From Trueperaceae bacterium (GTDB lineage: Bacteria > Deinococcota > Deinococci > Deinococcales > Trueperaceae), in the NCBI GenBank assembly GCA_965213925.1, contig OZ243927.1, positions 320,001 through 384,000 on the forward strand: a DNA stretch of 64,000 bases. The letters are read 5' to 3'. This document shows, piece by piece, positions 1-64,000 of this stretch. A model generated the notes under the pieces. The model saw only the letters and a list, made by a program, of their open reading frames with translations. It was not told the origin of the DNA and did not search any database. Position 1 is the first letter of the stretch; every line of letters starts with the position of its first letter. A program made the translations under genes and the position numbers.

Positions 1-57
1 TGGCTCGCGCCGAACTTGGGGTATGAGCCGGAGGTTGCGGAACCTGTAAAGGTTTGA
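1..57 (+). CDS. 3' end of a gene entering from outside the window (partial)
   Basis: Frame 1 reads WLAPNLGYEPEVAEPVKV* with the stop at 55-57. Confidence 0.45.
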   Translation, partial: WLAPNLGYEPEVAEPVKV

Positions 58-73
58 GCTTGTATAATGAGGC

Positions 74-649
74 GTGGCACTGACTCGAGCAACGCGGCAG
101 AGCGAATTAGGCGAACCTCAGAGCGTGCGCTTTACGCTTCAGGACTACTACAAGATGGCCGAGGTAGGCGTCCTCAAAGCGGATAAGCGCTACGAGCTTC
201 TTGATGGGGTGGTGCTGGAAGTGCACCCTATCAGCCCCGCCTACAACTACGCTGTCAAGAGTCTATCCGACCAACTCAGCGCGTGCATAGGGGAAAACGC
301 TACCGTCTTCTCACAGGGTCCGCTCCAATTTGATGAGAGCGAACCTCAGCCCGATGTCATGCTTTTGAAATCTCCGGCTGAACGCTACAGGCAGCGTCAC
401 CCTGTGCCCGCAGACGTCCTGCTCATCATTGAAGTGGCCAACGCCACCTTGCAAACAGACCGCACGACTAAGTTGCAACTCTACGCGGGTGCGGGTATAC
501 CCGAATACTGGATTTTGAACTTACAAAAACCGCAGCTCGAGGTGCACTGCAATCCTGACAAACAAGAAGCAAGATATCGAGAGGTTAAAACCCTGTTCGC
601 GGAAGAGGTTGCTACGTTTAGTGGGTTTGAGGTGGCGTGGTGGAAATAG
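74..649 (+). CDS. Uma2 family (DUF820) putative endonuclease
   Basis: RFTxxDYYKM..YELLDG, SEPQPD, LIIEVA and GIPEYWILNL motifs; TATAAT just upstream of the GTG (leaderless). Confidence 0.9.
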   Translation: MALTRATRQSELGEPQSVRFTLQDYYKMAEVGVLKADKRYELLDGVVLEVHPISPAYNYAVKSLSDQLSACIGENATVFSQGPLQFDESEPQPDVMLLKSPAERYRQRHPVPADVLLIIEVANATLQTDRTTKLQLYAGAGIPEYWILNLQKPQLEVHCNPDKQEARYREVKTLFAEEVATFSGFEVAWWK

Positions 650-917
650 GTTTGTTGACTTGGCATTGAGAGATTACGCGGTTCAACTCGAGCGAAGCGC
701 CAAGCGCATCCCTGAACTGAAAGATCACCCACTGAAAACGGACCTCTCAGCACTGGCAGATAATTTTGCGAAGAAAAAGGTTTGAGAGATACCGGGGGAG
801 GTGCGAAACCTCTACCATGTAAAACAAAAGGCGTTCTTGCGGGGTGCTCTCCCGTTACACTGGCTTAATGTCTACCTCTTCCCTCCACCACGGCTTTCTC
901 CCTCTCCTCAACCTTTT

Positions 918-2033
918 ATGATCCTCATCATCGGCGCAGGACCCGCCGGGCTCGCCACCGCCTACTACCTCCAGCAGAGAGGTCTCCCCTTTCGCATCCT
1001 AGAGAAAGAGGCGGCGGGCGCGACCTGGCGTCACCACTACGACCATCTGCACCTGCACAGCTTAAAAGAGGTCTCGGCGCTGCCGGGGCTGCCGATGCCG
1101 GAGGACTATCCGCCCTTTCCTTCCGGGGAGCAGGTCGCGAAGTATTTGGCGGATTACGCGGCGCATTTTGACTTTCCGATCGAGCGCGGCGTCCGGGTAA
1201 TAGAGGCGCATTACGAGGATAGGTGGCAGCTCACCACAACAACAGGTCGTTTTGAGGCGGACGTGCTCGTCGCCGCGACGGGCATCTGGAGCACGCCGCA
1301 CCGTCCGCACTTTTCGGGTGAGGAGACGTTCACCGGGCGGATTCTCCACTCGAAGGACTACGAGCGCCCAGGTCCTTTCGGGGGACAGCGCGTGCTCGTC
1401 GTGGGCGTGGGTAACTCCGGCTCGGAGGTGGCGGTAGGGCTCGCGAAGCGGGGTGTAGAGACTGACATCGCCGTGCGGAGCGGCGTGCGCATGGTGCCCT
1501 ATCCACGTTCAGCGAAACTCATGAGGTCCATCGCTTGGCTGCTGCGGTATCTGCCCCGCAGTGTCGGTAACGCCCTTTTGACCCTCGTACAGCCCAACTT
1601 CCCAGAGGTCGGCTTACCTCTTCCTGATAAACCGGTGATAGACGTTTACCCGGTTGTCGGCTTTGGACTGGTCGAAGAGGTCAAGGCGGGGCGTATCCAG
1701 GTAAGACCAGGGCTCTCACACTTTTCGGAAGAGGGCGTCCACTTTGAGGACGGGCAGAGCGAGGCTTACGACACGGTGATTCTAGCGACGGGTTACAGAC
1801 CGAGTTTAGAGTTTTTGGAGCGTGAGGTCGAAACGGACGAGCGGGGTTTGCCGAGGCTGGAGGGAACGCGCTCCACCCACAACCCTACCCTCTTCTGTGT
1901 CGGCTACCACTACCCCACCAACGAAGCCTGGTTTCAAGCCTTGCCCCGCGTCGCGAAAGCGGCTGCTGAAGAGACCGCACAAGTGCACGCGCAAACTGCC
2001 GCAGCCGAGATGAGTGAACCCGTAAGCGCGTAG
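918..2033 (+). CDS. Flavin-containing monooxygenase (FMO-like NAD(P)/FAD oxidoreductase)
   Basis: GAGPAG FAD motif, FMO fingerprint FTGRILHSKDY, GVGNSG NADPH motif, ATGY; start set at ATG 918. Confidence 0.88.
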   Translation: MILIIGAGPAGLATAYYLQQRGLPFRILEKEAAGATWRHHYDHLHLHSLKEVSALPGLPMPEDYPPFPSGEQVAKYLADYAAHFDFPIERGVRVIEAHYEDRWQLTTTTGRFEADVLVAATGIWSTPHRPHFSGEETFTGRILHSKDYERPGPFGGQRVLVVGVGNSGSEVAVGLAKRGVETDIAVRSGVRMVPYPRSAKLMRSIAWLLRYLPRSVGNALLTLVQPNFPEVGLPLPDKPVIDVYPVVGFGLVEEVKAGRIQVRPGLSHFSEEGVHFEDGQSEAYDTVILATGYRPSLEFLEREVETDERGLPRLEGTRSTHNPTLFCVGYHYPTNEAWFQALPRVAKAAAEETAQVHAQTAAAEMSEPVSA

Positions 2034-2078
2034 CCTGACGCTGGGTTTACCTCCCCTCCTCACGGTAGGCTCGGACAT

Positions 2079-2843
2079 ATGCTACTTGCGTTTGACTTAG
2101 ACAACACGATCATCACAGCCGATGACCGCTTGCCGGAAGAGATCGCTGACGCGATTCAGAAAGCTAAGGACCAGGGACATCAAATTTCCGTCTTGACTGG
2201 CAGACCGCACAGCTCCGCAATAGCGTTTATCGAACAGCTAGGCGTGAGCCACTACAGCGTGAATAACGGGGCCCTCGTCGTGGCCGGCGGCGAGGTTCTA
2301 AACAGCATCGTCATTCCGCGAGACGAGGTGCGCGCTCTCGCCAAGAGGTACGTGGGGGACGAAACGCTCGAGTACGCCTTTATGCTAGGCGACACTATCT
2401 ACGTCCGTGACCCCGGCGACAAACGCTGGCGCTGGGCGCACACCTCCAACCGCAACGTCGAACCCTTCGGGGCGCACGAGGTGAACGAGGCGGACAAAAT
2501 CGTCTTCGCGACAGACAGGCGCGGCGCGGCGATGTTAGAGGAGATTAGCGCGGCGCATCCCGAGCTTGTTCTGTACCTCTGGGGCGACGGCTTTTTAGAG
2601 GTCACGGGCGCGGGCGCGCATAAGGGAGCCGCACTTAAACGCCTCTCGGAAAGGCTGTGTATCGCGCAGAGCGAGACGGTGGCCTTCGGCGACGGCGTGA
2701 ACGACGTGACGATGCTCCAATGGGCGGGGCGCAGCGTCGCGGTAGGTCACGCCTACGACGAGGCGAAAAACGCCGCCGATGAGCACATCCCTTCGCCCGA
2801 AGAGGGCGGCGTGGCGCGGTGGATCGGGGACAACCTTCTCTAA
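2079..2843 (+). CDS. Cof-type HAD-IIB hydrolase
   Basis: DLDNT motif I, TGR, HKG and GDGVND motif IV. Confidence 0.9.
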   Translation: MLLAFDLDNTIITADDRLPEEIADAIQKAKDQGHQISVLTGRPHSSAIAFIEQLGVSHYSVNNGALVVAGGEVLNSIVIPRDEVRALAKRYVGDETLEYAFMLGDTIYVRDPGDKRWRWAHTSNRNVEPFGAHEVNEADKIVFATDRRGAAMLEEISAAHPELVLYLWGDGFLEVTGAGAHKGAALKRLSERLCIAQSETVAFGDGVNDVTMLQWAGRSVAVGHAYDEAKNAADEHIPSPEEGGVARWIGDNLL

Positions 2844-3010
2844 ACTCGCGCGAACAAACGTGTGGTACTGAAGTGTAACCCTGCTGAGTACGGCTACATC
2901 TATCTTGTCCCTTAATTCACTTGTTATTTTGACACTCTGCGTGCTAAGGTGCGAGGCGAAAAGCACAGTTTGAGGTAGTGACGCGGCAAGTTCACATAGA
3001 GGGGTATAGA

Positions 3011-3295
3011 ATGGACGCGCAGCAGGGATTTAGAGAAGACATCGTTACGGTGACCAAAGCGAAGCGTGCGCTCTCCACTCTGAGCGAATTTCTCCCCTCA
3101 TACCGCGATGTCTGCGGCAACGCACCCTACTACTACGCGGTCAGCGAAGTGCAGCGTTTAGAGAGTGAGATCGTTAGGGTTTCGAGTTCCGCTGAGGACC
3201 TCTTTCACCTGACTCAGAGCATCGTCTTACAAACCCACGGCTTAGCTCAGGCGATTCGCGCCGCCAAAGGGCGTGGCGTCGAGCCGGACGCTTAG
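3011..3295 (+). CDS. Hypothetical protein
   Basis: ORF with a GAGGGG RBS before ATG 3011; no recognisable motif. Confidence 0.6.
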   Translation: MDAQQGFREDIVTVTKAKRALSTLSEFLPSYRDVCGNAPYYYAVSEVQRLESEIVRVSSSAEDLFHLTQSIVLQTHGLAQAIRAAKGRGVEPDA

Positions 3296-3416
3296 CAGCT
3301 TCACCAAACTGCCAAAGTACAAAGACTAAAGTATAAAGAGCTGAGCAAGCGTGTTTTCGTAGGCTAGGTCTTCACCAAGATAAAGTCTTTTCACCACAAC
3401 CTGTTAAACTCCTCTG

Positions 3417-4361
3417 GTGAGCGGCGATAAGAATTCCTCTTTCAATTCGGCTGGCAAGCGCGTCGTCAGCGTCTCGCTAGGTTCCTCGGCGCGTGACTTT
3501 GAGCGGTGTGTAACGCTACTCGGGCGAGAGGTAAGGCTCGAGCGTCGAGGTACAAATGGCGACTTGGAAGACGCCGCCGCCCTCATCCGCGAGCTAGACG
3601 GCGCAAAAAATAGAGAGGTGGACGCCATCGGTTTAGGCGGCATCGACCTCTACTTCTACATCGGTGAGCGGCGCTACACCTTGCGCGACGCGGCGCGCCT
3701 AGCGCGGGAAGCGAAGACGACGCCCGTGGTGGACGGCTCGGGGCTCAAGCGAAGCTTAGAGAAGCGCGTCGTGGAAGAGCTAGACGGTACCGTGAATTGG
3801 CGAGGCAAGCGCGTACTGATGGTTTCCGCACTAGACCGCTACGGCATGGCGTCGTCGCTGGAACGTTTAGGCGCGAAGGTGCTCTACGGCGACGCGATCT
3901 TCGGTCTCGGCTTGCCCGTTCCCGTGTACGGCAGCCGAACCTTTCGCACGGCGGCGAAGGCGCTTTTGCCGCTCGTTACCGAACTGCCTATCTCCTGGCT
4001 CTATCCAACGGGCAGTAAGCAAGACGCGGACGAAAAGAATACCTTTTCACGCTTTTATGCTTGGGCAGATGTCATCGCAGGCGACTGGCACTTCATCCGC
4101 CGCTACTTGCCGGAACGCGTAGACAGCAAAGTGTTTCTGACGAACACAACAACAGCAGGCAACGTCGAACTTTTACGTGAACGCGGCGCTTTGAGACTCA
4201 TCACGACGACGCCGAGGTTTGATGAACGCAGCGTCGCTACAAACGTGCTAGAAGCGGCGCTGGTCGCGCTTGCAGGCAAGTTCCCACTTAGCCACGCTGA
4301 ATATAATGCGCTCACCTCTCAGATGGACTTGAAAGTGGAGGTGCTCGAGCTAAATGGGTAA
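3417..4361 (+). CDS. Conserved protein of the family usually auto-annotated quinate 5-dehydrogenase (function unproven)
   Basis: VVSVSLGSS, DAIGLGGIDLY, PVVDGSGLK, LTNTTT and TNVLEA family blocks. Confidence 0.7.
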   Translation: MSGDKNSSFNSAGKRVVSVSLGSSARDFERCVTLLGREVRLERRGTNGDLEDAAALIRELDGAKNREVDAIGLGGIDLYFYIGERRYTLRDAARLAREAKTTPVVDGSGLKRSLEKRVVEELDGTVNWRGKRVLMVSALDRYGMASSLERLGAKVLYGDAIFGLGLPVPVYGSRTFRTAAKALLPLVTELPISWLYPTGSKQDADEKNTFSRFYAWADVIAGDWHFIRRYLPERVDSKVFLTNTTTAGNVELLRERGALRLITTTPRFDERSVATNVLEAALVALAGKFPLSHAEYNALTSQMDLKVEVLELNG

Positions 4362-4480
4362 GATGTGTTCTTTTGGCTCATGCGATTTCCTCACCTTTAC
4401 CGCTCCGGTGTTACACTGTGCAGGATAAAAAGCGGGTACGGCGCACATCAACCCTATTGAAGCTTGAATACTAAGTTTGA

Positions 4481-4606
4481 ATGGCGCAGGCATCATCCTA
4501 CGATGTGCGGGCTACACAATGTTTTTCACAGTGAGGGCGTTGCTTCGCAAAACTACGTACATTGTGACCAGCTCCGAACGGAGTGAGACAGAATTTGATA
4601 CCTGCT
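4481..4606. repeat. Dispersed TAGCAG-ended MITE-like repeat, partial copy
   Basis: atggcgcaggcatcatc...tgatacctgct aligns with the reverse complement of 30199-30281 and part of 56744-56876. Confidence 0.7.
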
Positions 4607-4621
4607 TGCAACGGAGGCACC

Positions 4622-5179
4622 ATGATCAGCGTAACAGATTTACGAAACGGCACGAAAGTTGAAATGAGCGGCGGACTTTGGGAGTGCTTGGACTACCAGC
4701 ACCTCAAGATGGGGCGCGGCGGCGCGAAGGTCGTCACGAAGTTTCGCAATATGGAGACGGGCTCCATCATCGAAAAGACCTTTAACGCCACGGAAAAGCT
4801 CCAGGACATCTTCATCGACTACCGCAAGATGCAGTACCTCTATACCGACGGCGACATGTACACCTTTATGGACCTAGAGACGTACGAGCAACCCACGCTT
4901 TCCAAGGAGCAGTTGGGCGACAACGCGCAGTTTCTCAAAGAGACGATGGAGGTCACGGTGGACTACTTTCGGGACAAGCCGCTCAAGGTCACGCTGCCCA
5001 ACATCGTCGAGCTGACCATCACCGAAACGGACCCCGGTATGAAAGGAGACACGGTCTCGGGCGGCTCAAAGCCCGCCGTGCTGGAAACGGGCGCAACCGT
5101 GAACGTACCGCTCTTTATCGACCAGGGCGAAACGGTCCGGGTGGACACGCGCACGGGCGAGTATTTAGGACGCGCCTGA
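4622..5179 (+). CDS. efp: Elongation factor P
   Basis: MISVTDLRNG, KMGRGGA loop, YTFMDLETYEQ, KGDTVSGGSKPA..ETG, VDTRTGEYLGRA; GGAGG RBS. Confidence 0.98.
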   Translation: MISVTDLRNGTKVEMSGGLWECLDYQHLKMGRGGAKVVTKFRNMETGSIIEKTFNATEKLQDIFIDYRKMQYLYTDGDMYTFMDLETYEQPTLSKEQLGDNAQFLKETMEVTVDYFRDKPLKVTLPNIVELTITETDPGMKGDTVSGGSKPAVLETGATVNVPLFIDQGETVRVDTRTGEYLGRA

Positions 5180-5688
5180 TGGACGTTAAAGATTTGAAGA
5201 GGCTTTTAGAAGCGGTTAAAGAGGCGGACGTAGGGGAGCTTACGCTCGAGACCGGCGACTACAAGCTCAGCGTCAAGCGCGGCGGCGAGGTCGTCATGGC
5301 GCAGCCTGCGAGCGTCCCCGCGCCCCAAGCGCAACCTTCTCAGCCCCGAGCGCAGCCGCAGCAGAGCCCGCCGACTCAAGAACCGCAGGCACAGCAAGGC
5401 GAACAGACGCCCGCCGAGCCCGCGCTAGAGGCGGCGTCAAGCTCGAACCTAGATGAAATCACCGCGCCGATTGTCGGCACCTTCTACGCGGGTCCCTCGC
5501 CCGACGCGCCCGACTTCGTCAAGGTCGGCTCCAAGGTCGAGGCGGGCGCGGTCTTGTGCATCATCGAAGCGATGAAGCTGATGAACGAGATCGAGGCGGA
5601 GAACGCCGGGACGGTGAAAGAGATTCTCGTCGATAACGAGGAGCCGGTGGAGTATGGGCAGGTCTTGTTTCGGATTGAGCCGGGGTGA
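5179..5688 (+). CDS. accB: Acetyl-CoA carboxylase biotin carboxyl carrier protein
   Basis: EAMKLMNEI biotinylation motif, Pro/Gln/Ala linker, start overlaps the efp stop. Confidence 0.97.
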   Translation: MDVKDLKRLLEAVKEADVGELTLETGDYKLSVKRGGEVVMAQPASVPAPQAQPSQPRAQPQQSPPTQEPQAQQGEQTPAEPALEAASSSNLDEITAPIVGTFYAGPSPDAPDFVKVGSKVEAGAVLCIIEAMKLMNEIEAENAGTVKEILVDNEEPVEYGQVLFRIEPG

Positions 5689-5705
5689 GAGGGTGAAAGG
5701 GCTAA

Positions 5706-5777
5706 AGAGCAAGAAGCAAGGAGCAAGAAGCAAGAAGCAGGGATTAGCCCTTCTAACTTCTTGCTCCTTGCTCCTCA
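5706..5777. repeat. Heptamer tandem repeat (AGCAAGR)n with an inverted copy
   Basis: gagcaagaagcaaggagcaagaagcaagaagc followed by cttcttgctccttgctcc. Confidence 0.75.
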
Positions 5778-5854
5778 GCAGGTATCATCTCACAACGTGC
5801 GAACGAAGGGGCGTCTACTCGAGTGGGAGCGTATCTGACCAGATGATACCTACT
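5776..5854. repeat. Short member of the TAGCAG MITE-like family with terminal inverted repeats
   Basis: cagcaggtatcatct ... agatgatacctact. Confidence 0.7.
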
Positions 5855-5855
5855 T

Positions 5856-7199
5856 ATGTTTAAGAAAATCCTCATCGCCAACCGGGGCGAAATCGCCTTG
5901 CGGGTGCTCCGCGCGGCTCGAGAACTCGGCATCGAGACGGTGATGGCGTATTCGACCGTGGATGAGAACTCGCTGCCTGTGCTTCTAGCGGACGAGTCCA
6001 TCTGCATCGGACCTGCGGCGTCGTCCGGCTCCTACCTCAACGTGCCTAACCTACTCTCGGCGGCGCTCGTGGCGGGCGTGGAGGCGATCCATCCGGGGTA
6101 CGGTTTCTTGTCCGAAAACGCCGAGTTCGCCCAGAAGTGCGAAGAGCACAACATCACCTTTATCGGACCGCGACCCGAGAGCATTCGCGTGATCGGGGAC
6201 AAAGCGAGCGCGCGCAAGTTGGCGCAAGAGTCGGGCGTGCCCGTGACGCCGGGCTCGGGTGCGCTCAAGGACCTCGAGGCGGCGCGCAAATTTGCCGAAG
6301 AGATCGACTATCCCGTTATCCTCAAAGCCTCGGCGGGCGGCGGCGGGCGCGGAATGCGCATCGTGCAGCACCCGGACGAATTGGGGCGGCAGCTCTCCAA
6401 CGCGCAAGAGGAGGCGAAAGCGGCCTTCGGCAATCCCGAAATGTACATGGAGAAATACTTGGAGGAACCCCGCCACGTCGAGATTCAGGTCTTCGGCGAC
6501 GGTGAGGGGAAGGTCATCCACTTTTTTGACCGCGACTGCTCGATTCAGCGGCGCTACCAAAAGGTCTTGGAGGAAGCGCCGAGTACCTTGGCGGAGGATT
6601 TAAGGCTCGAGATCGCCTCCTCCGCCGTGCGCTTGGCGCAGCACATCAACTACCGGGGCGCAGGCACGTGCGAGTTTTTGGTGGACAGAAACGGCAACTT
6701 CTACTTTTCCGAGATGAACACGCGCATCCAGGTCGAGCACCCTGCCACGGAGATGATTACACGCTTTGACCTCGTGCAAGAGCAGTTCCGCGTGGCGGCA
6801 GGTGAGGGTCTATCTCTAAACCAAGAGGACGTGCGCGTGGAGGGTCACGCCATCGAGGTGCGCATCAACGCCGAAGACCCCGACCACGACTTTCGCCCGT
6901 CCGCGGGAACCATTACCGACTTGCATTGGCCCGGCGGTCCCGGCATCCGCGTGGACTCGCACGTGTACGCGGGCTACCGGATTCCGCCTAACTACGACTC
7001 CTTGGTCGCCAAAATCATCGCCTGGGCTCCGAGCCGCGGGGAAGCTATCGCCCGCATGAAACGCGCCCTGCAGGAAACCGTCTTAGACGGCGTCAAAACG
7101 ACCATCCCCTTTCACCTCAAGGTGCTCGACAATGCCTTCTACCGGCGCGGCGCGATATACACTAACTTTATTCCGAGGAGGATGAGTGAGGGAAGCTGA
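5856..7199 (+). CDS. accC: Acetyl-CoA carboxylase biotin carboxylase subunit
   Basis: KILIANRGEIA, HPGYGFLSEN, GGGGRG, EMNTRIQVEH and YDSLVAK motifs. Confidence 0.98.
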   Translation: MFKKILIANRGEIALRVLRAARELGIETVMAYSTVDENSLPVLLADESICIGPAASSGSYLNVPNLLSAALVAGVEAIHPGYGFLSENAEFAQKCEEHNITFIGPRPESIRVIGDKASARKLAQESGVPVTPGSGALKDLEAARKFAEEIDYPVILKASAGGGGRGMRIVQHPDELGRQLSNAQEEAKAAFGNPEMYMEKYLEEPRHVEIQVFGDGEGKVIHFFDRDCSIQRRYQKVLEEAPSTLAEDLRLEIASSAVRLAQHINYRGAGTCEFLVDRNGNFYFSEMNTRIQVEHPATEMITRFDLVQEQFRVAAGEGLSLNQEDVRVEGHAIEVRINAEDPDHDFRPSAGTITDLHWPGGPGIRVDSHVYAGYRIPPNYDSLVAKIIAWAPSRGEAIARMKRALQETVLDGVKTTIPFHLKVLDNAFYRRGAIYTNFIPRRMSEGS

Positions 7200-7620
7200 C
7201 GAAAGAGCCACGAACGCATCACAGAGCGCAGGTGAGCGAAACACCGATGAGCAAGGACTCGCTAACCGAAACCCTAACCGATCAGGGCGAGACCTCGACA
7301 TCTCGCAAGACGTCCTCTACGGCATCGCGCAACTCGCTTTGGAGCAGGTGGAGGGGTTGACGCCTGCCGCGCCGCCCGTGCGCATGGGCGAAATCTTGAC
7401 GGGTCGCCGCGCGAAGGGCATCCGCATCGACCGCTCGGACGAAGCCGTGCGCGTCGCCCTCAACGTGCGCGTAACGTACGGCTTAGAGGTGCCCAAAGTC
7501 GCTAGACGAGCGCAGCGGGCGGTGCGCGAGTCAGTCGCGTCGATGACGGGCTTGAACGTCTCTTCGGTCGATGTAACCGTCGAAGCGATTGACCTGCCCG
7601 AAGAGGGTGCGCGTGGCTAG
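7186..7620 (+). CDS. Asp23/Gls24 family protein
   Basis: VTYG..P.VA..Q.AV...V..MTGL.V..VDVTV pattern; usual position between accC and nusB. Confidence 0.85.
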   Translation: MREADERATNASQSAGERNTDEQGLANRNPNRSGRDLDISQDVLYGIAQLALEQVEGLTPAAPPVRMGEILTGRRAKGIRIDRSDEAVRVALNVRVTYGLEVPKVARRAQRAVRESVASMTGLNVSSVDVTVEAIDLPEEGARG

Positions 7621-8062
7621 GCGCAAAGCGCGCGAACTCGCCTTTCGTACACTTTTCCAAGCCGAACGGGGCGACGAGCCGCTCCTAGAGGTCTGGGCGG
7701 ACGTCCGCGAAGACTTAGCCGCGCAAGATGTGGAAGACGCTGAAGAGGCTTACGGGGATGTTTTGGATCAAGAGGGCATCCTCTTCGCTGAACGGTTGTT
7801 ACGAAACTTTGCCGCGAACCGCGAAGAGGTTGATGCGCGCTTAGAGGAGACGCTCGAAGGCTGGACCTTTACTCAGATGGCGCAGACCGACCTGACCGTT
7901 TTACGCCTCGCGCTGACCGAATTTCTGTACGAGGAAATCCCTAAAGAGGTCACCATCGAGGTGGCAGTGCGCATCGCCAAGCGCTTTGGCGGCGAGGAGT
8001 CGGGGCGGTTTGTAAACGGGGTCTTAGCGAAACTCTATCGGCAGCTAGAAGTCGCGACGTAG
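7613..8062 (+). CDS. nusB: Transcription antitermination factor NusB
   Basis: RRKARELAFRTLFQ, DLTVLRLA, AVRIAKRFG, FVNGVL; GTG start at 7613. Confidence 0.95.
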   Translation: MARRKARELAFRTLFQAERGDEPLLEVWADVREDLAAQDVEDAEEAYGDVLDQEGILFAERLLRNFAANREEVDARLEETLEGWTFTQMAQTDLTVLRLALTEFLYEEIPKEVTIEVAVRIAKRFGGEESGRFVNGVLAKLYRQLEVAT

Positions 8063-8180
8063 AGAAGCCGTTCGCGGTTGACCTTTCACCGGGAGACAGA
8101 CGTTAGAGCTTATCTGAAATCCGACGGCTTAAATGCTCTAAGTACACCGTTAAGCAAGTTCTGTTACATAGCCTCTTACG

Positions 8181-8317
8181 TGTCACCCCGAGCTTGTCGA
8201 GGGGTCTCGTTTGGCTACGCCAAAAGCCAAAACTTTGTAACTTGCACTCTCCGACAGCGGATTCTTTCAGAAGGCAAGGGCAGAGATTCTTTCACTTCAC
8301 TACGTTCAGAATGACAT
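8181..8317. repeat. Paired REP-like palindromic repeat (GTCATTCTGAAC..GAATCTC / GAGACCC..GGGTGAC family)
   Basis: Reverse complement aligns at both ends with 15721-15818 plus 16598-16625. Confidence 0.7.
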
Positions 8318-8447
8318 GACTTGTTTTTTAGTTGACGCTGTACTAAGAAAGCGTCCGGGAAAGCGTCTCTATGCGAGGTCGGGTCTACGTACTCCCTCGT
8401 GTGACAATCCGCAAGCACGCAGAAGCTCACTACGCTAAACTGAACGC

Positions 8448-9317
8448 ATGGAAGCTACTCAAGGAACACGCACGTCAGCAACCCTACTCAACGGACGCGA
8501 GGTCTCCGACAGCGTTACGCAGTCCCTCAAAGAGACGCTGCAAACCTTGCCGTATCAGCCGCAACTCGTGGTGGTGCGCGTCGGCGAGGACCCCGCGAGC
8601 GTCTCGTACGTGCGCGGCAAAGACCGCACGGCAAAGAAGTTGGGGCTCTCCTCGAGGGTCGAGGTCTTACCCGAAGAGACGCCGCAAGATGAACTCATGG
8701 CTTTAATCGCCGAACTCAACGCCGACGAAGAGGTGGACGGCATCTTGGTCCAAGACCCCTTGCCCTCCCACTTGGACATCAAACCCGTGCAAGAAGCGAT
8801 TGACCCCGCGAAAGATGTAGACGGCTTTCACCCGGTCAACGTTGGGCGTCTGTGGAGCGGGCAAAAAGCGCTCGTTCCCTGTACGCCCGCTGGGATGATT
8901 CGCATTATGGACCACTACAACTTGCCCATCGAAGGCAAACACGCTGTCATCATCGGACGCTCGAACTTAGTCGGCAAGCCCGCCGCCGCGCTCTTTTTGC
9001 AGCGCCACGCGACGGTGAGTTTGGCGCACTCGAGAACGCAAGACCTACCCAGCCTGGTCAAACAAGCCGACATCGTCGTGGCGGCCGTCGGGCGACAAGC
9101 CCTCGTCACGCCCGAGATGGTCAAGCCCGGCGCGGTGGTGCTGGACGTAGGCATTACTAGGGTAGACGGCAAGCTTAGGGGCGACGTTCACCCCGATGTG
9201 GCCGACGTCGCGGGCTACCTCACGCCGATGCCCGGCGGCACCGGACCGATGACGGTGGCGATGCTCATGCAAAACACGTTTGACGCGGCGGCGACGCGAA
9301 GAGGGAACAAGCAGTAG
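8448..9317 (+). CDS. folD: Bifunctional methylenetetrahydrofolate dehydrogenase/cyclohydrolase
   Basis: SVSYVRGK, KDVDGFHP, PCTPAG, GRSNLVGKP, TPMPGGTGPMT. Confidence 0.97.
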   Translation: MEATQGTRTSATLLNGREVSDSVTQSLKETLQTLPYQPQLVVVRVGEDPASVSYVRGKDRTAKKLGLSSRVEVLPEETPQDELMALIAELNADEEVDGILVQDPLPSHLDIKPVQEAIDPAKDVDGFHPVNVGRLWSGQKALVPCTPAGMIRIMDHYNLPIEGKHAVIIGRSNLVGKPAAALFLQRHATVSLAHSRTQDLPSLVKQADIVVAAVGRQALVTPEMVKPGAVVLDVGITRVDGKLRGDVHPDVADVAGYLTPMPGGTGPMTVAMLMQNTFDAAATRRGNKQ

Positions 9318-9445
9318 CCAGGTATCAGTAGTCAGAATTCAGCGTTGCCTTTGCGCTGACAACTGAATTCTGGCTACGGTCTACTGCTTTTTGCCTTACA
9401 AGATTGAATGAGGCGCAACCACGACTTCTGGGATAAAGTGAGGGC

Positions 9446-9889
9446 GTGCTCGAGCTTCTTAGCAACCACGTCCTCTGGGCGGCTGTCGCGGCGATGGGGG
9501 TCGCTCAAGCTTTCAAGGTCGTCCTTATCCTCTTGACCGAGCGACGCTTCGCGCCGGGGAGGTTGTTAGAAACCGGCGGGATGCCCTCCTCGCATTCCGC
9601 CGCTGTGAGCGCGCTCGCGACGGGGCTCGGCTTCTCCTACGGCTGGGACAGCCCACTTTTTGCGATTGCGGCGATTTTCGGCTCTGTCGTCATCTACGAC
9701 GCGACGGGCATCCGCCGCGCCGCCGGGATGCAGGCCGAACTCATCAACGACCTCATCCGCGAACTCTCGGACGTGTTCGACGAAGGCTTTCGACCGACGG
9801 CGCTTAAAACGCTCCTGGGTCATACCTATCCGCAGGTCGCGGTGGGCGCGCTGCTCGGTATCGCGACGGGCGCTCTCTCGTTTGTTTGA
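9446..9889 (+). CDS. Divergent PAP2 family protein (DUF212)
   Basis: GGMPSSHSA, YDATGIRRAAG, LGHT..QV. Confidence 0.92.
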   Translation: MLELLSNHVLWAAVAAMGVAQAFKVVLILLTERRFAPGRLLETGGMPSSHSAAVSALATGLGFSYGWDSPLFAIAAIFGSVVIYDATGIRRAAGMQAELINDLIRELSDVFDEGFRPTALKTLLGHTYPQVAVGALLGIATGALSFV

Positions 9890-9911
9890 CGTTCGCGTGA
9901 GCGTTGGAACC

Positions 9912-11942
9912 TCACGCCGCCACGTCGTCTGGGAAGGCCCGCTCTGCGCCGAACGACGAGTTTAGAAATTCCGGCACAGCGTCACTCTGCAGAGGTTTGG
10001 CGAAGAGGTAGCCTTGCGCGTATTCGCAGCCTAGCGCGCGCAGATGCTCCAACTGCTCGACCGTCTCCACGCCTTCCGCCACCACGCGCAGCCCGAGCCC
10101 GTGCGCCATCGCCACGATGGTCTGCACCAGGCGGGCGCTCTCGTCGCTTTGGGTCAACTTGTCGATGAAAGAGCGGTCGATTTTAAGGGCGTCAGCGGGG
10201 AAACCTTGCAGGTAAGAGAGCGACGAGTAGCCCGTGCCGAAGTCGTCGATGTGCAGCTCGAGCCCGAGCGCCTCGAGCTGCTCTAACGCCGCCATGACCT
10301 CCTGTGTGCGGTTGACCAGCGTACTCTCGGTAATTTCTAAATGAAGCTGCGCCGCGCTGAACCCTGTTTCTGTCAAGGTTGCTTGCACCGCCGCCACGAA
10401 GTCGGCGTGCTCCAGCTGCTGCGACGAGAGGTTGACATTCAGCGTTAGAGGATGGGCAAACTGCGTCTGCCATACGGCGAGCTGTTCACACGCCCCGCGT
10501 AAAACCCAGCGGTCGATGCCGATAATAGCGCCCGTTTCCTCGGCGATAGGGATAAAGTCCAAGGGCGAGATGAGCCCGCGTTGCGGGTGACGCCACCGCA
10601 CCAGCGCTTCGAAGCCGACCGTTCGGTCGCTTGTGACAGACACAATGGGCTGATAGTGAATTTCCAATTCGCCTTTAGGAACCGCACTGCGTAAGTCGCG
10701 CTCGAAGGTCATCGCCTGCACCACCTCTTCTCGCATCTCGGCGCTGAAGAGCTGGTGTCTGGCGCGTCCGCCCACCTTGGCGCGGTACATGGCAATGTCG
10801 GCGTCGCGCAAGACCTCTTCGGCGGTGGCGTAGCCCTCCTCCGAGGAGACGATGCCGACGCTCGCCGTCGCATGGACGCTGTGACCCTCCAAGCTAAAAG
10901 GGGCTTCTAAGGCGCGTTCGATGCGCTCGGCAACGAGCAGCGCGTCCTCGGGGCTGTTCATCTCTTCTAATAGGACCGTAAACTCGTCGCCGGCGAGCCG
11001 CGCCACAGTGTCGCCCGGACGCACGCACCGCAAAAGCCGCTCGCAAAAGGCGACTAAAAGCGCGTCCCCGACTGAGTGACCGAGCGAATCATTGATGCTC
11101 TTGAAGCGGTCTAGGTCTAAAAAGACAACGGCAAAGTAGGCGTTCTCGTCGGCTCGCCGCTGCTGAATCGCCCGGTCCACCCGCCTGACGAATAGGGCGC
11201 GGTTCGGGACGCCCGTCAAGTCGTCGTGGAACGCGCTGTGAACGAGCTTTTGGCGGCTCGCTCTGATCGCCCGCTCCATCGGGTGGAAGATAAAGAGCGC
11301 CTCCAACACCAGCGTCAGGAGCGTAGCACACAGAACCCCTAGCTCGATCCACTTGAGCCGCGCGACCTGCGCGTTCGACTCCTCTTCGTAACGCGTGACC
11401 GCCTCGTTGAGCGCGGGCAGGAGCGTGTCGGGCGCGGTCGCTAAAATCGCTTGCAGGTCGGGGTTGTCGGGCGTAAGGTCGCTTTCGGGCGTCTCTAAAA
11501 GGCTGCGCACGCGCTCAATATGCGCCGTCACTTGTTCGTCGAGATGGACGGGCGCATCAAAATAGAGCGCGGCGAGGTCGGGTGACGGATCACCGGGTAG
11601 CGCTAACGCTTCGTCGCCTCGTATCAGCCCTAAATGCGAGCGCTCCATCAGCGCAATATCTCTAGCCAGAGTTTGCGCGATCGCGTCGCGTTCGCCCGGA
11701 TTCTGCGCGTACACGAGCCGCTGCGCGTAGAGCGCAGTGCGCTGCGAGAGCATCCGCTGTCGCCCGCTCACGTTGATGATCGCGCCGTAATTCGCCTGCG
11801 TCTGGATCACGCTGCTGAGCGAAATATACGCCCCTAAGCTGAGCAAGCCGACGAGCGCCAGCGCCGTGAGGTAGCGCGCTCTCACAGACCAGTTCAGCGC
11901 TCGCTGATTCGTTTCGGTAGACGCGGCTCGTCTCGTTTGCAT
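9912..11942 (-). CDS. Membrane sensor diguanylate cyclase/phosphodiesterase (PilJ/NarX-like sensor, GGDEF, EAL)
   Basis: Two TM helices around INVSGRQRMLSQR; DLDRFK..NDSLGH..GD and RLAGDEF; FEALVRW and DDFGTGYSS. Confidence 0.92.
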   Translation of the reverse strand: MQTRRAASTETNQRALNWSVRARYLTALALVGLLSLGAYISLSSVIQTQANYGAIINVSGRQRMLSQRTALYAQRLVYAQNPGERDAIAQTLARDIALMERSHLGLIRGDEALALPGDPSPDLAALYFDAPVHLDEQVTAHIERVRSLLETPESDLTPDNPDLQAILATAPDTLLPALNEAVTRYEEESNAQVARLKWIELGVLCATLLTLVLEALFIFHPMERAIRASRQKLVHSAFHDDLTGVPNRALFVRRVDRAIQQRRADENAYFAVVFLDLDRFKSINDSLGHSVGDALLVAFCERLLRCVRPGDTVARLAGDEFTVLLEEMNSPEDALLVAERIERALEAPFSLEGHSVHATASVGIVSSEEGYATAEEVLRDADIAMYRAKVGGRARHQLFSAEMREEVVQAMTFERDLRSAVPKGELEIHYQPIVSVTSDRTVGFEALVRWRHPQRGLISPLDFIPIAEETGAIIGIDRWVLRGACEQLAVWQTQFAHPLTLNVNLSSQQLEHADFVAAVQATLTETGFSAAQLHLEITESTLVNRTQEVMAALEQLEALGLELHIDDFGTGYSSLSYLQGFPADALKIDRSFIDKLTQSDESARLVQTIVAMAHGLGLRVVAEGVETVEQLEHLRALGCEYAQGYLFAKPLQSDAVPEFLNSSFGAERAFPDDVAA

Positions 11943-12544
11943 GGGTTGAACGCTCCTTTATTCAGCCCCCGTTTGCCCCGCGGCGAGCGCGTAATATCGC
12001 GCTCGCGACTGTCAAATGGTGCGTCAAAGTAAGGGCATGCACCTGTAGAAATAGACTGCGGGCGTTTGCACGAGGGACTTCGACATCAGTCCTTTATTAG
12101 TACGTGATTTGTGAGGGGTGAGGCGTGGGTTTCCTTACTCGGACCAGGTTCAAGCGCCTAAGTATGAACAACTTTATTTCCTAATTCCCAACTGTCCAGT
12201 TGCTGCAACCTGTAGCACCACTCCCCGCGCAACGCGACACGCCAAAGTGGACCTTTTCGCTTACGTTTAGCGTATGTCCGGGAGCATGAGGCTCGAGTCT
12301 TAGCAGTTTTGCAGAAAGCTTCAAGGCCCCATCGAGTTCTTTTTCGTCACGGGCTGTAGAGTCAGCGAGATTGATCAGCGCGACCGCATCGACCTCGACT
12401 GATCACACCGGAGGTCGTCCTCGGCAAGGGCAACAAGAAGCGGTCTACTTCGGGGCAAATCACCTCGGCAGCGCTTGACCGGGCGGCTCGTTATACGGTC
12501 AGCTATCTAACCGCTTTTCGCGCTCCAGCCTGTCATACTAGAGT

Positions 12545-13666
12545 ATGTTGAGTTCTCTTTCGGGCATCTTGCTCACCGCAGTTGTTTTCATCACTATTAT
12601 CACCGTGTCGGTGGTTATTCATGAGTTAGCGCACTACTTTAACGCTAGGAGCGTCGGCGTGCCGGTGCGCGCCTTTAGCGTCGGGATGGGTCCGATCATC
12701 TGGCGCAAGCAGTGGCGCGGGACGGAGTGGCGGCTGTCGCTCTTACCACTGGGCGGCTACGTCGACCTCAAAGGCTTAGCGCCCGAGCAGGGCGAAGACG
12801 GCGAGCTTTACTACCCGGACGAGGGTTTCATGAAGAAGAACTTCTTGCAGAAGTTTTGGGTGCTCATTGGTGGGGTGATCGCGAACTTTATCTTGGCTAT
12901 TTTGCTCATTTCGGTCGCAGTCACAGCCGCGCCCAACTCGAACGGACGCTATTTCGTCACAGGTGAGACGCCGCAGAGCTGGGGCGTCGCGCTGCAAGAG
13001 GTCATGCCAGATTCCCCTGCTGAGCGCTTAGGCATCCAACCGGGCGATATCGTCCTCTCGGTCAACGGCGTGCAGGACCCGAACATGGAGGAGTTTCGTG
13101 ACGTCGTTCAGAACGCTTCGGAGCTTTCACTCGTGTTACAGCGCGACGGCGAAGAGGTCACAGTGCAGACGCCTTGGCCGCCCGAGGGCGCGGAGAGTCC
13201 CCTTCTCGGGGTGGGCTTAATACCGCTCGAGGTGGGCGAGCTTCCCCCTATTTCGTACGGCACCGCCCTAGTCGAAACCACGACCTTCCTCGCCCGCATC
13301 GTTCCCGAGTCGATCACGGGTATCGTCGGCGGCTTCGGCTCGGCGCTTTCGGGGCAGCGCAGCGAAAACGTCGCGGGTCCGGTGGGTATCGTTACGATGA
13401 CGGGGCAAGCGGCGCGTAGCGGTCTCATTCCGGTGCTCTTCTTCGCGGGCATCATCAACTTCTCGCTCGCGCTCTTTAACGCGCTGCCTGTTCCCGGTTT
13501 GGACGGCGGGCGCATCCTCCTCTCAGGCGTTGTGGCGCTGCGCGGAAAACCGTTTAAGCCCGGTCAAGAGGAGTTCGTCAACTTCTTGGGCATCGCCTTT
13601 CTGATGTTTTTCGTCGTGCTCATCACCTTTGGGGAAGTCGGCGACCTCATCGGTATCGGTCAGTAA
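12545..13666 (+). CDS. rseP: RIP metalloprotease RseP (M50 family, PDZ domain)
   Basis: HELAH, PLGGYV, PDZ (SPAERLGIQPGD), NALPVPGLDGG. Confidence 0.92.
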   Translation: MLSSLSGILLTAVVFITIITVSVVIHELAHYFNARSVGVPVRAFSVGMGPIIWRKQWRGTEWRLSLLPLGGYVDLKGLAPEQGEDGELYYPDEGFMKKNFLQKFWVLIGGVIANFILAILLISVAVTAAPNSNGRYFVTGETPQSWGVALQEVMPDSPAERLGIQPGDIVLSVNGVQDPNMEEFRDVVQNASELSLVLQRDGEEVTVQTPWPPEGAESPLLGVGLIPLEVGELPPISYGTALVETTTFLARIVPESITGIVGGFGSALSGQRSENVAGPVGIVTMTGQAARSGLIPVLFFAGIINFSLALFNALPVPGLDGGRILLSGVVALRGKPFKPGQEEFVNFLGIAFLMFFVVLITFGEVGDLIGIGQ

Positions 13667-13690
13667 GCGTTCAGCAAATTTTAACAAAGC

Positions 13691-13720
13691 GCGTCAGGTG
13701 GAAAGCCTGACGTTTCTTCT
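13691..13720 (+). terminator. Probable intrinsic terminator after rseP
   Basis: cgtcagg-tggaaag-cctgacg stem followed by tttctt. Confidence 0.5.
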
Positions 13721-13744
13721 TGCAGAAGCGGTTACACTAAGTCT

Positions 13745-14407
13745 ATGTCTTTTAGCACGCGCTCTTGCGGCATCCTCATCCCTGCTCATAATGAAGGGGC
13801 GCGGTTGGGGCGCGTGGTCGAAACGGCGCTGAGCGCTGAGCTTGGACCAGTTTTAGTGGTGGACGACGGCTCCACGGACGCCACCGCCGCCGCCGCTACG
13901 GAAGCGGGGGCGCAGGTGCTCGAGCTGCCTCAAAACTTGGGTAAGGGCGGCGCGGTTTTCGAAGGCGCGAAGCAGTTGCAGACAGATATTGTCGTCATGG
14001 TCGACGCGGACCTTACCGGCTTGACCGAGGCGCACCTGCGCGCGCTCGCCCAACCCGTTTTGGAGGGCAAAGTCGAGATGACCAGAGGAGTTTTTGTAGG
14101 CGGGCGCTGGCGCACGACGGCGGCGCAACGTATCGCGCCGCAGCTCAACGGGCAGCGGGGCATCGTCCGGGAGCGGCTTTTAGAGGTGACGGGATTACGG
14201 GGAAGCCGCTACGGTCTCGAAATCGCCATCACCGAGCACGCCAGAAGAGCGAGGTGGCGCACCGTTGACGTAGCGATGCCAGGCGTGTCGCAGGTCATGA
14301 AAGAGGAGAAACGCGGCGTCCTGCCCGGCTTCGCCATCCGACTCAAGATGTACGGAGAGATTTTGGGAACGTGGTTTCGCAGCCTGACGGGGGAGCGTAA
14401 CGGGTAG
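13745..14407 (+). CDS. Glycosyltransferase family 2
   Basis: IPAHNE, VVDDGSTD, NLGKGGA, VDAD. Confidence 0.9.
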   Translation: MSFSTRSCGILIPAHNEGARLGRVVETALSAELGPVLVVDDGSTDATAAAATEAGAQVLELPQNLGKGGAVFEGAKQLQTDIVVMVDADLTGLTEAHLRALAQPVLEGKVEMTRGVFVGGRWRTTAAQRIAPQLNGQRGIVRERLLEVTGLRGSRYGLEIAITEHARRARWRTVDVAMPGVSQVMKEEKRGVLPGFAIRLKMYGEILGTWFRSLTGERNG

Positions 14408-14450
14408 ACGGAACTGACGTTCGTAGAGGCTAAAGAGGTTAAACTCTCCT

Positions 14451-15071
14451 ATGCTCTCACTGCAACGCTTGACGGTCGGTCCTCTTCAAGAGAACTGTTA
14501 CCTGCTGACCGATGATGAAACGAAGAGCGCCGTCCTCGTCGACCCCGGCGACGAAGCGCCCAAACTCATGCAGGCGCTAGAAGGCTACACCCTCCAGGCA
14601 ATTTGGCTCACCCACGCGCACTTCGACCATGTGGGCGCGTTGGCTGAGTTGCAAGTCTATGACGTGCCGACCTTCCTCCATCCCAACGACGAACCTCTTC
14701 TAGCGAACGCGAAGGCGTCGGCGTCGCGTTTTGGTTTGCACTTACGGCAACCGAAAGTCGAATACACACCGTTAGGGGACGCGCACGTCCTCTCGTTCGG
14801 GGACCAAGAGGTCCGCTGTCTCTTCACGCCCGGTCACGCGCCGGGGCATATCGCGTTCTATTTTCCGGCTGGAGGGATCGTCTTAGCAGGCGACGCGCTC
14901 TTTAGGGGCGGGATCGGGCGCACGGACCTGCCGGGTGGCAACCACGCACAGCTTATAGAGAGCATTCGCACTCAACTGCTCACACTGCCGGAAGAAACCG
15001 TTGTCTATCCGGGTCACGGACCGGAAACGACGGTCGGGCACGAAGCGAAGAGCAACCCGTTCCTCGTCTAG
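14451..15071 (+). CDS. MBL-fold metallo-hydrolase (glyoxalase II-like)
   Basis: THAHFDH, TPGHAPG, GDALF, PGHG. Confidence 0.92.
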   Translation: MLSLQRLTVGPLQENCYLLTDDETKSAVLVDPGDEAPKLMQALEGYTLQAIWLTHAHFDHVGALAELQVYDVPTFLHPNDEPLLANAKASASRFGLHLRQPKVEYTPLGDAHVLSFGDQEVRCLFTPGHAPGHIAFYFPAGGIVLAGDALFRGGIGRTDLPGGNHAQLIESIRTQLLTLPEETVVYPGHGPETTVGHEAKSNPFLV

Positions 15072-15090
15072 TTTTTGCGTCTATAGATCG

Positions 15091-15242
15091 GTAGTTCCAC
15101 GCACCGCTGCCACGCTTCTTTGCCAATTTCACAGCTTTGCTGTAACGGAACTTCATCCCTAAACGTACCTGCTAAACTGTGTCTAATCTGAGCGTGTAGT
15201 TGACCAGATGAAAGTGCCCTGCTTCAGCGGGTATACCTGCTA
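15091..15242. repeat. TAGCAG MITE-like repeat copy
   Basis: gtagttccac...atttcacagctttgctgtaacggaacttcatccct...tgaccagatg...cagcgggtatacctgcta is co-linear with 45476-45702. Confidence 0.85.
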
Positions 15243-15244
15243 AT

Positions 15245-15559
15245 TTAGTAAGCGCTCAGCCACACGGACAGTTCTTTGTTTTGAGGCAGGCTGAATTCAC
15301 CTCTATAGGACCTGTGACCGGGGGCGTGAACTTCGTAGCTGTACTGCCCGGCGGGTAGGTCGAACGAGGTCAGCGGACCCTCTTGCTCCAGCACCGCCGC
15401 GATCGGCGTCGCCTTCGCTTCGTGCACCCACACCGTCGCGTGGGGCGGCTGCACTTCGATGGTGAGTGGATAGTTCGCCTTGTCACCCTGAGCGTTGCCC
15501 TCGCAGCCCGCTATCAGAAGAGGGAGGAGACAGGTAAGAAGGAGCTTCGCTAAGTTCAT
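15245..15559 (-). CDS. Lipoprotein with a PEGA-like beta domain
   Basis: Lipobox IAGC; LTIEVQPP.ATV..LPAGQY..EV.APG. Confidence 0.75.
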   Translation of the reverse strand: MNLAKLLLTCLLPLLIAGCEGNAQGDKANYPLTIEVQPPHATVWVHEAKATPIAAVLEQEGPLTSFDLPAGQYSYEVHAPGHRSYRGEFSLPQNKELSVWLSAY

Positions 15560-15720
15560 ACCTAAGCGTAGAGTAGGTGCGGGAAAGCTCGAGTGACGAA
15601 TGTCTTAGCGTGTGAAGCCTTTCACAGTAACGTTTCGAACGAGTGCAATTTTTTACGGAAAAAGCCGCGCAGGAGCGCAGCTTCTCTCGCTCTAATACTC
15701 TGTCAACTAAAAGATGAGTG

Positions 15721-15818
15721 ATGTCATTCTGAACGCAACGAAGTGGAGTGAAAGAATCTCGTCTTTCATTCCCAACCAGCCGAGATTGCAAAACGAGACC
15801 CTTACGCCTTCGCCGGAC
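15721..15818. repeat. REP-like repeat interrupted by IS1 (continues at 16598-16625)
   Basis: atgtcattctgaacg..gtgaaagaatctc ... aaacgagaccc; homologous to the reverse complement of 8181-8317. Confidence 0.65.
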
Positions 15819-16589
15819 GGTAGTGGTCGCACCCCGAATGCTATAGTAGGGCATGGTTACGAAGACACTCACCTGTTACCACTGCGACAGCGAGAACATC
15901 GTCAAGAACGGCGTAGCGCCGAATGGGAAGCAGAAGTATCGCTGTAAGGACTGTAAAAAGCAGAGCCGTGAGGAGCCGAGTCCGAATGGCTACACTGAGC
16001 CGCGCAAAGAGGAGATTTTAAGCGCGTATGAGGAGCGTTCCAGTTTAAGAGGGCTTGAGCGCACCTTCGGGGTGGCGCGTAGCACGGTGAGTCGCTGGCT
16101 CAAAAAAAACGAAGAAAACTCCCCGCACTGAAAGACACCCTTGTCAGGTTCGATGTTCCTCAGCGCGTGGAGCTAGAGCTTGATGAGTTGCACTCGTTTG
16201 TGCAGAAGAAAGCGAAGAAACGCTGGGTGTGGATCGCTTTATGCAAGCAGACTCGTCAAGTGGTTGCTTGCGTCATAGGTGGGCGCGGCGCAGCCACCTG
16301 TAAGCAACTCTGGAAGGGCATTCCTGAAAACTACAAGCAAGGTCTTCGTTACAGCGACTTCTGGGAAGCCTATCAGAGCGTACTGCCAGACGAACACCAC
16401 CAAGCTGTCAGTAAAGCTACAGGTCTTACTTCCCACGTTGAGCGCTTCAACAACACACTCAGGCAACGTCTTGCTCGCTTCGTGCGCAAGACGTTGGCAT
16501 TCTCTAAGTCCGAGCATATGCATCTTACCTGTCTACACCGCTTCCTCGTCCGTTACAACCTGGAGATCATTCGGGATTGAACCACTACC
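15819..16589 (+). mobile_element. IS1 family insertion sequence, apparently intact
   Basis: IRs ggtagtggtcgcaccccgaatg and cattcgggattgaaccactacc (18/22 match); 8-bp target duplication CGCCGGAC at 15811-15818 and 16590-16597. Confidence 0.96.
15853..16580 (+). CDS. insAB: IS1 transposase InsA-InsB made by -1 programmed frameshift
   Basis: InsA zinc finger CYHC..KNG..QKYRCKDC plus HTH (15853-16131); A8C slippery run at 16102-16110; InsB in the -1 frame with ELDE, SDFW..Y, HVERFNNTLRQ. Confidence 0.93.
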
Positions 16590-16704
16590 CGCCGGACTTC
16601 GTCTGACTGCGTGAACAGGGTGATAACAGTATTGCACTCCTTACGGTGTAGTAAGCGTTATGCAGTTTAGTTTGCAGTAAATGTCCTCAACTGAGAGGGT
16701 GCAA

Positions 16705-17328
16705 CTATTCGCCCGCCACTGAGCGTAATAAACCGATATCGACGAGCGCAATCTTGCCGTAGCCTGCGCTGATAGCCCCTTGCCTCGAGAGTTCCCCCAC
16801 GACCTTTGTGACTGTTTCGCGTACCGAGCCTACTGCCGCCGCTAGGTCGTCGTGCGTGATGTGAACGATAGGCTCGTCTTGTCCACCACGACTCGCCAAC
16901 GCGCTGTCTTGCAAGTCGAGCAGTTCGGCGGCGATACGCGCCTTGAGGCGCTTACCGGAGAGCCGGTAGAGCGAACGGTAGAGCCGCTCGATGGCTTCGA
17001 CTAGGTGCGTCGTAAGGTTTAGGTTCTCTTCGGGGTTGAGCGTCATCGGGCTCATCACGTCGACGCTCGTCGGGGTCACCGCTTCGGCGAAGTAGCGCCG
17101 CGGCAACCCGCAAACCGCCTCTTCACCGAAATAACCGCCCGGCTTGACGTAGCGCAAGGTGAGACCGTTGCCCTCATCGTCGACGGTGTGGATGCGCACC
17201 AAACCCTCGTACACGCGGTAGACGTTGCCAGACTCGCCGGGAAAAAGGATGACTTCACCCGGATTGTAGCTTAGCGTATCCGCGTAGTCGCCGGTCTGTT
17301 CCTTTGAGGTCGAAGCTGCGACGCTCAT
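16705..17328 (-). CDS. ddrI: CRP/FNR family regulator, DdrI-like
   Basis: GLVRIHT.DDEGNGLTLRYVKPG.YFGEE and THDDLAAAVGSVRETVTKVVGELS..G.ISAGYGKI closely follow Deinococcus DdrI as recalled. Confidence 0.85.
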   Translation of the reverse strand: MSVAASTSKEQTGDYADTLSYNPGEVILFPGESGNVYRVYEGLVRIHTVDDEGNGLTLRYVKPGGYFGEEAVCGLPRRYFAEAVTPTSVDVMSPMTLNPEENLNLTTHLVEAIERLYRSLYRLSGKRLKARIAAELLDLQDSALASRGGQDEPIVHITHDDLAAAVGSVRETVTKVVGELSRQGAISAGYGKIALVDIGLLRSVAGE

Positions 17329-17599
17329 ACATCCCTCCCCTCAAACCCACGCTCTTGTTTAGCCATCTCTATCACTCTCTAAACTATACGTTTTGCCCCT
17401 CTGCTGAATAAAAGTTCACGTTACTAAAATCACGTGCGAAAGTGTAATATTTCTCATACATGCCTTCAGAAAGGCTTCATATACCTTATATACCTTTTGA
17501 GTTGAGGGCTTAGCGCGGTCGAAGCGTCACGGTGCGACCCGCCGCGAAAGTGAGAAAGTTACGCCACTGTGCGGACCCAGCGTCCTAGACTTTACGAGT

Positions 17600-18031
17600 A
17601 TGAACATCTTACGTATCCTCCTCCTCGCCATTTTGCCCCTAAGCGCCTGCACCGTATCCTATGAGCCTGGTACAGCGACCGTCACCGCGCAACCTACGGG
17701 TGCAAAACCGGCTAGCCAGCCTGCTAAGACGCAAGTCAGCGCGAACGGTTACGAGTTGCGGGCTTATCCGAACGCCGCTATGTTCAAGCGTGAGGAGAAC
17801 CGGGACAAGCTCAAATGGGAGTTCGGCACAGCCGACTCCTTGGAGCGCGTCTACAGACACTTTCATCGGCAGCTAACACAGCAAGGCTGGCGTCGCACCG
17901 AACTAGAGCAAAAGGGCGCGGCAACAAAGTTAGAGGCAACCTACGTAAAAAATGGCGGGGAATTAGAACTCAAGCTCGACCAGAAAGGAAAGAGCGGGCG
18001 CTATAAGCTCGAGGTCGAAGCTGACGATTAG
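17600..18031 (+). CDS. Hypothetical lipoprotein
   Basis: Signal peptide with LSAC lipobox; TAGACT -10 just upstream. Confidence 0.75.
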   Translation: MNILRILLLAILPLSACTVSYEPGTATVTAQPTGAKPASQPAKTQVSANGYELRAYPNAAMFKREENRDKLKWEFGTADSLERVYRHFHRQLTQQGWRRTELEQKGAATKLEATYVKNGGELELKLDQKGKSGRYKLEVEADD

Positions 18032-18127
18032 GGGTCGAAGCTAGTTACGACTGGCTCTATAAAATTCCCGATTCGTAGGAGCATCCAGATAAGGTGACGC
18101 TGGTATAGTGAACTGCTCATGCGCGGC

Positions 18128-18155
18128 GTAGGGGCGATTCGTGAATCACCCCTAC
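18128..18155. repeat. GTAG-type REP-like palindrome
   Basis: gtaggggcgattcgtgaatcacccctac; related copies at 27920 and 30352. Confidence 0.75.
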
Positions 18156-18172
18156 TCATGAACGCCGTAGCT

Positions 18173-18745
18173 CTATGGACTCTCCGGCGCGGCAGGTGCA
18201 GTCTCCGCCGGTCTCTCTACCGGGACGACGGACGGTGACGGGAAGCGCGTCCGCAAATCCTCCACGACTTGCGCCATGAAGCGGTCCGCACTTCTAGAGG
18301 CGGTGCCGCCAGGTCCAGTGCTCGAGTACACCAACGTCGCCCCTCTCTCCGCTGGGCGCAGCACCGCGCTGACGATCGTACGTTCCGGCTCTCTCGCCGG
18401 CACGGGCACGTACACGCGGAAAAAGGGACCGAAGAAGACGCCCTCCTCGCCCTGGTCCTCGTAGCGTCTGCTGCGGAGCGTGACAGTGCTGCGCGGGCTC
18501 CGCTCGTTTCTGACCGCTGTGATAAGCCCCGTGTCGCGGTCCGCTTCGACGATGGCAAACGTCAGGCGTGTTCCCCCCGAGCGCACGTACGTGCTCGTCA
18601 TCTCTTGCAGCGTCGCGTCGAAGAGCGCGTCGTAGCGGGCGCTGAAAAAGAGCGGTTCCTCGGGCGGCAAGGTGCTCGTGACGGGCGCACAAGCGGCGAG
18701 GATGACAAGTAGCGCGGAGAAGCTGAGGGCGCGAATTCCTTTCAT
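18173..18745 (-). CDS. Hypothetical lipoprotein
   Basis: LAAC lipobox, AGGAGG RBS. Confidence 0.75.
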   Translation of the reverse strand: MKGIRALSFSALLVILAACAPVTSTLPPEEPLFFSARYDALFDATLQEMTSTYVRSGGTRLTFAIVEADRDTGLITAVRNERSPRSTVTLRSRRYEDQGEEGVFFGPFFRVYVPVPAREPERTIVSAVLRPAERGATLVYSSTGPGGTASRSADRFMAQVVEDLRTRFPSPSVVPVERPAETAPAAPESP

Positions 18746-18844
18746 AACGTTCCTCCTAAACGGATTAGTAGCCCATCATAACGCCGCAAGGAACCACACA
18801 CGGTGAGGAAATCTCGCACTTTCATGAAGGTTCGGGTGTGAACG

Positions 18845-19153
18845 TCAGGCGTCCGCGTCCACGGTGCGCGGCACCTTGAAGTAGCCCTCTTCCTCTTCCA
18901 CAGCGAGCCTCAGCGCGTCGGCTTGCTCCAGGCTAGGGCGCACGACGTCTTCACGAAACACGTTATGACTCGGCGTCGGGCGGACGAGTTCGTCCACGCC
19001 GTCCGTGTCGAGTTCGCGTATCTGCTCGAAGTAGTCCAGGATTTTGTTCAGGTCTTCTTTAAGGTGCTGCGTCTCTTCCGGGTCAATTTCTAGGCGAGCG
19101 AGCGTTTTGAGGTGCGCCATCTCCTCATCGCTGATGATTGGTTTATTGGACAT
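18845..19153 (-). CDS. gatC: Asp-tRNA(Asn)/Glu-tRNA(Gln) amidotransferase subunit C
   Basis: HLKTLARL, IL.YFEQI.ELDT.GV, NVFRED, GYFKVP. Confidence 0.93.
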   Translation of the reverse strand: MSNKPIISDEEMAHLKTLARLEIDPEETQHLKEDLNKILDYFEQIRELDTDGVDELVRPTPSHNVFREDVVRPSLEQADALRLAVEEEEGYFKVPRTVDADA

Positions 19154-19297
19154 GAAGTGAGTGTATCACGTGTTATCTCAGACTCTGCAGTCGGTTGGGT
19201 GGACGAGAGTACAGAATGAAAAGCGTACGCTTTTCATTCTGTACTAGCAATCTCCTCGAGGACGTTTGCCCTCACCCACTTGGGGTAGACTATCCCT

Positions 19298-19708
19298 ATG
19301 AAACGTGGTCTCAGTCTTCTAGCCATCCTTTTTCTACTCCTCGGTTGCAACGCCCCGTCGGAGGGGAGTGCACAAGCTCAAGAGGCGCAGGGCGAGTCGG
19401 GGAGCAGCCCCACCGCCGTGCGCACCGAGTTAGAGGGCGAGCCTGCGCTGGGCGCGGCTAAGGTGCTCGTCTATGTCCTCAAAGACAACCAAGGTGTCTC
19501 GGGCGCGACCGTTGAAGTGACGGGCGATATGACCCACGCGGGCATGGCTCCGGTCACAGCTACCGCGAAAGAGGTCGGCGCGGGGCTCTACGAGACCGAA
19601 GGCTTCGAGTTCACGATGGCGGGCGACTGGCTCCTCACCTCTGAGGTGGTGTACCCTGACGGGACCGAAGTAGAAGATACCACAGCGCTTAGCGTACCTG
19701 GACGGTAA
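19298..19708 (+). CDS. YtkA/FixH-like lipoprotein (Met/His putative copper site)
   Basis: LLGC lipobox; GDMTHAGM and FTMAGDW motifs. Confidence 0.8.
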   Translation: MKRGLSLLAILFLLLGCNAPSEGSAQAQEAQGESGSSPTAVRTELEGEPALGAAKVLVYVLKDNQGVSGATVEVTGDMTHAGMAPVTATAKEVGAGLYETEGFEFTMAGDWLLTSEVVYPDGTEVEDTTALSVPGR

Positions 19709-19719
19709 TTTGACCTGAT

Positions 19720-20043
19720 ATGAGACGCCCTTCGCAAGACACCCTGAGAACTGCCTGCCGCGCAGGTAGGGGGGCGTTCTTTGCGTTTCTGCTGACCTCG
19801 GCGCTCTTTGCCTCGCCCTTCTTGGCGGCGCAGCAGGATTTCGGGCATACGCACCCCGAGGGCACACCACCGCACGTCCACGGCATCTCGAGCGTTTTAG
19901 GTCACACCTTTTTGACGCCTGTTGTTATCTCGGTAGCGGCCAGCTTCGCAATTGTCTTTGTTTTATCCTTAACGTGTCCCTCTTTAGTTCTAGCACCTTT
20001 TAGGAACCCCGCGCACGGAGTCCGTGCGCCACCTTTTGCTTAG
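19720..20043 (+). CDS. Putative regulatory leader/arrest peptide (DUF2946/CruR-like architecture, C-terminal RAPP)
   Basis: Hydrophobic N-region, HTH..HVH cluster, second hydrophobic stretch, ends ..HGVRAPPFA*; directly upstream of copC. Confidence 0.7.
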   Translation: MRRPSQDTLRTACRAGRGAFFAFLLTSALFASPFLAAQQDFGHTHPEGTPPHVHGISSVLGHTFLTPVVISVAASFAIVFVLSLTCPSLVLAPFRNPAHGVRAPPFA

Positions 20044-20218
20044 TGTTTAACAAAGCTTCACACCTCTCTAGGTTTCTACTTGTGGGTTGCTCGAGTCTCT
20101 CGAGCGTATCTGTACGTACTGAGTTGACAAGGTGCAAAGCTAGTTCGAGCTTTTCTAAGCTCGGCAATTCTTAAAACAATCTCCCCTTGAAATTTCTAAG
20201 CAAAAGGAGACCTATCCG

Positions 20219-20725
20219 ATGAGATTTTCTTTTCTCGCGCTGACTCTGTGCGGCGCAGTATTTGGGGTGGTGTCGGCGCACGCATACCTCGAGACCTCAG
20301 ACCCCGCGACGGGGGCAACCTTACAAGTGGCACCAGAGCAAATCACCCTGAATTTTAGCGAGCCCTTGGAGCTGCGCTTTAGCACCTTCAGAATTGCCCC
20401 TTTAGAGACGGACGCAACCGACCCGCGTGAGGTCCAAGTTGCCGCGCAGGACCTTGTAGCGGAGGTTTTAGGGCAGGGCGATGACCGCCACGGTGACGCT
20501 GGCGATGAAGAGCACAGTGATGAGCATGGCGACGAATCCGGTGAGACGAGTGTCGAGGTGCTGACGAGCGAGCGGGCGACCCGAGAGGTTGCGCTCGGGC
20601 TAGGCGACCTAGAGCCGGGAACCTACGTCGTCATGTGGCGACTCCTCTCTACCGACACCCACACTTCGGACGACTACATCACGTTCACTATCTCATCCGA
20701 CGCGAGCACCTCCGCAGGGAATTAG
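20219..20725 (+). CDS. copC: Copper resistance protein CopC
   Basis: Signal peptide VSA|HAYLETSDPA (His1), LNFSEP, GTYVV.WR.LS.DTH; AAGGAG RBS. Confidence 0.9.
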   Translation: MRFSFLALTLCGAVFGVVSAHAYLETSDPATGATLQVAPEQITLNFSEPLELRFSTFRIAPLETDATDPREVQVAAQDLVAEVLGQGDDRHGDAGDEEHSDEHGDESGETSVEVLTSERATREVALGLGDLEPGTYVVMWRLLSTDTHTSDDYITFTISSDASTSAGN

Positions 20726-21657
20726 TGCTCGCGCTCGTCAAAGCGAGCTTGCTCTTGGGCGCAGTGCTGCTGATTGGCGCGGGCGTCTTCGGGCGTTTCG
20801 TCGCGCCGGAACTGCGCGACGAGGTGCGAACGCCGCTACGTTGGGGCGTTCTGACAGGCGCAGTCGTGCTGCTGATTAGCAGTGTGGTTGACGTGACGCA
20901 GACCGTGAATAACGCGCTTGGCAGGTACGACGCTGCATTTTTGCTCGAGTACATGCGCTTCACGCGCCACGGCAACGCGGTGCTCGTGCGGCTCGTGCTT
21001 GTCGTCGTCGTCGCGTTTCTCACGCTTAGGTGGACAGCCCCAGACACCGCACCCTCTTTCGCGCGGCGCACGAATCACGCGCTCTACCTCTTCTCGAGCC
21101 TCGGTTTACTCTCTACCTTTAGCTGGACGAGTCACGCGGCGACGATGGGCGGCACGCCCCCTTTGCTCGCGGACCTCGCGCACTTCGCGGCGGCGAGTGC
21201 GTGGTCCGGCGCGGTGCTCTACTTGGCGCTCGCCCCCGTGTGGGAAGAGGGACGGCGGGCGAAGTTGAACCGGGCACTCGCCAGAGTGTCCGCTCTCGGC
21301 TCCGCGTGCGTCACGCTCCTCTTTATTACAGGAGGCTACACCTCTCTAATGCATCTGCAAAACCCCGAACGCTTCGCCGCCTCACCTTACGGTCAGGCGC
21401 TCATCTATAAACTGCTGCTCGTCGCCATTATCGTCGGGCTCGCGGCGTACAACCGCTTGTGGCTCTTGCCTGCCTCACTCAAAGGTAAGCTCACGCGGCG
21501 CTTTAGGAGGGTAATGAGGCTCGAGGCTCTAACCCTCGTCGCCGTTTTTATCACCACGGGCGTCCTCACCACGAGCGCTATGCCGCACGAGCCCGGCATC
21601 CAGCCCACCGCACTAGAAAACCTCACGGCTTTGCTGCGCTACTTAGGCGCACGTTAA
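20725..21657 (+). CDS. copD: CopD family inner-membrane copper transporter
   Basis: Multi-TM; TSHAA, DLAHFAAASAWSG, YGQAL.YK, AAYNR, LEA; GTG overlaps the copC stop. Confidence 0.88.
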   Translation: MLALVKASLLLGAVLLIGAGVFGRFVAPELRDEVRTPLRWGVLTGAVVLLISSVVDVTQTVNNALGRYDAAFLLEYMRFTRHGNAVLVRLVLVVVVAFLTLRWTAPDTAPSFARRTNHALYLFSSLGLLSTFSWTSHAATMGGTPPLLADLAHFAAASAWSGAVLYLALAPVWEEGRRAKLNRALARVSALGSACVTLLFITGGYTSLMHLQNPERFAASPYGQALIYKLLLVAIIVGLAAYNRLWLLPASLKGKLTRRFRRVMRLEALTLVAVFITTGVLTTSAMPHEPGIQPTALENLTALLRYLGAR

Positions 21658-21666
21658 AAGGAGAGA

Positions 21667-22659
21667 ATGATGAAGCTAACGTTGATAACTATTTTTTTAC
21701 TCACGCTCGGCGCGACCTTCGCCCAACAGAGCGTCACTTTAGACTTCGCCGCGACGGTGAACGACCAAGAGGTCAGGTGCGGCGTCATGTATGAGGGCGT
21801 CGGCGCGCAGGGGTCAACCGTCGAGTTTCAAGATATGCGCTTTTACGTTTCAGACGTTCGCCTTATCAATGCGGACGGAGAAGAGGTTGTGTTAGAACTC
21901 GAGCCCAACCAGTGGCAGCACCAAGATGTCGCTCTCCTAGACTTCGAAGACGGCACCGCCCGCTGCGCCGAGTCGGGCAACGAGGCAATGAATAGCACCG
22001 TAACGGGAAGCGTACCCGCGGGAGAGTACACGGGCGTGGTGTTTACGCTCGGCGTCCCCTTCGACCTCAACCACGCGGACGTAGCAACTGCGCCCACGCC
22101 CTTAAACGTCTCCTCGATGTGGTGGAGCTGGCAGGGCGGTTACAAGCACGCTCGCATCGACTTGATGAGCCACAGCGCTATGGCGATGGACATGCAGTCG
22201 AGCACTCAAGAGAGCCATAACGCTGGAGGACACGGTGAAGGCGGCGAACACGCACAAGCTGAAGCCGAACAAGGTGAACATGCAGGTCACGGCGGCGCAG
22301 CCCAAACCGGACTCTGGCCCATCCACATCGGCAGCACGGGCTGCGACTCGAGCGCGAGCGTGATCCCCCCTGCAACACCTTGCGCGAATCCGAACCTAAC
22401 CGAAGTGCGTTTGAAGAATGTCGACTTGGAGAACGACGTCATCGTCGCAGATGTGAGCGGTTTGCTCAGTGGCGTAGACGTAAGCCAGTCCTTAGAGACG
22501 GCCCCTCCAGGCTGCATGTCGGGTCCTGAAGACCCCGACTGCAACGCGCTGTTCACCAACTTGAACCTCGCATCAGACGTGAACACGCAGACCTTCTTCC
22601 GCGTCGCGCCGCAAGGTGCAGCCTCTCATGGCGAAACGCAAGCCGATACGCAATACTGA
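21667..22659 (+). CDS. mbnP: MbnP family copper-binding protein (metallo-mystery pair, Cys-rich partner)
   Basis: Signal peptide; DMRFYVS, WQ..DVALLDFEDG, LGVPF.LNH, MWWSWQGGYK (WxW), HIGSTGC, C..PN, GCMS..DPDC. Confidence 0.88.
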   Translation: MMKLTLITIFLLTLGATFAQQSVTLDFAATVNDQEVRCGVMYEGVGAQGSTVEFQDMRFYVSDVRLINADGEEVVLELEPNQWQHQDVALLDFEDGTARCAESGNEAMNSTVTGSVPAGEYTGVVFTLGVPFDLNHADVATAPTPLNVSSMWWSWQGGYKHARIDLMSHSAMAMDMQSSTQESHNAGGHGEGGEHAQAEAEQGEHAGHGGAAQTGLWPIHIGSTGCDSSASVIPPATPCANPNLTEVRLKNVDLENDVIVADVSGLLSGVDVSQSLETAPPGCMSGPEDPDCNALFTNLNLASDVNTQTFFRVAPQGAASHGETQADTQY

Positions 22660-22662
22660 GGC

Positions 22663-23794
22663 GTGAAACATACGCTCTTCATCACCGGATTTTTGTCGCT
22701 CGTCCTCCTCCTTTTGGGGGCGGGCACGCCCGGTTACGTCTGGACCTTGCCGCAAGGGTTCCCCAAGCCGCTCGTGCCCGAAAACAACCCGATGACCGAC
22801 GCGAAAGTCGAACTCGGGCGGCACCTCTTCTACGACACGCAGCTCTCGGGCAACGGCTCGCAGTCGTGCGCCACGTGTCATCAGCAGGCGCAGGCATTCA
22901 GCGACGGCATGAACACCTCGGTGGGCTCGACGGGTGAACCTCATCCGCGCAACTCGCAGTCTCTGACCAACGTTGCCTATAACGCCACCTTGACTTGGGG
23001 CAATCCGGTCTTAGAGGAGTTGGAGCAGCAAATCCTCATCCCCATGTTCGGCGAATTCCCGGTTGAACTCGGCATGATGAATAAGGAGGAAGAGGTCTAT
23101 GCCCGCTTCGAAGAGGACGCGCTTTACAAAAACCTCTTCGCCGCTGCTTATCCGGGTGAAGAGAACCCCGTCAACACGAGAAACATCGCCGACGCGCTCG
23201 CCTCCTTTACCCGCACGCTGATCTCGGGCGGCTCGCGCTACGACGAGTTCGTCTACGGCGGCAACAGAGACGCCCTCACCACCTCCGAGCGGCTCGGCAT
23301 GGACCTCTTCTTTAGTGAAAGGACCGAGTGCCACCACTGTCACGGCGGCTTCAACTTCACGCACTCGGTCAAGCATCAAAACAACGCGCAGTTCGTGGAG
23401 AAGTCCTTTCATAACACCGGGCTCTACAACGTGGACGGTCAAGGCGCGTACCCGACGGGCAATACGGGCGTGTTCGAGGTTACGGGTAAGCGCGCGGACA
23501 TGGGCAAGTTTCGCGCCCCGTCCCTGCGAAACGTCGAACTCACCGCGCCGTACTTCCACGACGGTAGCGCACAGACGTTGGAAGAGGTCGTGCGCTCTTA
23601 CGAGGCGGGCGGGCGGCTTTTAGAGTCCGGCGATTTTGCAGGGGACGGGCGCGCTGAACCCCAACAAGAGCGGCTTCGTGCGCGGCTTTTCGCTGACCGA
23701 CGAGGAGCGGCAGGACTTGGTGAACTTTCTGAAAGCGTTGACGGATGAGGAATTTATCACAGACGAGCGCTTTAGTGACCCCTTTGAGGAATAA
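22663..23794 (+). CDS. mbnH: MbnH-family di-heme cytochrome c peroxidase-like protein, with a +1 frameshift near 23653
   Basis: [16 protein letters not shown] and CHHCH heme motifs, [21 protein letters not shown]; conserved tail [30 protein letters not shown] continues in the next frame to TAA 23792-23794. Confidence 0.88.
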
Positions 23795-23899
23795 GGCGTG
23801 ACGGGGAGATGAGAAGTGGATAATTTTTCTCCTCATCTCCCTCTCCCGAGCGTAGCCACAACTCAAACTCTTTGCCCTAAGGTTCGGTAAGTTATTCCT

Positions 23900-25039
23900 A
23901 TGGACACACCCCAGTTTGAAGCATCTGAAACTGCGCCGACGATGAGCTACGCGAGAGCCCGCCTCTACCTGGGTATTAGCTGCGTAGGTATGTGGACGAC
24001 GCTCTCGGTATTAGCGCTGCTTTTCGGTCTACCCGAGCGTGTTCTATCCGAGAGTACGCTCTGGTCTCTTGCGGACACCACGCAACTCGTAAGCGTCATC
24101 CTTCTCTACGCTTTCTTACAGGGAGCCTTTGACCTCTTCGGCGGCTTCGTGTTGCCGAAAGAATACGGACGCTACAAACCTAACTTGTCAGGTTTTCTTC
24201 TGCACTGGTTTCGCGGCGCGTTGCTGCACGGTGTGCTCTTGCTCCTCGTTGGTTTAATCCTCCTGGCGAGTGCGCGGCTCGGCGGTATCTGGCTGGCGCT
24301 ACTCGTCTTTTTGCTTTTGAACGTCGGCTTGATTTATGGACAGGTTCTGTTGGCGCGTCTCATCGGCGGGCTCGGCGTTCGACGCGAAAAAGGTTATATA
24401 CTCTTAAATGCACCTTATCCCCACCTCACGGGCGGCGTCGCTGGTTTCAAAGCGGTGGTTCTCGTTCCGCAGAGATGGCGCGACGTATTCGATTCTGAAA
24501 CCTTCGACCTCTTGGTGAAGCGCAAACAGACGCTAGCTGAGAAAGGCTCGAGGCGCTTGGGTCTTTTCGCCGCTCTTCTCTGGAACACGCTCGGGTTCAT
24601 TCTGGTGTACCTCGCAGCAGGCGGCACGGCGAGCGTCGCTGGGCTCATAAGTTTCAGCCTCTGGTCCACACTCTGGGCATTCTTAGGCGTGCTCGTCTTG
24701 CCGACGCTTTCACGGCGGGCGGTGTTTCAGGGGGACGCGCACGCGGTCTCGAGTGGTCAAGAGGTCAGCTTACTTGCCGAAGCTCTCAAGACCCTAGACC
24801 GTGACCAAGACGGTGAATTTAGACGCGGGCAAGCCGTCGAAACGGTCTTTCACCCCATCCCCTCAGCCGCGCGGCGCATTGAGAAGTTGGAGACGAGGGA
24901 CGCACCCCCCAACCTAGCAACCTGGCACGTCGCGAGAACGGCGCTCTACCTCTCGTGGGCGAACCTGAGTTTGCTCTCACGCGCGGTCCACTGCAACATC
25001 GGCAGACCGGAAGTGTGGGTATTTCTGCCGAGTGACTAA
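23900..25039 (+). CDS. Multi-pass membrane protein, distantly M48/Ste24-like, no HExxH
   Basis: Several TM helices; FHPIPSAARRI resembles the M48 HP..RI motif; C-terminal RAVHCNIGRPEVW. Confidence 0.7.
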   Translation: MDTPQFEASETAPTMSYARARLYLGISCVGMWTTLSVLALLFGLPERVLSESTLWSLADTTQLVSVILLYAFLQGAFDLFGGFVLPKEYGRYKPNLSGFLLHWFRGALLHGVLLLLVGLILLASARLGGIWLALLVFLLLNVGLIYGQVLLARLIGGLGVRREKGYILLNAPYPHLTGGVAGFKAVVLVPQRWRDVFDSETFDLLVKRKQTLAEKGSRRLGLFAALLWNTLGFILVYLAAGGTASVAGLISFSLWSTLWAFLGVLVLPTLSRRAVFQGDAHAVSSGQEVSLLAEALKTLDRDQDGEFRRGQAVETVFHPIPSAARRIEKLETRDAPPNLATWHVARTALYLSWANLSLLSRAVHCNIGRPEVWVFLPSD

Positions 25040-25113
25040 CGGAGTAAAAGCTAGTGCGGGACGTTTGCAACTGGTTCGCCCTGGTGCACAACCCTAAAAT
25101 TAAGGAAGTAACT

Positions 25114-26712
25114 ATGGACGCGACTCAACGCACGCGCAATCAGCGCACCTCACGGGGACACAAACCGATTGTCGAGCAGCCCAGGGGCTTCGACCTCTTT
25201 GCGCTGCCAGGGTTGCGCCGCTTCATCCGCTGGAAATACGCCCGCTTCGTCTTTCAACTCCCGCTGCTGATCCTCGCCGTGTTCGTCATCTGGGACGGCT
25301 TCGCCGGGCGGCAGGTCGCCCCGCGCAACATCGCCACGACGACGGTGTGGCTGCACTATAGGGGGCTCGTCGTGATCGCGCTCGCGCTCATCGGCAACGC
25401 CTTTTGCGCCGCGTGCCCTTTGATGTTGACGCGAGGTGCGACGAAACGCTTGGAGCGCTTTTTGCCGCGCAAGCTGAGCTTCCCTAAACCGCTCAAAAAC
25501 AAATATCTCGTTACCGTCCTCCTCCTGTTCTTCTTTTTCTCCTACGAATACTTCGACCTCTGGGCGAGTCCTTGGCTCACTGCCTGGCTCGTCCTCGCGT
25601 ACTTCGGGGGCGCACTCGCTGTTGACACGCTCTTCCCAGCGGGGACGTTCTGCCGCTACGTGTGCCCCTTGGGAAACTTCAACTTCGCTTACTCGTCGGC
25701 GTCGCCTACGCAGATTACGGCGGTAGACCACGACATCTGTAGGAGCTGTGAGCACAAGCCGTGTTTGCACGGGCGCGACACAGACAGTGTTGAGAGAAAA
25801 GGACTGAGGACTGAGAGGTCAGAAGTTCCTTCTCAGTCCTCAGTCCTGGGTCCTGGGTCCTCTAACGCCGCCTTCATCCCCCTCGCCGACATCGTCCACG
25901 CGAACGGCACCGGACACTTCCCCGGCTGCGAGACGGACCTCTTCGTGCCGACGATGCAATCCAATATGGACTGCACGAACTGCTTCAACTGCGTGCGGGC
26001 ATGCCCTTACGACAATGTCGCCTTAACCGTGCGGCAACCCGGCTGGGAGTGGACGCGCGCACCTTGGAAGACGCGGGGGCGGCTGCCGCTCATGGTGATG
26101 GGCGTGCTCTTAGCCTTCTGGGGACTTTTGAACGCCGTGGCGATGATCGGACCTTACTTCGACCTGTCGCAGTGGGTGGCGAGCACGTTCAACACGCAGA
26201 ACGAAGCCTTGCTCCTCGGAATTTTCTTCCTGACGACGACCCTTCTAGGACTCTTCGTCACGGGCGGTGTCGCCTACCTCGCGGACCTCTTGGGGCAGGG
26301 GAGGGCGAACTTTAGAGACGCCTTTTTGCGCTGGGGGTACGTCAGCGTGGCGCTCGGCTTCGGCTTTTGGGGGGCGCACTACCTCTTTCACTTCATGACG
26401 GGGGCGCTAAGCATCGTGCCCGTGTTTCAGAACTTTTTCGAGGCGAGGGGCTTTCCCGTTGACCCTAACTGGCGGCTCGCGCAAATTATCCCGTCCGACT
26501 GGCTTTTCCCAGTAGGCGCGGCGATCACGCTCTTTTACAGCTTTCTGGCGGTTTACGTGGTGGTGCGTATCGCGCTTAGAGACTTCGGGCGGCGCGGCGT
26601 TTTAGCGATGTGGCCGCCGCTTCTGTTCGTGCTCCTCTTCGCGGCGGTCGCGCTCACGGTTTTGGGGCAGCCGATGGAGATGCGCGGGACGATTCTAGGA
26701 CCGAGTTTTTAG
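25114..26712 (+). CDS. Membrane 4Fe-4S polyferredoxin (NapH/MauN/CcoG-like)
   Basis: FCAACP, FCRYVCPLG, CRSC...C, CTNCFNCVRACP plus many TM helices; AAGGA RBS before ATG 25114. Confidence 0.85.
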   Translation: MDATQRTRNQRTSRGHKPIVEQPRGFDLFALPGLRRFIRWKYARFVFQLPLLILAVFVIWDGFAGRQVAPRNIATTTVWLHYRGLVVIALALIGNAFCAACPLMLTRGATKRLERFLPRKLSFPKPLKNKYLVTVLLLFFFFSYEYFDLWASPWLTAWLVLAYFGGALAVDTLFPAGTFCRYVCPLGNFNFAYSSASPTQITAVDHDICRSCEHKPCLHGRDTDSVERKGLRTERSEVPSQSSVLGPGSSNAAFIPLADIVHANGTGHFPGCETDLFVPTMQSNMDCTNCFNCVRACPYDNVALTVRQPGWEWTRAPWKTRGRLPLMVMGVLLAFWGLLNAVAMIGPYFDLSQWVASTFNTQNEALLLGIFFLTTTLLGLFVTGGVAYLADLLGQGRANFRDAFLRWGYVSVALGFGFWGAHYLFHFMTGALSIVPVFQNFFEARGFPVDPNWRLAQIIPSDWLFPVGAAITLFYSFLAVYVVVRIALRDFGRRGVLAMWPPLLFVLLFAAVALTVLGQPMEMRGTILGPSF

Positions 26713-26779
26713 GCTCGAGGTTCTAACTTAACGGCTGAGCAGGTTAAAACGTTCACGCCGACGTTTCCGCGCGGGTGTC

Positions 26780-27703
26780 ATGCTACTAGGCGTGGCAGAC
26801 CTGCTTAAAACCGCGCTCTTCGTTGGGCTCATGCTCCTCTTGGGCGCGGGTATTTTCTCGCGTTATGTCGGCGTGGCGTTAGACGGACAGAAGGTACGCT
26901 CCAGGCTCCACCTCAGTTTAGCTGTGGGCGGCGCACTCATCCTCATGGCGAGTTTCGGCAGCATTGTTCTCGTCCTGACGCAGCTTGTCGGGCGCGTCTA
27001 CCTCGACATGTTCGGGGAATACTTGCTCTACACGTCACACGGACGCTGGACGCTCCTGCGCGCCGCGCTCGTGGGCGGGCTCGTCGCGCTCGGCTTAGGG
27101 CGCAGGCTTCCTTTCGCCTCGGAGCGCACGCTTCACCTCGCGCTGAGTTTCGCGCTGCTCGTCTCGGTGAGTGCGCTCAGCCACGCGGGGGCGAGCGGCA
27201 ACCGGCTCTTGCTCTTCGCGGATTTGGGGCACCTCAGCGCGGCGGCGCTCTGGGCGGGCTCGCTCATCGCGCTGGCGCTCTTGCCTGTGTGGTCGAGGGC
27301 GCAAACGATGGCGCTCCGGCGGACGATGGCGCGCGTCTCGGCGGCGGGGCTTTTGAGCGTCGGCTTGCTCTTCGTAACCGGGCTTTACGCCTCGAGCGTC
27401 CACCTCACCAGTTCAGCCAAACTCCTCCAAACGGACTACGGCTTCGCGCTCTTCTGCAAGGGGCTCCTCGTCACAACCGTGGTCGGGATTGCGGCGGGGA
27501 ACCGCTGGATGGTGCTGCCGCTGCTCCCGAGAGGAGGCGCGCCCCTGTTGCGGCGGACGGTGCGGCTCGAGGCGCTTCTCCTCGTTGCCATACTCGTCCT
27601 TTCGGGCGTTCTCACCTCGAGCGAGCCCGAAGCGCTCCATAGGGAGCATTCACACGGCGCGGCGGGGCTCGAGCCGAACGAAAGCAGCGCCGCCAGTCCG
27701 TAG
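26780..27703 (+). CDS. copD: Second CopD family protein
   Basis: LSHAGA, DLGHLSAAALWAG, YGFAL..K, AAGNR, LEA; His-rich tail. Confidence 0.85.
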   Translation: MLLGVADLLKTALFVGLMLLLGAGIFSRYVGVALDGQKVRSRLHLSLAVGGALILMASFGSIVLVLTQLVGRVYLDMFGEYLLYTSHGRWTLLRAALVGGLVALGLGRRLPFASERTLHLALSFALLVSVSALSHAGASGNRLLLFADLGHLSAAALWAGSLIALALLPVWSRAQTMALRRTMARVSAAGLLSVGLLFVTGLYASSVHLTSSAKLLQTDYGFALFCKGLLVTTVVGIAAGNRWMVLPLLPRGGAPLLRRTVRLEALLLVAILVLSGVLTSSEPEALHREHSHGAAGLEPNESSAASP

Positions 27704-27912
27704 CATAAGCCTCACACCGGGCTGAAAAAGGGATGGCACAGAGTGAAGGCGTGCCCAACGGCATACTTCGTGCACCGAAGTTACGCTCATCAGGTGGGAG
27801 CACCCCACAGGGGGTGACGAGCGTTTGAGGATGGCATAGTGTGCCATCCTCAAATCACTTTGGTATTGCTTAACCTCTTTGATCGCACAACGATCTCTCC
27901 CGACGAGGGCGT

Positions 27913-27990
27913 GCGCGGCGTAGGGGAGATTTATGAATCTCCCCTACTGCATTTGCCTCTCTCTGTGACTTTTCTAGCGTGGTCTACCAG
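27913..27990. repeat. REP-containing repeat (copy A)
   Basis: gtaggggagatttatgaatctcccctac+tgcatttgcctct..ttttctagcgtggtcta; about 70 bp match the reverse complement of 30313-30380. Confidence 0.8.
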
Positions 27991-28028
27991 TTTTATCTGT
28001 AGAGTGAAAGTTGATAGGATGACCGAGT

Positions 28029-28730
28029 ATGGTTCTTCTCGACGCTCAATTTGTCAAATACACACTTTTAGCCTTGGGACTATTCAGCGCGACGCTCTCT
28101 CCTCTCGCTGCCGCCCAAAGCCTCCCCGAATGCCGCTACGACGACCTAGAAACGCGCTATCGAGACCTATCTCAGTGGCGCGTCACGCTGCTCGACACGC
28201 TCTACAAACTGCCCGAAAGTTACGCGCCCCAAGACCTCGTCTCGGTCGAAGAGGCGGGGCTCGACTCCCAACATCAGGTGCGCGCTTTTGTCATCGACGA
28301 CCTCCGCGCGCTCCTCCGGGCGGCGGAAGACGCCGGGCATCCCCTCGCGGTGCAGTCGGCGTACCGTTCGTATACGTATCAGATCGGCACGTTCAACTAC
28401 TGGGTCCAGCAAAGAGGTCGCGAGGAGGCGCTTAAAATCAGCGCGAGGGCGGGGCACTCCGAACATCAACTCGGCACCGCGCTCGACTTCCGCAGCGCGG
28501 ACGGGCCGGCCGCTTGGGATTTGGAGGACTGGGCGCAGACGCCCGCCGGCGCGTGGCTGGAGGAGAACGCCCCGCGCTACGGCTTCGTGATGAGCTACCC
28601 GCAAGGAGAGGAGGAGACGGTCTGCTACACCTACGAGCCCTGGCACTACCGCTACGTGGGGCGCGAGGTGGCTAAGGCGGTGCGTGAAAGCGGCTTGACC
28701 CTGCGCGAGTGGTTATGGCGGCAGCAGTGA
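28029..28730 (+). CDS. M15B D-alanyl-D-alanine carboxypeptidase (VanY-like), secreted
   Basis: SAYRS, SEHQLGTALD, YEPWHYRYVG. Confidence 0.92.
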   Translation: MVLLDAQFVKYTLLALGLFSATLSPLAAAQSLPECRYDDLETRYRDLSQWRVTLLDTLYKLPESYAPQDLVSVEEAGLDSQHQVRAFVIDDLRALLRAAEDAGHPLAVQSAYRSYTYQIGTFNYWVQQRGREEALKISARAGHSEHQLGTALDFRSADGPAAWDLEDWAQTPAGAWLEENAPRYGFVMSYPQGEEETVCYTYEPWHYRYVGREVAKAVRESGLTLREWLWRQQ

Positions 28731-28802
28731 GGCGGTCGCGGCGCTATTCAATGACGTTATTCAATAAGGTTCTATTCACTGAGCGCGGCGTTATGCTGAA
28801 CT

Positions 28803-29372
28803 ATGCGTAACCCTAAACCCTATCTTCTCACGCCCATTTTGCTCGTCGGCGCTCTTTTTGTGAGTGCGGTACTCGCCCACGCGACGCTCGTGTTGGGGAC
28901 GGTCTCGAGCACCCCCGCCACCCCCCAGCTCGGCGAAGACTTCACGCTCAGTCTGACCCTGGAAGACCCTATCGGTGTCGCTGTCGAAGACGCTGTCGTC
29001 TACGCCGAGTTTCGTCCGCCTGGTGCCCCTTTGGAGAGCGAGCCTGCGCGCAACGTGCGCTTAGAAGAAATTTCAGCGGGCGCTTACAGTGCGACGCTCA
29101 GCTTGCCAAACGCGGGCGAATGGAACCTCTTCTTGCGTGACCAGACCTTTCGCCAAGAGGAGGCGACAGCGAGCCTAGTCTTTGGCGTCGGTGCTCAAAC
29201 GGCCTCTTCGCAGTCGTTCGTGTTTCCGCCTACTGCAACGGGACCCACGAACATCTGGACGTGGCTGGGTTGGCTCATCGGTCTGCCTGTAATCGCCGCT
29301 GTCGTCGTGACTGTGCTCGTACTGACGGGCGGAAAAAAAGAGCCGCAGGGCGTTTCTGCCAATAAATCGTGA
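28803..29372 (+). CDS. Exported, C-terminally anchored protein with a predicted N-terminal His (YtkA/FixH-like Ig domain)
   Basis: Signal peptide VLA|HATL; GAYSA.L..P.AGEW; C-terminal TM helix. Confidence 0.7.
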   Translation: MRNPKPYLLTPILLVGALFVSAVLAHATLVLGTVSSTPATPQLGEDFTLSLTLEDPIGVAVEDAVVYAEFRPPGAPLESEPARNVRLEEISAGAYSATLSLPNAGEWNLFLRDQTFRQEEATASLVFGVGAQTASSQSFVFPPTATGPTNIWTWLGWLIGLPVIAAVVVTVLVLTGGKKEPQGVSANKS

Positions 29373-29402
29373 TATCTCCTTTATGATTCACGTGATCTTC
29401 CT

Positions 29403-30134
29403 ATGAGCTTTTTCGAGCAGACCTCCGGCACGATCGTCAACGTCTTGACGGTTCTCGTCGGCTCAGGTTTAGGACTCTTGCTGCGCGGGCGTCTGCCGCA
29501 GCGTATCGTCAACGTGGTGATGCAAGCTATTGGCTTGACGACGCTCTTAATCGGCGTCTTAAACGCGGTGGACTTAACCCGCGTGGAGACACCGCCCGGC
29601 ATTATTATAGGACTGATTGCGCTGGCGCTAGGTGGCGCGTTAGGAGAATGGTGGGGGCTCGAGGAGGCTTTAGAAGGCGTCGGCGAACGCCTCAAAGCGC
29701 GGTTCCAAGGACAGGGCCGCTTCACCGAAGGTTTTGTCGCGGCGAGCCTGCTTTTTTGCGTCGGACCGCTAACGCTCATCGGCAGCATTCAGAACGGTCT
29801 CGCCGGCGACGCCTCGTTTTTGCTGCTTAAATCCACCCTGGACGGCTTCGCCTCCTTAGCCCTCTCCGCGACTTTTGGCTTTGGCGTCATCTTTTCGGTG
29901 GTCGTCATCGCCGTCTATCAGGGTGCACTCTCGCTCGGCGCGGGGCTCTTCGCCAACCTCATCGCGGACCCCAGCACCGACCCGCGTGTGCTGCTTGTGA
30001 ACGGCGTCGGCGGGCTGATGATCATGGGCTTAGGGTTTGGACTTCTTGAAATCAAGAAGTTGCGCGTGGCGAGCTTGCTGCCTGCGCTGGTGCTGGTCGT
30101 AATGCTCTACTACGTGGGGTTGCTTTTTTACTAA
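29403..30134 (+). CDS. DUF554 family membrane protein
   Basis: GTIVN, GFVAASLLFCVG, KS.LDG, YQG. Confidence 0.9.
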   Translation: MSFFEQTSGTIVNVLTVLVGSGLGLLLRGRLPQRIVNVVMQAIGLTTLLIGVLNAVDLTRVETPPGIIIGLIALALGGALGEWWGLEEALEGVGERLKARFQGQGRFTEGFVAASLLFCVGPLTLIGSIQNGLAGDASFLLLKSTLDGFASLALSATFGFGVIFSVVVIAVYQGALSLGAGLFANLIADPSTDPRVLLVNGVGGLMIMGLGFGLLEIKKLRVASLLPALVLVVMLYYVGLLFY

Positions 30135-30198
30135 CGCCCTCACTTCGTCTAGTGGGAGCTTCGTGGTCACATTGTGGCACCCCTTTTTCAGCCTGATA

Positions 30199-30281
30199 TA
30201 GCAGGTATCATCTGGTTTGAACCAACCTCACGTTATAGAACATCGTGTAGCACGCACTTCAAGTGATGATACCTGCGCCAT
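30199..30281. repeat. TAGCAG MITE-like repeat copy
   Basis: tagcaggtatcatctggtttga (identical start at 56744) ... gatgatacctgcgcc. Confidence 0.8.
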
Positions 30282-30312
30282 TTCGCTCCAATACTTCCGA
30301 TAACCGCTATAT

Positions 30313-30445
30313 TGGTAGACCACGCTGAAAAAGCCACAGAAAGAGGCAGATGCAGCGGGGGGATTCATGAATCCCCCCGCCCGTTTCGTTTATGTCGCGC
30401 ACGCCCTCTAAGAAAGATGATCGTGACCTTTCTAGCGTGGTTGAG
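30313..30445. repeat. REP-containing repeat (copy B) with terminal inverted repeats
   Basis: accacgctgaaaaag ... ctttctagcgtggt enclosing gcggggggattcatgaatccccccgc. Confidence 0.7.
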
Positions 30446-30483
30446 CAATATACGTCGCGCAATTTCCGTATGACTACACCTCT

Positions 30484-31158
30484 TCATCCAGCTACTTGCT
30501 GCTCTTTAGGCTCCTGAATCAGCTTGATGACGCGCTCCTTGAAGCTCTGCCGGTCGTTGAGGTGGGGGAAGGGTTCATCGTTAGGTACGTCCACCTCCAG
30601 GAATTCGCCCAGCGGCTCCCAGCCCTCTTTTACGCTGTAAACGAGAAGTTTTTCGGGCGGCACGGTGCGCTTGACCTCTTCGATGTGGCTGTTAAAGACC
30701 TCTATGGCGTACGCCTTGTCCTCGAATCTGCCGTCAAAGGTGTGCTCCCATAGGAGTGACTTCACCATCCTGATAAAGGGTCGCATCGGCGGAGGCAGCG
30801 CCCCTTCTTCCATCTGGTTGCTCTGATAAATCGTCTCGCGCGCGCTCGAGTACCAAGATTCGGGGTCACGAGTCGTTAAGAGCACCTTCGCGTCCGGGTA
30901 GGCTGCCATAAGTTCTCTATAAAAGGTGCAGCCGGGCCAATCGAGCGTCGCCTTGTAACCGCTGAAAGGTTCGCTCCAGTCGGTAGGCTCGCCTGCGGCT
31001 TTGCGTTCCAAAGCGTCCTGCCACAGCGCGGCGTCCTCTGGCGTTTCTATCACCTCGAACATGTGATAGCACTTGCTAAACCCGAGTCTCTCTAACGCCG
31101 CCTTGAGCGACGTCGTGCCGGTACGCCCGAGACCTGCTCCGATTACCTCTATCGCCAT
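30484..31158 (-). CDS. Sulfotransferase-like P-loop protein (Sulfotransfer_4 type)
   Basis: VIGAGLGRTGTTSLK.AL..LG..CYHM, DWP, RDPESW, EGWEPL, FPHLN. Confidence 0.9.
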   Translation of the reverse strand: MAIEVIGAGLGRTGTTSLKAALERLGFSKCYHMFEVIETPEDAALWQDALERKAAGEPTDWSEPFSGYKATLDWPGCTFYRELMAAYPDAKVLLTTRDPESWYSSARETIYQSNQMEEGALPPPMRPFIRMVKSLLWEHTFDGRFEDKAYAIEVFNSHIEEVKRTVPPEKLLVYSVKEGWEPLGEFLEVDVPNDEPFPHLNDRQSFKERVIKLIQEPKEQQVAG

Positions 31159-31243
31159 ATCGTCCCCTAACCCCGACTGCCCTTACAGTGTTACGCAGTA
31201 TGGCAATACTAGATGAGGATTTGAAGAGAGGTGCTCTGAGCCT

Positions 31244-32143
31244 CTACCGCTCCCCCCACGCCTCCAAAAAGTTCGTCACGAATGCGGCGCTGTTCGCCGC
31301 CGCTAGCTCGAAAAAGATAGGCAACTCGTTCGCGCCGCCCCCACCCCCGGCGAGGTCCGAAAGGGAACGAAAGGCGATATACGGAACGCCGTTGGCGTAG
31401 GCGACGTGCGCTACCGCCGCCGTCTCCATGTCCAGCGCTTGCGCCTCTAAGGTCTCCCAGACCCAGACGCGGTAGTCGGCGTTGTCCACAAAGGTCGAGC
31501 CCGACACGCCGCTCCCGCCAATGATAATATCAGTTGCGTTCTCTAAGCAGATAGCCTCAGAGGTGCAGTCCTCGAGCCCCACCCCCGGCGCGACCTCTTG
31601 TGCCACCGCCAACATCGCCGCGTCCACCTCAAACCAGAAGCGCGCTTCCGCCGCGTCCGGCTCGCCCGACGCGCTCGTCACCTCGACGTCTTTAGGAAAC
31701 ATCATGCCGTAGTTGCCGTATTCCTCTTTGTAAAAGCCCGTGTCCCACCCCTCGGCGGTCTCGCGGGCGAAGAACTGCTCCTGATACTGCGCCCAGCGCT
31801 CCGGCACGCTCACGTCGCCGACGTTCAAGTCCGGGTTCACGCCGCCCGCGATGCCGCTGAAGATAACCGCGTCGATTTCGAAGGTGTCTAACGCAAGCTG
31901 CGTCGTCATCGCCGCGTTGACCATGCTCACGCCGGAGAGGAACAGCACGACCTCGTTGCCCGCTAGGGTGCCGAGGGTAAAGGTGCGCCCGTTGATGATT
32001 CTCTGGTCCTCGATGTCGGTTTGGCTGAGCAAGATTTCTAGCTCGGGCGCGAACGCCGAGATAACGGCGACGCGCGGCGTACTCTCTTGGGCGCTCGCGA
32101 GCGTGAGCACAGCGGCGAAAAAGATGCTCCAGAGGAGTTTCAT
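31244..32143 (-). CDS. Secreted MTA/SAH nucleosidase-family (purine phosphorylase fold) protein
   Basis: Signal peptide; SAFAPE, SGVSMVNAA, FSGIAGG, DMETAA, FRSLSDLAG. Confidence 0.88.
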   Translation of the reverse strand: MKLLWSIFFAAVLTLASAQESTPRVAVISAFAPELEILLSQTDIEDQRIINGRTFTLGTLAGNEVVLFLSGVSMVNAAMTTQLALDTFEIDAVIFSGIAGGVNPDLNVGDVSVPERWAQYQEQFFARETAEGWDTGFYKEEYGNYGMMFPKDVEVTSASGEPDAAEARFWFEVDAAMLAVAQEVAPGVGLEDCTSEAICLENATDIIIGGSGVSGSTFVDNADYRVWVWETLEAQALDMETAAVAHVAYANGVPYIAFRSLSDLAGGGGGANELPIFFELAAANSAAFVTNFLEAWGER

Positions 32144-32362
32144 GAGGACCTCTTTTCTCAGTGGGTTAAAGGGTGTGTAGGTTCGGGAATGCTGCAAAGA
32201 GGTGGAGGGGTTTGTGGTGAGTGACCTCGAGCCGAATCATATCTGCTGTACGGCGCAGATTGCAAGACTGTAACGTTTCGTGTGTACAGTTTACAAAGGG
32301 GGCGAACGCGCTGACCCTCCGCGGTCAGTTGACCTCCTTTTGCGCATCTGCTACTTTACGCT

Positions 32363-33394
32363 ATGGCCACCCTTTCGACTTCCGCGTCCGTCCCCGCTCC
32401 TAACGCTGCTGCTTTCGATCCTGTCCTCGCCCGCGAGTGGATGGCGGTGGCGCGTTCAGACGAGGTGCAAGCTGACCCGGTACGCGTGCGGGTCTTGGGT
32501 GAGCCCGTCGTGGTGTGGCGCAGCAGCGAAGGGATTCACGCTTTCGGCGACCTCTGCATCCACCGGGGCGCGGCGCTCTCGCTCGGGCGGGTCGAGGCGG
32601 ACACGCTCGTCTGTCCGTATCACGGCTGGCGCTACGGCGGCGACGGGCGCTGCGTCAACATTCCCGCGCAGCCTGAAGGGGCAGGGATTCCCACGAAGGC
32701 GCGGGCGTTTCGGTACGGGTGCCGTGAGGCGTATGGGCTTATCTGGGTTGCGTTGGAGCCTTCAGAGAAGGATGTGCCAGAGCATGAGGAGGCGCTGACC
32801 TCTTCCTTCCGCACCCTCATCTGCGGACCTTACCTCCTGCAAGCCGAGCCGCCGCGCATCGTCGAGAACTTCTTGGACGTGTCGCACCTCATGTGGGTGC
32901 ACGAAGGGCTGCTAGGCGACTCGGACCACGCCGAAATCCCTGAGCACCGCGTGCACGAACGTAACGATAAAGCGGGCGGTAAACTCGTCAGCGACCCCAT
33001 CGACATCTTCCAGCCCGACCCCGACGGACGCGGGCGCGGCGTCACCAACCGCTACGTCTACGAGGTGCTCGCGCCGACCACGGCTCGCTTCCGCAAGACG
33101 GATTCGGACTCGGATAACGTCCTAGCGATGATGCTCCACGCCACACCCTTGGGTGAGGGAAAAAGCGTGGTGTACGCGCTACTCTCGCGCAACTACGATT
33201 TAGACGTGGAGGATGGAGTCTTTATCGACTTTCAGAACACCTTGATGGAACAAGACCGCCGCATCGTCGAGAGTCAGCGCCCGGAGCGGTTACCGCTCGA
33301 CTTACAAGCGGAGCTGCACCTCAAGTCGGACCGTTTGGCGATCGCCTACAGGCGCTACCTCGCGGAGCAGGGCGTACAGCTCGGGACGGCTTAG
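32363..33394 (+). CDS. Rieske non-heme iron oxygenase (VanA/methylxanthine N-demethylase-like)
   Basis: CIHRG..CPYHGW Rieske motif; ENFLDVSH..VH iron site; QDRRIVESQRP. Confidence 0.9.
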   Translation: MATLSTSASVPAPNAAAFDPVLAREWMAVARSDEVQADPVRVRVLGEPVVVWRSSEGIHAFGDLCIHRGAALSLGRVEADTLVCPYHGWRYGGDGRCVNIPAQPEGAGIPTKARAFRYGCREAYGLIWVALEPSEKDVPEHEEALTSSFRTLICGPYLLQAEPPRIVENFLDVSHLMWVHEGLLGDSDHAEIPEHRVHERNDKAGGKLVSDPIDIFQPDPDGRGRGVTNRYVYEVLAPTTARFRKTDSDSDNVLAMMLHATPLGEGKSVVYALLSRNYDLDVEDGVFIDFQNTLMEQDRRIVESQRPERLPLDLQAELHLKSDRLAIAYRRYLAEQGVQLGTA

Positions 33395-33696
33395 GAGCTT
33401 CAGAAATTACGCTGAAACACGTTGCAAGAGGCGAAGTTATTAGTTGCCGGAGTTCAGCAGTTAGCCGATTTACGCTGACCACTGCCAACACCTTTTCATC
33501 CTAGCCGACCTGACAAGACTTGGAGAAGTCGGTTGAGCAGAAGAGGTCCAGCGGGAGAGTGTAAACACCTCTTTTCCGTATCCTTCCCCCTGTATTTCCT
33601 CTTCTTCAAAAACCTCATCACACTCAACCGACACCTTGTACACATTTACCGCACCTACAGCTAGATAAACGCGCCCGCTCTCTGTTACACTTACTC

Positions 33697-36600
33697 GTGC
33701 ACCTCACCTCTTTAACGCTCCAGGGCTTCAAGAGCTTCGCGAACAAGACGACGTTGGAGTTCACCCCCGGCATCACCGCCATCGTCGGGCCGAACGGCTC
33801 GGGCAAGTCGAACGTGATCGACGCGCTGCGCTGGGCGTCGGGCGGCGGCAGGGCGAGCGAGTTTCGGGCGGAAGGTAAGACCGACCTTATCTTTCACGGC
33901 GCGGCGGGGCAGCGCAGCTTGGGTTACGCGGAGGTCGCGGTCGAGGTCGAACGCGCGGGCAGGAGCGTTCACGTGTCGCGGAGCCTCTTTCGGGACGGGC
34001 AGACGAAGCTCAAACTAAGCGGCAAGAACGCGCGGTTTCTGGACGTGGACGAGGCGCTTTCGGGGAGCGGCTTGGCGCGGGGCGGGCTCTCCATCATCGG
34101 ACAGGGTGAGGTCTCGCAGGTCTTGATGGCGGACCCACCGACGCTCCTGAGCTACGTCGAAGAGGCGGCGGGCGTAGCGAAATTGACCTCGAGGCGCGAA
34201 CAGACCCTCTCTCGTTTGGAGACTGCGCGGGAGCATTTGGAGCGCTTAGAAGATGTGATGCGCGAGTTGCGCCGTCAACTCGAAACCTTAGAAAGAGAAG
34301 CCGAGGAAGCGCAGCGGAGCGCCGCGCTGAGCCGCGAAAGGCTCGCCCTGCGCTGCACGCTCGCGCACCGGCGCGCAGAGGGTTTGCAGCGCGAGATCAC
34401 CGAATTAGAGGCGCGGCGGCTGAACGTGACGGCGGGTTTAGAACACGGCAAGGCGCAACTCGGCGCGGCGAGGGGGGCGTGGAGCCGTTCGCGTGAGGTG
34501 CTCGCCGAAACTGAAGGGGTTTACCGCCGCGCGGTGCAGGAGGCGGAGGCGCGGCGCGGCGACTTGCGTGTAGCGCAGGAGCGGTTAGCGGCGGCGCGTT
34601 CGAAGCGTGAGGGGTTAGCGCGTGAGGAGCGCGGCGTCGCCGAGGAGTTAGCGGCGCTCGCCGGAGCACAAGCGCCGACGCCGCCCGAGGGAGACCTCGA
34701 GGTACTGGAGCGTGAGTTGGCCACTCGAGATACCGAGTTGACCGCGCAGCGCGAGAGGTTGACAGCGCTGGACGCGGAGCTTGCCACGCTTTCTCAAAAC
34801 TTAGAGACCGCCCGCCGCACCGCCTTTGCGCAAGCACAAGCGGTGGAGCGTTACGAAGCGCAAAAAGAGAGCTTGGACGCACAACTGCGCGACGTGAAGG
34901 AGCGCTTGGTGGGCTTGGACGCGGGCGTTGATATCGCAGCTTTAGAAGCCGAAGTCGCGCGGGCGAGAGCCGCCGCCGACGAACGCGCGTCTCACCTCAC
35001 TGCGCTCCAAGAACGCCTCGCCACCCTGCAAAACGTCCACGCCAGCGCCCACGCCGAAGCGCAGGCGCGGGGGCGTGCGTTCGAACGGATCAAAGCCGCC
35101 TTCGACGCGCGGCGCGGCTACGCGCAGGGTCCCAAAAATGCGCTGACCTCGGGCATTCCCGGCGTCATCGGCTCGGTCGCCGACCTCTTGCGCGTACCTC
35201 CCGAATATCAGACCGCCCTCGGCAGCGCCCTCGGGCGGCGCGCGGAACACGTCGTGGTCGAATCCGCCGAGGTCGCTAAGGAGGTCTTAGCGCACGTGCG
35301 GCGCTCGGGGGGCTGGGTGACGCTCTTGCCACTCGAGCTGGTCAGAGGCAGACCCGGATATCTCTCCGATGAGCTTCGCAATGAGCCGAGTATGGTCGGG
35401 CTCTGCGCCGAACTCGTCGAGGCGGACCCTAGATACGCGGGCATCGTGAACCAACTTCTCGGCACCACCGCGCTCATCACCTCCTTAGACGACGCGGTGA
35501 CGCTCGCCCGCCGCTACGCCAAAAGACCGCGCTTCGTGACGTTGCAGGGCGACGTGATGGAAGCTTACGGCGCGATGACGGGCGGGCGTCCGCAGGGAAG
35601 CGGCGCGGTTTTGGGGCTCGCGGCGGATTTGGAGGAAGCCGAAGTCGCCGCGCGAGAGGCGGCGCGAGACGCAGCGGCGCAAGGGGACGCGGTAGGGCGT
35701 CTGCAAACAGAGGTCAAAGAGGGGTTGGAGCAGCGCCGCAACCAGCACGCTACGCTAGAACGCGTCACCGAAGCCTTGCGGGCCGCGCGGGAACAGGCGG
35801 CGGCGCGAGGGTCTTTGGAACGCGAGCTGTCTCGGCAGCGGCTCGAGCTAGAGGCGCGCCTAGCCACCCTCACGCCGCCTGAGTCTTCTGAGCGTGCAAC
35901 GCAAGAGGTCGCAACGTTAGACGCGCGAGCGAACGAGAAGCAAGCCGAGCTTACAGCGTTACGTCAAGCGGTGCGTTCGTCCGAGATGGCGAGAGGAGAG
36001 ACCGCGCAGACGCTGGCGCTTCTCCGCGAGCGGCAGAAGGACTTTGCACGGGCGCTAGAACGTTTCCAAGCTGGGCAGGCGCGGCTGGCGCAGGTGAAGG
36101 CTCGAGCCGAAGCGTTGCGGCGAGAACTCGGGACGGCTTTAGGGGCTGAAAAGGTAGCCGAGGCGAGCGTTTCGGAAGCTGAGGCGCGTGTGCCGCAGAA
36201 CTTGGACGTACAAGAAAACGCACTCTCAGAGGCTCAGGAACGTGCTCAGCGTGCAGAGGAAACGCTAGGCGAGCTGACCCAGCGCCAAGCGGAGCGCGGG
36301 GCGTCGCTCGAAGAGGTCAAGCTGACCTTGGCGCGGCGCGAAACGGCGTTAGAGGTCGCGGAGGAGGAGCGCTCGAGCTTCCCCCCCGGCGTCGAGGTCT
36401 TAGAGGGTGGTCTCAAAACGCTCCGTGACCGCCTCAGCACCGTTACCCAAGCCTTGGAGAGTCTAGGTCCCGTCAACCACCGCGCCGCCCAAGAAGCCCA
36501 GGTCCAGCGCGAACGCTGGGAGAGCCTCGTCGCTCAATCCAATGAAGCGAACCTCGCCGCCGCCGAACTCACCTCCGTCTTGACCGACATCGAAGGCACG

Positions 36601-37086
36601 GTGCGCACCCGCCTGGACGCTGCCGTCACGCAGCTCAGGGCAAAGTTCGCCGAGCACATCACCCAACTTTTCGGCGCGGGCGCAGAGGCGAGTATCGATA
36701 CGGTAACCGAAGAGGGGCGACCCACCGGGCTCAAAATCAGCCTGCAACCTCCTGGCAAGCAGACTCGCTCCCTGAACCTCTTGTCCGTCGGGGAGCGGAC
36801 GATGGGCGCGATGGCGTTTTTGTTCGCGCTCATGAGCGGCGAAAACGAGACGGGGCTGCCTATCGCGATTTTAGACGAGGTGGACGCGCCTCTAGACGAA
36901 GCGAACATTCGACGCTTCTGCGCCTTTTTAGAGCAACTCGCCGCAACGGGCACGCAGTTCGTCCTCATCACGCATCAAAAGGCGACGATGGAGACCGCGC
37001 GGACGCTGTGGGGCGTGACGACGGAGCGCGGGGTGAGCCGCGTGTTTAGCATCAGCCGGGCGGAGGCAGACGCGGTTGTGTCTTGA
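33697..37086 (+). CDS. smc: Chromosome segregation protein SMC
   Basis: GFKSF, GPNGSGKSN, coiled coils, hinge, LSVGE signature, LDEVDAPLD, LITH. Confidence 0.95.
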   Translation: MHLTSLTLQGFKSFANKTTLEFTPGITAIVGPNGSGKSNVIDALRWASGGGRASEFRAEGKTDLIFHGAAGQRSLGYAEVAVEVERAGRSVHVSRSLFRDGQTKLKLSGKNARFLDVDEALSGSGLARGGLSIIGQGEVSQVLMADPPTLLSYVEEAAGVAKLTSRREQTLSRLETAREHLERLEDVMRELRRQLETLEREAEEAQRSAALSRERLALRCTLAHRRAEGLQREITELEARRLNVTAGLEHGKAQLGAARGAWSRSREVLAETEGVYRRAVQEAEARRGDLRVAQERLAAARSKREGLAREERGVAEELAALAGAQAPTPPEGDLEVLERELATRDTELTAQRERLTALDAELATLSQNLETARRTAFAQAQAVERYEAQKESLDAQLRDVKERLVGLDAGVDIAALEAEVARARAAADERASHLTALQERLATLQNVHASAHAEAQARGRAFERIKAAFDARRGYAQGPKNALTSGIPGVIGSVADLLRVPPEYQTALGSALGRRAEHVVVESAEVAKEVLAHVRRSGGWVTLLPLELVRGRPGYLSDELRNEPSMVGLCAELVEADPRYAGIVNQLLGTTALITSLDDAVTLARRYAKRPRFVTLQGDVMEAYGAMTGGRPQGSGAVLGLAADLEEAEVAAREAARDAAAQGDAVGRLQTEVKEGLEQRRNQHATLERVTEALRAAREQAAARGSLERELSRQRLELEARLATLTPPESSERATQEVATLDARANEKQAELTALRQAVRSSEMARGETAQTLALLRERQKDFARALERFQAGQARLAQVKARAEALRRELGTALGAEKVAEASVSEAEARVPQNLDVQENALSEAQERAQRAEETLGELTQRQAERGASLEEVKLTLARRETALEVAEEERSSFPPGVEVLEGGLKTLRDRLSTVTQALESLGPVNHRAAQEAQVQRERWESLVAQSNEANLAAAELTSVLTDIEGTVRTRLDAAVTQLRAKFAEHITQLFGAGAEASIDTVTEEGRPTGLKISLQPPGKQTRSLNLLSVGERTMGAMAFLFALMSGENETGLPIAILDEVDAPLDEANIRRFCAFLEQLAATGTQFVLITHQKATMETARTLWGVTTERGVSRVFSISRAEADAVVS

Positions 37087-37129
37087 GTGACAACGGTTTC
37101 ATGTTGCTAAGAGGTGAAGACCTAAAATT

Positions 37130-38146
37130 TTATGGTTCAAATCTAAATTCGCTCGAGGTCACGTATTCGTCAACATGGTCACAGGCAAGCCAGTGGCGCT
37201 GCAACCGTTCTGCAACAGCTCCCGTCGTATTCGAGCCTGCGAACGGGTCTAAGACCATATCGCTCGGTTCGGTGAGTAGCTTAATGAAGAACTCGGGGAG
37301 CGGCGCAGGAAAGCGGGCTGGATGAGGTTTGACACCTGCCTCTTTACACCGTTTCGTATAGCGGTCATTGGCAGCGTTGTTGCCAAATTTAAGCATGTCG
37401 AACGCTATCTCGTCCGTTCCGTCTACAGCAAGTTCTTCTTCGATGACGTTGGGCGGAATTGACCCGCCTGCTGATATCTCGCTAAAACTGGGTTTAATCG
37501 TATAGCCCCCTGGTCTCTTCCGTTGCTTCAACCCTTTTTCATTTAAGCGTTTCATATCCTTGCTGTAAGGGCGCAAAACGTTACGATTGGTGGCTTTAGG
37601 CCACTCCGTTTTACTGAACCACCAAACATATTCGACTGAGTCTCTGATACGAATGCGACGAACCGTCACCCACTCCGCAGGAACGGGCATTTTAGCAGGA
37701 TTGAACCAGAAGCATTCCTGAGCAAGATGCAGACCTATCTCTTCCACAAGTGCGATGAGGAGTTTGAAGTGATAGAGCGAGCGGGTAGGACTACCTTTAT
37801 TATAGCTACCGCCAATGTTGAGAACAAAGCTACCGTCATCCGTGAGAATGCGCTTAATTTCCTCAGCGAAAGGCAAAAACCATGCAATATAACCTTCTTT
37901 AGTCCACTTGAGCTTATCTTCTTTTGATGCGTTTTTGTATTCTTTTTGAAAGTGAAGTGCGTAGGGTGGGGATGTGATAACGGTATTGACAGAACGCTCT
38001 GGCAAGCTCTTAAGTAAGCTAAGCGCGTCACAGGTGTAAGCGCTGCCGTAGTTTGTGATATACGTTGGCTCAAGATTAGGTAGGAGCCGCTTAGGGTTTT
38101 CCTCCTCGTTGAAAAGGAGCGTGGCCTGTTCAGCTACGTCGGTCAA
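37130..38146 (-). CDS. Beta-class amino-DNA methyltransferase, M.PvuII-like (probably m4C)
   Basis: [59 protein letters not shown]. Confidence 0.9.
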
Positions 38147-38226
38147 GAGAACGCCTCACATTCAAGGTACAATGCTGCCGTGCAAACATTGCGTAAGTTT
38201 ACAATAACGCTACTATATAGAAAATG

Positions 38227-38243
38227 GGTTCACAATGTCAACC
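38227..38243. promoter_or_regulatory. Candidate operator overlapping the HTH gene start
   Basis: Imperfect palindrome GGTTCACA-A-TGTCAACC. Confidence 0.35.
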
Positions 38244-38450
38244 TATTTGTCTAAGGCTGCTCAGCCAGAAGATTGGATTTCGCAAGCGGAAGCGGCAAGG
38301 TTGCGGGGTGTAAGTAGGCAAGCCATCGCGAAGCTCGTTCGCAACAAACGTGTGCGCACGCTCGAGATAGGCGGTCATACACTCGTCAGCAAGCATGATA
38401 TAGAAGCGTACCAGCCGCTACCCGCAGGACGACCTAAAAAAGATGCCTAA
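38235..38450 (+). CDS. Small HTH DNA-binding protein (controller-like)
   Basis: ISQAEAARLRGVSRQAIAKLV HTH; overlaps the next gene. Confidence 0.8.
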   Translation: MSTYLSKAAQPEDWISQAEAARLRGVSRQAIAKLVRNKRVRTLEIGGHTLVSKHDIEAYQPLPAGRPKKDA

Positions 38451-39168
38451 ACCTTCTTTTGAAGAACTGAGAAAATTAGTTGATGCGCTGTCCCAAGGTG
38501 AGAAACAGCGTTTGTACCAATATCTAAGGAGTGAGGTAGACCCTCATCCTTTAGAAATTGAGTGGAATATTGAAAGCGATTATATTCTGAGCGCTATTCA
38601 GCGTTCGCCGGATATAACCCGCCGTGGCATACGCGGCATTTTGGCGGAAGCTAAGCTCGGCACGGATATCATCTCTCCCTTGAAACAGCAGGGATGGCGC
38701 GAGGTCACGGCGACAACAGACTTACCGCACGACTACTTGATCAAGGACAGTCAGGGAACAGTCCGAATTCAGGTCAAAAACCAAAGGCGGGAAAAGGGTA
38801 AGCCGTTAAGCGCTAAAAGCAAATTTAAGCGGGAAGACTACTACATCGTTGAGACGCAGAAGACGCGCAGCGGTAAGAACAAAGATGGCGAAACCACGCG
38901 GGCTTATAGATACGACGAGTTCGATATTATCGCGGTTTGTTTGCAACCCTCTACAGGCAGTTGGAACGATTTCCTTTTCACCGTAGCAAATTGGCTTTTG
39001 CCTAGCGATAAAAATTCGGCTTGGATAGGTACGTATCAACCCGTACCTCAGACGAAAAATGATGTCTGGACGGACGATCTCGAAGCGGCAATAAGGTGGT
39101 TTAGAAGTGGAGCAAGCAAAAGAATTTGGCCGCCACAAGATTCAAATGAGAAGAGGCTGTTTGATTAA
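38443..39168 (+). CDS. Putative type II restriction endonuclease (PD-(D/E)xK-like)
   Basis: E..HDY...RIQVK pattern, YRYDEFDIIAVC; AT-rich; adjacent to the methylase. Confidence 0.7.
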   Translation: MPKPSFEELRKLVDALSQGEKQRLYQYLRSEVDPHPLEIEWNIESDYILSAIQRSPDITRRGIRGILAEAKLGTDIISPLKQQGWREVTATTDLPHDYLIKDSQGTVRIQVKNQRREKGKPLSAKSKFKREDYYIVETQKTRSGKNKDGETTRAYRYDEFDIIAVCLQPSTGSWNDFLFTVANWLLPSDKNSAWIGTYQPVPQTKNDVWTDDLEAAIRWFRSGASKRIWPPQDSNEKRLFD

Positions 39169-39180
39169 AAAGGAAACCAT

Positions 39181-39220
39181 AAAAAAAGCGCGCCGAACCT
39201 TCAGCGCGTTCTATTTTTTA
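39181..39220 (+). terminator. Probable (bidirectional) intrinsic terminator
   Basis: A-run, gcgcgc-cgaaccttca-gcgcgt stem, T-run. Confidence 0.5.
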
Positions 39221-39260
39221 TATTCTACACCCATATGCACTATTCGTCAAGAGGTTGCAC

Positions 39261-39400
39261 TGAGACCCGGACAAAAGTACGTATAACCCGCCTTGAGGTT
39301 TCTAAAGAACGCCGTTTGAGACGAAGAAACTATTCATTTTTAGATCCGCTGTTAGATTTGCCGTGCTGAACGGTGCCAAGTGAGTTTCGTCCGGGTTCCA
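39261..39400. mobile_element. 140-bp MITE-like element
   Basis: Ends tgagacccggacaaaa and tttcgtccgggttcca; flanked by the direct repeat GGTTGCAC (39253-39260, 39401-39408). Confidence 0.6.
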
Positions 39401-39693
39401 GGTTGCACCCAAACTCGGACAAAAGTCTGCATAACGCCTTTTGGAGCGAGTAATTCCCTTTCCGGTTAAACACGCGACTTTATCGCGTGTTTAATCCCGA
39501 GGAAGAGCCTTCAGCCGCTGCTGGCAAGCTTAACGACAACGCGCGCAGATGTGAAGATGATACCTTCGGCTGAAGACTCCTGAGCGAGTAGAAATAAGTA
39601 CGGATTCCGTAATTAACCGGAATCCGTATAGAGAGCCTCTTTAGCGACAACACCTTATGTCGCGTCATACGCCCTACATGATACGCTTACGCC

Positions 39694-41031
39694 GTGCCAC
39701 TCCCCTTACGCACTAAGCTCGGCTACGGCGTCGCCGATGTAGGCGCGTCACTTTCGTACAACGCGGTAAATTTCTTTTTTCTCTTTTTTTTGGTAGATAT
39801 AGCCGGGCTCCGCCCCGGTTTAGCGGGCGCGGCGCTTCTCGCGGGGCGACTCATCGACGCCGTGACCGACCCGCTGATGGGAACGCTCAGTGACCGCACG
39901 CGCAGCCGCTACGGACGGCGCAAGCCCTATATTTGGGCAGGGTTCATCCCGTTCGGCGTCTCCTTCGCGCTCCTCTGGACGGTTCCTAACGCTTCACAGG
40001 GCGCGATATTCACCCTCGCCGCGCTCGCGCTCGCGCTTCACGCGGTCGTCTATACCGCCGTACAAGTTCCTTACATGGCGCTCACGCCTGAGCTTGCGCC
40101 GGGCTACGAAGCGCGCACCTCGCTGAGCAGCTACCGCGTCGGCTTCGGCACGCTGGCGTCGCTTATCGCCGCCGCCGCGCCGCCGCTCCTCGTTGCGTCG
40201 CTCAATGGCGCGGCGGACCTCGCCGAGACTGCGCAGTTCGGCTGGGTCGGCATGGGTATCATTTTCGGCACCGTCATGAGCGCGTCGTATCTGCTGATGG
40301 CGCTCACCGTACAGGAACCCGCGAGGACCCCTTCTCGAGTCACGCCACCGCCGCTCCGCTCCGTGCTCAAGGTCAGAGGCTACCTCGCCCTCATCGCGCT
40401 TTTCGTGAGCGTGACGCTCGGGCTCGGCGTCGTCTCTTCGATGTTGCCCTTCTATCTGGCAAGTTTGCAGCTAAACCCGGATGAGCAAACCTTTATTCTA
40501 GGGCTTCTCTTTATCGTGGCAATCTTGGCGCTGCCTTTCTGGAACATTCTGGCGGGACGCTCGAGCAAGTCCACCGCTCTGGCGTCTGGGTTAGCCGTTC
40601 TCGTCGCCGGGCTGCTATCCATCGTGCTCGTTCCTCCGACGGGGCTTTCACTCCCTCTTGTCGCTTCGGTGGCGCTGGCGGGCGTCGGCACGGGCGCGGC
40701 GCTGCTCTTCCCCTGGGCGATGCTGCCCGACGTGGTGGAGTTCGACCTCTTGGCGCACGGAGCGCGGCGCGAAGGGCTACTCTACGCGGTCTTTACCTTC
40801 GCGCAGAAGTCGGCGTTCGCGTTCGGGGCGGCGCTGAACGCTTTCGTGCTCGAGCTTGCCCGCTATACCCCCGACGCGCCCTCCGCGTCCGCGCAAAACG
40901 CGATCACCTTCATGGTCGGACCTGTCGCCGCGACTGCCTTTTTCGTTGCGCTCCTGCTCGCTTGGCGCTATCCCATTCGCAAGGCGGACCACGACGCGGC
41001 GAGAAGCGCCTTGGCTCAAAAGAAGATGTAG
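39694..41031 (+). CDS. MFS glycoside-pentoside-hexuronide (MelB-like) symporter
   Basis: KLGYG..D.G, DAVTDPLMG.LSDRTRSRYGRRKP, VPYMAL.PEL, MLPDVVE..RREG. Confidence 0.92.
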   Translation: MPLPLRTKLGYGVADVGASLSYNAVNFFFLFFLVDIAGLRPGLAGAALLAGRLIDAVTDPLMGTLSDRTRSRYGRRKPYIWAGFIPFGVSFALLWTVPNASQGAIFTLAALALALHAVVYTAVQVPYMALTPELAPGYEARTSLSSYRVGFGTLASLIAAAAPPLLVASLNGAADLAETAQFGWVGMGIIFGTVMSASYLLMALTVQEPARTPSRVTPPPLRSVLKVRGYLALIALFVSVTLGLGVVSSMLPFYLASLQLNPDEQTFILGLLFIVAILALPFWNILAGRSSKSTALASGLAVLVAGLLSIVLVPPTGLSLPLVASVALAGVGTGAALLFPWAMLPDVVEFDLLAHGARREGLLYAVFTFAQKSAFAFGAALNAFVLELARYTPDAPSASAQNAITFMVGPVAATAFFVALLLAWRYPIRKADHDAARSALAQKKM

Positions 41032-41211
41032 AGGGTATAGAACAGAAGCTTTCTTCATTCTGTCTTCTTCTGTGACGAAGTCGCCAAAGGCGAAAGGTAT
41101 TCGCGCGAACTTTAGCCTCTCCCCTTCTTCACGGCTAGAAAATTTACAACTACGTAGCGCTAGGGGCGCAAGCGGTATACTTGCCTCGGGGTGGCATGTT
41201 AGAAAGGTCTG

Positions 41212-41559
41212 ATGCGTGAACTGCTCTACAATGCAGCCAAGCACTTTAAGCGCGGCGAAGCGCTAGCGAACCAGGGAGACGATAGAGACGCGATGGACGC
41301 CTTTAGCGACGCCCTACGCGACCTCCACGCGGTCAAACCGCAAAGGATGCGCAACGCGCTCCTGTCGCAGGTCTACCTCTCACGCTACGGGGCTGCTAAG
41401 CGCTTAGGCGCGGCGTCGGCGGAGGGCGACTTGCGCATGGGCTATTCCTACGCACGCACGACTAGAGAACCCGCCGTACGCGCCTTGGCTGAAACGCTCT
41501 GGCGCGAGCATTTAGCAGCGCGCGCCAGGGAGAACGAAGAAACCGTCGGCTCGGATTGA
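41212..41559 (+). CDS. Hypothetical helical protein
   Basis: 115-aa ORF with GAAAGG RBS; helical-repeat-like composition. Confidence 0.6.
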   Translation: MRELLYNAAKHFKRGEALANQGDDRDAMDAFSDALRDLHAVKPQRMRNALLSQVYLSRYGAAKRLGAASAEGDLRMGYSYARTTREPAVRALAETLWREHLAARARENEETVGSD

Positions 41560-41839
41560 AGAAGTGAGCATCAAGGTGTGGGAAGTGGACATGTAGGCTG
41601 CGTTTTTCCTGCTTTTTACTTAATGTCTTACGAAAGTACAAAACCCTATAACGAACCTACCCCTTTCCTAAAGACCGTTAGCAAAGACGTTTGAGCTAAT
41701 AGCTAACAGTCCATTAGCTCTCCGTGCAGATGCTGAACAAGAGCAAGGCTCGAGTCTCGTCCGCTCAGCTGACCCCCGATGCAGTCTCATACGATCAGCT
41801 GGACGCCCCCACCGACCTCTCGCCTGTTATGGTACAAAC

Positions 41840-42985
41840 ATGACCTCCGAACCCAACAAACCCAACCTGAGAGACGCCGCGCACGCGCAAGAGGGAGCCT
41901 ATTTAGAAACTTTAGAGACTCTGGCAGGCTTCGAATCTCCTACCGGACAAAAAGACGCCGTAGACGCGCTCATCGACCACTTGGAAAACAATTTGAGCAC
42001 GCGAGGTTGGAACGTGGAGCGCGTCGCGAAGGAGAAGGTGGGCGACCAGCTCGTCGCTCGCAAAGATTTTCCGGGGGAGACCTCATCGCTCCTCTTGACC
42101 CACGCTGACACCGTCTGGTCCGTCGGCACGTTGGAGAAGATGCCCGTCAAACGCGAGGGCGATCTCTTCTACGGTCCCGGCACGCTCGACATGAAAGCGG
42201 GCATCGCGGCGGGCGTCCACGCGGTGAGGCTCATAGAGGAATTGGATTTGGAGCCGCAGGGTCCGGTCACGCTGCTTATCACCTCGGACGAAGAGGTCGG
42301 GAGCAGGCACTCGAGAGAGATCATCGAAACCCTCGCCCGAGAGCACGACCGCGCCTTCGTTTTAGAGCCGGGACGCGACGACGGCGCGCTTAAAATCGGG
42401 CGCAAAGGCGTCGGCGCGTTCTACGTCACCTTCGAGGGTCAGAGCGCCCACGCGGGCAACAACCCGAAAGACGGCGCGTCGGCCCTGCGCGAGCTAGCGC
42501 ACTTTCTCCTCTTCGTAGAATCGCTGAACGACGACGACGCCCAGACGAGCGTCAACCTCACGGTAGCGCGGGGCGGCAGCGTCGGCAACGTCATCCCTGA
42601 AGAGGCATTTGCGGAGGTGGATTTGCGCTCGCTCGAGGACGGCGAAGGCAAGCGCGTCGAAAGGGCGGTGTACGGCTACGAACCTAAAGACAGTCGCGTA
42701 AAGGTTCATATCACTGGCGGACTCAACCGCCCGCCAATGGAGCCCACCGAGCAGAACATGGCGCTCTTTGAAGAGGCGCAAGAGAAGATGGCGCGTTTGG
42801 GGTTCAGTTTAGAGAGCGCCGTCGTCGGCGGCGGCTCCGACGGCAACCTCACCTCCGCGTTGGGCGTCCCCACCTTGGACGGCTTGGGCTCCTCGGGCAG
42901 AGGTCCGCACGCCCGCTTTGAACACATCCGCGTCTCGGAAACCTTAGACCGCTTGGCACTCCTGACGGCGCTTTTGACGAAGTAA
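41840..42985 (+). CDS. M20 family metallopeptidase (glutamate carboxypeptidase-like)
   Basis: HADTVW, GPG..DMKAG, SDEE, GGGSDGN, GPHA. Confidence 0.9.
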   Translation: MTSEPNKPNLRDAAHAQEGAYLETLETLAGFESPTGQKDAVDALIDHLENNLSTRGWNVERVAKEKVGDQLVARKDFPGETSSLLLTHADTVWSVGTLEKMPVKREGDLFYGPGTLDMKAGIAAGVHAVRLIEELDLEPQGPVTLLITSDEEVGSRHSREIIETLAREHDRAFVLEPGRDDGALKIGRKGVGAFYVTFEGQSAHAGNNPKDGASALRELAHFLLFVESLNDDDAQTSVNLTVARGGSVGNVIPEEAFAEVDLRSLEDGEGKRVERAVYGYEPKDSRVKVHITGGLNRPPMEPTEQNMALFEEAQEKMARLGFSLESAVVGGGSDGNLTSALGVPTLDGLGSSGRGPHARFEHIRVSETLDRLALLTALLTK

Positions 42986-42987
42986 TT

Positions 42988-43674
42988 GTGTCGGAGACAC
43001 GCACCACCCTCTGCATGACGGATGACGGCAGCCGCACCCTCTACAGCGAGCGTTACGGCGAAAGCTTCCACTCGCATAAGGGCGCGCTCACCGAGTCGAA
43101 GCACGTCTTTTTGCAAGGAACGGGCGTGGTAGCGAGGTTGGAACGCCGCCACCCCACCAACCTCTTAGAAGTCGGCTTCGGCACGGGTCTCAACTTCTTC
43201 TTAACGGCAGATATCGCCTTGAAACACGGAACAGAACTCCGCTACGTGGCGCTGGAGAGAGACCTCTTGAGCGCGGAAGCGTTCGCGTCGCTCGGGTACG
43301 GAGCGCATTTGGAGCGTCCCGAGGTTCTCGAGCACTTCTTGGTATGGCGACGCTCCGAAACCGGTCAATTCAAGTTTGAGGGAGTGAGTCTCGAGCTTCT
43401 CCTAGGCGAAGCCACTCGGCAACCTTTCCCGGAGAACTATTTCCACGCCGTATATCAAGACGCCTTTAGCCCCGCCACCAATCCTGAACTTTGGTCAGAG
43501 GTATTTCTGGACCGTCTCCACAAAGCTTTAACTAGGGACGGCGTGCTGAGCACCTACTGCGTCAAAGGAGCCGTGCGGCGGCGGATGCAGGCGTTGGGGT
43601 TCGAGGTCGAGAAGCGGGCGGGACCGCCGGGAGGTAAGAGGGAGATGTTGGTGGCGAGGAGGGGTTTAGGGTGA
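42988..43674 (+). CDS. mnmD: tRNA mnm5s2U34 methyltransferase MnmD (stand-alone MnmC methyltransferase domain)
   Basis: T.DGS.TLYS..YGE.FHS..GA..ES.HVF, EVGFGTGLN, DAFSP..NPELW, TYC.KG.VRR, GKREM. Confidence 0.9.
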   Translation: MSETRTTLCMTDDGSRTLYSERYGESFHSHKGALTESKHVFLQGTGVVARLERRHPTNLLEVGFGTGLNFFLTADIALKHGTELRYVALERDLLSAEAFASLGYGAHLERPEVLEHFLVWRRSETGQFKFEGVSLELLLGEATRQPFPENYFHAVYQDAFSPATNPELWSEVFLDRLHKALTRDGVLSTYCVKGAVRRRMQALGFEVEKRAGPPGGKREMLVARRGLG

Positions 43675-44940
43675 CTTCTTCTCGAGTTCATTCGCAGGAG
43701 TGAAATGCACTATTTCTTGCAATGATTTTGGCAAGGGATTGGCGGCATTAGGATTAGAGTTAATAAGAAAGGTAGGAATGTATTTTCCTGGTTCCACCTC
43801 TTCCTGGGGGCTATAGATGCAGATGCCACTAATAGAGGAGTAGATTGAGTTGGACCATATTCGCTTATTTATGAGTGCAAGTACGTAGTCTACTTCAATT
43901 ATCTCTGGCGCTACTTTAAGAACAATCAAATAGGGTCTGGAACCTGAATATTGCTTCAACTTCCTCTTTAACGTATTGTCCCCTAAAGACTTCAAAATCA
44001 AATCTTCTTGAGCCTCTTCAGTTAATTTGAGTGTAGCGACAACAGCCGAAAAATCCAGCTTATTTTCATAGCAACGATATCCAATAACTGTTTGAACCTT
44101 CGCTACAAGAGAATTGTCTTCGAAGTCGTCTCTTCCTAAAATGCGTACTCCTACATTTTGGTTAGAGTCACCTCTACTCACCAACTCATCTGGCAATGGT
44201 GCCCAATTTATAACGCCTTCATAATTCTCTTCACCACGTCTAAAACCAAACCTAATCCTTCCAACCGTCTTGGCGATAACTGCTCCGGCGACGTTGTTTA
44301 CAAGTCCTTTAATCTTACGTTGTGGAATCTCTCTAAAGTTGAAGCCAAGTGGAAATTGCAGATTTAGGAATATCTTTAACTCTGATTCACCTTTTAGCTC
44401 GAATATCTGTTCAGCAATACTTCCGTGTAGCTTGCTCATCTCCTTTCCCCACTTGTCCAATACTCCAAAGTAGTAAACTGTAGTCTCTACGTACGTATCG
44501 CCATCAGGCATGTTTACTTTTAAGTCTGGCGAGCGAGGAAGCTTTGCAGTACTGTGCTTTGCCGTAATCAAAGGCTCGAGTTCTACTGTATCTGCGATAT
44601 CAGCAAAATTCTCAGTCACTGTTAGCTCAACTAACATCTCATCATATTGCTTTTCACTCTTTGTGTAGAGAAGTTGTCGCATTTTGGCGACTAATTTAGG
44701 AGCTGACTCAGGTACTAAGTTAGCAGCAATTCTATGCAGCGTAAGGCTAAGGCGAAGTAAAGACAAAATGGAAGAAGAACTATCACTCTTCCACCTTCTT
44801 CCCATTATTCCAGCAGGCTTATCCAGCCATTCAGAAGAGGCTTCGTCAATCAGTGAGATGAGGTACTCTCTTAACTTCTCTCTATCAGATGTAGGAAGAG
44901 GAATTTCTAAACTGCTCAAGTCATAATCTAAGAAGCTCAT
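43666..44940 (-). CDS. AT-rich hypothetical protein with a PD-(D/E)xK-like motif
   Basis: 424-aa ORF, visibly AT-richer than its neighbours; RSPDL...YVETT. Confidence 0.7.
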   Translation of the reverse strand: MSFLDYDLSSLEIPLPTSDREKLREYLISLIDEASSEWLDKPAGIMGRRWKSDSSSSILSLLRLSLTLHRIAANLVPESAPKLVAKMRQLLYTKSEKQYDEMLVELTVTENFADIADTVELEPLITAKHSTAKLPRSPDLKVNMPDGDTYVETTVYYFGVLDKWGKEMSKLHGSIAEQIFELKGESELKIFLNLQFPLGFNFREIPQRKIKGLVNNVAGAVIAKTVGRIRFGFRRGEENYEGVINWAPLPDELVSRGDSNQNVGVRILGRDDFEDNSLVAKVQTVIGYRCYENKLDFSAVVATLKLTEEAQEDLILKSLGDNTLKRKLKQYSGSRPYLIVLKVAPEIIEVDYVLALINKRIWSNSIYSSISGICIYSPQEEVEPGKYIPTFLINSNPNAANPLPKSLQEIVHFTPANELEKKSP

Positions 44941-44991
44941 CTCACCAATGATACCTAGCTTTTAGTCGAAAGTTACGCTGCTACCTTCATC

Positions 44992-45453
44992 TCAAAAAGG
45001 CGACACCGTCGGCCACAATTCACGAATACCCCAAGGAATCGCCAGAAAGACGAGCAGCAAGCCCACCGTATACCCTATCGCCGCGTTGCGAAAGGCGAGA
45101 CGGTCGGTCGCGGCGCGTTTGGCGCGGGAGTACCCGAGCTGCGCCACCACGAGCGCTATAAGCATCATGGTGATGTGATAGACGCCGAAGAAGATGAGCA
45201 GCGCGCGACCTTCGCCCGCCGCGTCTAGCGCAAAGAGCGCCCGCAGTCCCCACGGGCTGATGAAGTAGAGGATGAGCCCGATCACCACCTGGAGCCCGAA
45301 AACTGCCGTGAAAAATACGCCCGACGCCTTGTCCACGCCGCTATACGCGCGTTTGCTGAAAAGCCCCGAATACGCGGTGCTGAGCGCCGCCACGCCGCCC
45401 AACAGAACGATCCAGCGCGTGACGCTGTGCAGCCATAAAAGAAAAGTGTACAT
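44992..45453 (-). CDS. Four-TM membrane protein with conserved His (cytochrome b-like)
   Basis: LHSVTRW, LQVVIGLILY, H..MML.A, IPW. Confidence 0.75.
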   Translation of the reverse strand: MYTFLLWLHSVTRWIVLLGGVAALSTAYSGLFSKRAYSGVDKASGVFFTAVFGLQVVIGLILYFISPWGLRALFALDAAGEGRALLIFFGVYHITMMLIALVVAQLGYSRAKRAATDRLAFRNAAIGYTVGLLLVFLAIPWGIRELWPTVSPF

Positions 45454-45475
45454 AAAACGAATCTCCTGAATTCTT

Positions 45476-45702
45476 TAGCAGTTCCACCTATCGTTGCTTG
45501 GGCGAAGCCATGCGAAGCAACGCTTCTCCGCAGATTTCACGGCTTTGCCGTAACGGAACTTCATCCCTGAACGTGCGTGCTAGGCGATGTTCTTTTTAGC
45601 GAGAGTGTAGCTGACCAGATGACCTGTTTGACGGTTACGAAGTTTTCGCAAACGCGAAAGGTCAAAACTACGTAAGCCCAGCGTCAGCGGGTATACCTGC
45701 TA
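45476..45702. repeat. TAGCAG MITE-like repeat copy, both ends intact
   Basis: Begins TAGCAGTTCCAC and ends ATACCTGCTA; internal blocks shared with the 15091 and 50157 copies. Confidence 0.85.
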
Positions 45703-45714
45703 CTTTATACTAGT

Positions 45715-46743
45715 TTGGTGCTCACTGACCGAACGGACAAACGTCCCCATTCACCCTCTCATTATCTCATTATCGGCGGGGGCGTTGCGGGTTGTGCGCT
45801 TACCTACGCGCTCAGCATACGCGGCGTCAGCGTCACGCTCGTGGAACGAGGCGAGGTCGGTAGAGCGGGGGCGTCGTCGGTTCCGGTGGCGCTCCTCAAT
45901 CCGTACCGGGGGCGCAGCGCGCGGGCAAACGACCTCGATCTGGCGGGTTTGGCGGCGACGACGCGGCTCGTGAACGAACTCGAGGAACGAGGATTAGATC
46001 ACGGCGTCCACCAGCGCGGCGTGCTGCGCGTCGCGTCGAACCAGAAGCAAGCGAAGACGTGGCGCAAGCGTGGCGGCGTGAAGTGGTTGGAACCTGGCGA
46101 GATTCCAGGCGTTTATCACGCGCCGTTCGGCGGATTTTTGGTCGAGCGCGGCGGCTGGTTGGAGCCTCTCAAATTTCTTCGCGCTTTAGTAGCGGCGGCG
46201 AGGCGTAACGGCGCGAGGGTGCTCGAGCACTGCGACGTCCGAGAGGTCTGTCAACGCGGTTCCTTGCAAGAGGTGAAAACCTCGAGTGGAACGTTCAGCG
46301 CCGCAACCGTCATCTACTGCATCGGCGCGAATTCAGAGGTCGAACATAAGCTAGGGATGGGGGGACTAGAGCACGTCGCCGGTGAGGTCATCCGCCTACA
46401 GACAGACGCCGAGTTACCTTACGCTTTGGCGGGCGCGGTCTACGGCGCACGACTTGGAGAAGCTATCTACCTCGGCGGCAATCACCGCCCGGCAGGGCAA
46501 ACCGACGACACCGCGCCGCGGCAACTTCAGCGAGCCGGAGGTTGGTTCGTTCCGGCGCTGAAAGAGGCGGAACTTGACTCGACTTGGACGGGCGTCCGCG
46601 CCAAAGCAGCGGACAATGTGCCCGTTATTCAAGAGGTGCGCCCCGGCGTGTGGTTCTTCGGCGGGCTCGCGGGGCGCGGCTTTTTGTGCGCCGCGCACCT
46701 CGCGGAAGGTTTGGCTCAGCAACTGACCCGCCGGACCGTTTAG
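45715..46743 (+). CDS. FAD-dependent oxidoreductase (DAO family)
   Basis: IIGGGVAG, GAS, WTGVRA, GLAGRGF. Confidence 0.85.
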   Translation: MVLTDRTDKRPHSPSHYLIIGGGVAGCALTYALSIRGVSVTLVERGEVGRAGASSVPVALLNPYRGRSARANDLDLAGLAATTRLVNELEERGLDHGVHQRGVLRVASNQKQAKTWRKRGGVKWLEPGEIPGVYHAPFGGFLVERGGWLEPLKFLRALVAAARRNGARVLEHCDVREVCQRGSLQEVKTSSGTFSAATVIYCIGANSEVEHKLGMGGLEHVAGEVIRLQTDAELPYALAGAVYGARLGEAIYLGGNHRPAGQTDDTAPRQLQRAGGWFVPALKEAELDSTWTGVRAKAADNVPVIQEVRPGVWFFGGLAGRGFLCAAHLAEGLAQQLTRRTV

Positions 46744-47349
46744 TCGGTGCTGATGGGCTCTTTTGCAGGCTCGACTTGGCGGATGGCGGTGCTGGCTGTA
46801 GTACTCGTCGTTGGGCTTCCAACCGAGTGAATTGGCTAAGCGGTTCGTAAAGTTGAACATCGCCGCCACCTGCGCCGCCTCGAAGATGGTCTCGTCGGAC
46901 AACCCGATATCGCGCAGCGGCGCGAGGTCGCCAGGTGACATTTCGAAGGAGTTGTTGGTGAGTTCGACCGCGAAGTCCAAAAGCGCACGTTCGCGTGTTG
47001 ACAACTCGGCGCGGCGATAGTTATGCGTAATCACGTCGGCCTTAATGTGGTCATCTACCAACTCGCGTAAGTAGGCGCTGTGTGAGCCCAAGCAGTATTC
47101 GCAGCGGTTCTCTACCGAGACGGCTAGGGCAATCATCTCGCGCTCAGCCCTCGAGAGTTCGCTCTCTTCGTTGCGCATCAAGAAGTCGTAGTACTTAAAC
47201 CACTTCATGAAGTGCGTGGGCGTGAGCGAAAAGACTTTGAAGACGTTCGGGACGAGCCCCATCTTCTCCTCCGCTTTGCTGAAGAGCGTCTGCACGTCGT
47301 CGGGCAGAGATTCTCGTTCGGGTACGTTGAGCCAGCTTAGTTTGTCCAT
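46740..47349 (-). CDS. Peroxidase-related AhpD/CMD family enzyme; likely frameshift near the 3' end
   Basis: GLVPNVF, EREMIALAVS..NRCEYCLGSH, AMFNFTNRLA; the true end is probably the stop at 46740-46742 in another frame. Confidence 0.85.
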
Positions 47350-47563
47350 AAGGTTATCTTACGCGGCGCAGCCCAGCTAAGGCTGAATTGTACCGGCGCT
47401 CGCGCCGGGAAACGTACCGCTGCGGCTTCACGCCTATCGTTTCGTAGCTGTCCTTACCGAACTCGCCAGAATTCCTGTAGGCGGACACGTCCTAAATGGT
47501 CTCTGCGCCAGCCAAGCTCCAGGCTTCTTGCCAGCCCTCCAAAGTGGAACGTCCGAGCGACCT

Positions 47564-48859
47564 CTAGGGATGAAGGGGACGCTTCCGCGTACTCGTCGCT
47601 ACGCTGGACGCGCTCACCGCGCTCGAGCGGCTCACCGAAAAGGCCTCGTCGCCACGTTCAACGTGGGCGCTCAGTTTCCAGAAGGGGTCAGCGCCCAAGG
47701 TCCAGGTCTCACTCCAACCGGGTAAGGCACTAAAGTCGGGGAGGGGATAGCTCAGCTCGGCTTCGCTCGCCGCGTCTAGGAGCCAGGGTGCACTCAGCGC
47801 GACCACGTAGCGCGTCTCGCTCGTTTCGCTCGAGTCCTCGAGCGTCAGCGTGTAGCTCGCGTCCGCCGCGTAGGTCCGCCAGATCATCTTGAGACGCGCC
47901 TCTTCGGAACGCAGCTCGGCGGCTCCTAAAGGCTCGGGCAAGCTGAGCGTCACATTCTCGGGCGCTGCGAAGGTGCGCCTCAGTGAGCGTGACAAGAGCG
48001 CGCCTCCAGCCTCTTCGGAGAAGCTGCCGACCGATAGGTGATAGACCGCGCGGTCAGTCGGCGCGGTGAGGCCAGCGTAGTCGAACGAAAAGGCCGTCTG
48101 CGCCGCCTCGGTGACAAACGCGCCCAGCTCGGCGCTCGCGCCGCGTTCTGTGACCAAGGAGACGCTCGAGCTGACCTCGCTCCCGGACGCGACATTGTCA
48201 ATGGTGACGTTCCGGATAGAGGTTGACACGGCTTGACCGAGGTCTAAATCTAAAACTTTGTCGTTTTGAACCGCAATATCTCTGCGGACGAGCATCTCTT
48301 TAGGCGGTGAGAATTCGTCAGGCGTCGCGGAGGCGCGCTGCACGGTAACTAAGAGGTCGTACACGCCCGCCGTAAAGCCCGCTAGGGCGTAAGTATTCTC
48401 TGCGGAGGTAACTTTATCCGCCAGAAACTCACCGTAGACGCGCGCCGTTTCACCTTCGGCGAGCCCGCTCAGCGACCCGGAAAGCGTGTAGAAGTCGGCG
48501 TCCGCTTCGTCAGAGGGACAGGGGGTGGCGACCGAAGCGCCCTCGGCGAGTGTCGCGTAGCTCAAAACGACGTTGACCTCACCCGCTTCGTCGGCGCAGA
48601 CGTGCGCGACGCCGTAGCGCGTCTCGGCGTCTTTAAGCTCGAGCGTGTAGCGCTCCTCGTCAGCGCTCTCGGGGCTGCCTCTAAGGACCTGCCACGCCCC
48701 TTCGCCGTCCCTATAGGCGACCCACACCGCCCCGCTCGCCTCGACGCTCAGCTTCGCCGCGCCCGTCCCCGGTTGCTCCGGCTGATGAGGCTCCTCGGAC
48801 GCGCCGCAGCTCGTCAGCCAAACCGTCAGAAAAATCAGCATACCCGTTCTTTGCCGCAT
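47564..48859 (-). CDS. Hypothetical lipoprotein
   Basis: LTSC lipobox; GGAGG RBS; WVAYRDG.GAWQ..YGVA.VC beta-rich domains. Confidence 0.75.
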   Translation of the reverse strand: MRQRTGMLIFLTVWLTSCGASEEPHQPEQPGTGAAKLSVEASGAVWVAYRDGEGAWQVLRGSPESADEERYTLELKDAETRYGVAHVCADEAGEVNVVLSYATLAEGASVATPCPSDEADADFYTLSGSLSGLAEGETARVYGEFLADKVTSAENTYALAGFTAGVYDLLVTVQRASATPDEFSPPKEMLVRRDIAVQNDKVLDLDLGQAVSTSIRNVTIDNVASGSEVSSSVSLVTERGASAELGAFVTEAAQTAFSFDYAGLTAPTDRAVYHLSVGSFSEEAGGALLSRSLRRTFAAPENVTLSLPEPLGAAELRSEEARLKMIWRTYAADASYTLTLEDSSETSETRYVVALSAPWLLDAASEAELSYPLPDFSALPGWSETWTLGADPFWKLSAHVERGDEAFSVSRSSAVSASSVATSTRKRPLHP

Positions 48860-49032
48860 GATAACCTCCGCATCTTCGAAGGGTAGGACACGGCTGTGTG
48901 GAGGTTTATACGAAACTGCATAAAAGGACGATCATGAGGTTCATCTTTTTCTCATCTTTCGATGTGATCGTCCGGTTTGTCTGCTCGGTGATTGAACTCA
49001 GGTGCGAAGCTTTGGCAGAAAAGGCGCGCACT

Positions 49033-49233
49033 TTAAGATTCCCCTTCGGCAAACCCCGTACAGCGTAAAACAGGAACGTTCGGATATTTGGGCAACTCGG
49101 GGTTGGTACACAGCAAGAAGAGGCTCGCCCTGCTACTCTTGACGAGCTTCGCATAATCACACGCGCCGCAGAGCCCGCCCTGCGCCGCTCTGACGAGGTC
49201 GCGCCGGGGGCGGCTCGAGTCTTTGCCGTTCAC
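49033..49233 (-). CDS. Small four-Cys protein
   Basis: GLCGAC...FLLC...KYP..PVLRC.GF; 10 nt downstream of nqo15 on the same strand. Confidence 0.65.
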   Translation of the reverse strand: MNGKDSSRPRRDLVRAAQGGLCGACDYAKLVKSSRASLFLLCTNPELPKYPNVPVLRCTGFAEGES

Positions 49234-49243
49234 TCCCTTCAGT

Positions 49244-49672
49244 TCACTTTGCGCCAGTTTCTACCTCGAAAAGCGAATCCGCCAGGTCGAAAAGCCGCTC
49301 CTTGGTAAACGGGCGCTTGCCCTCGGTGAGCGCGCCCTTGCTCGGTGCAAACGTGAGCTTGCGGTAGGTGTGCGACTCGAACGGATGTACGATGACCTCT
49401 TTGAACACCGTGTGGCGCGGGCTCGCGTTCACCATCAGCACAGGATGTCCGTCGGGGCGCGACAAGCTCGCGCTCATGATCGTCGTGGGCAAGTCGTAAG
49501 CACGCTCCATGCGGTAGATGTAGTCGGGAAAGTCCGCCTCTTTTTCGAAGATGGCTTCGTCGCGGCTGTCGGCGTATTCTCGCATCCACGTCAGAACCTC
49601 TTGCCACGCCTCGTAAAACGCCCGGTCGCGCTCGGTTTTCTTGTCGGTCTTCGCGTCGGTCTTCTGGGTCAT
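49244..49672 (-). CDS. nqo15: NADH-quinone oxidoreductase subunit 15 (frataxin-like)
   Basis: YEAW..VL.WMREYA..FEKEADFPDYIYRMER.YDLPTTIMSASLS matches Thermus Nqo15 as recalled. Confidence 0.92.
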   Translation of the reverse strand: MTQKTDAKTDKKTERDRAFYEAWQEVLTWMREYADSRDEAIFEKEADFPDYIYRMERAYDLPTTIMSASLSRPDGHPVLMVNASPRHTVFKEVIVHPFESHTYRKLTFAPSKGALTEGKRPFTKERLFDLADSLFEVETGAK

Positions 49673-49796
49673 AAGGTTAGTGTACCCCTAGTTGGACCCG
49701 TCGCGATATTCTCGGCACCGAAAGCGCAGATTGTAAGGAAGTCTTTATTGCCTACCGCTGCCGTACGTCTACACTAACCCCTGAAAGGGGCAAATC

Positions 49797-49946
49797 ATGA
49801 AAAAGGTATTCCCACTTTTACTTGTTTTAGTGCTCGGCTTAGCAGCCTGTGAGGGCGGCGAAGGTGAGGAGGAAAGCGAAGACGAAGGCAACGCGCCTCA
49901 GACGCAGAGTTACGCGGCTGCGCCTGCGCCCTTCGACTTTCTCTAA
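49797..49946 (+). CDS. 49-aa lipoprotein (absent from the ORF track)
   Basis: MKKVFPLLLVLVLGLAACEGGEGEEESEDEG..PFDFL*; AAGGGG RBS; LAAC lipobox. Confidence 0.7.
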   Translation: MKKVFPLLLVLVLGLAACEGGEGEEESEDEGNAPQTQSYAAAPAPFDFL

Positions 49947-50007
49947 ACTTAGCGAGCGCAGCTTAGCGGCTGCGCTTCTCTTCGGCGTACGTTGTAGAAT
50001 AATCCCT

Positions 50008-50151
50008 ATGAAACGAACCAGACGCATTCTCTCGCTTCTCTTACTCCTCTCTACGCTCGCGCTCGTCGCCTGCGACGACCCTTATGACCGCATCCAGGGC
50101 GAGCCCGGCGAAGACGGCACGCAAGACGTAAGTAGCGAGTCCGATCACTAA
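50008..50151 (+). CDS. 47-aa lipoprotein
   Basis: MKRTRRILSLLLLLSTLALVACDDPYDRIQGEPG..; TAGAAT 7 nt before the ATG. Confidence 0.7.
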   Translation: MKRTRRILSLLLLLSTLALVACDDPYDRIQGEPGEDGTQDVSSESDH

Positions 50152-50156
50152 ACCTT

Positions 50157-50403
50157 TAGCAGGTTACTTCGTAAGCTTCGCGCAATCAAAGTCTGTCTCA
50201 CTGCGTTCGGTTCACGTTAGTACTCGCATTTGGCGGAGCCAAAACTCACGTAAAACGGTGGTGGTCAGCTAAACGCTCACTAAAGGAACTATCGTTTCCT
50301 AACGGAAAACTTCGTAATTAGCACGTACTTTAAGTGACGAAGTTCCGTTACGGCAAAGCTGTGAAATCTGCGGAGAAGTAGTGCAATGATAAATGGAACT
50401 GCC
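50157..50403. repeat. TAGCAG MITE-like repeat copy (reverse orientation)
   Basis: agttccgttacggcaaagctgtgaaatctgcggagaag is the reverse complement of the 45521-45561 block; ends tagcagg and ggaactgc. Confidence 0.85.
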
Positions 50404-50424
50404 TATTAGACTCGTCCGCCCCGG

Positions 50425-51093
50425 CTACACGCTGGGGCTTTCTAGTTGCGCCCCCAATGATTCCCTAAGCTCGAAGAGGTCAGCAACCCGTGGGACGTTC
50501 GCCTCCTCTGCACCGATGTAAACCGCCTTTATGCCAACCTCGAGCGCACCTCTAATGTCAGCTCCTAAATTGTCCCCGACCATCAGCGTCTCTTCGGGTA
50601 AAACCTCTAACCGCTCACACGCGAGCCGAAGAATGCGCGCGTCGGGTTTGCGTACCGCGACCTCTTGCGCACCTGAAATGAGGATGGTTCGGAAATAGTC
50701 GGCAATCTCGACCTCTTGGATGGCGGCGCGCTGCATGTCTTCGGGACCGTTGGTAATGAGGGCGCAGGAGACACGCCCTTTGAAAAACTCCAGCATCTCT
50801 CTTGCCCCCGGCAACAATTCCATCTGCTCCTTATAAGCTTGAACGAATTCCGTGTTGACCTCTTCTAAATTGCAATCAGCGTGCAAGCCTAAGCGCCCTA
50901 GTGTCTCAATAAGCGCACTCAAAGAGGTCACTGCGCCATCTTTACGAAGCTGCTGGGTATACTCGGTGAGAACAGCGTCACGTTTTTGAGGGTCTAAACC
51001 TAATTTGGCAAATCCCTCATTCAAAAGATCGTCAAAATCCCCGGTGAAGTGCGCTAAGGTTCCGTCGAAGTCGAAGCAAATAGCACGAATCAC
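50425..51093 (-). CDS. HAD family hydrolase (YjjG/HAD-IA-like)
   Basis: FDFDGTL, LITNG, KPD, VGDNLGADI. Confidence 0.9.
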   Translation of the reverse strand: MIRAICFDFDGTLAHFTGDFDDLLNEGFAKLGLDPQKRDAVLTEYTQQLRKDGAVTSLSALIETLGRLGLHADCNLEEVNTEFVQAYKEQMELLPGAREMLEFFKGRVSCALITNGPEDMQRAAIQEVEIADYFRTILISGAQEVAVRKPDARILRLACERLEVLPEETLMVGDNLGADIRGALEVGIKAVYIGAEEANVPRVADLFELRESLGAQLESPSV

Positions 51094-51104
51094 AAAGAGG
51101 TCAT

Positions 51105-51644
51105 TTAGAGCATGAGGAGGGTGGAGACGGGGGGCTCGAGCCCCGGCAACATCTTGACTTGAATCACATCATCTGCCTTGTAAACCTTGTGCTCGCCCTC
51201 ATCCCACACGTGAATCATCTCCGCGTCTAGGTCGATAATCCAGTAAAGAGGTACGCCGTACTTCTGGTAGAGCTTGCGTTTGACCGTGAAGTCACGTTGG
51301 CGAGTGGAGGGTGAGGTCACTTCAATGAGCCAGTCCGGTGCGCCTTCAATACCCCGTTTGCTGACGAGAGAAGATTTTTCTTTAGAGAGGTAGATGAGGT
51401 CAGGCTCAGCAATATCGTCGTCTTTTTCGGAGAAAACAACATCTACAGGCGCGACAAACACCTCGCCTAGAGGATTCTCCCGCAAGAAGTCATTGATGAG
51501 CACGAGTAGGTTAGCGACGATACGTTGATGTCGAATGTTAGGGGCTGGTGTCACGTAGACCTCTCCATCAATCAACTCCCGCCGCTTGTTGTCATCGGGA
51601 AAATGTTGCAAATCTTCGTAGGTAAAGCGCACCGCTTGGGTCAT
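51105..51644 (-). CDS. Uma2 family endonuclease
   Basis: RELIDG, P..RHQ, EPDL, GAPDWLIEV.SPST, YGVPLYWIID. Confidence 0.9.
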   Translation of the reverse strand: MTQAVRFTYEDLQHFPDDNKRRELIDGEVYVTPAPNIRHQRIVANLLVLINDFLRENPLGEVFVAPVDVVFSEKDDDIAEPDLIYLSKEKSSLVSKRGIEGAPDWLIEVTSPSTRQRDFTVKRKLYQKYGVPLYWIIDLDAEMIHVWDEGEHKVYKADDVIQVKMLPGLEPPVSTLLML

Positions 51645-51721
51645 GGGTTATTTTACAGCATTTGTTTTGAGCGCGAATCGTCACCGCGCTTGTATCTAAC
51701 CTCTTGCTAAACTTTGGGTGA

Positions 51722-52153
51722 ATGCTCCTCTTGCTCCTCGCCATTTTCATCTGCACGTTGGCAACTACCATGTTGTCTCTGAAAATATCCAGTGGCTGGT
51801 ATCTATTTGTAACTATCCCATCTCTAATTCTTGGCTCAACACCAAACTTTCTAATCGGCGGACTCTTTGTAGTAGAAAATGCTAGGTTTTTCCTTCTCAC
51901 AGCGTGTTTATTTATCGCACTTGGTACTTACACCTATCAGGACAAAAGGTTTGAGGATGCAGAAAGCAACGTTCGCCAAATTTTCCAGGCTCGCCTATCC
52001 GTAGCGGGCGTGTTGATATTTTTCGGTCTTACTGCGCTACCTTTTCTAACCACTGGCATCGAACTTGGTGTGGCTTACGCATTACTCTACCTCTACATGG
52101 GTGTTCTCGGCGGCGTCTTATTCTGGCGGACCTGGAGCTTACGAAAGACATAG
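51722..52153 (+). CDS. Hypothetical membrane protein (AT-rich)
   Basis: Hydrophobic 143-aa ORF; TAAACT upstream. Confidence 0.55.
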   Translation: MLLLLLAIFICTLATTMLSLKISSGWYLFVTIPSLILGSTPNFLIGGLFVVENARFFLLTACLFIALGTYTYQDKRFEDAESNVRQIFQARLSVAGVLIFFGLTALPFLTTGIELGVAYALLYLYMGVLGGVLFWRTWSLRKT

Positions 52154-52234
52154 TCCGGCAAATAGCGTCTTCATCCTGAACGCACCTCTCCCCACCAGCC
52201 GCCCCACCTCTTTCACAAACGTTATGATGGCTCA

Positions 52235-54526
52235 GTGTCTGATACTGCTCCAAACCCAGAAGCAAGCCTAGTACCGCCAGAAACCCAACCTACAGGCGAA
52301 CATCCCCTCTTAGACGTTCTCAACGAGGAGCAACGCGCCGCCGCCCGCCACTTTCAAGGACCTGCTTTAGTCATCGCGGGCGCAGGCTCGGGTAAGACGC
52401 GCACCGTCGTGCACCGCATCGCCTACTTGATGGAGGCGCATGAGGTCTACCCGACGGAAATCTTGGCGGTAACATTCACCAACAAGGCGGCGGGCGAACT
52501 CAAAGAGCGCGTGGCGCACCTCATGGGACCCGTCGCCAAAGACCTCTGGGTCAGCACCTTTCACTCGGCGTGCTTGCGCATCCTGCGGCACTACGGCGAA
52601 CTGATCGACCTTCAGCCGGGCTTTGCCATCTACGACGACACGGACCAGTTAGAGGTCTTGAAGGAGATTTTGGAGTCGGTGCAGGGGTTGGGGGAGGCGA
52701 ACCCGAGGGTTCTAAGAGCGCTCATCGACCGCGCCAAGTCGAACCTGTGGACGCCGCAGGATTTGGCGCAAGAGGGGGAGCGCTTTTTCGGGGCGATGAT
52801 TTCGGGGATGCCACTAGAGCTGATTGTGGAGGGGTTTGAGCGGTACGGCTCGAGGCTCCGCCGCGCCAACGCCGTGGACTTTAATGACATCTTAGGGCGC
52901 ACGGTGGAGCTGTTCGAGTCTTATCCCGAAGTTTTGGATAAGGTGCAGCAGCGGGCAGTCTTCATCCATGTGGACGAGTATCAGGATACGAACACGGCGC
53001 AGTACCAACTTACGAGACAGTTAGGGTCGAAATATCGCAATTTGATGGCTGTCGGGGACCCCGATCAATCGATTTACGCCTTCCGCGGAGCCGATGTGCG
53101 CAATATTTTGGACTTCCGCAACGACTACGAGGACGCGGAGGTCTACCGCTTAGAACTCAACTACCGCTCCGTGAATAGCGTTTTAGAACTCGCCAACGCC
53201 ATCATCTCGCACAACGAGGGGCGCTTGGAGAAAGACCTCAAGCCTGTTAAAGGCGAGGGTGACAAGGTCAAGCTCTATAGAGCCACCGACCACCGCGCCG
53301 AGGCGGACTTTGTGGCGCGGCAAATCGAGATTTTGCAGGCGGAAAAGGACTTCACGCCGAACGACTTTGCGATTTTGTACCGGATGAATTCACAGTCTAG
53401 GGTTTTGGAGGAAGCGCTACGCCGCGCCAGCATTCCCGCTAAAATCGTCGGCGGCGTGGGCTTTTATGAGCGGCGCGAGGTCAAGGACATTTTGAGTTAT
53501 GCGAGGGCAGCGCTGAATCCTGCCGACGACATCGCCTGGAAGCGCGTCTTAAACCGCCCGAAGCGCGGCATCGGCAAGACGAGCGAGGACAACCTCACGG
53601 CCTGGGCGGCGCGGCGGCGCGAGCGCTTCTCGGACGCGCTTAGAAACGCCGAAGAAATTTTGCGCGGCACGCCTGCGGTGAAGCGCATCGCCGACTTTGT
53701 CGAGCTGATGGACGACCTCAAGGAAGCCGCCGAGACTTTGCCCGCCGCGCAGTTCCTTAAAGCCGTCTTGGACCAATCGAACTACTTGCAATCTCTCAAG
53801 GATGAGAAATCTTTCGAGGCGCAAGGGCGCATCGAGAACTTGGACGAACTTATCAACGCCGTCTCCGAGTGGCAGGAGGAGGCGGGCGGCTCGATTGCTG
53901 AGTTTTTAGACGAAGCCTCTTTAATGGCGAGCGTGGACGACCGCGCGGTCAAGGCGGTCAACAAGGGCGACGTGCCCGAAGAGGCGGTCACGCTCATGAC
54001 GCTGCACAATGCGAAGGGTTTAGAGTTCCCTGTCGTTTTCTTGGTCGGTATGGAAGAGAACCTCATCCCGCACCGCAACTCGACCGGGAGCTTGCAAGAG
54101 ATTGAGGAGGAACGCCGACTTCTGTACGTCGGCATCACCCGCGCGCAAGAGGCGCTTTATTTAGTCAACTGCGAGTCGCGCATGACCTTTGGGCGCACCG
54201 AGTTCAGCCGCCCGAGTCGATTTTTGGAGGACGTGCCTAAGAGTATGCTCCGTGAGATCGACGTGTTGGGGCAAGAATTGCATGACCCCTCGAGGTTAAA
54301 CAAATACAGCCGACCCACCTGGAGCCCGCCTAAAGTTGAGAAGGAGCCGAAGGGCGAAGGGATGAGCTACCGAGGCGGCGAAAAGGTCGCGCATCCCAAG
54401 TTCGGGGAGGGAACGGTCGTGGGCGTTTCGGGTGAGGGTGCACGGGCTGAAATTACGGTATCGTTCAAGAATGCCGGTCTCAAGCGTCTTCTGGTGAAGT
54501 ACGCGAACCTGAGCACGTCGTCTTAA
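52235..54526 (+). CDS. uvrD: ATP-dependent DNA helicase UvrD/PcrA
   Basis: AGAGSGKT, DEYQD, VGDPDQSIY, NYRS, TLHNAKGLEF, EERRLLYVGITRA; C-terminal Tudor-like HPKFGEG. Confidence 0.96.
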   Translation: MSDTAPNPEASLVPPETQPTGEHPLLDVLNEEQRAAARHFQGPALVIAGAGSGKTRTVVHRIAYLMEAHEVYPTEILAVTFTNKAAGELKERVAHLMGPVAKDLWVSTFHSACLRILRHYGELIDLQPGFAIYDDTDQLEVLKEILESVQGLGEANPRVLRALIDRAKSNLWTPQDLAQEGERFFGAMISGMPLELIVEGFERYGSRLRRANAVDFNDILGRTVELFESYPEVLDKVQQRAVFIHVDEYQDTNTAQYQLTRQLGSKYRNLMAVGDPDQSIYAFRGADVRNILDFRNDYEDAEVYRLELNYRSVNSVLELANAIISHNEGRLEKDLKPVKGEGDKVKLYRATDHRAEADFVARQIEILQAEKDFTPNDFAILYRMNSQSRVLEEALRRASIPAKIVGGVGFYERREVKDILSYARAALNPADDIAWKRVLNRPKRGIGKTSEDNLTAWAARRRERFSDALRNAEEILRGTPAVKRIADFVELMDDLKEAAETLPAAQFLKAVLDQSNYLQSLKDEKSFEAQGRIENLDELINAVSEWQEEAGGSIAEFLDEASLMASVDDRAVKAVNKGDVPEEAVTLMTLHNAKGLEFPVVFLVGMEENLIPHRNSTGSLQEIEEERRLLYVGITRAQEALYLVNCESRMTFGRTEFSRPSRFLEDVPKSMLREIDVLGQELHDPSRLNKYSRPTWSPPKVEKEPKGEGMSYRGGEKVAHPKFGEGTVVGVSGEGARAEITVSFKNAGLKRLLVKYANLSTSS

Positions 54527-54680
54527 CATTGACCCCTTGAAGTTGACCCGGAGATACTTGATATACTCCCTTATTGCAACCTAACGTCAACATCTTGACC
54601 GCGCCGCCAACTATGCCGTAGGGCGCGTGAGGCAGGGAAACGCCGGACAAGTAGCACAGAAACAGGTAGGAGGAACATTT

Positions 54681-55496
54681 GTGAACGCCAAAGCAATCGT
54701 CGTAACTTCGGGTAAGGGCGGGGTCGGCAAGACCACCACCACTGCCAACGTGGGGGCTGCGCTCGCGCAGCAAGGGGAAAGGGTCGTCGTCATCGACACC
54801 GACGTAGGGCTTCGCAACTTGGACGTGGTGATGGGCTTAGAGGGGCGCGTCGTCTTCGACCTCATCGACGTGTTCGAAGGGAACTGCAAACTTAAGCAGG
54901 CGCTGATTCGTGATAAGCGCGTCGACAACCTCTACCTCTTGGCGGCGTCGCAAACGCGCGACAAGAGCGCCCTGTCCGAAGAGCATATGAAGAACACGGT
55001 GGACAAGCTCATCGAAGAGGAGGGCTTCGACCGCATCCTCATCGACTCGCCGGCGGGCATCGAGTCGGGCTTTCAGACCGCCGCTTCCGCCGCGCAAGGG
55101 GCGCTCGTCGTGGTCAACCCAGAGGTCTCCTCGGTGCGCGACGCGGACCGCATCATCGGGCTTTTAGAGGCGAAAGAGATCACCGAAGTCAAGTGCATCA
55201 TCAACCGCTTGCGCCCCGACATGGTCAAGCGCGGCGACATGTTGGAAGTGGACGACGTCTTGGAGATTTTAGGCATTAAGCTCATCGGCATCGTCCCCGA
55301 GGACGAGAAGATCATCATTTCGACCAACATCGGCAGCCCGATCAGCCTCAGCGAAGTGAGCAAAAATGGTGCGGGCGACGCTTTTAGGAGCATCGCTAAA
55401 AGGCTGCGCGGCGAAGAGGTGCCGCACGCGGCGCTCGAGAGTAGCGGCGGCTTTATGGCGTATATTCGCCGCCTGTTTGGGGCTAGCAATGTTTAA
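54681..55496 (+). CDS. minD: Septum site-determining ATPase MinD
   Basis: SGKGGVGKTT, D.GLRNLD..MGLE.R, DSPAGIE, C-terminal amphipathic helix; AGGAGG RBS. Confidence 0.96.
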   Translation: MNAKAIVVTSGKGGVGKTTTTANVGAALAQQGERVVVIDTDVGLRNLDVVMGLEGRVVFDLIDVFEGNCKLKQALIRDKRVDNLYLLAASQTRDKSALSEEHMKNTVDKLIEEEGFDRILIDSPAGIESGFQTAASAAQGALVVVNPEVSSVRDADRIIGLLEAKEITEVKCIINRLRPDMVKRGDMLEVDDVLEILGIKLIGIVPEDEKIIISTNIGSPISLSEVSKNGAGDAFRSIAKRLRGEEVPHAALESSGGFMAYIRRLFGASNV

Positions 55497-55746
55497 CGGG
55501 CTGTTCGGCAGAAAAAAGAGCAAGGAGACCGTCAAAGACCGCCTCAAGCTCGTGTTGCAGTACGACCGCGCCAAACTCTCACCGGGCAAGATGGACGAGC
55601 TGAAAGCGGAGTTGGTGCAGGTCATCAGCAAGTACTTCCCGGCGGACGAGAGCGGCTACGACGTGAACATCGACCAGCAAGGGGACCGCATGGTGTTGGT
55701 CGCCAACTTGCCCGCGAAGGGCGGGCAGGAGAGACAAGCTCGGTAG
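55489..55746 (+). CDS. minE: Cell division topological specificity factor MinE
   Basis: SKETVKDRLKLVLQYDR, LVANLP; overlaps minD. Confidence 0.93.
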   Translation: MFNGLFGRKKSKETVKDRLKLVLQYDRAKLSPGKMDELKAELVQVISKYFPADESGYDVNIDQQGDRMVLVANLPAKGGQERQAR

Positions 55747-55912
55747 GCGTTTTTGATTGACGGAGCGTCGCCCTAGCCCCGCCGAGCTTCCCGAACGTCG
55801 CCACCCCTTGCCGAATCCCTTGAAACTCACGCTTTATAGTGTGAGGTCTTCCACCCGCGTGATGTGACCTCTGGTCTATCTTTGTAGGGGACAACCTGAG
55901 AAGAGGTCACTT

Positions 55913-56590
55913 ATGCCCTACACCCTACTCGTCGCTGACCGCGACCCCCGACAGTTTGAGCTTTTCGACCTGATTTTCCACGGGGACGGTTACGTTTTAG
56001 AAACCTTTACAGGCGGCGAGGAGGTGCTCGCCTACTTGCGCGAGCACACGCCCGACGTGGCGATTTTAGAGACCGACTTGCCCTCGGTCGACGGTTTCGA
56101 CCTCTGCCGCAAGATGAAGAGCGTCAAGCGGCTTAGGGAGGTGCCGATCGTCCTTATTACCTCGAGCCACCCGACGCTGAGCGGCGAAGCGAAAGGTCTG
56201 GCGAAGGTGGTCAAAGCGGACCTCATCATCCCTAAGCCTTTGGGCGACAAGAACTTGCGCGAGCGCGTTAAGACCCTCTTGGCAGGGCGCACGCCGCACA
56301 AAGCGGAGGGCGAGCCGGAAGAGCATATATCTCGAAACGAACCTCACGTGGGCGAAGTTACCAAAGAACTTCAAGTCTTGGAAGACGAACGTCAGCGCCT
56401 ACACGCTGCGCTACTACCCACAGACCGGAACCAAGAGCCTAGAGAGATGAAGAAGCTCCGGGCACTCGTTGAACTGCAAGAGGAACAGATCGCGGTATTA
56501 GAGGCGCATCGGCGAGAACTAGAGGCGCGTCTAGTGCGCTGTAAAGAGCAGCACAAAGAACCTTCACGCTTGCGCCGCTGGCTCACCTAG
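55913..56590 (+). CDS. Atypical response regulator receiver with a coiled-coil tail
   Basis: REC fold (PDVAILE.DLP..DGF.LC, PIVLIT, KP); Glu at the phosphoacceptor position. Confidence 0.8.
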   Translation: MPYTLLVADRDPRQFELFDLIFHGDGYVLETFTGGEEVLAYLREHTPDVAILETDLPSVDGFDLCRKMKSVKRLREVPIVLITSSHPTLSGEAKGLAKVVKADLIIPKPLGDKNLRERVKTLLAGRTPHKAEGEPEEHISRNEPHVGEVTKELQVLEDERQRLHAALLPTDRNQEPREMKKLRALVELQEEQIAVLEAHRRELEARLVRCKEQHKEPSRLRRWLT

Positions 56591-56743
56591 TGTGGGTGTA
56601 GGTGATGCCAATAAGACCCTCGGACTACGGACCAAATACACAGCTTTGTCTGCTCCCACAGGAAACTCTTGCCATTCAGCCGATAGATATTTAAGTCCAT
56701 AGCTGGTTAGTAAGGCGCGAAGTGTCTGGTACGCTGCTTCACA

Positions 56744-56876
56744 TAGCAGGTATCATCTGGTTTGAGTGCACGAAGTACGCCGTTAGGCACGCTCACACTG
56801 TAAATAGTACCGTCCAACACGCACATTTTAAGATGATGCCTGCGCTTTTCTGTTTCAGTATGTCGTGGAACTGCTG
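56744..56876. repeat. TAGCAG MITE-like repeat copy
   Basis: tagcaggtatcatctggtttga ... gtggaactgctg. Confidence 0.8.
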
Positions 56877-57117
56877 ACATATCTCAGAACTCGAAGACTC
56901 TATTTTTTGAGGCAGTCGCCGAGTGCACCCTTCGGCGCAAGGTCAGCATCCTCTCTATAGTACAGCCAAGCGACGACTTTTGCTTCTTCCTTGGTTATGT
57001 ACAGAGTGAGCCCAGAAGGTTCTCCATACACATCAACTTTTCTAGCGTAAAGGTCTTCCGCATCTCTTTCATGCAAGCGAATAGCGGTAAAAACCAGTTG
57101 TTCGCAAAGGTCAGCAC

Positions 57118-57219
57118 CTAAATTAGAAGGTAGAGAACGTCCTCAACCTCTTCATCAACATCATGTTTGTAGATATGGGGTAGATCAGTTTCTGAGTCGA
57201 TGTAAAAACGGATATTCAT
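57118..57219 (-). pseudogene. Truncated BrnT/DUF4258-like toxin fragment
   Basis: MNIRFYIDSETDLPHIYKHDVDEEVEDVL then an early stop. Confidence 0.35.
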
Positions 57220-57234
57220 GACGGTCAATAACGA

Positions 57235-58386
57235 TTATACCGCGCTTTCTGGCTCCAAATACCGCTTCGGGTCAAAGAGGTCAATAGGCAGCGGCGTCTC
57301 GCCTCGCAGCGCCAAGTCGCTCATGATTTCCCCCACCACGCTACAAAACTTGTACCCGTGCCCCGAAAAGCCCGCCGCAAAGCTCACGTTGGCGTGCTCG
57401 GGGTGCGTGCCGATGATGAAGTGCTCGTCGGGGCTGTTGGTGAACATGCAGGTCTTCATCATCATCGTCGCGCCGTTCGCTTCGGGGAAGTAGTTCGCTA
57501 CGCAGTCGCGCAAGACCTCTTCATCTGCGGCGTAAACGTTGCGGTCCACCTCGTCGGGGTTCACCTGCTCGTCTAAGTGATGGTAGCGCCCAATTTTGAA
57601 GCCGGGCACGCCGTAGACCGGAAAGCCGTAGTAGCGCCCTTCGTCCACCAAGAGGTTAAAAACGGGGAAGCGCCCCGGTGAGAAGAGGTCGGGCTGATGT
57701 GGCTGAAACCAGCCCAACGCTTGCCGCTCCGCTTGCGCCCGCTTGCCCAATCCCGGAACGAGGTGCGACGCCCACGCGCCCGCCGTGATGACAAGCGAGC
57801 CCGCCTCGTATGTGCCGCGCTCGGTGCGCACGGTGACGTGACCGCTCTTGGCGTCCCAACCTAAGACTTGCTCCCTTGCCCGCACCTCCGCACCTTTTGA
57901 TAACGCCGCCTCGACATGGTTGACGATGCAGCGCTCTGAGAGGAGAAAGCCACCTTCCTCTTGATATAAAGCGTAGTGACCTTTTGGAAGCTGATAGCCG
58001 GGAAAACGGTTGTGGAGTTCGCTGTGGTCTAAGACTTCGTGGGGGATGCCATGCTCGAGACACGACTCGTAAGACCCCTTGAAAACCTCATTATCCTCCG
58101 GTCCCGCGTCCACCGAGCCCGTGATGTGTAAAATCTGCTCGCCCGTGTCCGCTTCCAACTCGCGCCAGCGTTCATACGCCCGTTTCATCAGCGGCACGTA
58201 CGAAGGGTCCTCGTAGTACGCCAAGCGGATGATGCGGTTGACGCCGTGCGAGGAGCCTATGTCGTGGGGGATGTCGAAGCGCTCGAGCCCCAACACCCTC
58301 TTCCCACGCTTGGCGAGTTCGTAGACGGTGGCGCTACCCATGCCGCCGATACCGATAACGATGACATCGTAAGGTTGCTGTGACAT
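57235..58386 (-). CDS. solA: N-methyl-L-tryptophan oxidase / monomeric sarcosine oxidase family
   Basis: GIGGMGS, GSSHG.NRIIRLAY, flavinylation Cys in KTCMFT, GFSGHGYKF. Confidence 0.9.
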   Translation of the reverse strand: MSQQPYDVIVIGIGGMGSATVYELAKRGKRVLGLERFDIPHDIGSSHGVNRIIRLAYYEDPSYVPLMKRAYERWRELEADTGEQILHITGSVDAGPEDNEVFKGSYESCLEHGIPHEVLDHSELHNRFPGYQLPKGHYALYQEEGGFLLSERCIVNHVEAALSKGAEVRAREQVLGWDAKSGHVTVRTERGTYEAGSLVITAGAWASHLVPGLGKRAQAERQALGWFQPHQPDLFSPGRFPVFNLLVDEGRYYGFPVYGVPGFKIGRYHHLDEQVNPDEVDRNVYAADEEVLRDCVANYFPEANGATMMMKTCMFTNSPDEHFIIGTHPEHANVSFAAGFSGHGYKFCSVVGEIMSDLALRGETPLPIDLFDPKRYLEPESAV

Positions 58387-58502
58387 TACAAATCCCCTCT
58401 CTAAGTCAGTCTTTATTCTACTGAGGAATACATAATAGAGAAGGGAGAATACAGAAGTTCGAGTTTTTCTCCGTTCTGTATTCTCCCTTCGACTCTCTTA
58501 AC

Positions 58503-59732
58503 TTACAGCGGCAGTCCGCTTCTACCTAACGCCCGCTCCATCTCGTACTCATCCTTGGGCCAATAAAGCTGCTTGAGGAGCGCAAACTCGTCGAACGCCG
58601 TCCACTCCTTGATGAACTTACCGTCTTTAATCACCTGATGCGTAATGCCCATGAGCGTGACGCGCTGACCCGTCGGCTCGCCGTACATGCCGGGTCCGTC
58701 GTGTGTGCCTTGCAGCGTCCAGCGGGTGGCGACGCGGTAGCCCTCCTCGTCGTTGCCGAGCCAGCAGACGTGGTCGACGCGCATGGCGGCGTCGGGGAAG
58801 GCGGCTAGGAGCGCCAAGATATTCGCCTTGAAGTCGCCTAAGCCGTAGAGCGTGCGGTTGGTGGAGGTGTGGCAGAGATAGTTTCTCGAGTAGTATAGCC
58901 CCACCCGACCCAAAAGCCGCCAGTTCCAAATCTCGTGGATGCTGCGCTCGACAAAGTCCTCGACGTCGAAGCCGTCGCCCTGCTTGGGCTCCATCCATTC
59001 GGGCGGACTTTGTCCCCACAGCCGTTCGACTTCGCCGTGCGCACGCGACTCCGGTCCTTTGATGCCTCTCGCGGCGTCTTGCGCGGCGTTCTTGCGGGCA
59101 AGCTCGAATTCGTTGAAGCCGAGCTGCCGTACGAGTGCGAGTTCGTCGCGTGAAATCCACTCTTCGATGATGCGGTTCTCTTTGACGAAGCAGTGCGCGA
59201 TGCCGCGCCGCACGACCTTGCGTCCGGTGGGCGGACCGTAGATGCTGTAGCCCGTGTTGTGCCCGACCCAGACGATGCGGTGCGAGGAGTGAAAGCCTTC
59301 CTCGTCGTTGCCTGACCAGATGACGTCGTCGGCGTAGAGGCGCACGTCGGGAAATGCCGCCATCGTCTTTATAGAGTCGGCGATGACCTTGTCGCGTCCG
59401 TAGGTCATGCCGTCTGAGGTGTGAATCAGGACGTTGTGGCGGTAGTGCGTGTAGATGAGCCCAATGCCCTTCTCTTCCCATATCTTATGGGTGCTACGAA
59501 CAATATAATCCACGATGTCAGTATAGTCTTCGTCAAAGCCTCTAAGAGGGTGCGCCTTACCCTTTTGTGAGCCCGCCATGAATTTGCTGATGTCCGCGCT
59601 GCTTATATCGGTTACGGGCTGGACGGACCGCGCGTCGAAAGAAGAGTGCCCATGTTGATGATGCCCATGCTGATGATGCTTATGTTGGTGATGGGGGTCA
59701 GGTTGTTTCTGGGTGTCTTCGTCGGCTTTCAT
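58503..59732 (-). CDS. SnoaL-like ester cyclase-family protein (two NTF2-like domains), His-rich N-terminus
   Basis: DIVDYI...H.IWEE, AFPD.RL.ADD, YGPPTG, HEIWN.R, RWT..GTH.G..YG.PTG. Confidence 0.85.
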   Translation of the reverse strand: MKADEDTQKQPDPHHQHKHHQHGHHQHGHSSFDARSVQPVTDISSADISKFMAGSQKGKAHPLRGFDEDYTDIVDYIVRSTHKIWEEKGIGLIYTHYRHNVLIHTSDGMTYGRDKVIADSIKTMAAFPDVRLYADDVIWSGNDEEGFHSSHRIVWVGHNTGYSIYGPPTGRKVVRRGIAHCFVKENRIIEEWISRDELALVRQLGFNEFELARKNAAQDAARGIKGPESRAHGEVERLWGQSPPEWMEPKQGDGFDVEDFVERSIHEIWNWRLLGRVGLYYSRNYLCHTSTNRTLYGLGDFKANILALLAAFPDAAMRVDHVCWLGNDEEGYRVATRWTLQGTHDGPGMYGEPTGQRVTLMGITHQVIKDGKFIKEWTAFDEFALLKQLYWPKDEYEMERALGRSGLPL

Positions 59733-60216
59733 GAAATACCACTCCTTGAATATTTATACTTCGGTATTAATCTAGTAGCTTACACTCGGTTTTCTACGTA
59801 CATTTGTCAGATGCTACGTTGATATTTATTTTTTGTGGAATGTACCGCAAAAGCGAAAGTTGGATTTTCGCCGGTTGTGCGTGATGACTTAGGGAAGAAG
59901 TTGCGCAAATAAACTCCACATCGGTTTGTGTCCTTACTGCATTTTAGACTCACACTGTGAGATGAGCGGAAACTCGAGCCCTCGCATCCCTTACAAACCT
60001 AGTTCATCTTACGTCACATTTGCAGCGTTGTCTATGAGAATAGTGCTTTAGGTTACTGCAAAGGTAAGTGTAATGATTCACTTGAACCATATGCACTCGT
60101 TTTTTGGGGTTGTAATACTCAGCTCCGGCGTGACTGAGGGGCAGGCTCGAGTCCTCTCCCCTACACCCTTCTGCATTTATTCAAGAAATCAACCTCTCGG
60201 CGGTCTCCACAACGCG

Positions 60217-61410
60217 CTACGCAGCCGTTTCGCTCGGCGCTTCGTCCCGGAAGAGCTGCTGCATCACCTCGAACTCGTTAAAGAGCATCCACTCCTGCGT
60301 AATCACGCCCTCTTGAATCACGTGCTGCGTGACGCCCCAAAGGTGCACGCGCCGCCCCGTCGGTTTGCCGTAGACGCCGTAGCCCCTGTGCGTGCCGACA
60401 ACGCTCCATCTTAAAGAGGTCAGGTAGCCCTCGTCGTCGTTGCCCATCCAATAGAGGTCGTCAATTTTGAAGGAGAGGTCGGGGAACATGGCGAGGAGCG
60501 AGAGAACAAAGTTTTGGTACGCGCCGCGCCCGTAAAGCTTGCGGTCCGTCGGCCCGAAAAAGCGCATGGTAGGAGAATAAACCTCTTTGATGAAGTCGAG
60601 TTTGCGCCAGTTCCAGACCGTGTGGTAGGCGTAGCGGAGAAAGCTGTCCACGTCGAAGGTGCCAGAAGGGGTCTCGAGCTTAGGCGGTTTTCCCTGTCCT
60701 AACAGCCGTTCCGGTTCGCCAAACGCCAAATCGTTCAGACCATTGCGCACATCCTCTTGCATCTCGTTGCCAAAGCGCCGCGCCTGCTCGCGCAAGTCTA
60801 GCCCGAGTTGAGTCACGAGGCTCGAGTTGTTGTAGATCACCCACTCCTCGACGATTTCGTTCTCTTTCACGGCACAGTCCGCGATGCACCAGACCGCCAC
60901 CTTGCGTCCCGTCGGCGGACCGTAAACGCTGTAGCCCGTGTTGTGACCCATGATGAGGCAGCGGTGCGAGGTGCGAAAGCCCGTCTCGTCGTCGCCTGCC
61001 CACACGATTTCATCGGCGAAGAGGCGCACGTCGGGGAAGGCGCCCAAGGTGTGGAGCGTGTCCGCCACGATTTTGTCGCGCCCATACTGCAAGCCGTAGT
61101 CGTCCGTGACTTTCGAGTTGTGAGCGTAGGTATCGTAGATGTAGCCGACGCTCTTCTCCTCCCAGATTTTATGCGTGATGCGGACGATGTAGTCCACGAT
61201 GTCGATATACGTATCCTCGAAGCCGCGCATACTCTGTTGGCGCTCGCCTTTGGGGTAGAGGAGGTTGTCGGTGCCGCCCTTTGCCGCAAGTGAGATGGAG
61301 AAGTCGCTGGGCATCTTGGAGGGCGAGAGGGTCTTTTCGTCCTTCGATACTAAAGTCGAAGAACGGTTCTTCGACTTTTTCTGCGTGTTCTGGTCGCCTT
61401 GGTCACTCAT
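60217..61410 (-). CDS. Second SnoaL-like ester cyclase-family protein (paralogue)
   Basis: Same blocks: DIVDYIVRITHKIWEE, AFPDVRL, YGPPTG, RWSVVGTH.G.G.YGKPTG; GAGAGG RBS before ATG 61410. Confidence 0.85.
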   Translation of the reverse strand: MSDQGDQNTQKKSKNRSSTLVSKDEKTLSPSKMPSDFSISLAAKGGTDNLLYPKGERQQSMRGFEDTYIDIVDYIVRITHKIWEEKSVGYIYDTYAHNSKVTDDYGLQYGRDKIVADTLHTLGAFPDVRLFADEIVWAGDDETGFRTSHRCLIMGHNTGYSVYGPPTGRKVAVWCIADCAVKENEIVEEWVIYNNSSLVTQLGLDLREQARRFGNEMQEDVRNGLNDLAFGEPERLLGQGKPPKLETPSGTFDVDSFLRYAYHTVWNWRKLDFIKEVYSPTMRFFGPTDRKLYGRGAYQNFVLSLLAMFPDLSFKIDDLYWMGNDDEGYLTSLRWSVVGTHRGYGVYGKPTGRRVHLWGVTQHVIQEGVITQEWMLFNEFEVMQQLFRDEAPSETAA

Positions 61411-61460
61411 GAGGGTCCTCTCTCGGCTCGAGGGCTGGATGTTGACCGCGTTCAAACATC

Positions 61461-61504
61461 GGTGGTGGAGGCTCCACCACTGAACAAGGGGTTGCAACCC
61501 CTTG
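61461..61504. repeat. Adjacent palindromes (REP-like)
   Basis: gtggtggag-g-ctccaccac and caaggggttgcaaccccttg. Confidence 0.5.
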
Positions 61505-62269
61505 CTACTTGAGCGGTCGTCCGCCGTCTACATGGATGATGTTGCCTGTTGTGAAAGGTAAGAGGGTGGCGAGTGCGAGCACGGCGTTCGCCACATCCTC
61601 CGCTTCGGCGAGGCGGTGAAGCGGGGTGTTGTCGATCTGCGCTTGCCGCCATTCGGGGTCGAGCTTCTGCGCGTAGTCGCCCTCGACGAGTCCGGGCGCT
61701 ACCGATACGACGCGGATTTTCGGGGCTAGAGCCCGCGCCAACGAGCGCGTCATCGAATCTAAGGCTGCTTTCGACGCGCAGTAGGCGACGTTGCTCCCTT
61801 CGCCCGTCGTCCCCGCAATCGAGGAGATGTTGACGACTAAGCCGCCGTCCCCGTTCATCAGCAAGTCCTTAAACGCGCGCACACACGCGAACGCGCCGCG
61901 CCAATTGACGCGGAACACTTGGTCGATGAGGTCGTCGTCTAAACCGTCTAAGTCGTCGTGGGCGACGTAGCGGGTCGTGCCTGCGTTGTTGACCAAGAGG
62001 TCGAGTCTGCCGTAGCGAGTTTTGACCTCTTCGGCTAAGGCGTTCGCGCTCGAGCTGTCCCCCACGTCAAGAGGTAAGACGGAGTGATTCTCCCCCGGCA
62101 ACTTCTCAGCCAACGCTTCCGCCTCATCTCGAGAACTCCTGTAGGTCAAAACAACATTGCAACCCGCCTCTGCAAGCCGCTCCGTGATGGACGAGCCGAT
62201 GCCGCCCGCCGCGCCCGTGACGACGGCGACTCTTCCTTGTAAAGAGGTTGTGTTCATGTCGCCACTCAA
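61505..62269 (-). CDS. SDR family oxidoreductase
   Basis: TGAAGGIG, NNAG, ISS, YCASK. Confidence 0.92.
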   Translation of the reverse strand: MSGDMNTTSLQGRVAVVTGAAGGIGSSITERLAEAGCNVVLTYRSSRDEAEALAEKLPGENHSVLPLDVGDSSSANALAEEVKTRYGRLDLLVNNAGTTRYVAHDDLDGLDDDLIDQVFRVNWRGAFACVRAFKDLLMNGDGGLVVNISSIAGTTGEGSNVAYCASKAALDSMTRSLARALAPKIRVVSVAPGLVEGDYAQKLDPEWRQAQIDNTPLHRLAEAEDVANAVLALATLLPFTTGNIIHVDGGRPLK

Positions 62270-62300
62270 TATCTCGCTCCGTCTCTTTTTCGCTCCAAGG

Positions 62301-63311
62301 TCACTGCGCCACCTCGAGCACTTCAGCAGGTTTGACGGGTCTCGAGGATGACCGCTCGATGAGTTGACCTCTTAATAGTTGCGTTTTAGGTGTAGGTTTC
62401 TCTAATAACGATAGCGTCGCCTCGATCATCGCCCCCACGGGCTGCCGAACCGTCGTGAGCGAATAGGCAGGACGACGCGCCTCGGCGATGTCGTCAAAGC
62501 CGATGACGGCAGCCTCTTCAGGTACGCGCACCTCTTTCGAACGTAAAGCGTCGAGCACACCTAACGCAATAATGTCGTTCGCGCAGAAGATGGCGTCGGG
62601 TATTTCCGAGAGTTGCTCGAGCGCCGCATAACCCCAATCGTAGCTGTACGTTCCCTCCACCCATACGCAAGGCGCACCTACCTCTTGCAGTTTCCTCAAA
62701 AAGCCGCGCCGCCTGTCCCGGTTCGTTGAGGTGTTGGGCGTACCGCCGATAAAAGCGAAGCGTCCGTGTCCTGCCGCCAAAAAGGTCTCCGCAACGAGCC
62801 GCCCACCCGCAACGTTGTCACATGAAACTGAGGGAAGCGGCGCATCTTCCAGCGTGCGGTTGAATAAGAAGATAGGGACTTGGCTCTTCTCTAAGGCTTG
62901 GGTAACGTGTGACGTCAACGTCACCGAAGTAACGATCACCGCCTCCACGCGGTACTGGAGGGCTTGCATAAGGGCGTCACCAACCTCTTCTTCGTTTTTG
63001 GTCGAAAAGAGAAGCACCTGCCGCCCCTGCTTCTGCAACGCTTCGGAAAAACGCATCAAGACGCTCGGGTAGAAGGGATTCTCGAGGTTGCCCACGATGA
63101 TGCCGACGATATTGGCTTTTTGCATGACGAGGCTGCGGGCGTAGACGTTGGGCTGGTAGCCTAAGCGTTTGGCAACCTCTAAGACGTGTGTTCTCGTTCG
63201 CGCCGCGACTTTGCCGTTGGGATCAAAGGCGCGTGAGACGACGGATTGGGAAACGCCTGCGGCGCGGGCGACGTCGGTTGAGGTGATGCGTTTGGAGAAA
63301 TGCCTTTTCAT
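62301..63311 (-). CDS. LacI family transcriptional regulator
   Basis: TSTDVARAAGVSQSVVSRAF HTH, YQPN..ARSL, CANDIIA.G, IGFDD, LTTVRQP. Confidence 0.95.
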   Translation of the reverse strand: MKRHFSKRITSTDVARAAGVSQSVVSRAFDPNGKVAARTRTHVLEVAKRLGYQPNVYARSLVMQKANIVGIIVGNLENPFYPSVLMRFSEALQKQGRQVLLFSTKNEEEVGDALMQALQYRVEAVIVTSVTLTSHVTQALEKSQVPIFLFNRTLEDAPLPSVSCDNVAGGRLVAETFLAAGHGRFAFIGGTPNTSTNRDRRRGFLRKLQEVGAPCVWVEGTYSYDWGYAALEQLSEIPDAIFCANDIIALGVLDALRSKEVRVPEEAAVIGFDDIAEARRPAYSLTTVRQPVGAMIEATLSLLEKPTPKTQLLRGQLIERSSSRPVKPAEVLEVAQ

Positions 63312-63439
63312 GATTATGAGAGAAAAGGACTGAGTGCTGTTACGAAGTTTTCGCAGAGCGGAGGGACTGAGTAAAAATCTCTTTCCTCTCAGTCCTCAGC
63401 TTCGCTGGAGGCAAGCCGATCAGTCCTTTTCTCTTTTCT

Positions 63440-64000
63440 CTACGCTTTCTCGAGCGCCTTCCCGTACCGCTCCACGCGCAACTCCGCTTGCTTCTTATGC
63501 CCCTCGAACCCTTCGATTTCGCAGATTTTCGCGCAGTTTTGCCCGATTTCCACGCTCGCTTCGGGCGTGCACTTCTGGTAGGTCACTGTCTTGAGGTACT
63601 TGCCGACCCAGAGCCCGCCCGTATAGCGTGCCGCCTTGCCCGTCGGGAGGATGTGGTTCGTGCCGATGGTCTTGTCGCCGTACGCCACGTTCGTCTCCGG
63701 TCCCAAGAAGAGCGAGCCGTAGTTGGTCATGTGCTCCAAGAAGTAGTCGGGGTCGCGGGTCAAAATCTCGACGTGCTCCGAAGCGAGGATGTCGGCTTGC
63801 TCGACGAGTTCTTCGTCCGAGTCAACGAGGATAATTTGCCCGTAATCCTGCCAGGCTTGTCCGGCGACGTCGGCGGTGGGGAGGGTCTCTAATTGCTTGT
63901 CGATCTCCGCCTGGATGCTGTTCGCCAGCTCCTCGCTGCTCGTCAGGAGGACGGCGGGCGAGTTTGTGCCGTGCTCGGCTTGCCCTAAGAGGTCTGTCGC
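63440..64000 (-). CDS. Histidinol dehydrogenase-family paralogue (HpsN-like), 5'-partial
   Basis: [42 protein letters not shown]. Confidence 0.85.

Follow-up and report, generated by a model that had tools for sequence, protein, structure and literature searches.

Metal-sensing arrest peptides are a recent subject, with CruR described in 2022 (PMC9426467), CutF in 2023 (PMC9973294) and 2025 (bioRxiv 10.1101/2025.02.05.636593), and a proteome-wide survey of RAPP and RGPP sequences in 2025 (PMC12992588). CruR (Bp2923) of Bordetella pertussis is the prototype of the Pfam family DUF2946 (PF11162), where a CXXC motif together with RAPP serves copper control of uptake genes (PMC9426467). These facts also appear in a first-pass annotation of the locus presented below, and they agree with the published account. 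In CruR, 45 residues separate the metal motif from RAPP; this distance is conserved within one to two residues, and lengthening it by five residues breaks regulation (PMC9426467). The CruR signal peptide is dispensable, an export signal is predicted in more than 95% of DUF2946 members, and the operon partners of the family include CopC and MbnPH-like genes (PMC9426467).

A second system is CutF of Rhodobacter capsulatus, an exported leader for which C-terminal stalling opens an RNA stem that shields the Shine-Dalgarno (SD) sequence of the next gene (PMC9973294; bioRxiv 10.1101/2025.02.05.636593). CutF-like leaders with His as the only ligand type have been published as SSN clusters 14 and 17, located upstream of HupE/UreJ (PMC9973294). 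On a broader scale, a GTDB-wide survey describes small, mostly exported RAPP or RGPP proteins (uORFs) upstream of metal genes and proposes conserved Cys or His residues as their metal sensors (PMC12992588). CopC is enriched downstream of these uORFs (133 RAPP versus 72 AAPP, and 75 versus 9, in the source data of PMC12992588). In vitro, arrest has been demonstrated for SLIV_16130 and SLIV_18480 of Streptomyces lividans. Varied N-terminal sequences are compatible with arrest at RAPP and RGPP, and the substituted forms RDPP and RSPP are partially permissive (PMC12992588).

The locus studied here lies in a window of 64,000 nucleotides, by which we mean the whole stretch of DNA that was analyzed. 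It places a short open reading frame with a C-terminal RAPP between genes for copper proteins, with the following features.

19298..19708, plus strand: YtkA-like lipoprotein gene (PF13115 YtkA, 1.3e-12), ending 11 nt before the leader start.
19720..20043, plus strand: leader ORF of 107 codons (107 aa, MRRPSQ...GVRAPPFA*), the founding example here of a family of His-type R-x-P-P leaders.
19768..19833, plus strand: signal-peptide-like hydrophobic N-region (about residues 17-38, ...AFFAFLLTSALFASPFLAAQ), kept in close relatives and judged by eye from alignments.
19846..19881, plus strand: His cluster H43-T-H45-PEGTPP-H52-V-H54 (HTHPEGTPPHVH, residues 43-54), presumed to be a metal-binding site.
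19882..20022, plus strand: linker (residues 55-101), poorly conserved in sequence and fixed in length.
20023..20034, plus strand: predicted RAPP arrest motif (CGT GCG CCA CCT, residues 102-105).
20219..20725, plus strand: copC (PF04234, 3.1e-19; NF033814, 5.8e-18), with a translation start predicted to be masked.
20635..21657, plus strand: copD (PF05425, 1.3e-17; NF033808, 2.3e-30), with GTG as its listed start.
21667..22659, plus strand: gene for an mbnP-family copper-binding protein (PF20243, 1.4e-43; TIGR04052, 3.2e-82).
22663..23748, plus strand: gene for an mbnH-family di-haem enzyme (TIGR04039, 8.2e-139).

Inspection of the window bears out the layout given in the first-pass annotation, including the 107-codon ORF, RAPP at 20023-20034, the 175-nt spacer with two hairpins and the downstream order copC-copD-mbnP-mbnH, and the signal-like hydrophobic N-region and His cluster are likewise both seen in the ORF. 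The RAPP codons are followed by TTT GCT TAG, which leaves the motif two residues ahead of the stop. The placement of the leader upstream of a copper operon stands insofar as copper genes follow it, but the leader is not the first gene of the operon because the YtkA-like gene on the same strand lies before it, at a distance of 11 nt. The leader ORF lacks an obvious SD, and its protein matched no Pfam or NCBIfam family. The true start of copD is uncertain, since the listed GTG overlaps copC by 91 nt. A second hydrophobic stretch, also part of the initial description, is present in the window leader at about residues 62-93 and is not a conserved property; the corresponding segment is rich in Ala, Pro and Arg in high-GC relatives, where length alone is kept.

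Relatives of the leader occur in 57 of the 364 genomes of the class, all within the single family Trueperaceae. These comprise the window's own genome and 56 of 127 other Trueperaceae genomes, against 0 of 236 genomes from the other five families. One accession in the Fig. 4E table of the RAPP/RGPP survey, which we take to be Truepera radiovictrix, is entered there as 0/0/0. A profile search of the leader family against 1.84 billion representative proteins returned 123 clusters at E<=0.001; among 10 clusters looked up, the two that carry organism names (Deinococcota bacterium and Trueperaceae bacterium) are both annotated as hypothetical. Pattern-based scanning gave one locus from genome contigs (L001, the same place as L004) and one, truncated, from metagenome contigs (L068). 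As a separate observation, the nearest ESM Atlas clusters are hypothetical proteins of 102-106 aa that are mostly labelled Methylomirabilota (score 0.96), and the nearest named cluster is 50% DUF2946 (0.92).

Conservation of HxH and RAPP in homologous loci had been proposed as a check on the initial reading, and the HxH pairs and R-x-P-P are indeed where the sole invariant columns fall. In an alignment of 63 sequences with a mean column identity of 22%, invariance is confined to H43, H45, H52, R102, P104 and P105, with H54 conserved at 90% or more. Of 66 places, 65 carry the motif H.H.{4,9}H.H and 64 carry R-x-P-P, the two without R-x-P-P being cut by contig ends; the variants are RAPP (45), RDPP (8), RGPP (6) and RSPP (5). 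The last His and the Arg of R-x-P-P are 45-48 residues apart in all 63 measurable loci (48 residues in 30 loci, 47 in 20, 46 in 10 and 45 in 3). Hydrophobic N-regions with Pro and small residues ahead of the His cluster are conserved in the leader alignments. Five members (L047, L048, L051, L053 and L059) continue for 45-52 residues beyond R-x-P-P, so that stall codons adjoining the stop are not universal in the family. In 44 of 65 loci, one or more homologues of the window's copper-cluster genes follow the leader on the same strand, and in 23 of 65 the gene directly before the leader is a YtkA-like homologue.

Comparison of the window leader with that of a same-genus genome gave a pN/pS of 0.17 (30.5 synonymous and 14.5 non-synonymous differences over 106 codons), with a more relaxed substitution pattern in codons 61-106. 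The leader ORF is a real, conserved gene under purifying selection. Such selection on the protein would also fit a rival reading in which the ORF makes a small, stable copper-binding protein, exported or membrane-bound, that works together with YtkA and CopC and whose R-x-P-P has no regulatory role, and both the position of the ORF between two copper-protein genes and the metal-binding-like motif directly after the signal-like region fit that description. We nevertheless consider a stable protein very improbable: the stretch from the His cluster to R-x-P-P is conserved in length and not in sequence, R-x-P-P is invariant here yet belongs to the most avoided tetrapeptides of bacterial proteomes (PMC12992588), and the stall codons complement the SD of the next gene, as detailed below.

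The relationship of this family to DUF2946 was addressed by profile comparison. With PF11162, which has a gathering score of 23.7 bits, the window leader gives no match at E<=1, a negative outcome that the first-pass annotation had expected for a variant. One of 63 family members matches PF11162 (E=8.7e-4), and the whole genome of the window contains no match above the cut-off, the best being 14.9 bits elsewhere in the genome. The same annotation had viewed the leader as the Deinococcota version of these genes, with His replacing CxxC, and neither part of this view is supported. Canonical CxxC-type DUF2946 genes are present in 43 of 364 genomes of the Deinococcota phylum (36 above the Pfam cut-off), and in one Trueperaceae genus a His-type leader and a CxxC-type DUF2946 leader are found within the same gene cluster. 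In that genus the His-type leader precedes a gene for a NapH-like iron-sulfur membrane protein, and the CxxC-type DUF2946 leader precedes the CopC module.

The DUF2946 leaders of Deinococcota (L070-L084) combine a signal-like N-region, a stretch rich in His, an invariant H-C-x-x-C and either RAPP or RGPP; they score above the Pfam cut-off, and their second Cys lies 42-43 residues before the Arg (counted in 7 of 15 sequences). When aligned from RAPP, the His residues of the His-type leaders are positioned 3-5 residues more N-terminal. An hhalign comparison of the His-type alignment A2 with 14 Deinococcota DUF2946 sequences yields a probability of 93.8% (E=1.8e-7). Dissection of this match gives 82% for the N-region without the tail, 48% for the mature part with RAPP, 2.3% for the mature part without RAPP and 0.7% for a reversed control. 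The profile similarity between His-type and DUF2946 leaders thus stems from the N-region and the RAPP tail only, and the sensor regions show no profile similarity.

The region between the leader and copC provides further information about the possible output of the leader. Its features are as follows.

20032..20043, plus strand: anti-SD strand CCUUUUGCUUAG, made up of the codons for the second Pro, Phe and Ala plus the stop codon.
20044..20218, plus strand: structured spacer between leader and copC, 175 nt.
20089..20105, plus strand: hairpin 1 (GCUCGAG-UCU-CUCGAGC), in the predicted minimum-energy fold and extended into a longer helix at about 20081-20114.
20146..20163, plus strand: hairpin 2 (CGAGCUU-UUCU-AAGCUCG), in the predicted minimum-energy fold.
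20180..20184, plus strand: UCUCC, a possible second, local SD partner, which in constrained folds pairs with GGAGA (20206-20210) after opening of the long-range stem.
20196..20209, plus strand: copC ribosome-binding region, in which CUAAGCAAAAGG (20196-20207) complements the anti-SD strand and the SD AAGGAG occupies 20204-20209.

The spacer region folds better than its shuffles (z = -3.0, with 3 of 200 shuffles equally good), and its G+C content is 0.40-0.52 versus about 0.6-0.65 in the flanks. Hairpin 1 is retained in the same-genus locus, with two compensatory pairs in its extension, and at locus L001 the stem of hairpin 2 reads TGAGCTT...AAGCTCA with both sides altered. Rfam gave no matches at E<=1 within 19600-20300, and a consensus scan of 19100-20400 found no promoter-like (sigma-70) site and no plus-strand intrinsic terminator-like site. 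An attenuator built from CTCGAG-based hairpins was also considered and rejected; CTCGAG has 95 matches against 33.9 expected across the window, and because it is over-represented throughout, the palindrome shared by the hairpins does not set the spacer apart.

A predicted long-range pairing, absent from the first-pass annotation, gives the most direct clue to the mechanism. Positions 20032-20043, at the end of the leader, are the perfect 12-nt complement of 20196-20207, the sole such site in the 64-kb window, and the SD AAGGAG that this pairing overlaps lies 9 nt ahead of the copC ATG at 20219. The 12-bp stem appears in both the minimum-energy and the centroid fold, and across three fold windows its pairing probability is 0.97-1.00. 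If 20017-20044 is held unpaired, the predicted opening cost of the copC ribosome-binding site drops from 16.4 to 9.9 kcal/mol. The site would thereby become only partly more accessible (by 6.5 kcal/mol over its full extent and by 2.3 over the SD itself), because the SD is predicted to re-pair locally with UCUCC. The same-genus spacer has diverged, yet the stem is kept (with one A-U to G-U change), as are both hairpins; the two spacers share 37 consensus pairs, of which 3 are compensatory, and covariation within the window's spacer type is based on two full sequences and a partial third.

Across the family, 12 of 51 loci have a stem of score >=8 between the stall segment and a downstream SD, versus 1, 6, 4 and 2 of 51 when four other segments of the same mRNAs serve as controls, and at a score >=10 the counts are 6 loci versus 0, 1, 1 and 0. 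Between L021 and L032, a U-A to C-G double change is found within the stem. The remaining 39 of 51 loci lack a stem of score >=8; the anti-SD stem is thus not family-wide, and similar stems recur in several lineages. Duplex energies between stall segments and SD windows, calculated within SD windows and against shuffled and natural controls, give a mean z of only -0.76. By this measure, 11 of 55 loci are matched or beaten by no more than 5 of 100 dinucleotide shuffles, and 436 of 985 control windows from leader bodies equal or exceed the stall segment in their pairing with SD windows. For the window locus, the observed energy is reached by 2 of 100 shuffles and 3 of 18 natural windows. An unrestricted duplex search of the whole region was set aside, its best partners being mostly spurious.

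Since a clear anti-SD stem is missing in 39 of 51 loci, another output must exist there. This observation raises the alternative that the same arrest leader acts on transcription as in CruR, with the arrested ribosome blocking Rho or another terminator in the 175-nt spacer and SD masking being secondary, irrelevant or a joint contributor. CruR, the best-studied RAPP copper leader, uses Rho-dependent termination across an intergenic region of 162 bp (PMC9426467), and the spacer here has a similar length and a lower G+C content than its flanks. However, this spacer is predicted to be almost fully structured, which disfavors Rho loading, the scanned region has no intrinsic terminator pattern, and a purely transcriptional model leaves unexplained the unique 12-nt SD stem, its conservation and the compensatory change in relatives. 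We regard this transcriptional alternative as unlikely.

Taken together, we consider it likely that the leader is a metal-sensing arrest leader that works like CruR and CutF and couples metal availability to translation of copC, and probably also of copD-mbnP-mbnH. Arrest, metal binding, the identity of the metal, the export route and the direction of control are inferred. In the proposed sequence of events, the leader would be translated and its hydrophobic N-region would target it for export. By analogy with the ApdA and ApdP structures (PMC10951233), the ribosome is predicted to stall with peptidyl-RAP-tRNA on the P-site codon at 20029-20031 and Pro-tRNA on the A-site codon at 20032-20034. 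The mRNA channel of the arrested ribosome would then cover 20032-20043, the strand that otherwise pairs with the copC SD region, and because this strand is occupied, initiation at copC would be favored for as long as arrest lasts. Release followed by termination two codons further on would allow the stem to re-form and mask the copC site again.

The fixed distance of 45-48 residues before the Arg would place the four His residues just outside the exit tunnel, or at the far side of the translocon, at the time of arrest. There they may bind a metal, most likely Cu(II), and so alter the duration of arrest. We slightly favor a CruR-like direction of control, in which arrest persists and the genes are on when copper is lacking, and copper leads to release and switches them off, because the controlled genes look like genes for copper acquisition and cuproenzyme assembly.

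The ligand set does not settle the metal, since the published His-only CutF-like leaders precede HupE/UreJ genes of the Ni/Co type (PMC9973294). The arrest leader might instead respond to a metal other than copper (Zn, Ni or Co) or to how the export machinery is doing, or copper might lengthen the arrest. Besides clusters 14 and 17, points in favor are that ApdA/ApdP-type RAPP peptides monitor secretion (PMC10951233) and that stalling in CutF is induced by copper (PMC9973294; bioRxiv 10.1101/2025.02.05.636593). The genes downstream in the window and in 44 of 65 loci, in contrast, belong to copper-specific families or are their cluster partners rather than Sec/YidC or Ni/Co transporters, and a pure secretion monitor has no need of invariant histidines, such that we find this group of alternatives improbable.

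A more elaborate form of the copper-sensing arrest leader is offered as speculation, and we hold it unlikely. The leader with four His would be a dedicated periplasmic Cu(II) sensor whose spacer corresponds to the exit tunnel plus the translocon, so that the His residues sit at the outer mouth of SecYEG when the ribosome is at RAPP, and metal capture would pull on the chain and free the arrest. In the genus with two leaders, His-type and CxxC-type sensors might then each report on a copper pool or oxidation state of its own and control consecutive parts of a single copper-acquisition pathway.

With respect to precedent, the leader is most likely a histidine-only variant of an already published kind of metal-sensing leader and not a new principle, because RAPP uORFs before CopC (PMC12992588) and His-only CutF-like leaders (PMC9973294) are in print. 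The statement in the first-pass annotation that no description of such an arrangement was known was, for the same reason, too strong. At the level of the family, the main text of PMC9973294 does not contain 'Deinococc', 'CopC' or 'MbnP', and three of its supplements do not contain 'Deinococc', 'Truepera', 'cluster 14' or 'cluster 17'. Four peptide motifs of the His-type family are absent from the searched part of the uORF list of PMC12992588, 'Truepera' and 'Deinococc' are absent from the files of that paper that were covered (9 of 10), and none of the papers listed by one literature search on the His-type family mentions 'Truepera'.

The family offers a clean natural experiment in four respects. 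Its presumed ligand set is made of His alone and stands ahead of copper genes instead of Ni/Co genes, and its six invariant residues on a linker of free sequence and fixed length isolate what the mechanism actually needs. At the window locus, the stall codons double as the anti-SD strand. In one genus, moreover, His-type and Cys-type leaders occur next to each other within one cluster. The cultivable and harmless genus Truepera would offer a compact system for how metal binding by a nascent chain tunes ribosome arrest. For annotators, the family would give a name to 123 clusters of 'hypothetical proteins'.

Comparison with the described systems defines how this leader is related to each. Like CruR, it is a small protein whose N-region resembles an export signal and whose metal motif keeps a set distance from RAPP at the C-terminus (CruR has 45 residues in between, the His-type leaders 44-47), and it is followed by a long intergenic region (162 nt in CruR versus 175 nt here) and by copper genes (PMC9426467). 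In contrast to CruR, it has no conserved Cys or CXXC, its four His ligands are 3-5 residues further from RAPP, and it is not the first gene of its operon; its predicted output is unmasking of an SD, as opposed to Rho-dependent termination in CruR (PMC9426467). The R-A-P-P core is common to the window leader and the SecM, ApdA and ApdP arrest peptides, which monitor protein export, control sec genes and, as described in PMC10951233, do so without a metal-binding motif.

The window ORF also fits the class of RAPP/RGPP uORFs in its size (107 aa, below 300 aa), the position of RAPP two residues from the end and the location of copC 175 nt downstream, although the His-type leaders, with their His-only motif, form a sequence family separate from the uORFs of PMC12992588. 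With CutF it shares a predicted RNA stem over the SD of the next gene, here a modeled 12 bp between 20032-20043 and 20196-20207, and it passes the CutF-like filters, being shorter than 150 aa, with PP among its final 15 residues, a gene on the same strand that follows within 1000 nt and what by eye looks like a signal peptide. CutF differs in its PPP-type motif, which EF-P can help or counter, in its short intergenic stem-loop and in its control over a copper-induced detoxifying oxidase (PMC9973294), and CutF has CxxxC whereas the His-type leader family has no conserved Cys. The published His-only clusters precede HupE/UreJ (PMC9973294), and the His-only leader of the window precedes CopC/MbnP.

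Inspection of the window places a 107-residue leader ORF ahead of genes for CopC, CopD, an MbnP-family protein and an MbnH-family di-haem enzyme, with a YtkA-like gene on its upstream side. The ORF, RAPP motif, His cluster, spacer and two hairpins described in the first-pass annotation are all present in the sequence:

19298-19708: YtkA-like gene upstream of the leader, with 11 nt between the gene end and the leader
19720-20043, + strand: leader ORF, 107 residues, C-terminus GVRAPPFA
Residues 43-54 of the leader: His cluster HTHPEGTPPHVH
20023-20034, + strand: RAPP codons CGT GCG CCA CCT, then TTT GCT TAG
175-nt spacer from the leader to the copC ATG (20219)
20089-20105: hairpin 1 in the spacer
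20146-20163: hairpin 2 in the spacer

The leader is real and well built. On the best-supported reading it is a metal-sensing arrest leader, and a ribosome stalled on it would unmask the copC Shine-Dalgarno (SD) sequence. Folding of 20020-20240 predicts the pairing on which this reading draws, and which the first-pass annotation lacked. The strand CCUUUUGCUUAG (20032-20043), which runs from the second Pro codon through Phe and Ala to the stop, forms a perfect duplex with CUAAGCAAAAGG (20196-20207), and the latter overlaps the copC SD AAGGAG (20204-20209). The complement of this anti-SD strand has a single occurrence in the 64-kb window, and the stem forms with a pairing probability of 0.97-1.00 in folds of 231, 271 and 581 nt. 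A stalled ribosome would hold 20032-20034 as its A-site codon, such that the anti-SD strand would span from the A site to ~14 nt past the P-site codon and, given the length of the mRNA channel, would lie within it. When 20017-20044 is kept single-stranded in the fold, opening the copC ribosome-binding site is predicted to cost 9.9 kcal/mol, down from 16.4; the cost stays above zero because GGAGA is then predicted to pair locally with UCUCC at 20180-20184. A rival reading would place the output at transcription, through a Rho-type mechanism. Scans of the spacer for Rfam families and for terminator or promoter patterns found none. The palindrome CTCGAG, which underlies both spacer hairpins, occurs 95 times in the window versus 33.9 expected from dinucleotide-preserving shuffles (0/100 reach 95). 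From the second half of the leader ORF through the spacer (19900-20250), G+C drops from ~0.60-0.65 to 0.40-0.48, and the leader linker codons carry a strong excess of T over A, with AT skew down to -0.48.

A first homologue search returned 8 relatives of 101-108 aa, one of them a hypothetical protein of Truepera radiovictrix, and RAPP and the histidines are invariant across all 8. Six-frame searches extended the family to 57 of 364 genomes of the class, namely the window's genome and 56 of 127 others of its own family, Trueperaceae, with none among the 236 genomes of the other five families. Some genomes carry two or three copies, giving 66 places in total. Among 1.84 billion representative proteins, a profile search returned 123 clusters at E<=0.001, 112 of them at E<=1e-10, and all members looked up are without a name or "hypothetical". 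The leader family is thus small and sharply bounded.

The conservation of HxH and RAPP, which the first-pass annotation proposed to test, is borne out in homologous loci, where HxH...HxH is present in 65/66 places and R-x-P-P in 64/66, the remaining two running off contig ends. The second residue of R-x-P-P is A in 45 places (including one C-terminus of RAPPVA, at L067), D in 8, G in 6 and S in 5. Wherever both the last His and the Arg can be placed (63 loci), the Arg comes 45-48 residues after the His. Mean column identity is 22% in an alignment of 63 sequences, where only H43, H45, H52, R102, P104 and P105 are invariant; between the motifs, the sequence varies freely and tracks genomic G+C. 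The second hydrophobic stretch to which the first-pass annotation drew attention is seen in the window's leader and lies, in its relatives, in this free segment. Comparison with a same-genus genome gives 30.5 synonymous and 14.5 non-synonymous differences (pN/pS 0.17), with a more relaxed substitution pattern in codons 61-106. A further rival reading would have the product act as a stable copper-binding peptide. Five members (L047, L048, L051, L053, L059) continue for 45-52 residues beyond R-x-P-P versus a stop within ~20 residues elsewhere, and in L051 CopC starts 7 nt past the leader stop. Release of arrest would in such a case carry translation on to the next gene, which may invert or change the logic.

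To return to the arrest leader and its predicted stem, the same-genus spacer is strongly diverged, yet the 12-bp stem is kept, with a single pair altered from A-U to G-U. The two hairpins are retained as well, together with a longer helix that surrounds hairpin 1; of the 37 consensus pairs of the two spacers, 3 are compensatory. For the family as a whole, the 36 nt after the Arg codon were scored against an SD window of a downstream ORF at 51 loci, with four control segments from the same leaders. Stem scores of at least 8 occur in 12/51 loci versus 1, 6, 4 and 2 of 51 for the controls, and scores of at least 10 in 6 loci versus 0, 1, 1 and 0. Stem sequences vary among lineages; between two loci, L021 and L032, a double change replaces a U-A pair by C-G. 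Set against this evidence for selection, 39/51 loci have no stem of score >=8 between the stall segment and downstream SD windows. Duplex energies give a mean z of -0.76, <=5/100 shuffles match or beat the observed duplex in only 11/55 loci, and the pairing of the stall segment is equalled or bettered by 436/985 natural control windows. We therefore regard the stem as genuine in the window's lineage and in several others, but not across the family as a whole. In a third genome of the genus (L001:4300-5700, the same place as L004), an IS element encoding a DDE_Tnp_1 transposase (6.4e-15) immediately follows the RAPP-Ala codons; it lengthens the leader ORF by 15 residues and puts ~1.3 kb between the leader and hairpin 2 with the copC SD. 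Behind the element, hairpin 2 (changed on both sides) and the SD region are still recognisable.

Gene context was compared at 65 loci with the window's proteins as queries, where several loci without a partner gene end at contig ends. The YtkA-like gene lies directly upstream of the leader in 23/65 loci. Downstream on the same strand are CopC in 26, a NapH-like iron-sulfur membrane protein in 13, CopD in 11, MbnH in 4 and MbnP in 2, with at least one of these in 44/65. In its 13 loci, the gene for the NapH-like protein immediately follows the leader. Its homologue in the window, a 552-aa membrane protein (25054-26712), is the last of the cluster; it bears NapH/MauN-like and 4Fe-4S motifs (TIGR02163 5.3e-9, well under the cut-off) and may be a cupric reductase like CcoG. 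Acidic His-rich insertions split the Pfam matches of CopC (20219-20725; GDDRHGDAGDEEHSDEHGDESGE) and of the MbnP-family protein (21667-22659; His/Met/Glu-rich, ~45 residues). The longest copD ORF begins with a GTG 91 nt inside copC (overlap 20635-20725), and the real start is probably further downstream. A 379-aa membrane protein (23900-25039) has weak, sub-threshold M48 peptidase similarity (PF16491 4.6e-5, PF01435 0.011), and no HEXXH motif was seen in its translation.

Searches of Pfam and NCBIfam with the leader protein gave no family match, and DUF2946 (PF11162), the family with which the first-pass annotation had compared it, gave none even at E<=1. PF11162 finds nothing above cut-off in the window's genome and matches 1/63 leader-family members (E=8.7e-4). 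Canonical DUF2946 occurs in 43/364 genomes of the phylum, 36 above cut-off, and four of these genomes belong to one Trueperaceae genus. The Deinococcota DUF2946 proteins have invariant H-C-x-x-C and RAPP or RGPP, with 42-43 residues from the second Cys to the Arg (7/15 sequences worked out). In three genomes of that Trueperaceae genus, a DUF2946 gene follows a His-type leader on the same strand, ~1.8 kb downstream. One locus (L082:1-4201) has the order His-type leader, NapH-like Fe-S membrane protein, DUF2946 (29.4 bits), 211-aa His-rich protein and CopC, and L083 and L084 also hold both leader types in one cluster. Since both types are found in one cluster, they are distinct and coexist, and the L082 cluster is predicted to hold two different nascent-chain sensors in series. 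Alignment of the leader family with DUF2946 by hhalign gives a probability of 93.8%, which dissects into 82% for the N-region, 48% for the RAPP tail and 2.3% for the sensor regions alone (reversed control 0.7%). Common ancestry is possible on these profiles.

Leaders of this kind are already known from CruR of Bordetella pertussis, the DUF2946 prototype, from CutF of Rhodobacter capsulatus and from a RAPP/RGPP survey. The first-pass annotation knew of no description of such an arrangement; the kind is in print (PMC9426467, PMC9973294, PMC12992588), while a His-only motif in front of copC/mbnP was not found in the literature searched. Nor did that literature yield the six-residue invariant core or the tandem of a His-type leader with canonical DUF2946. 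The Trueperaceae family was likewise not found in the literature and supplements searched, and may still be listed in supplement parts beyond reach. PMC9973294 describes CutF and 5,334 CutF-like proteins, with His-only clusters upstream of HupE/UreJ. PMC12992588, a GTDB-wide survey, places CopC among the enriched downstream genes and reports arrest for Streptomyces leaders upstream of copper genes.

According to PMC12992588, RAPP and RGPP are arrest-competent and the D and S variants partially permissive, and the family's A, G, D and S residues are those published as such. The fixed distance from metal motif to R-x-P-P resembles that of CruR, where PMC9426467 reports that adding +5 residues abolishes control; in the leader family, the spacing would have the histidines just emerged from the tunnel or translocon when arrest occurs. 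Copper relieves arrest in CruR, which controls uptake (PMC9426467), and stalls the ribosome in CutF, which controls detoxification (PMC9973294). A last rival reading is that the leader senses another metal or works in the opposite direction. Because the gene content looks like acquisition, we lean by analogy towards a CruR-like direction of control for the metal-sensing arrest leader.
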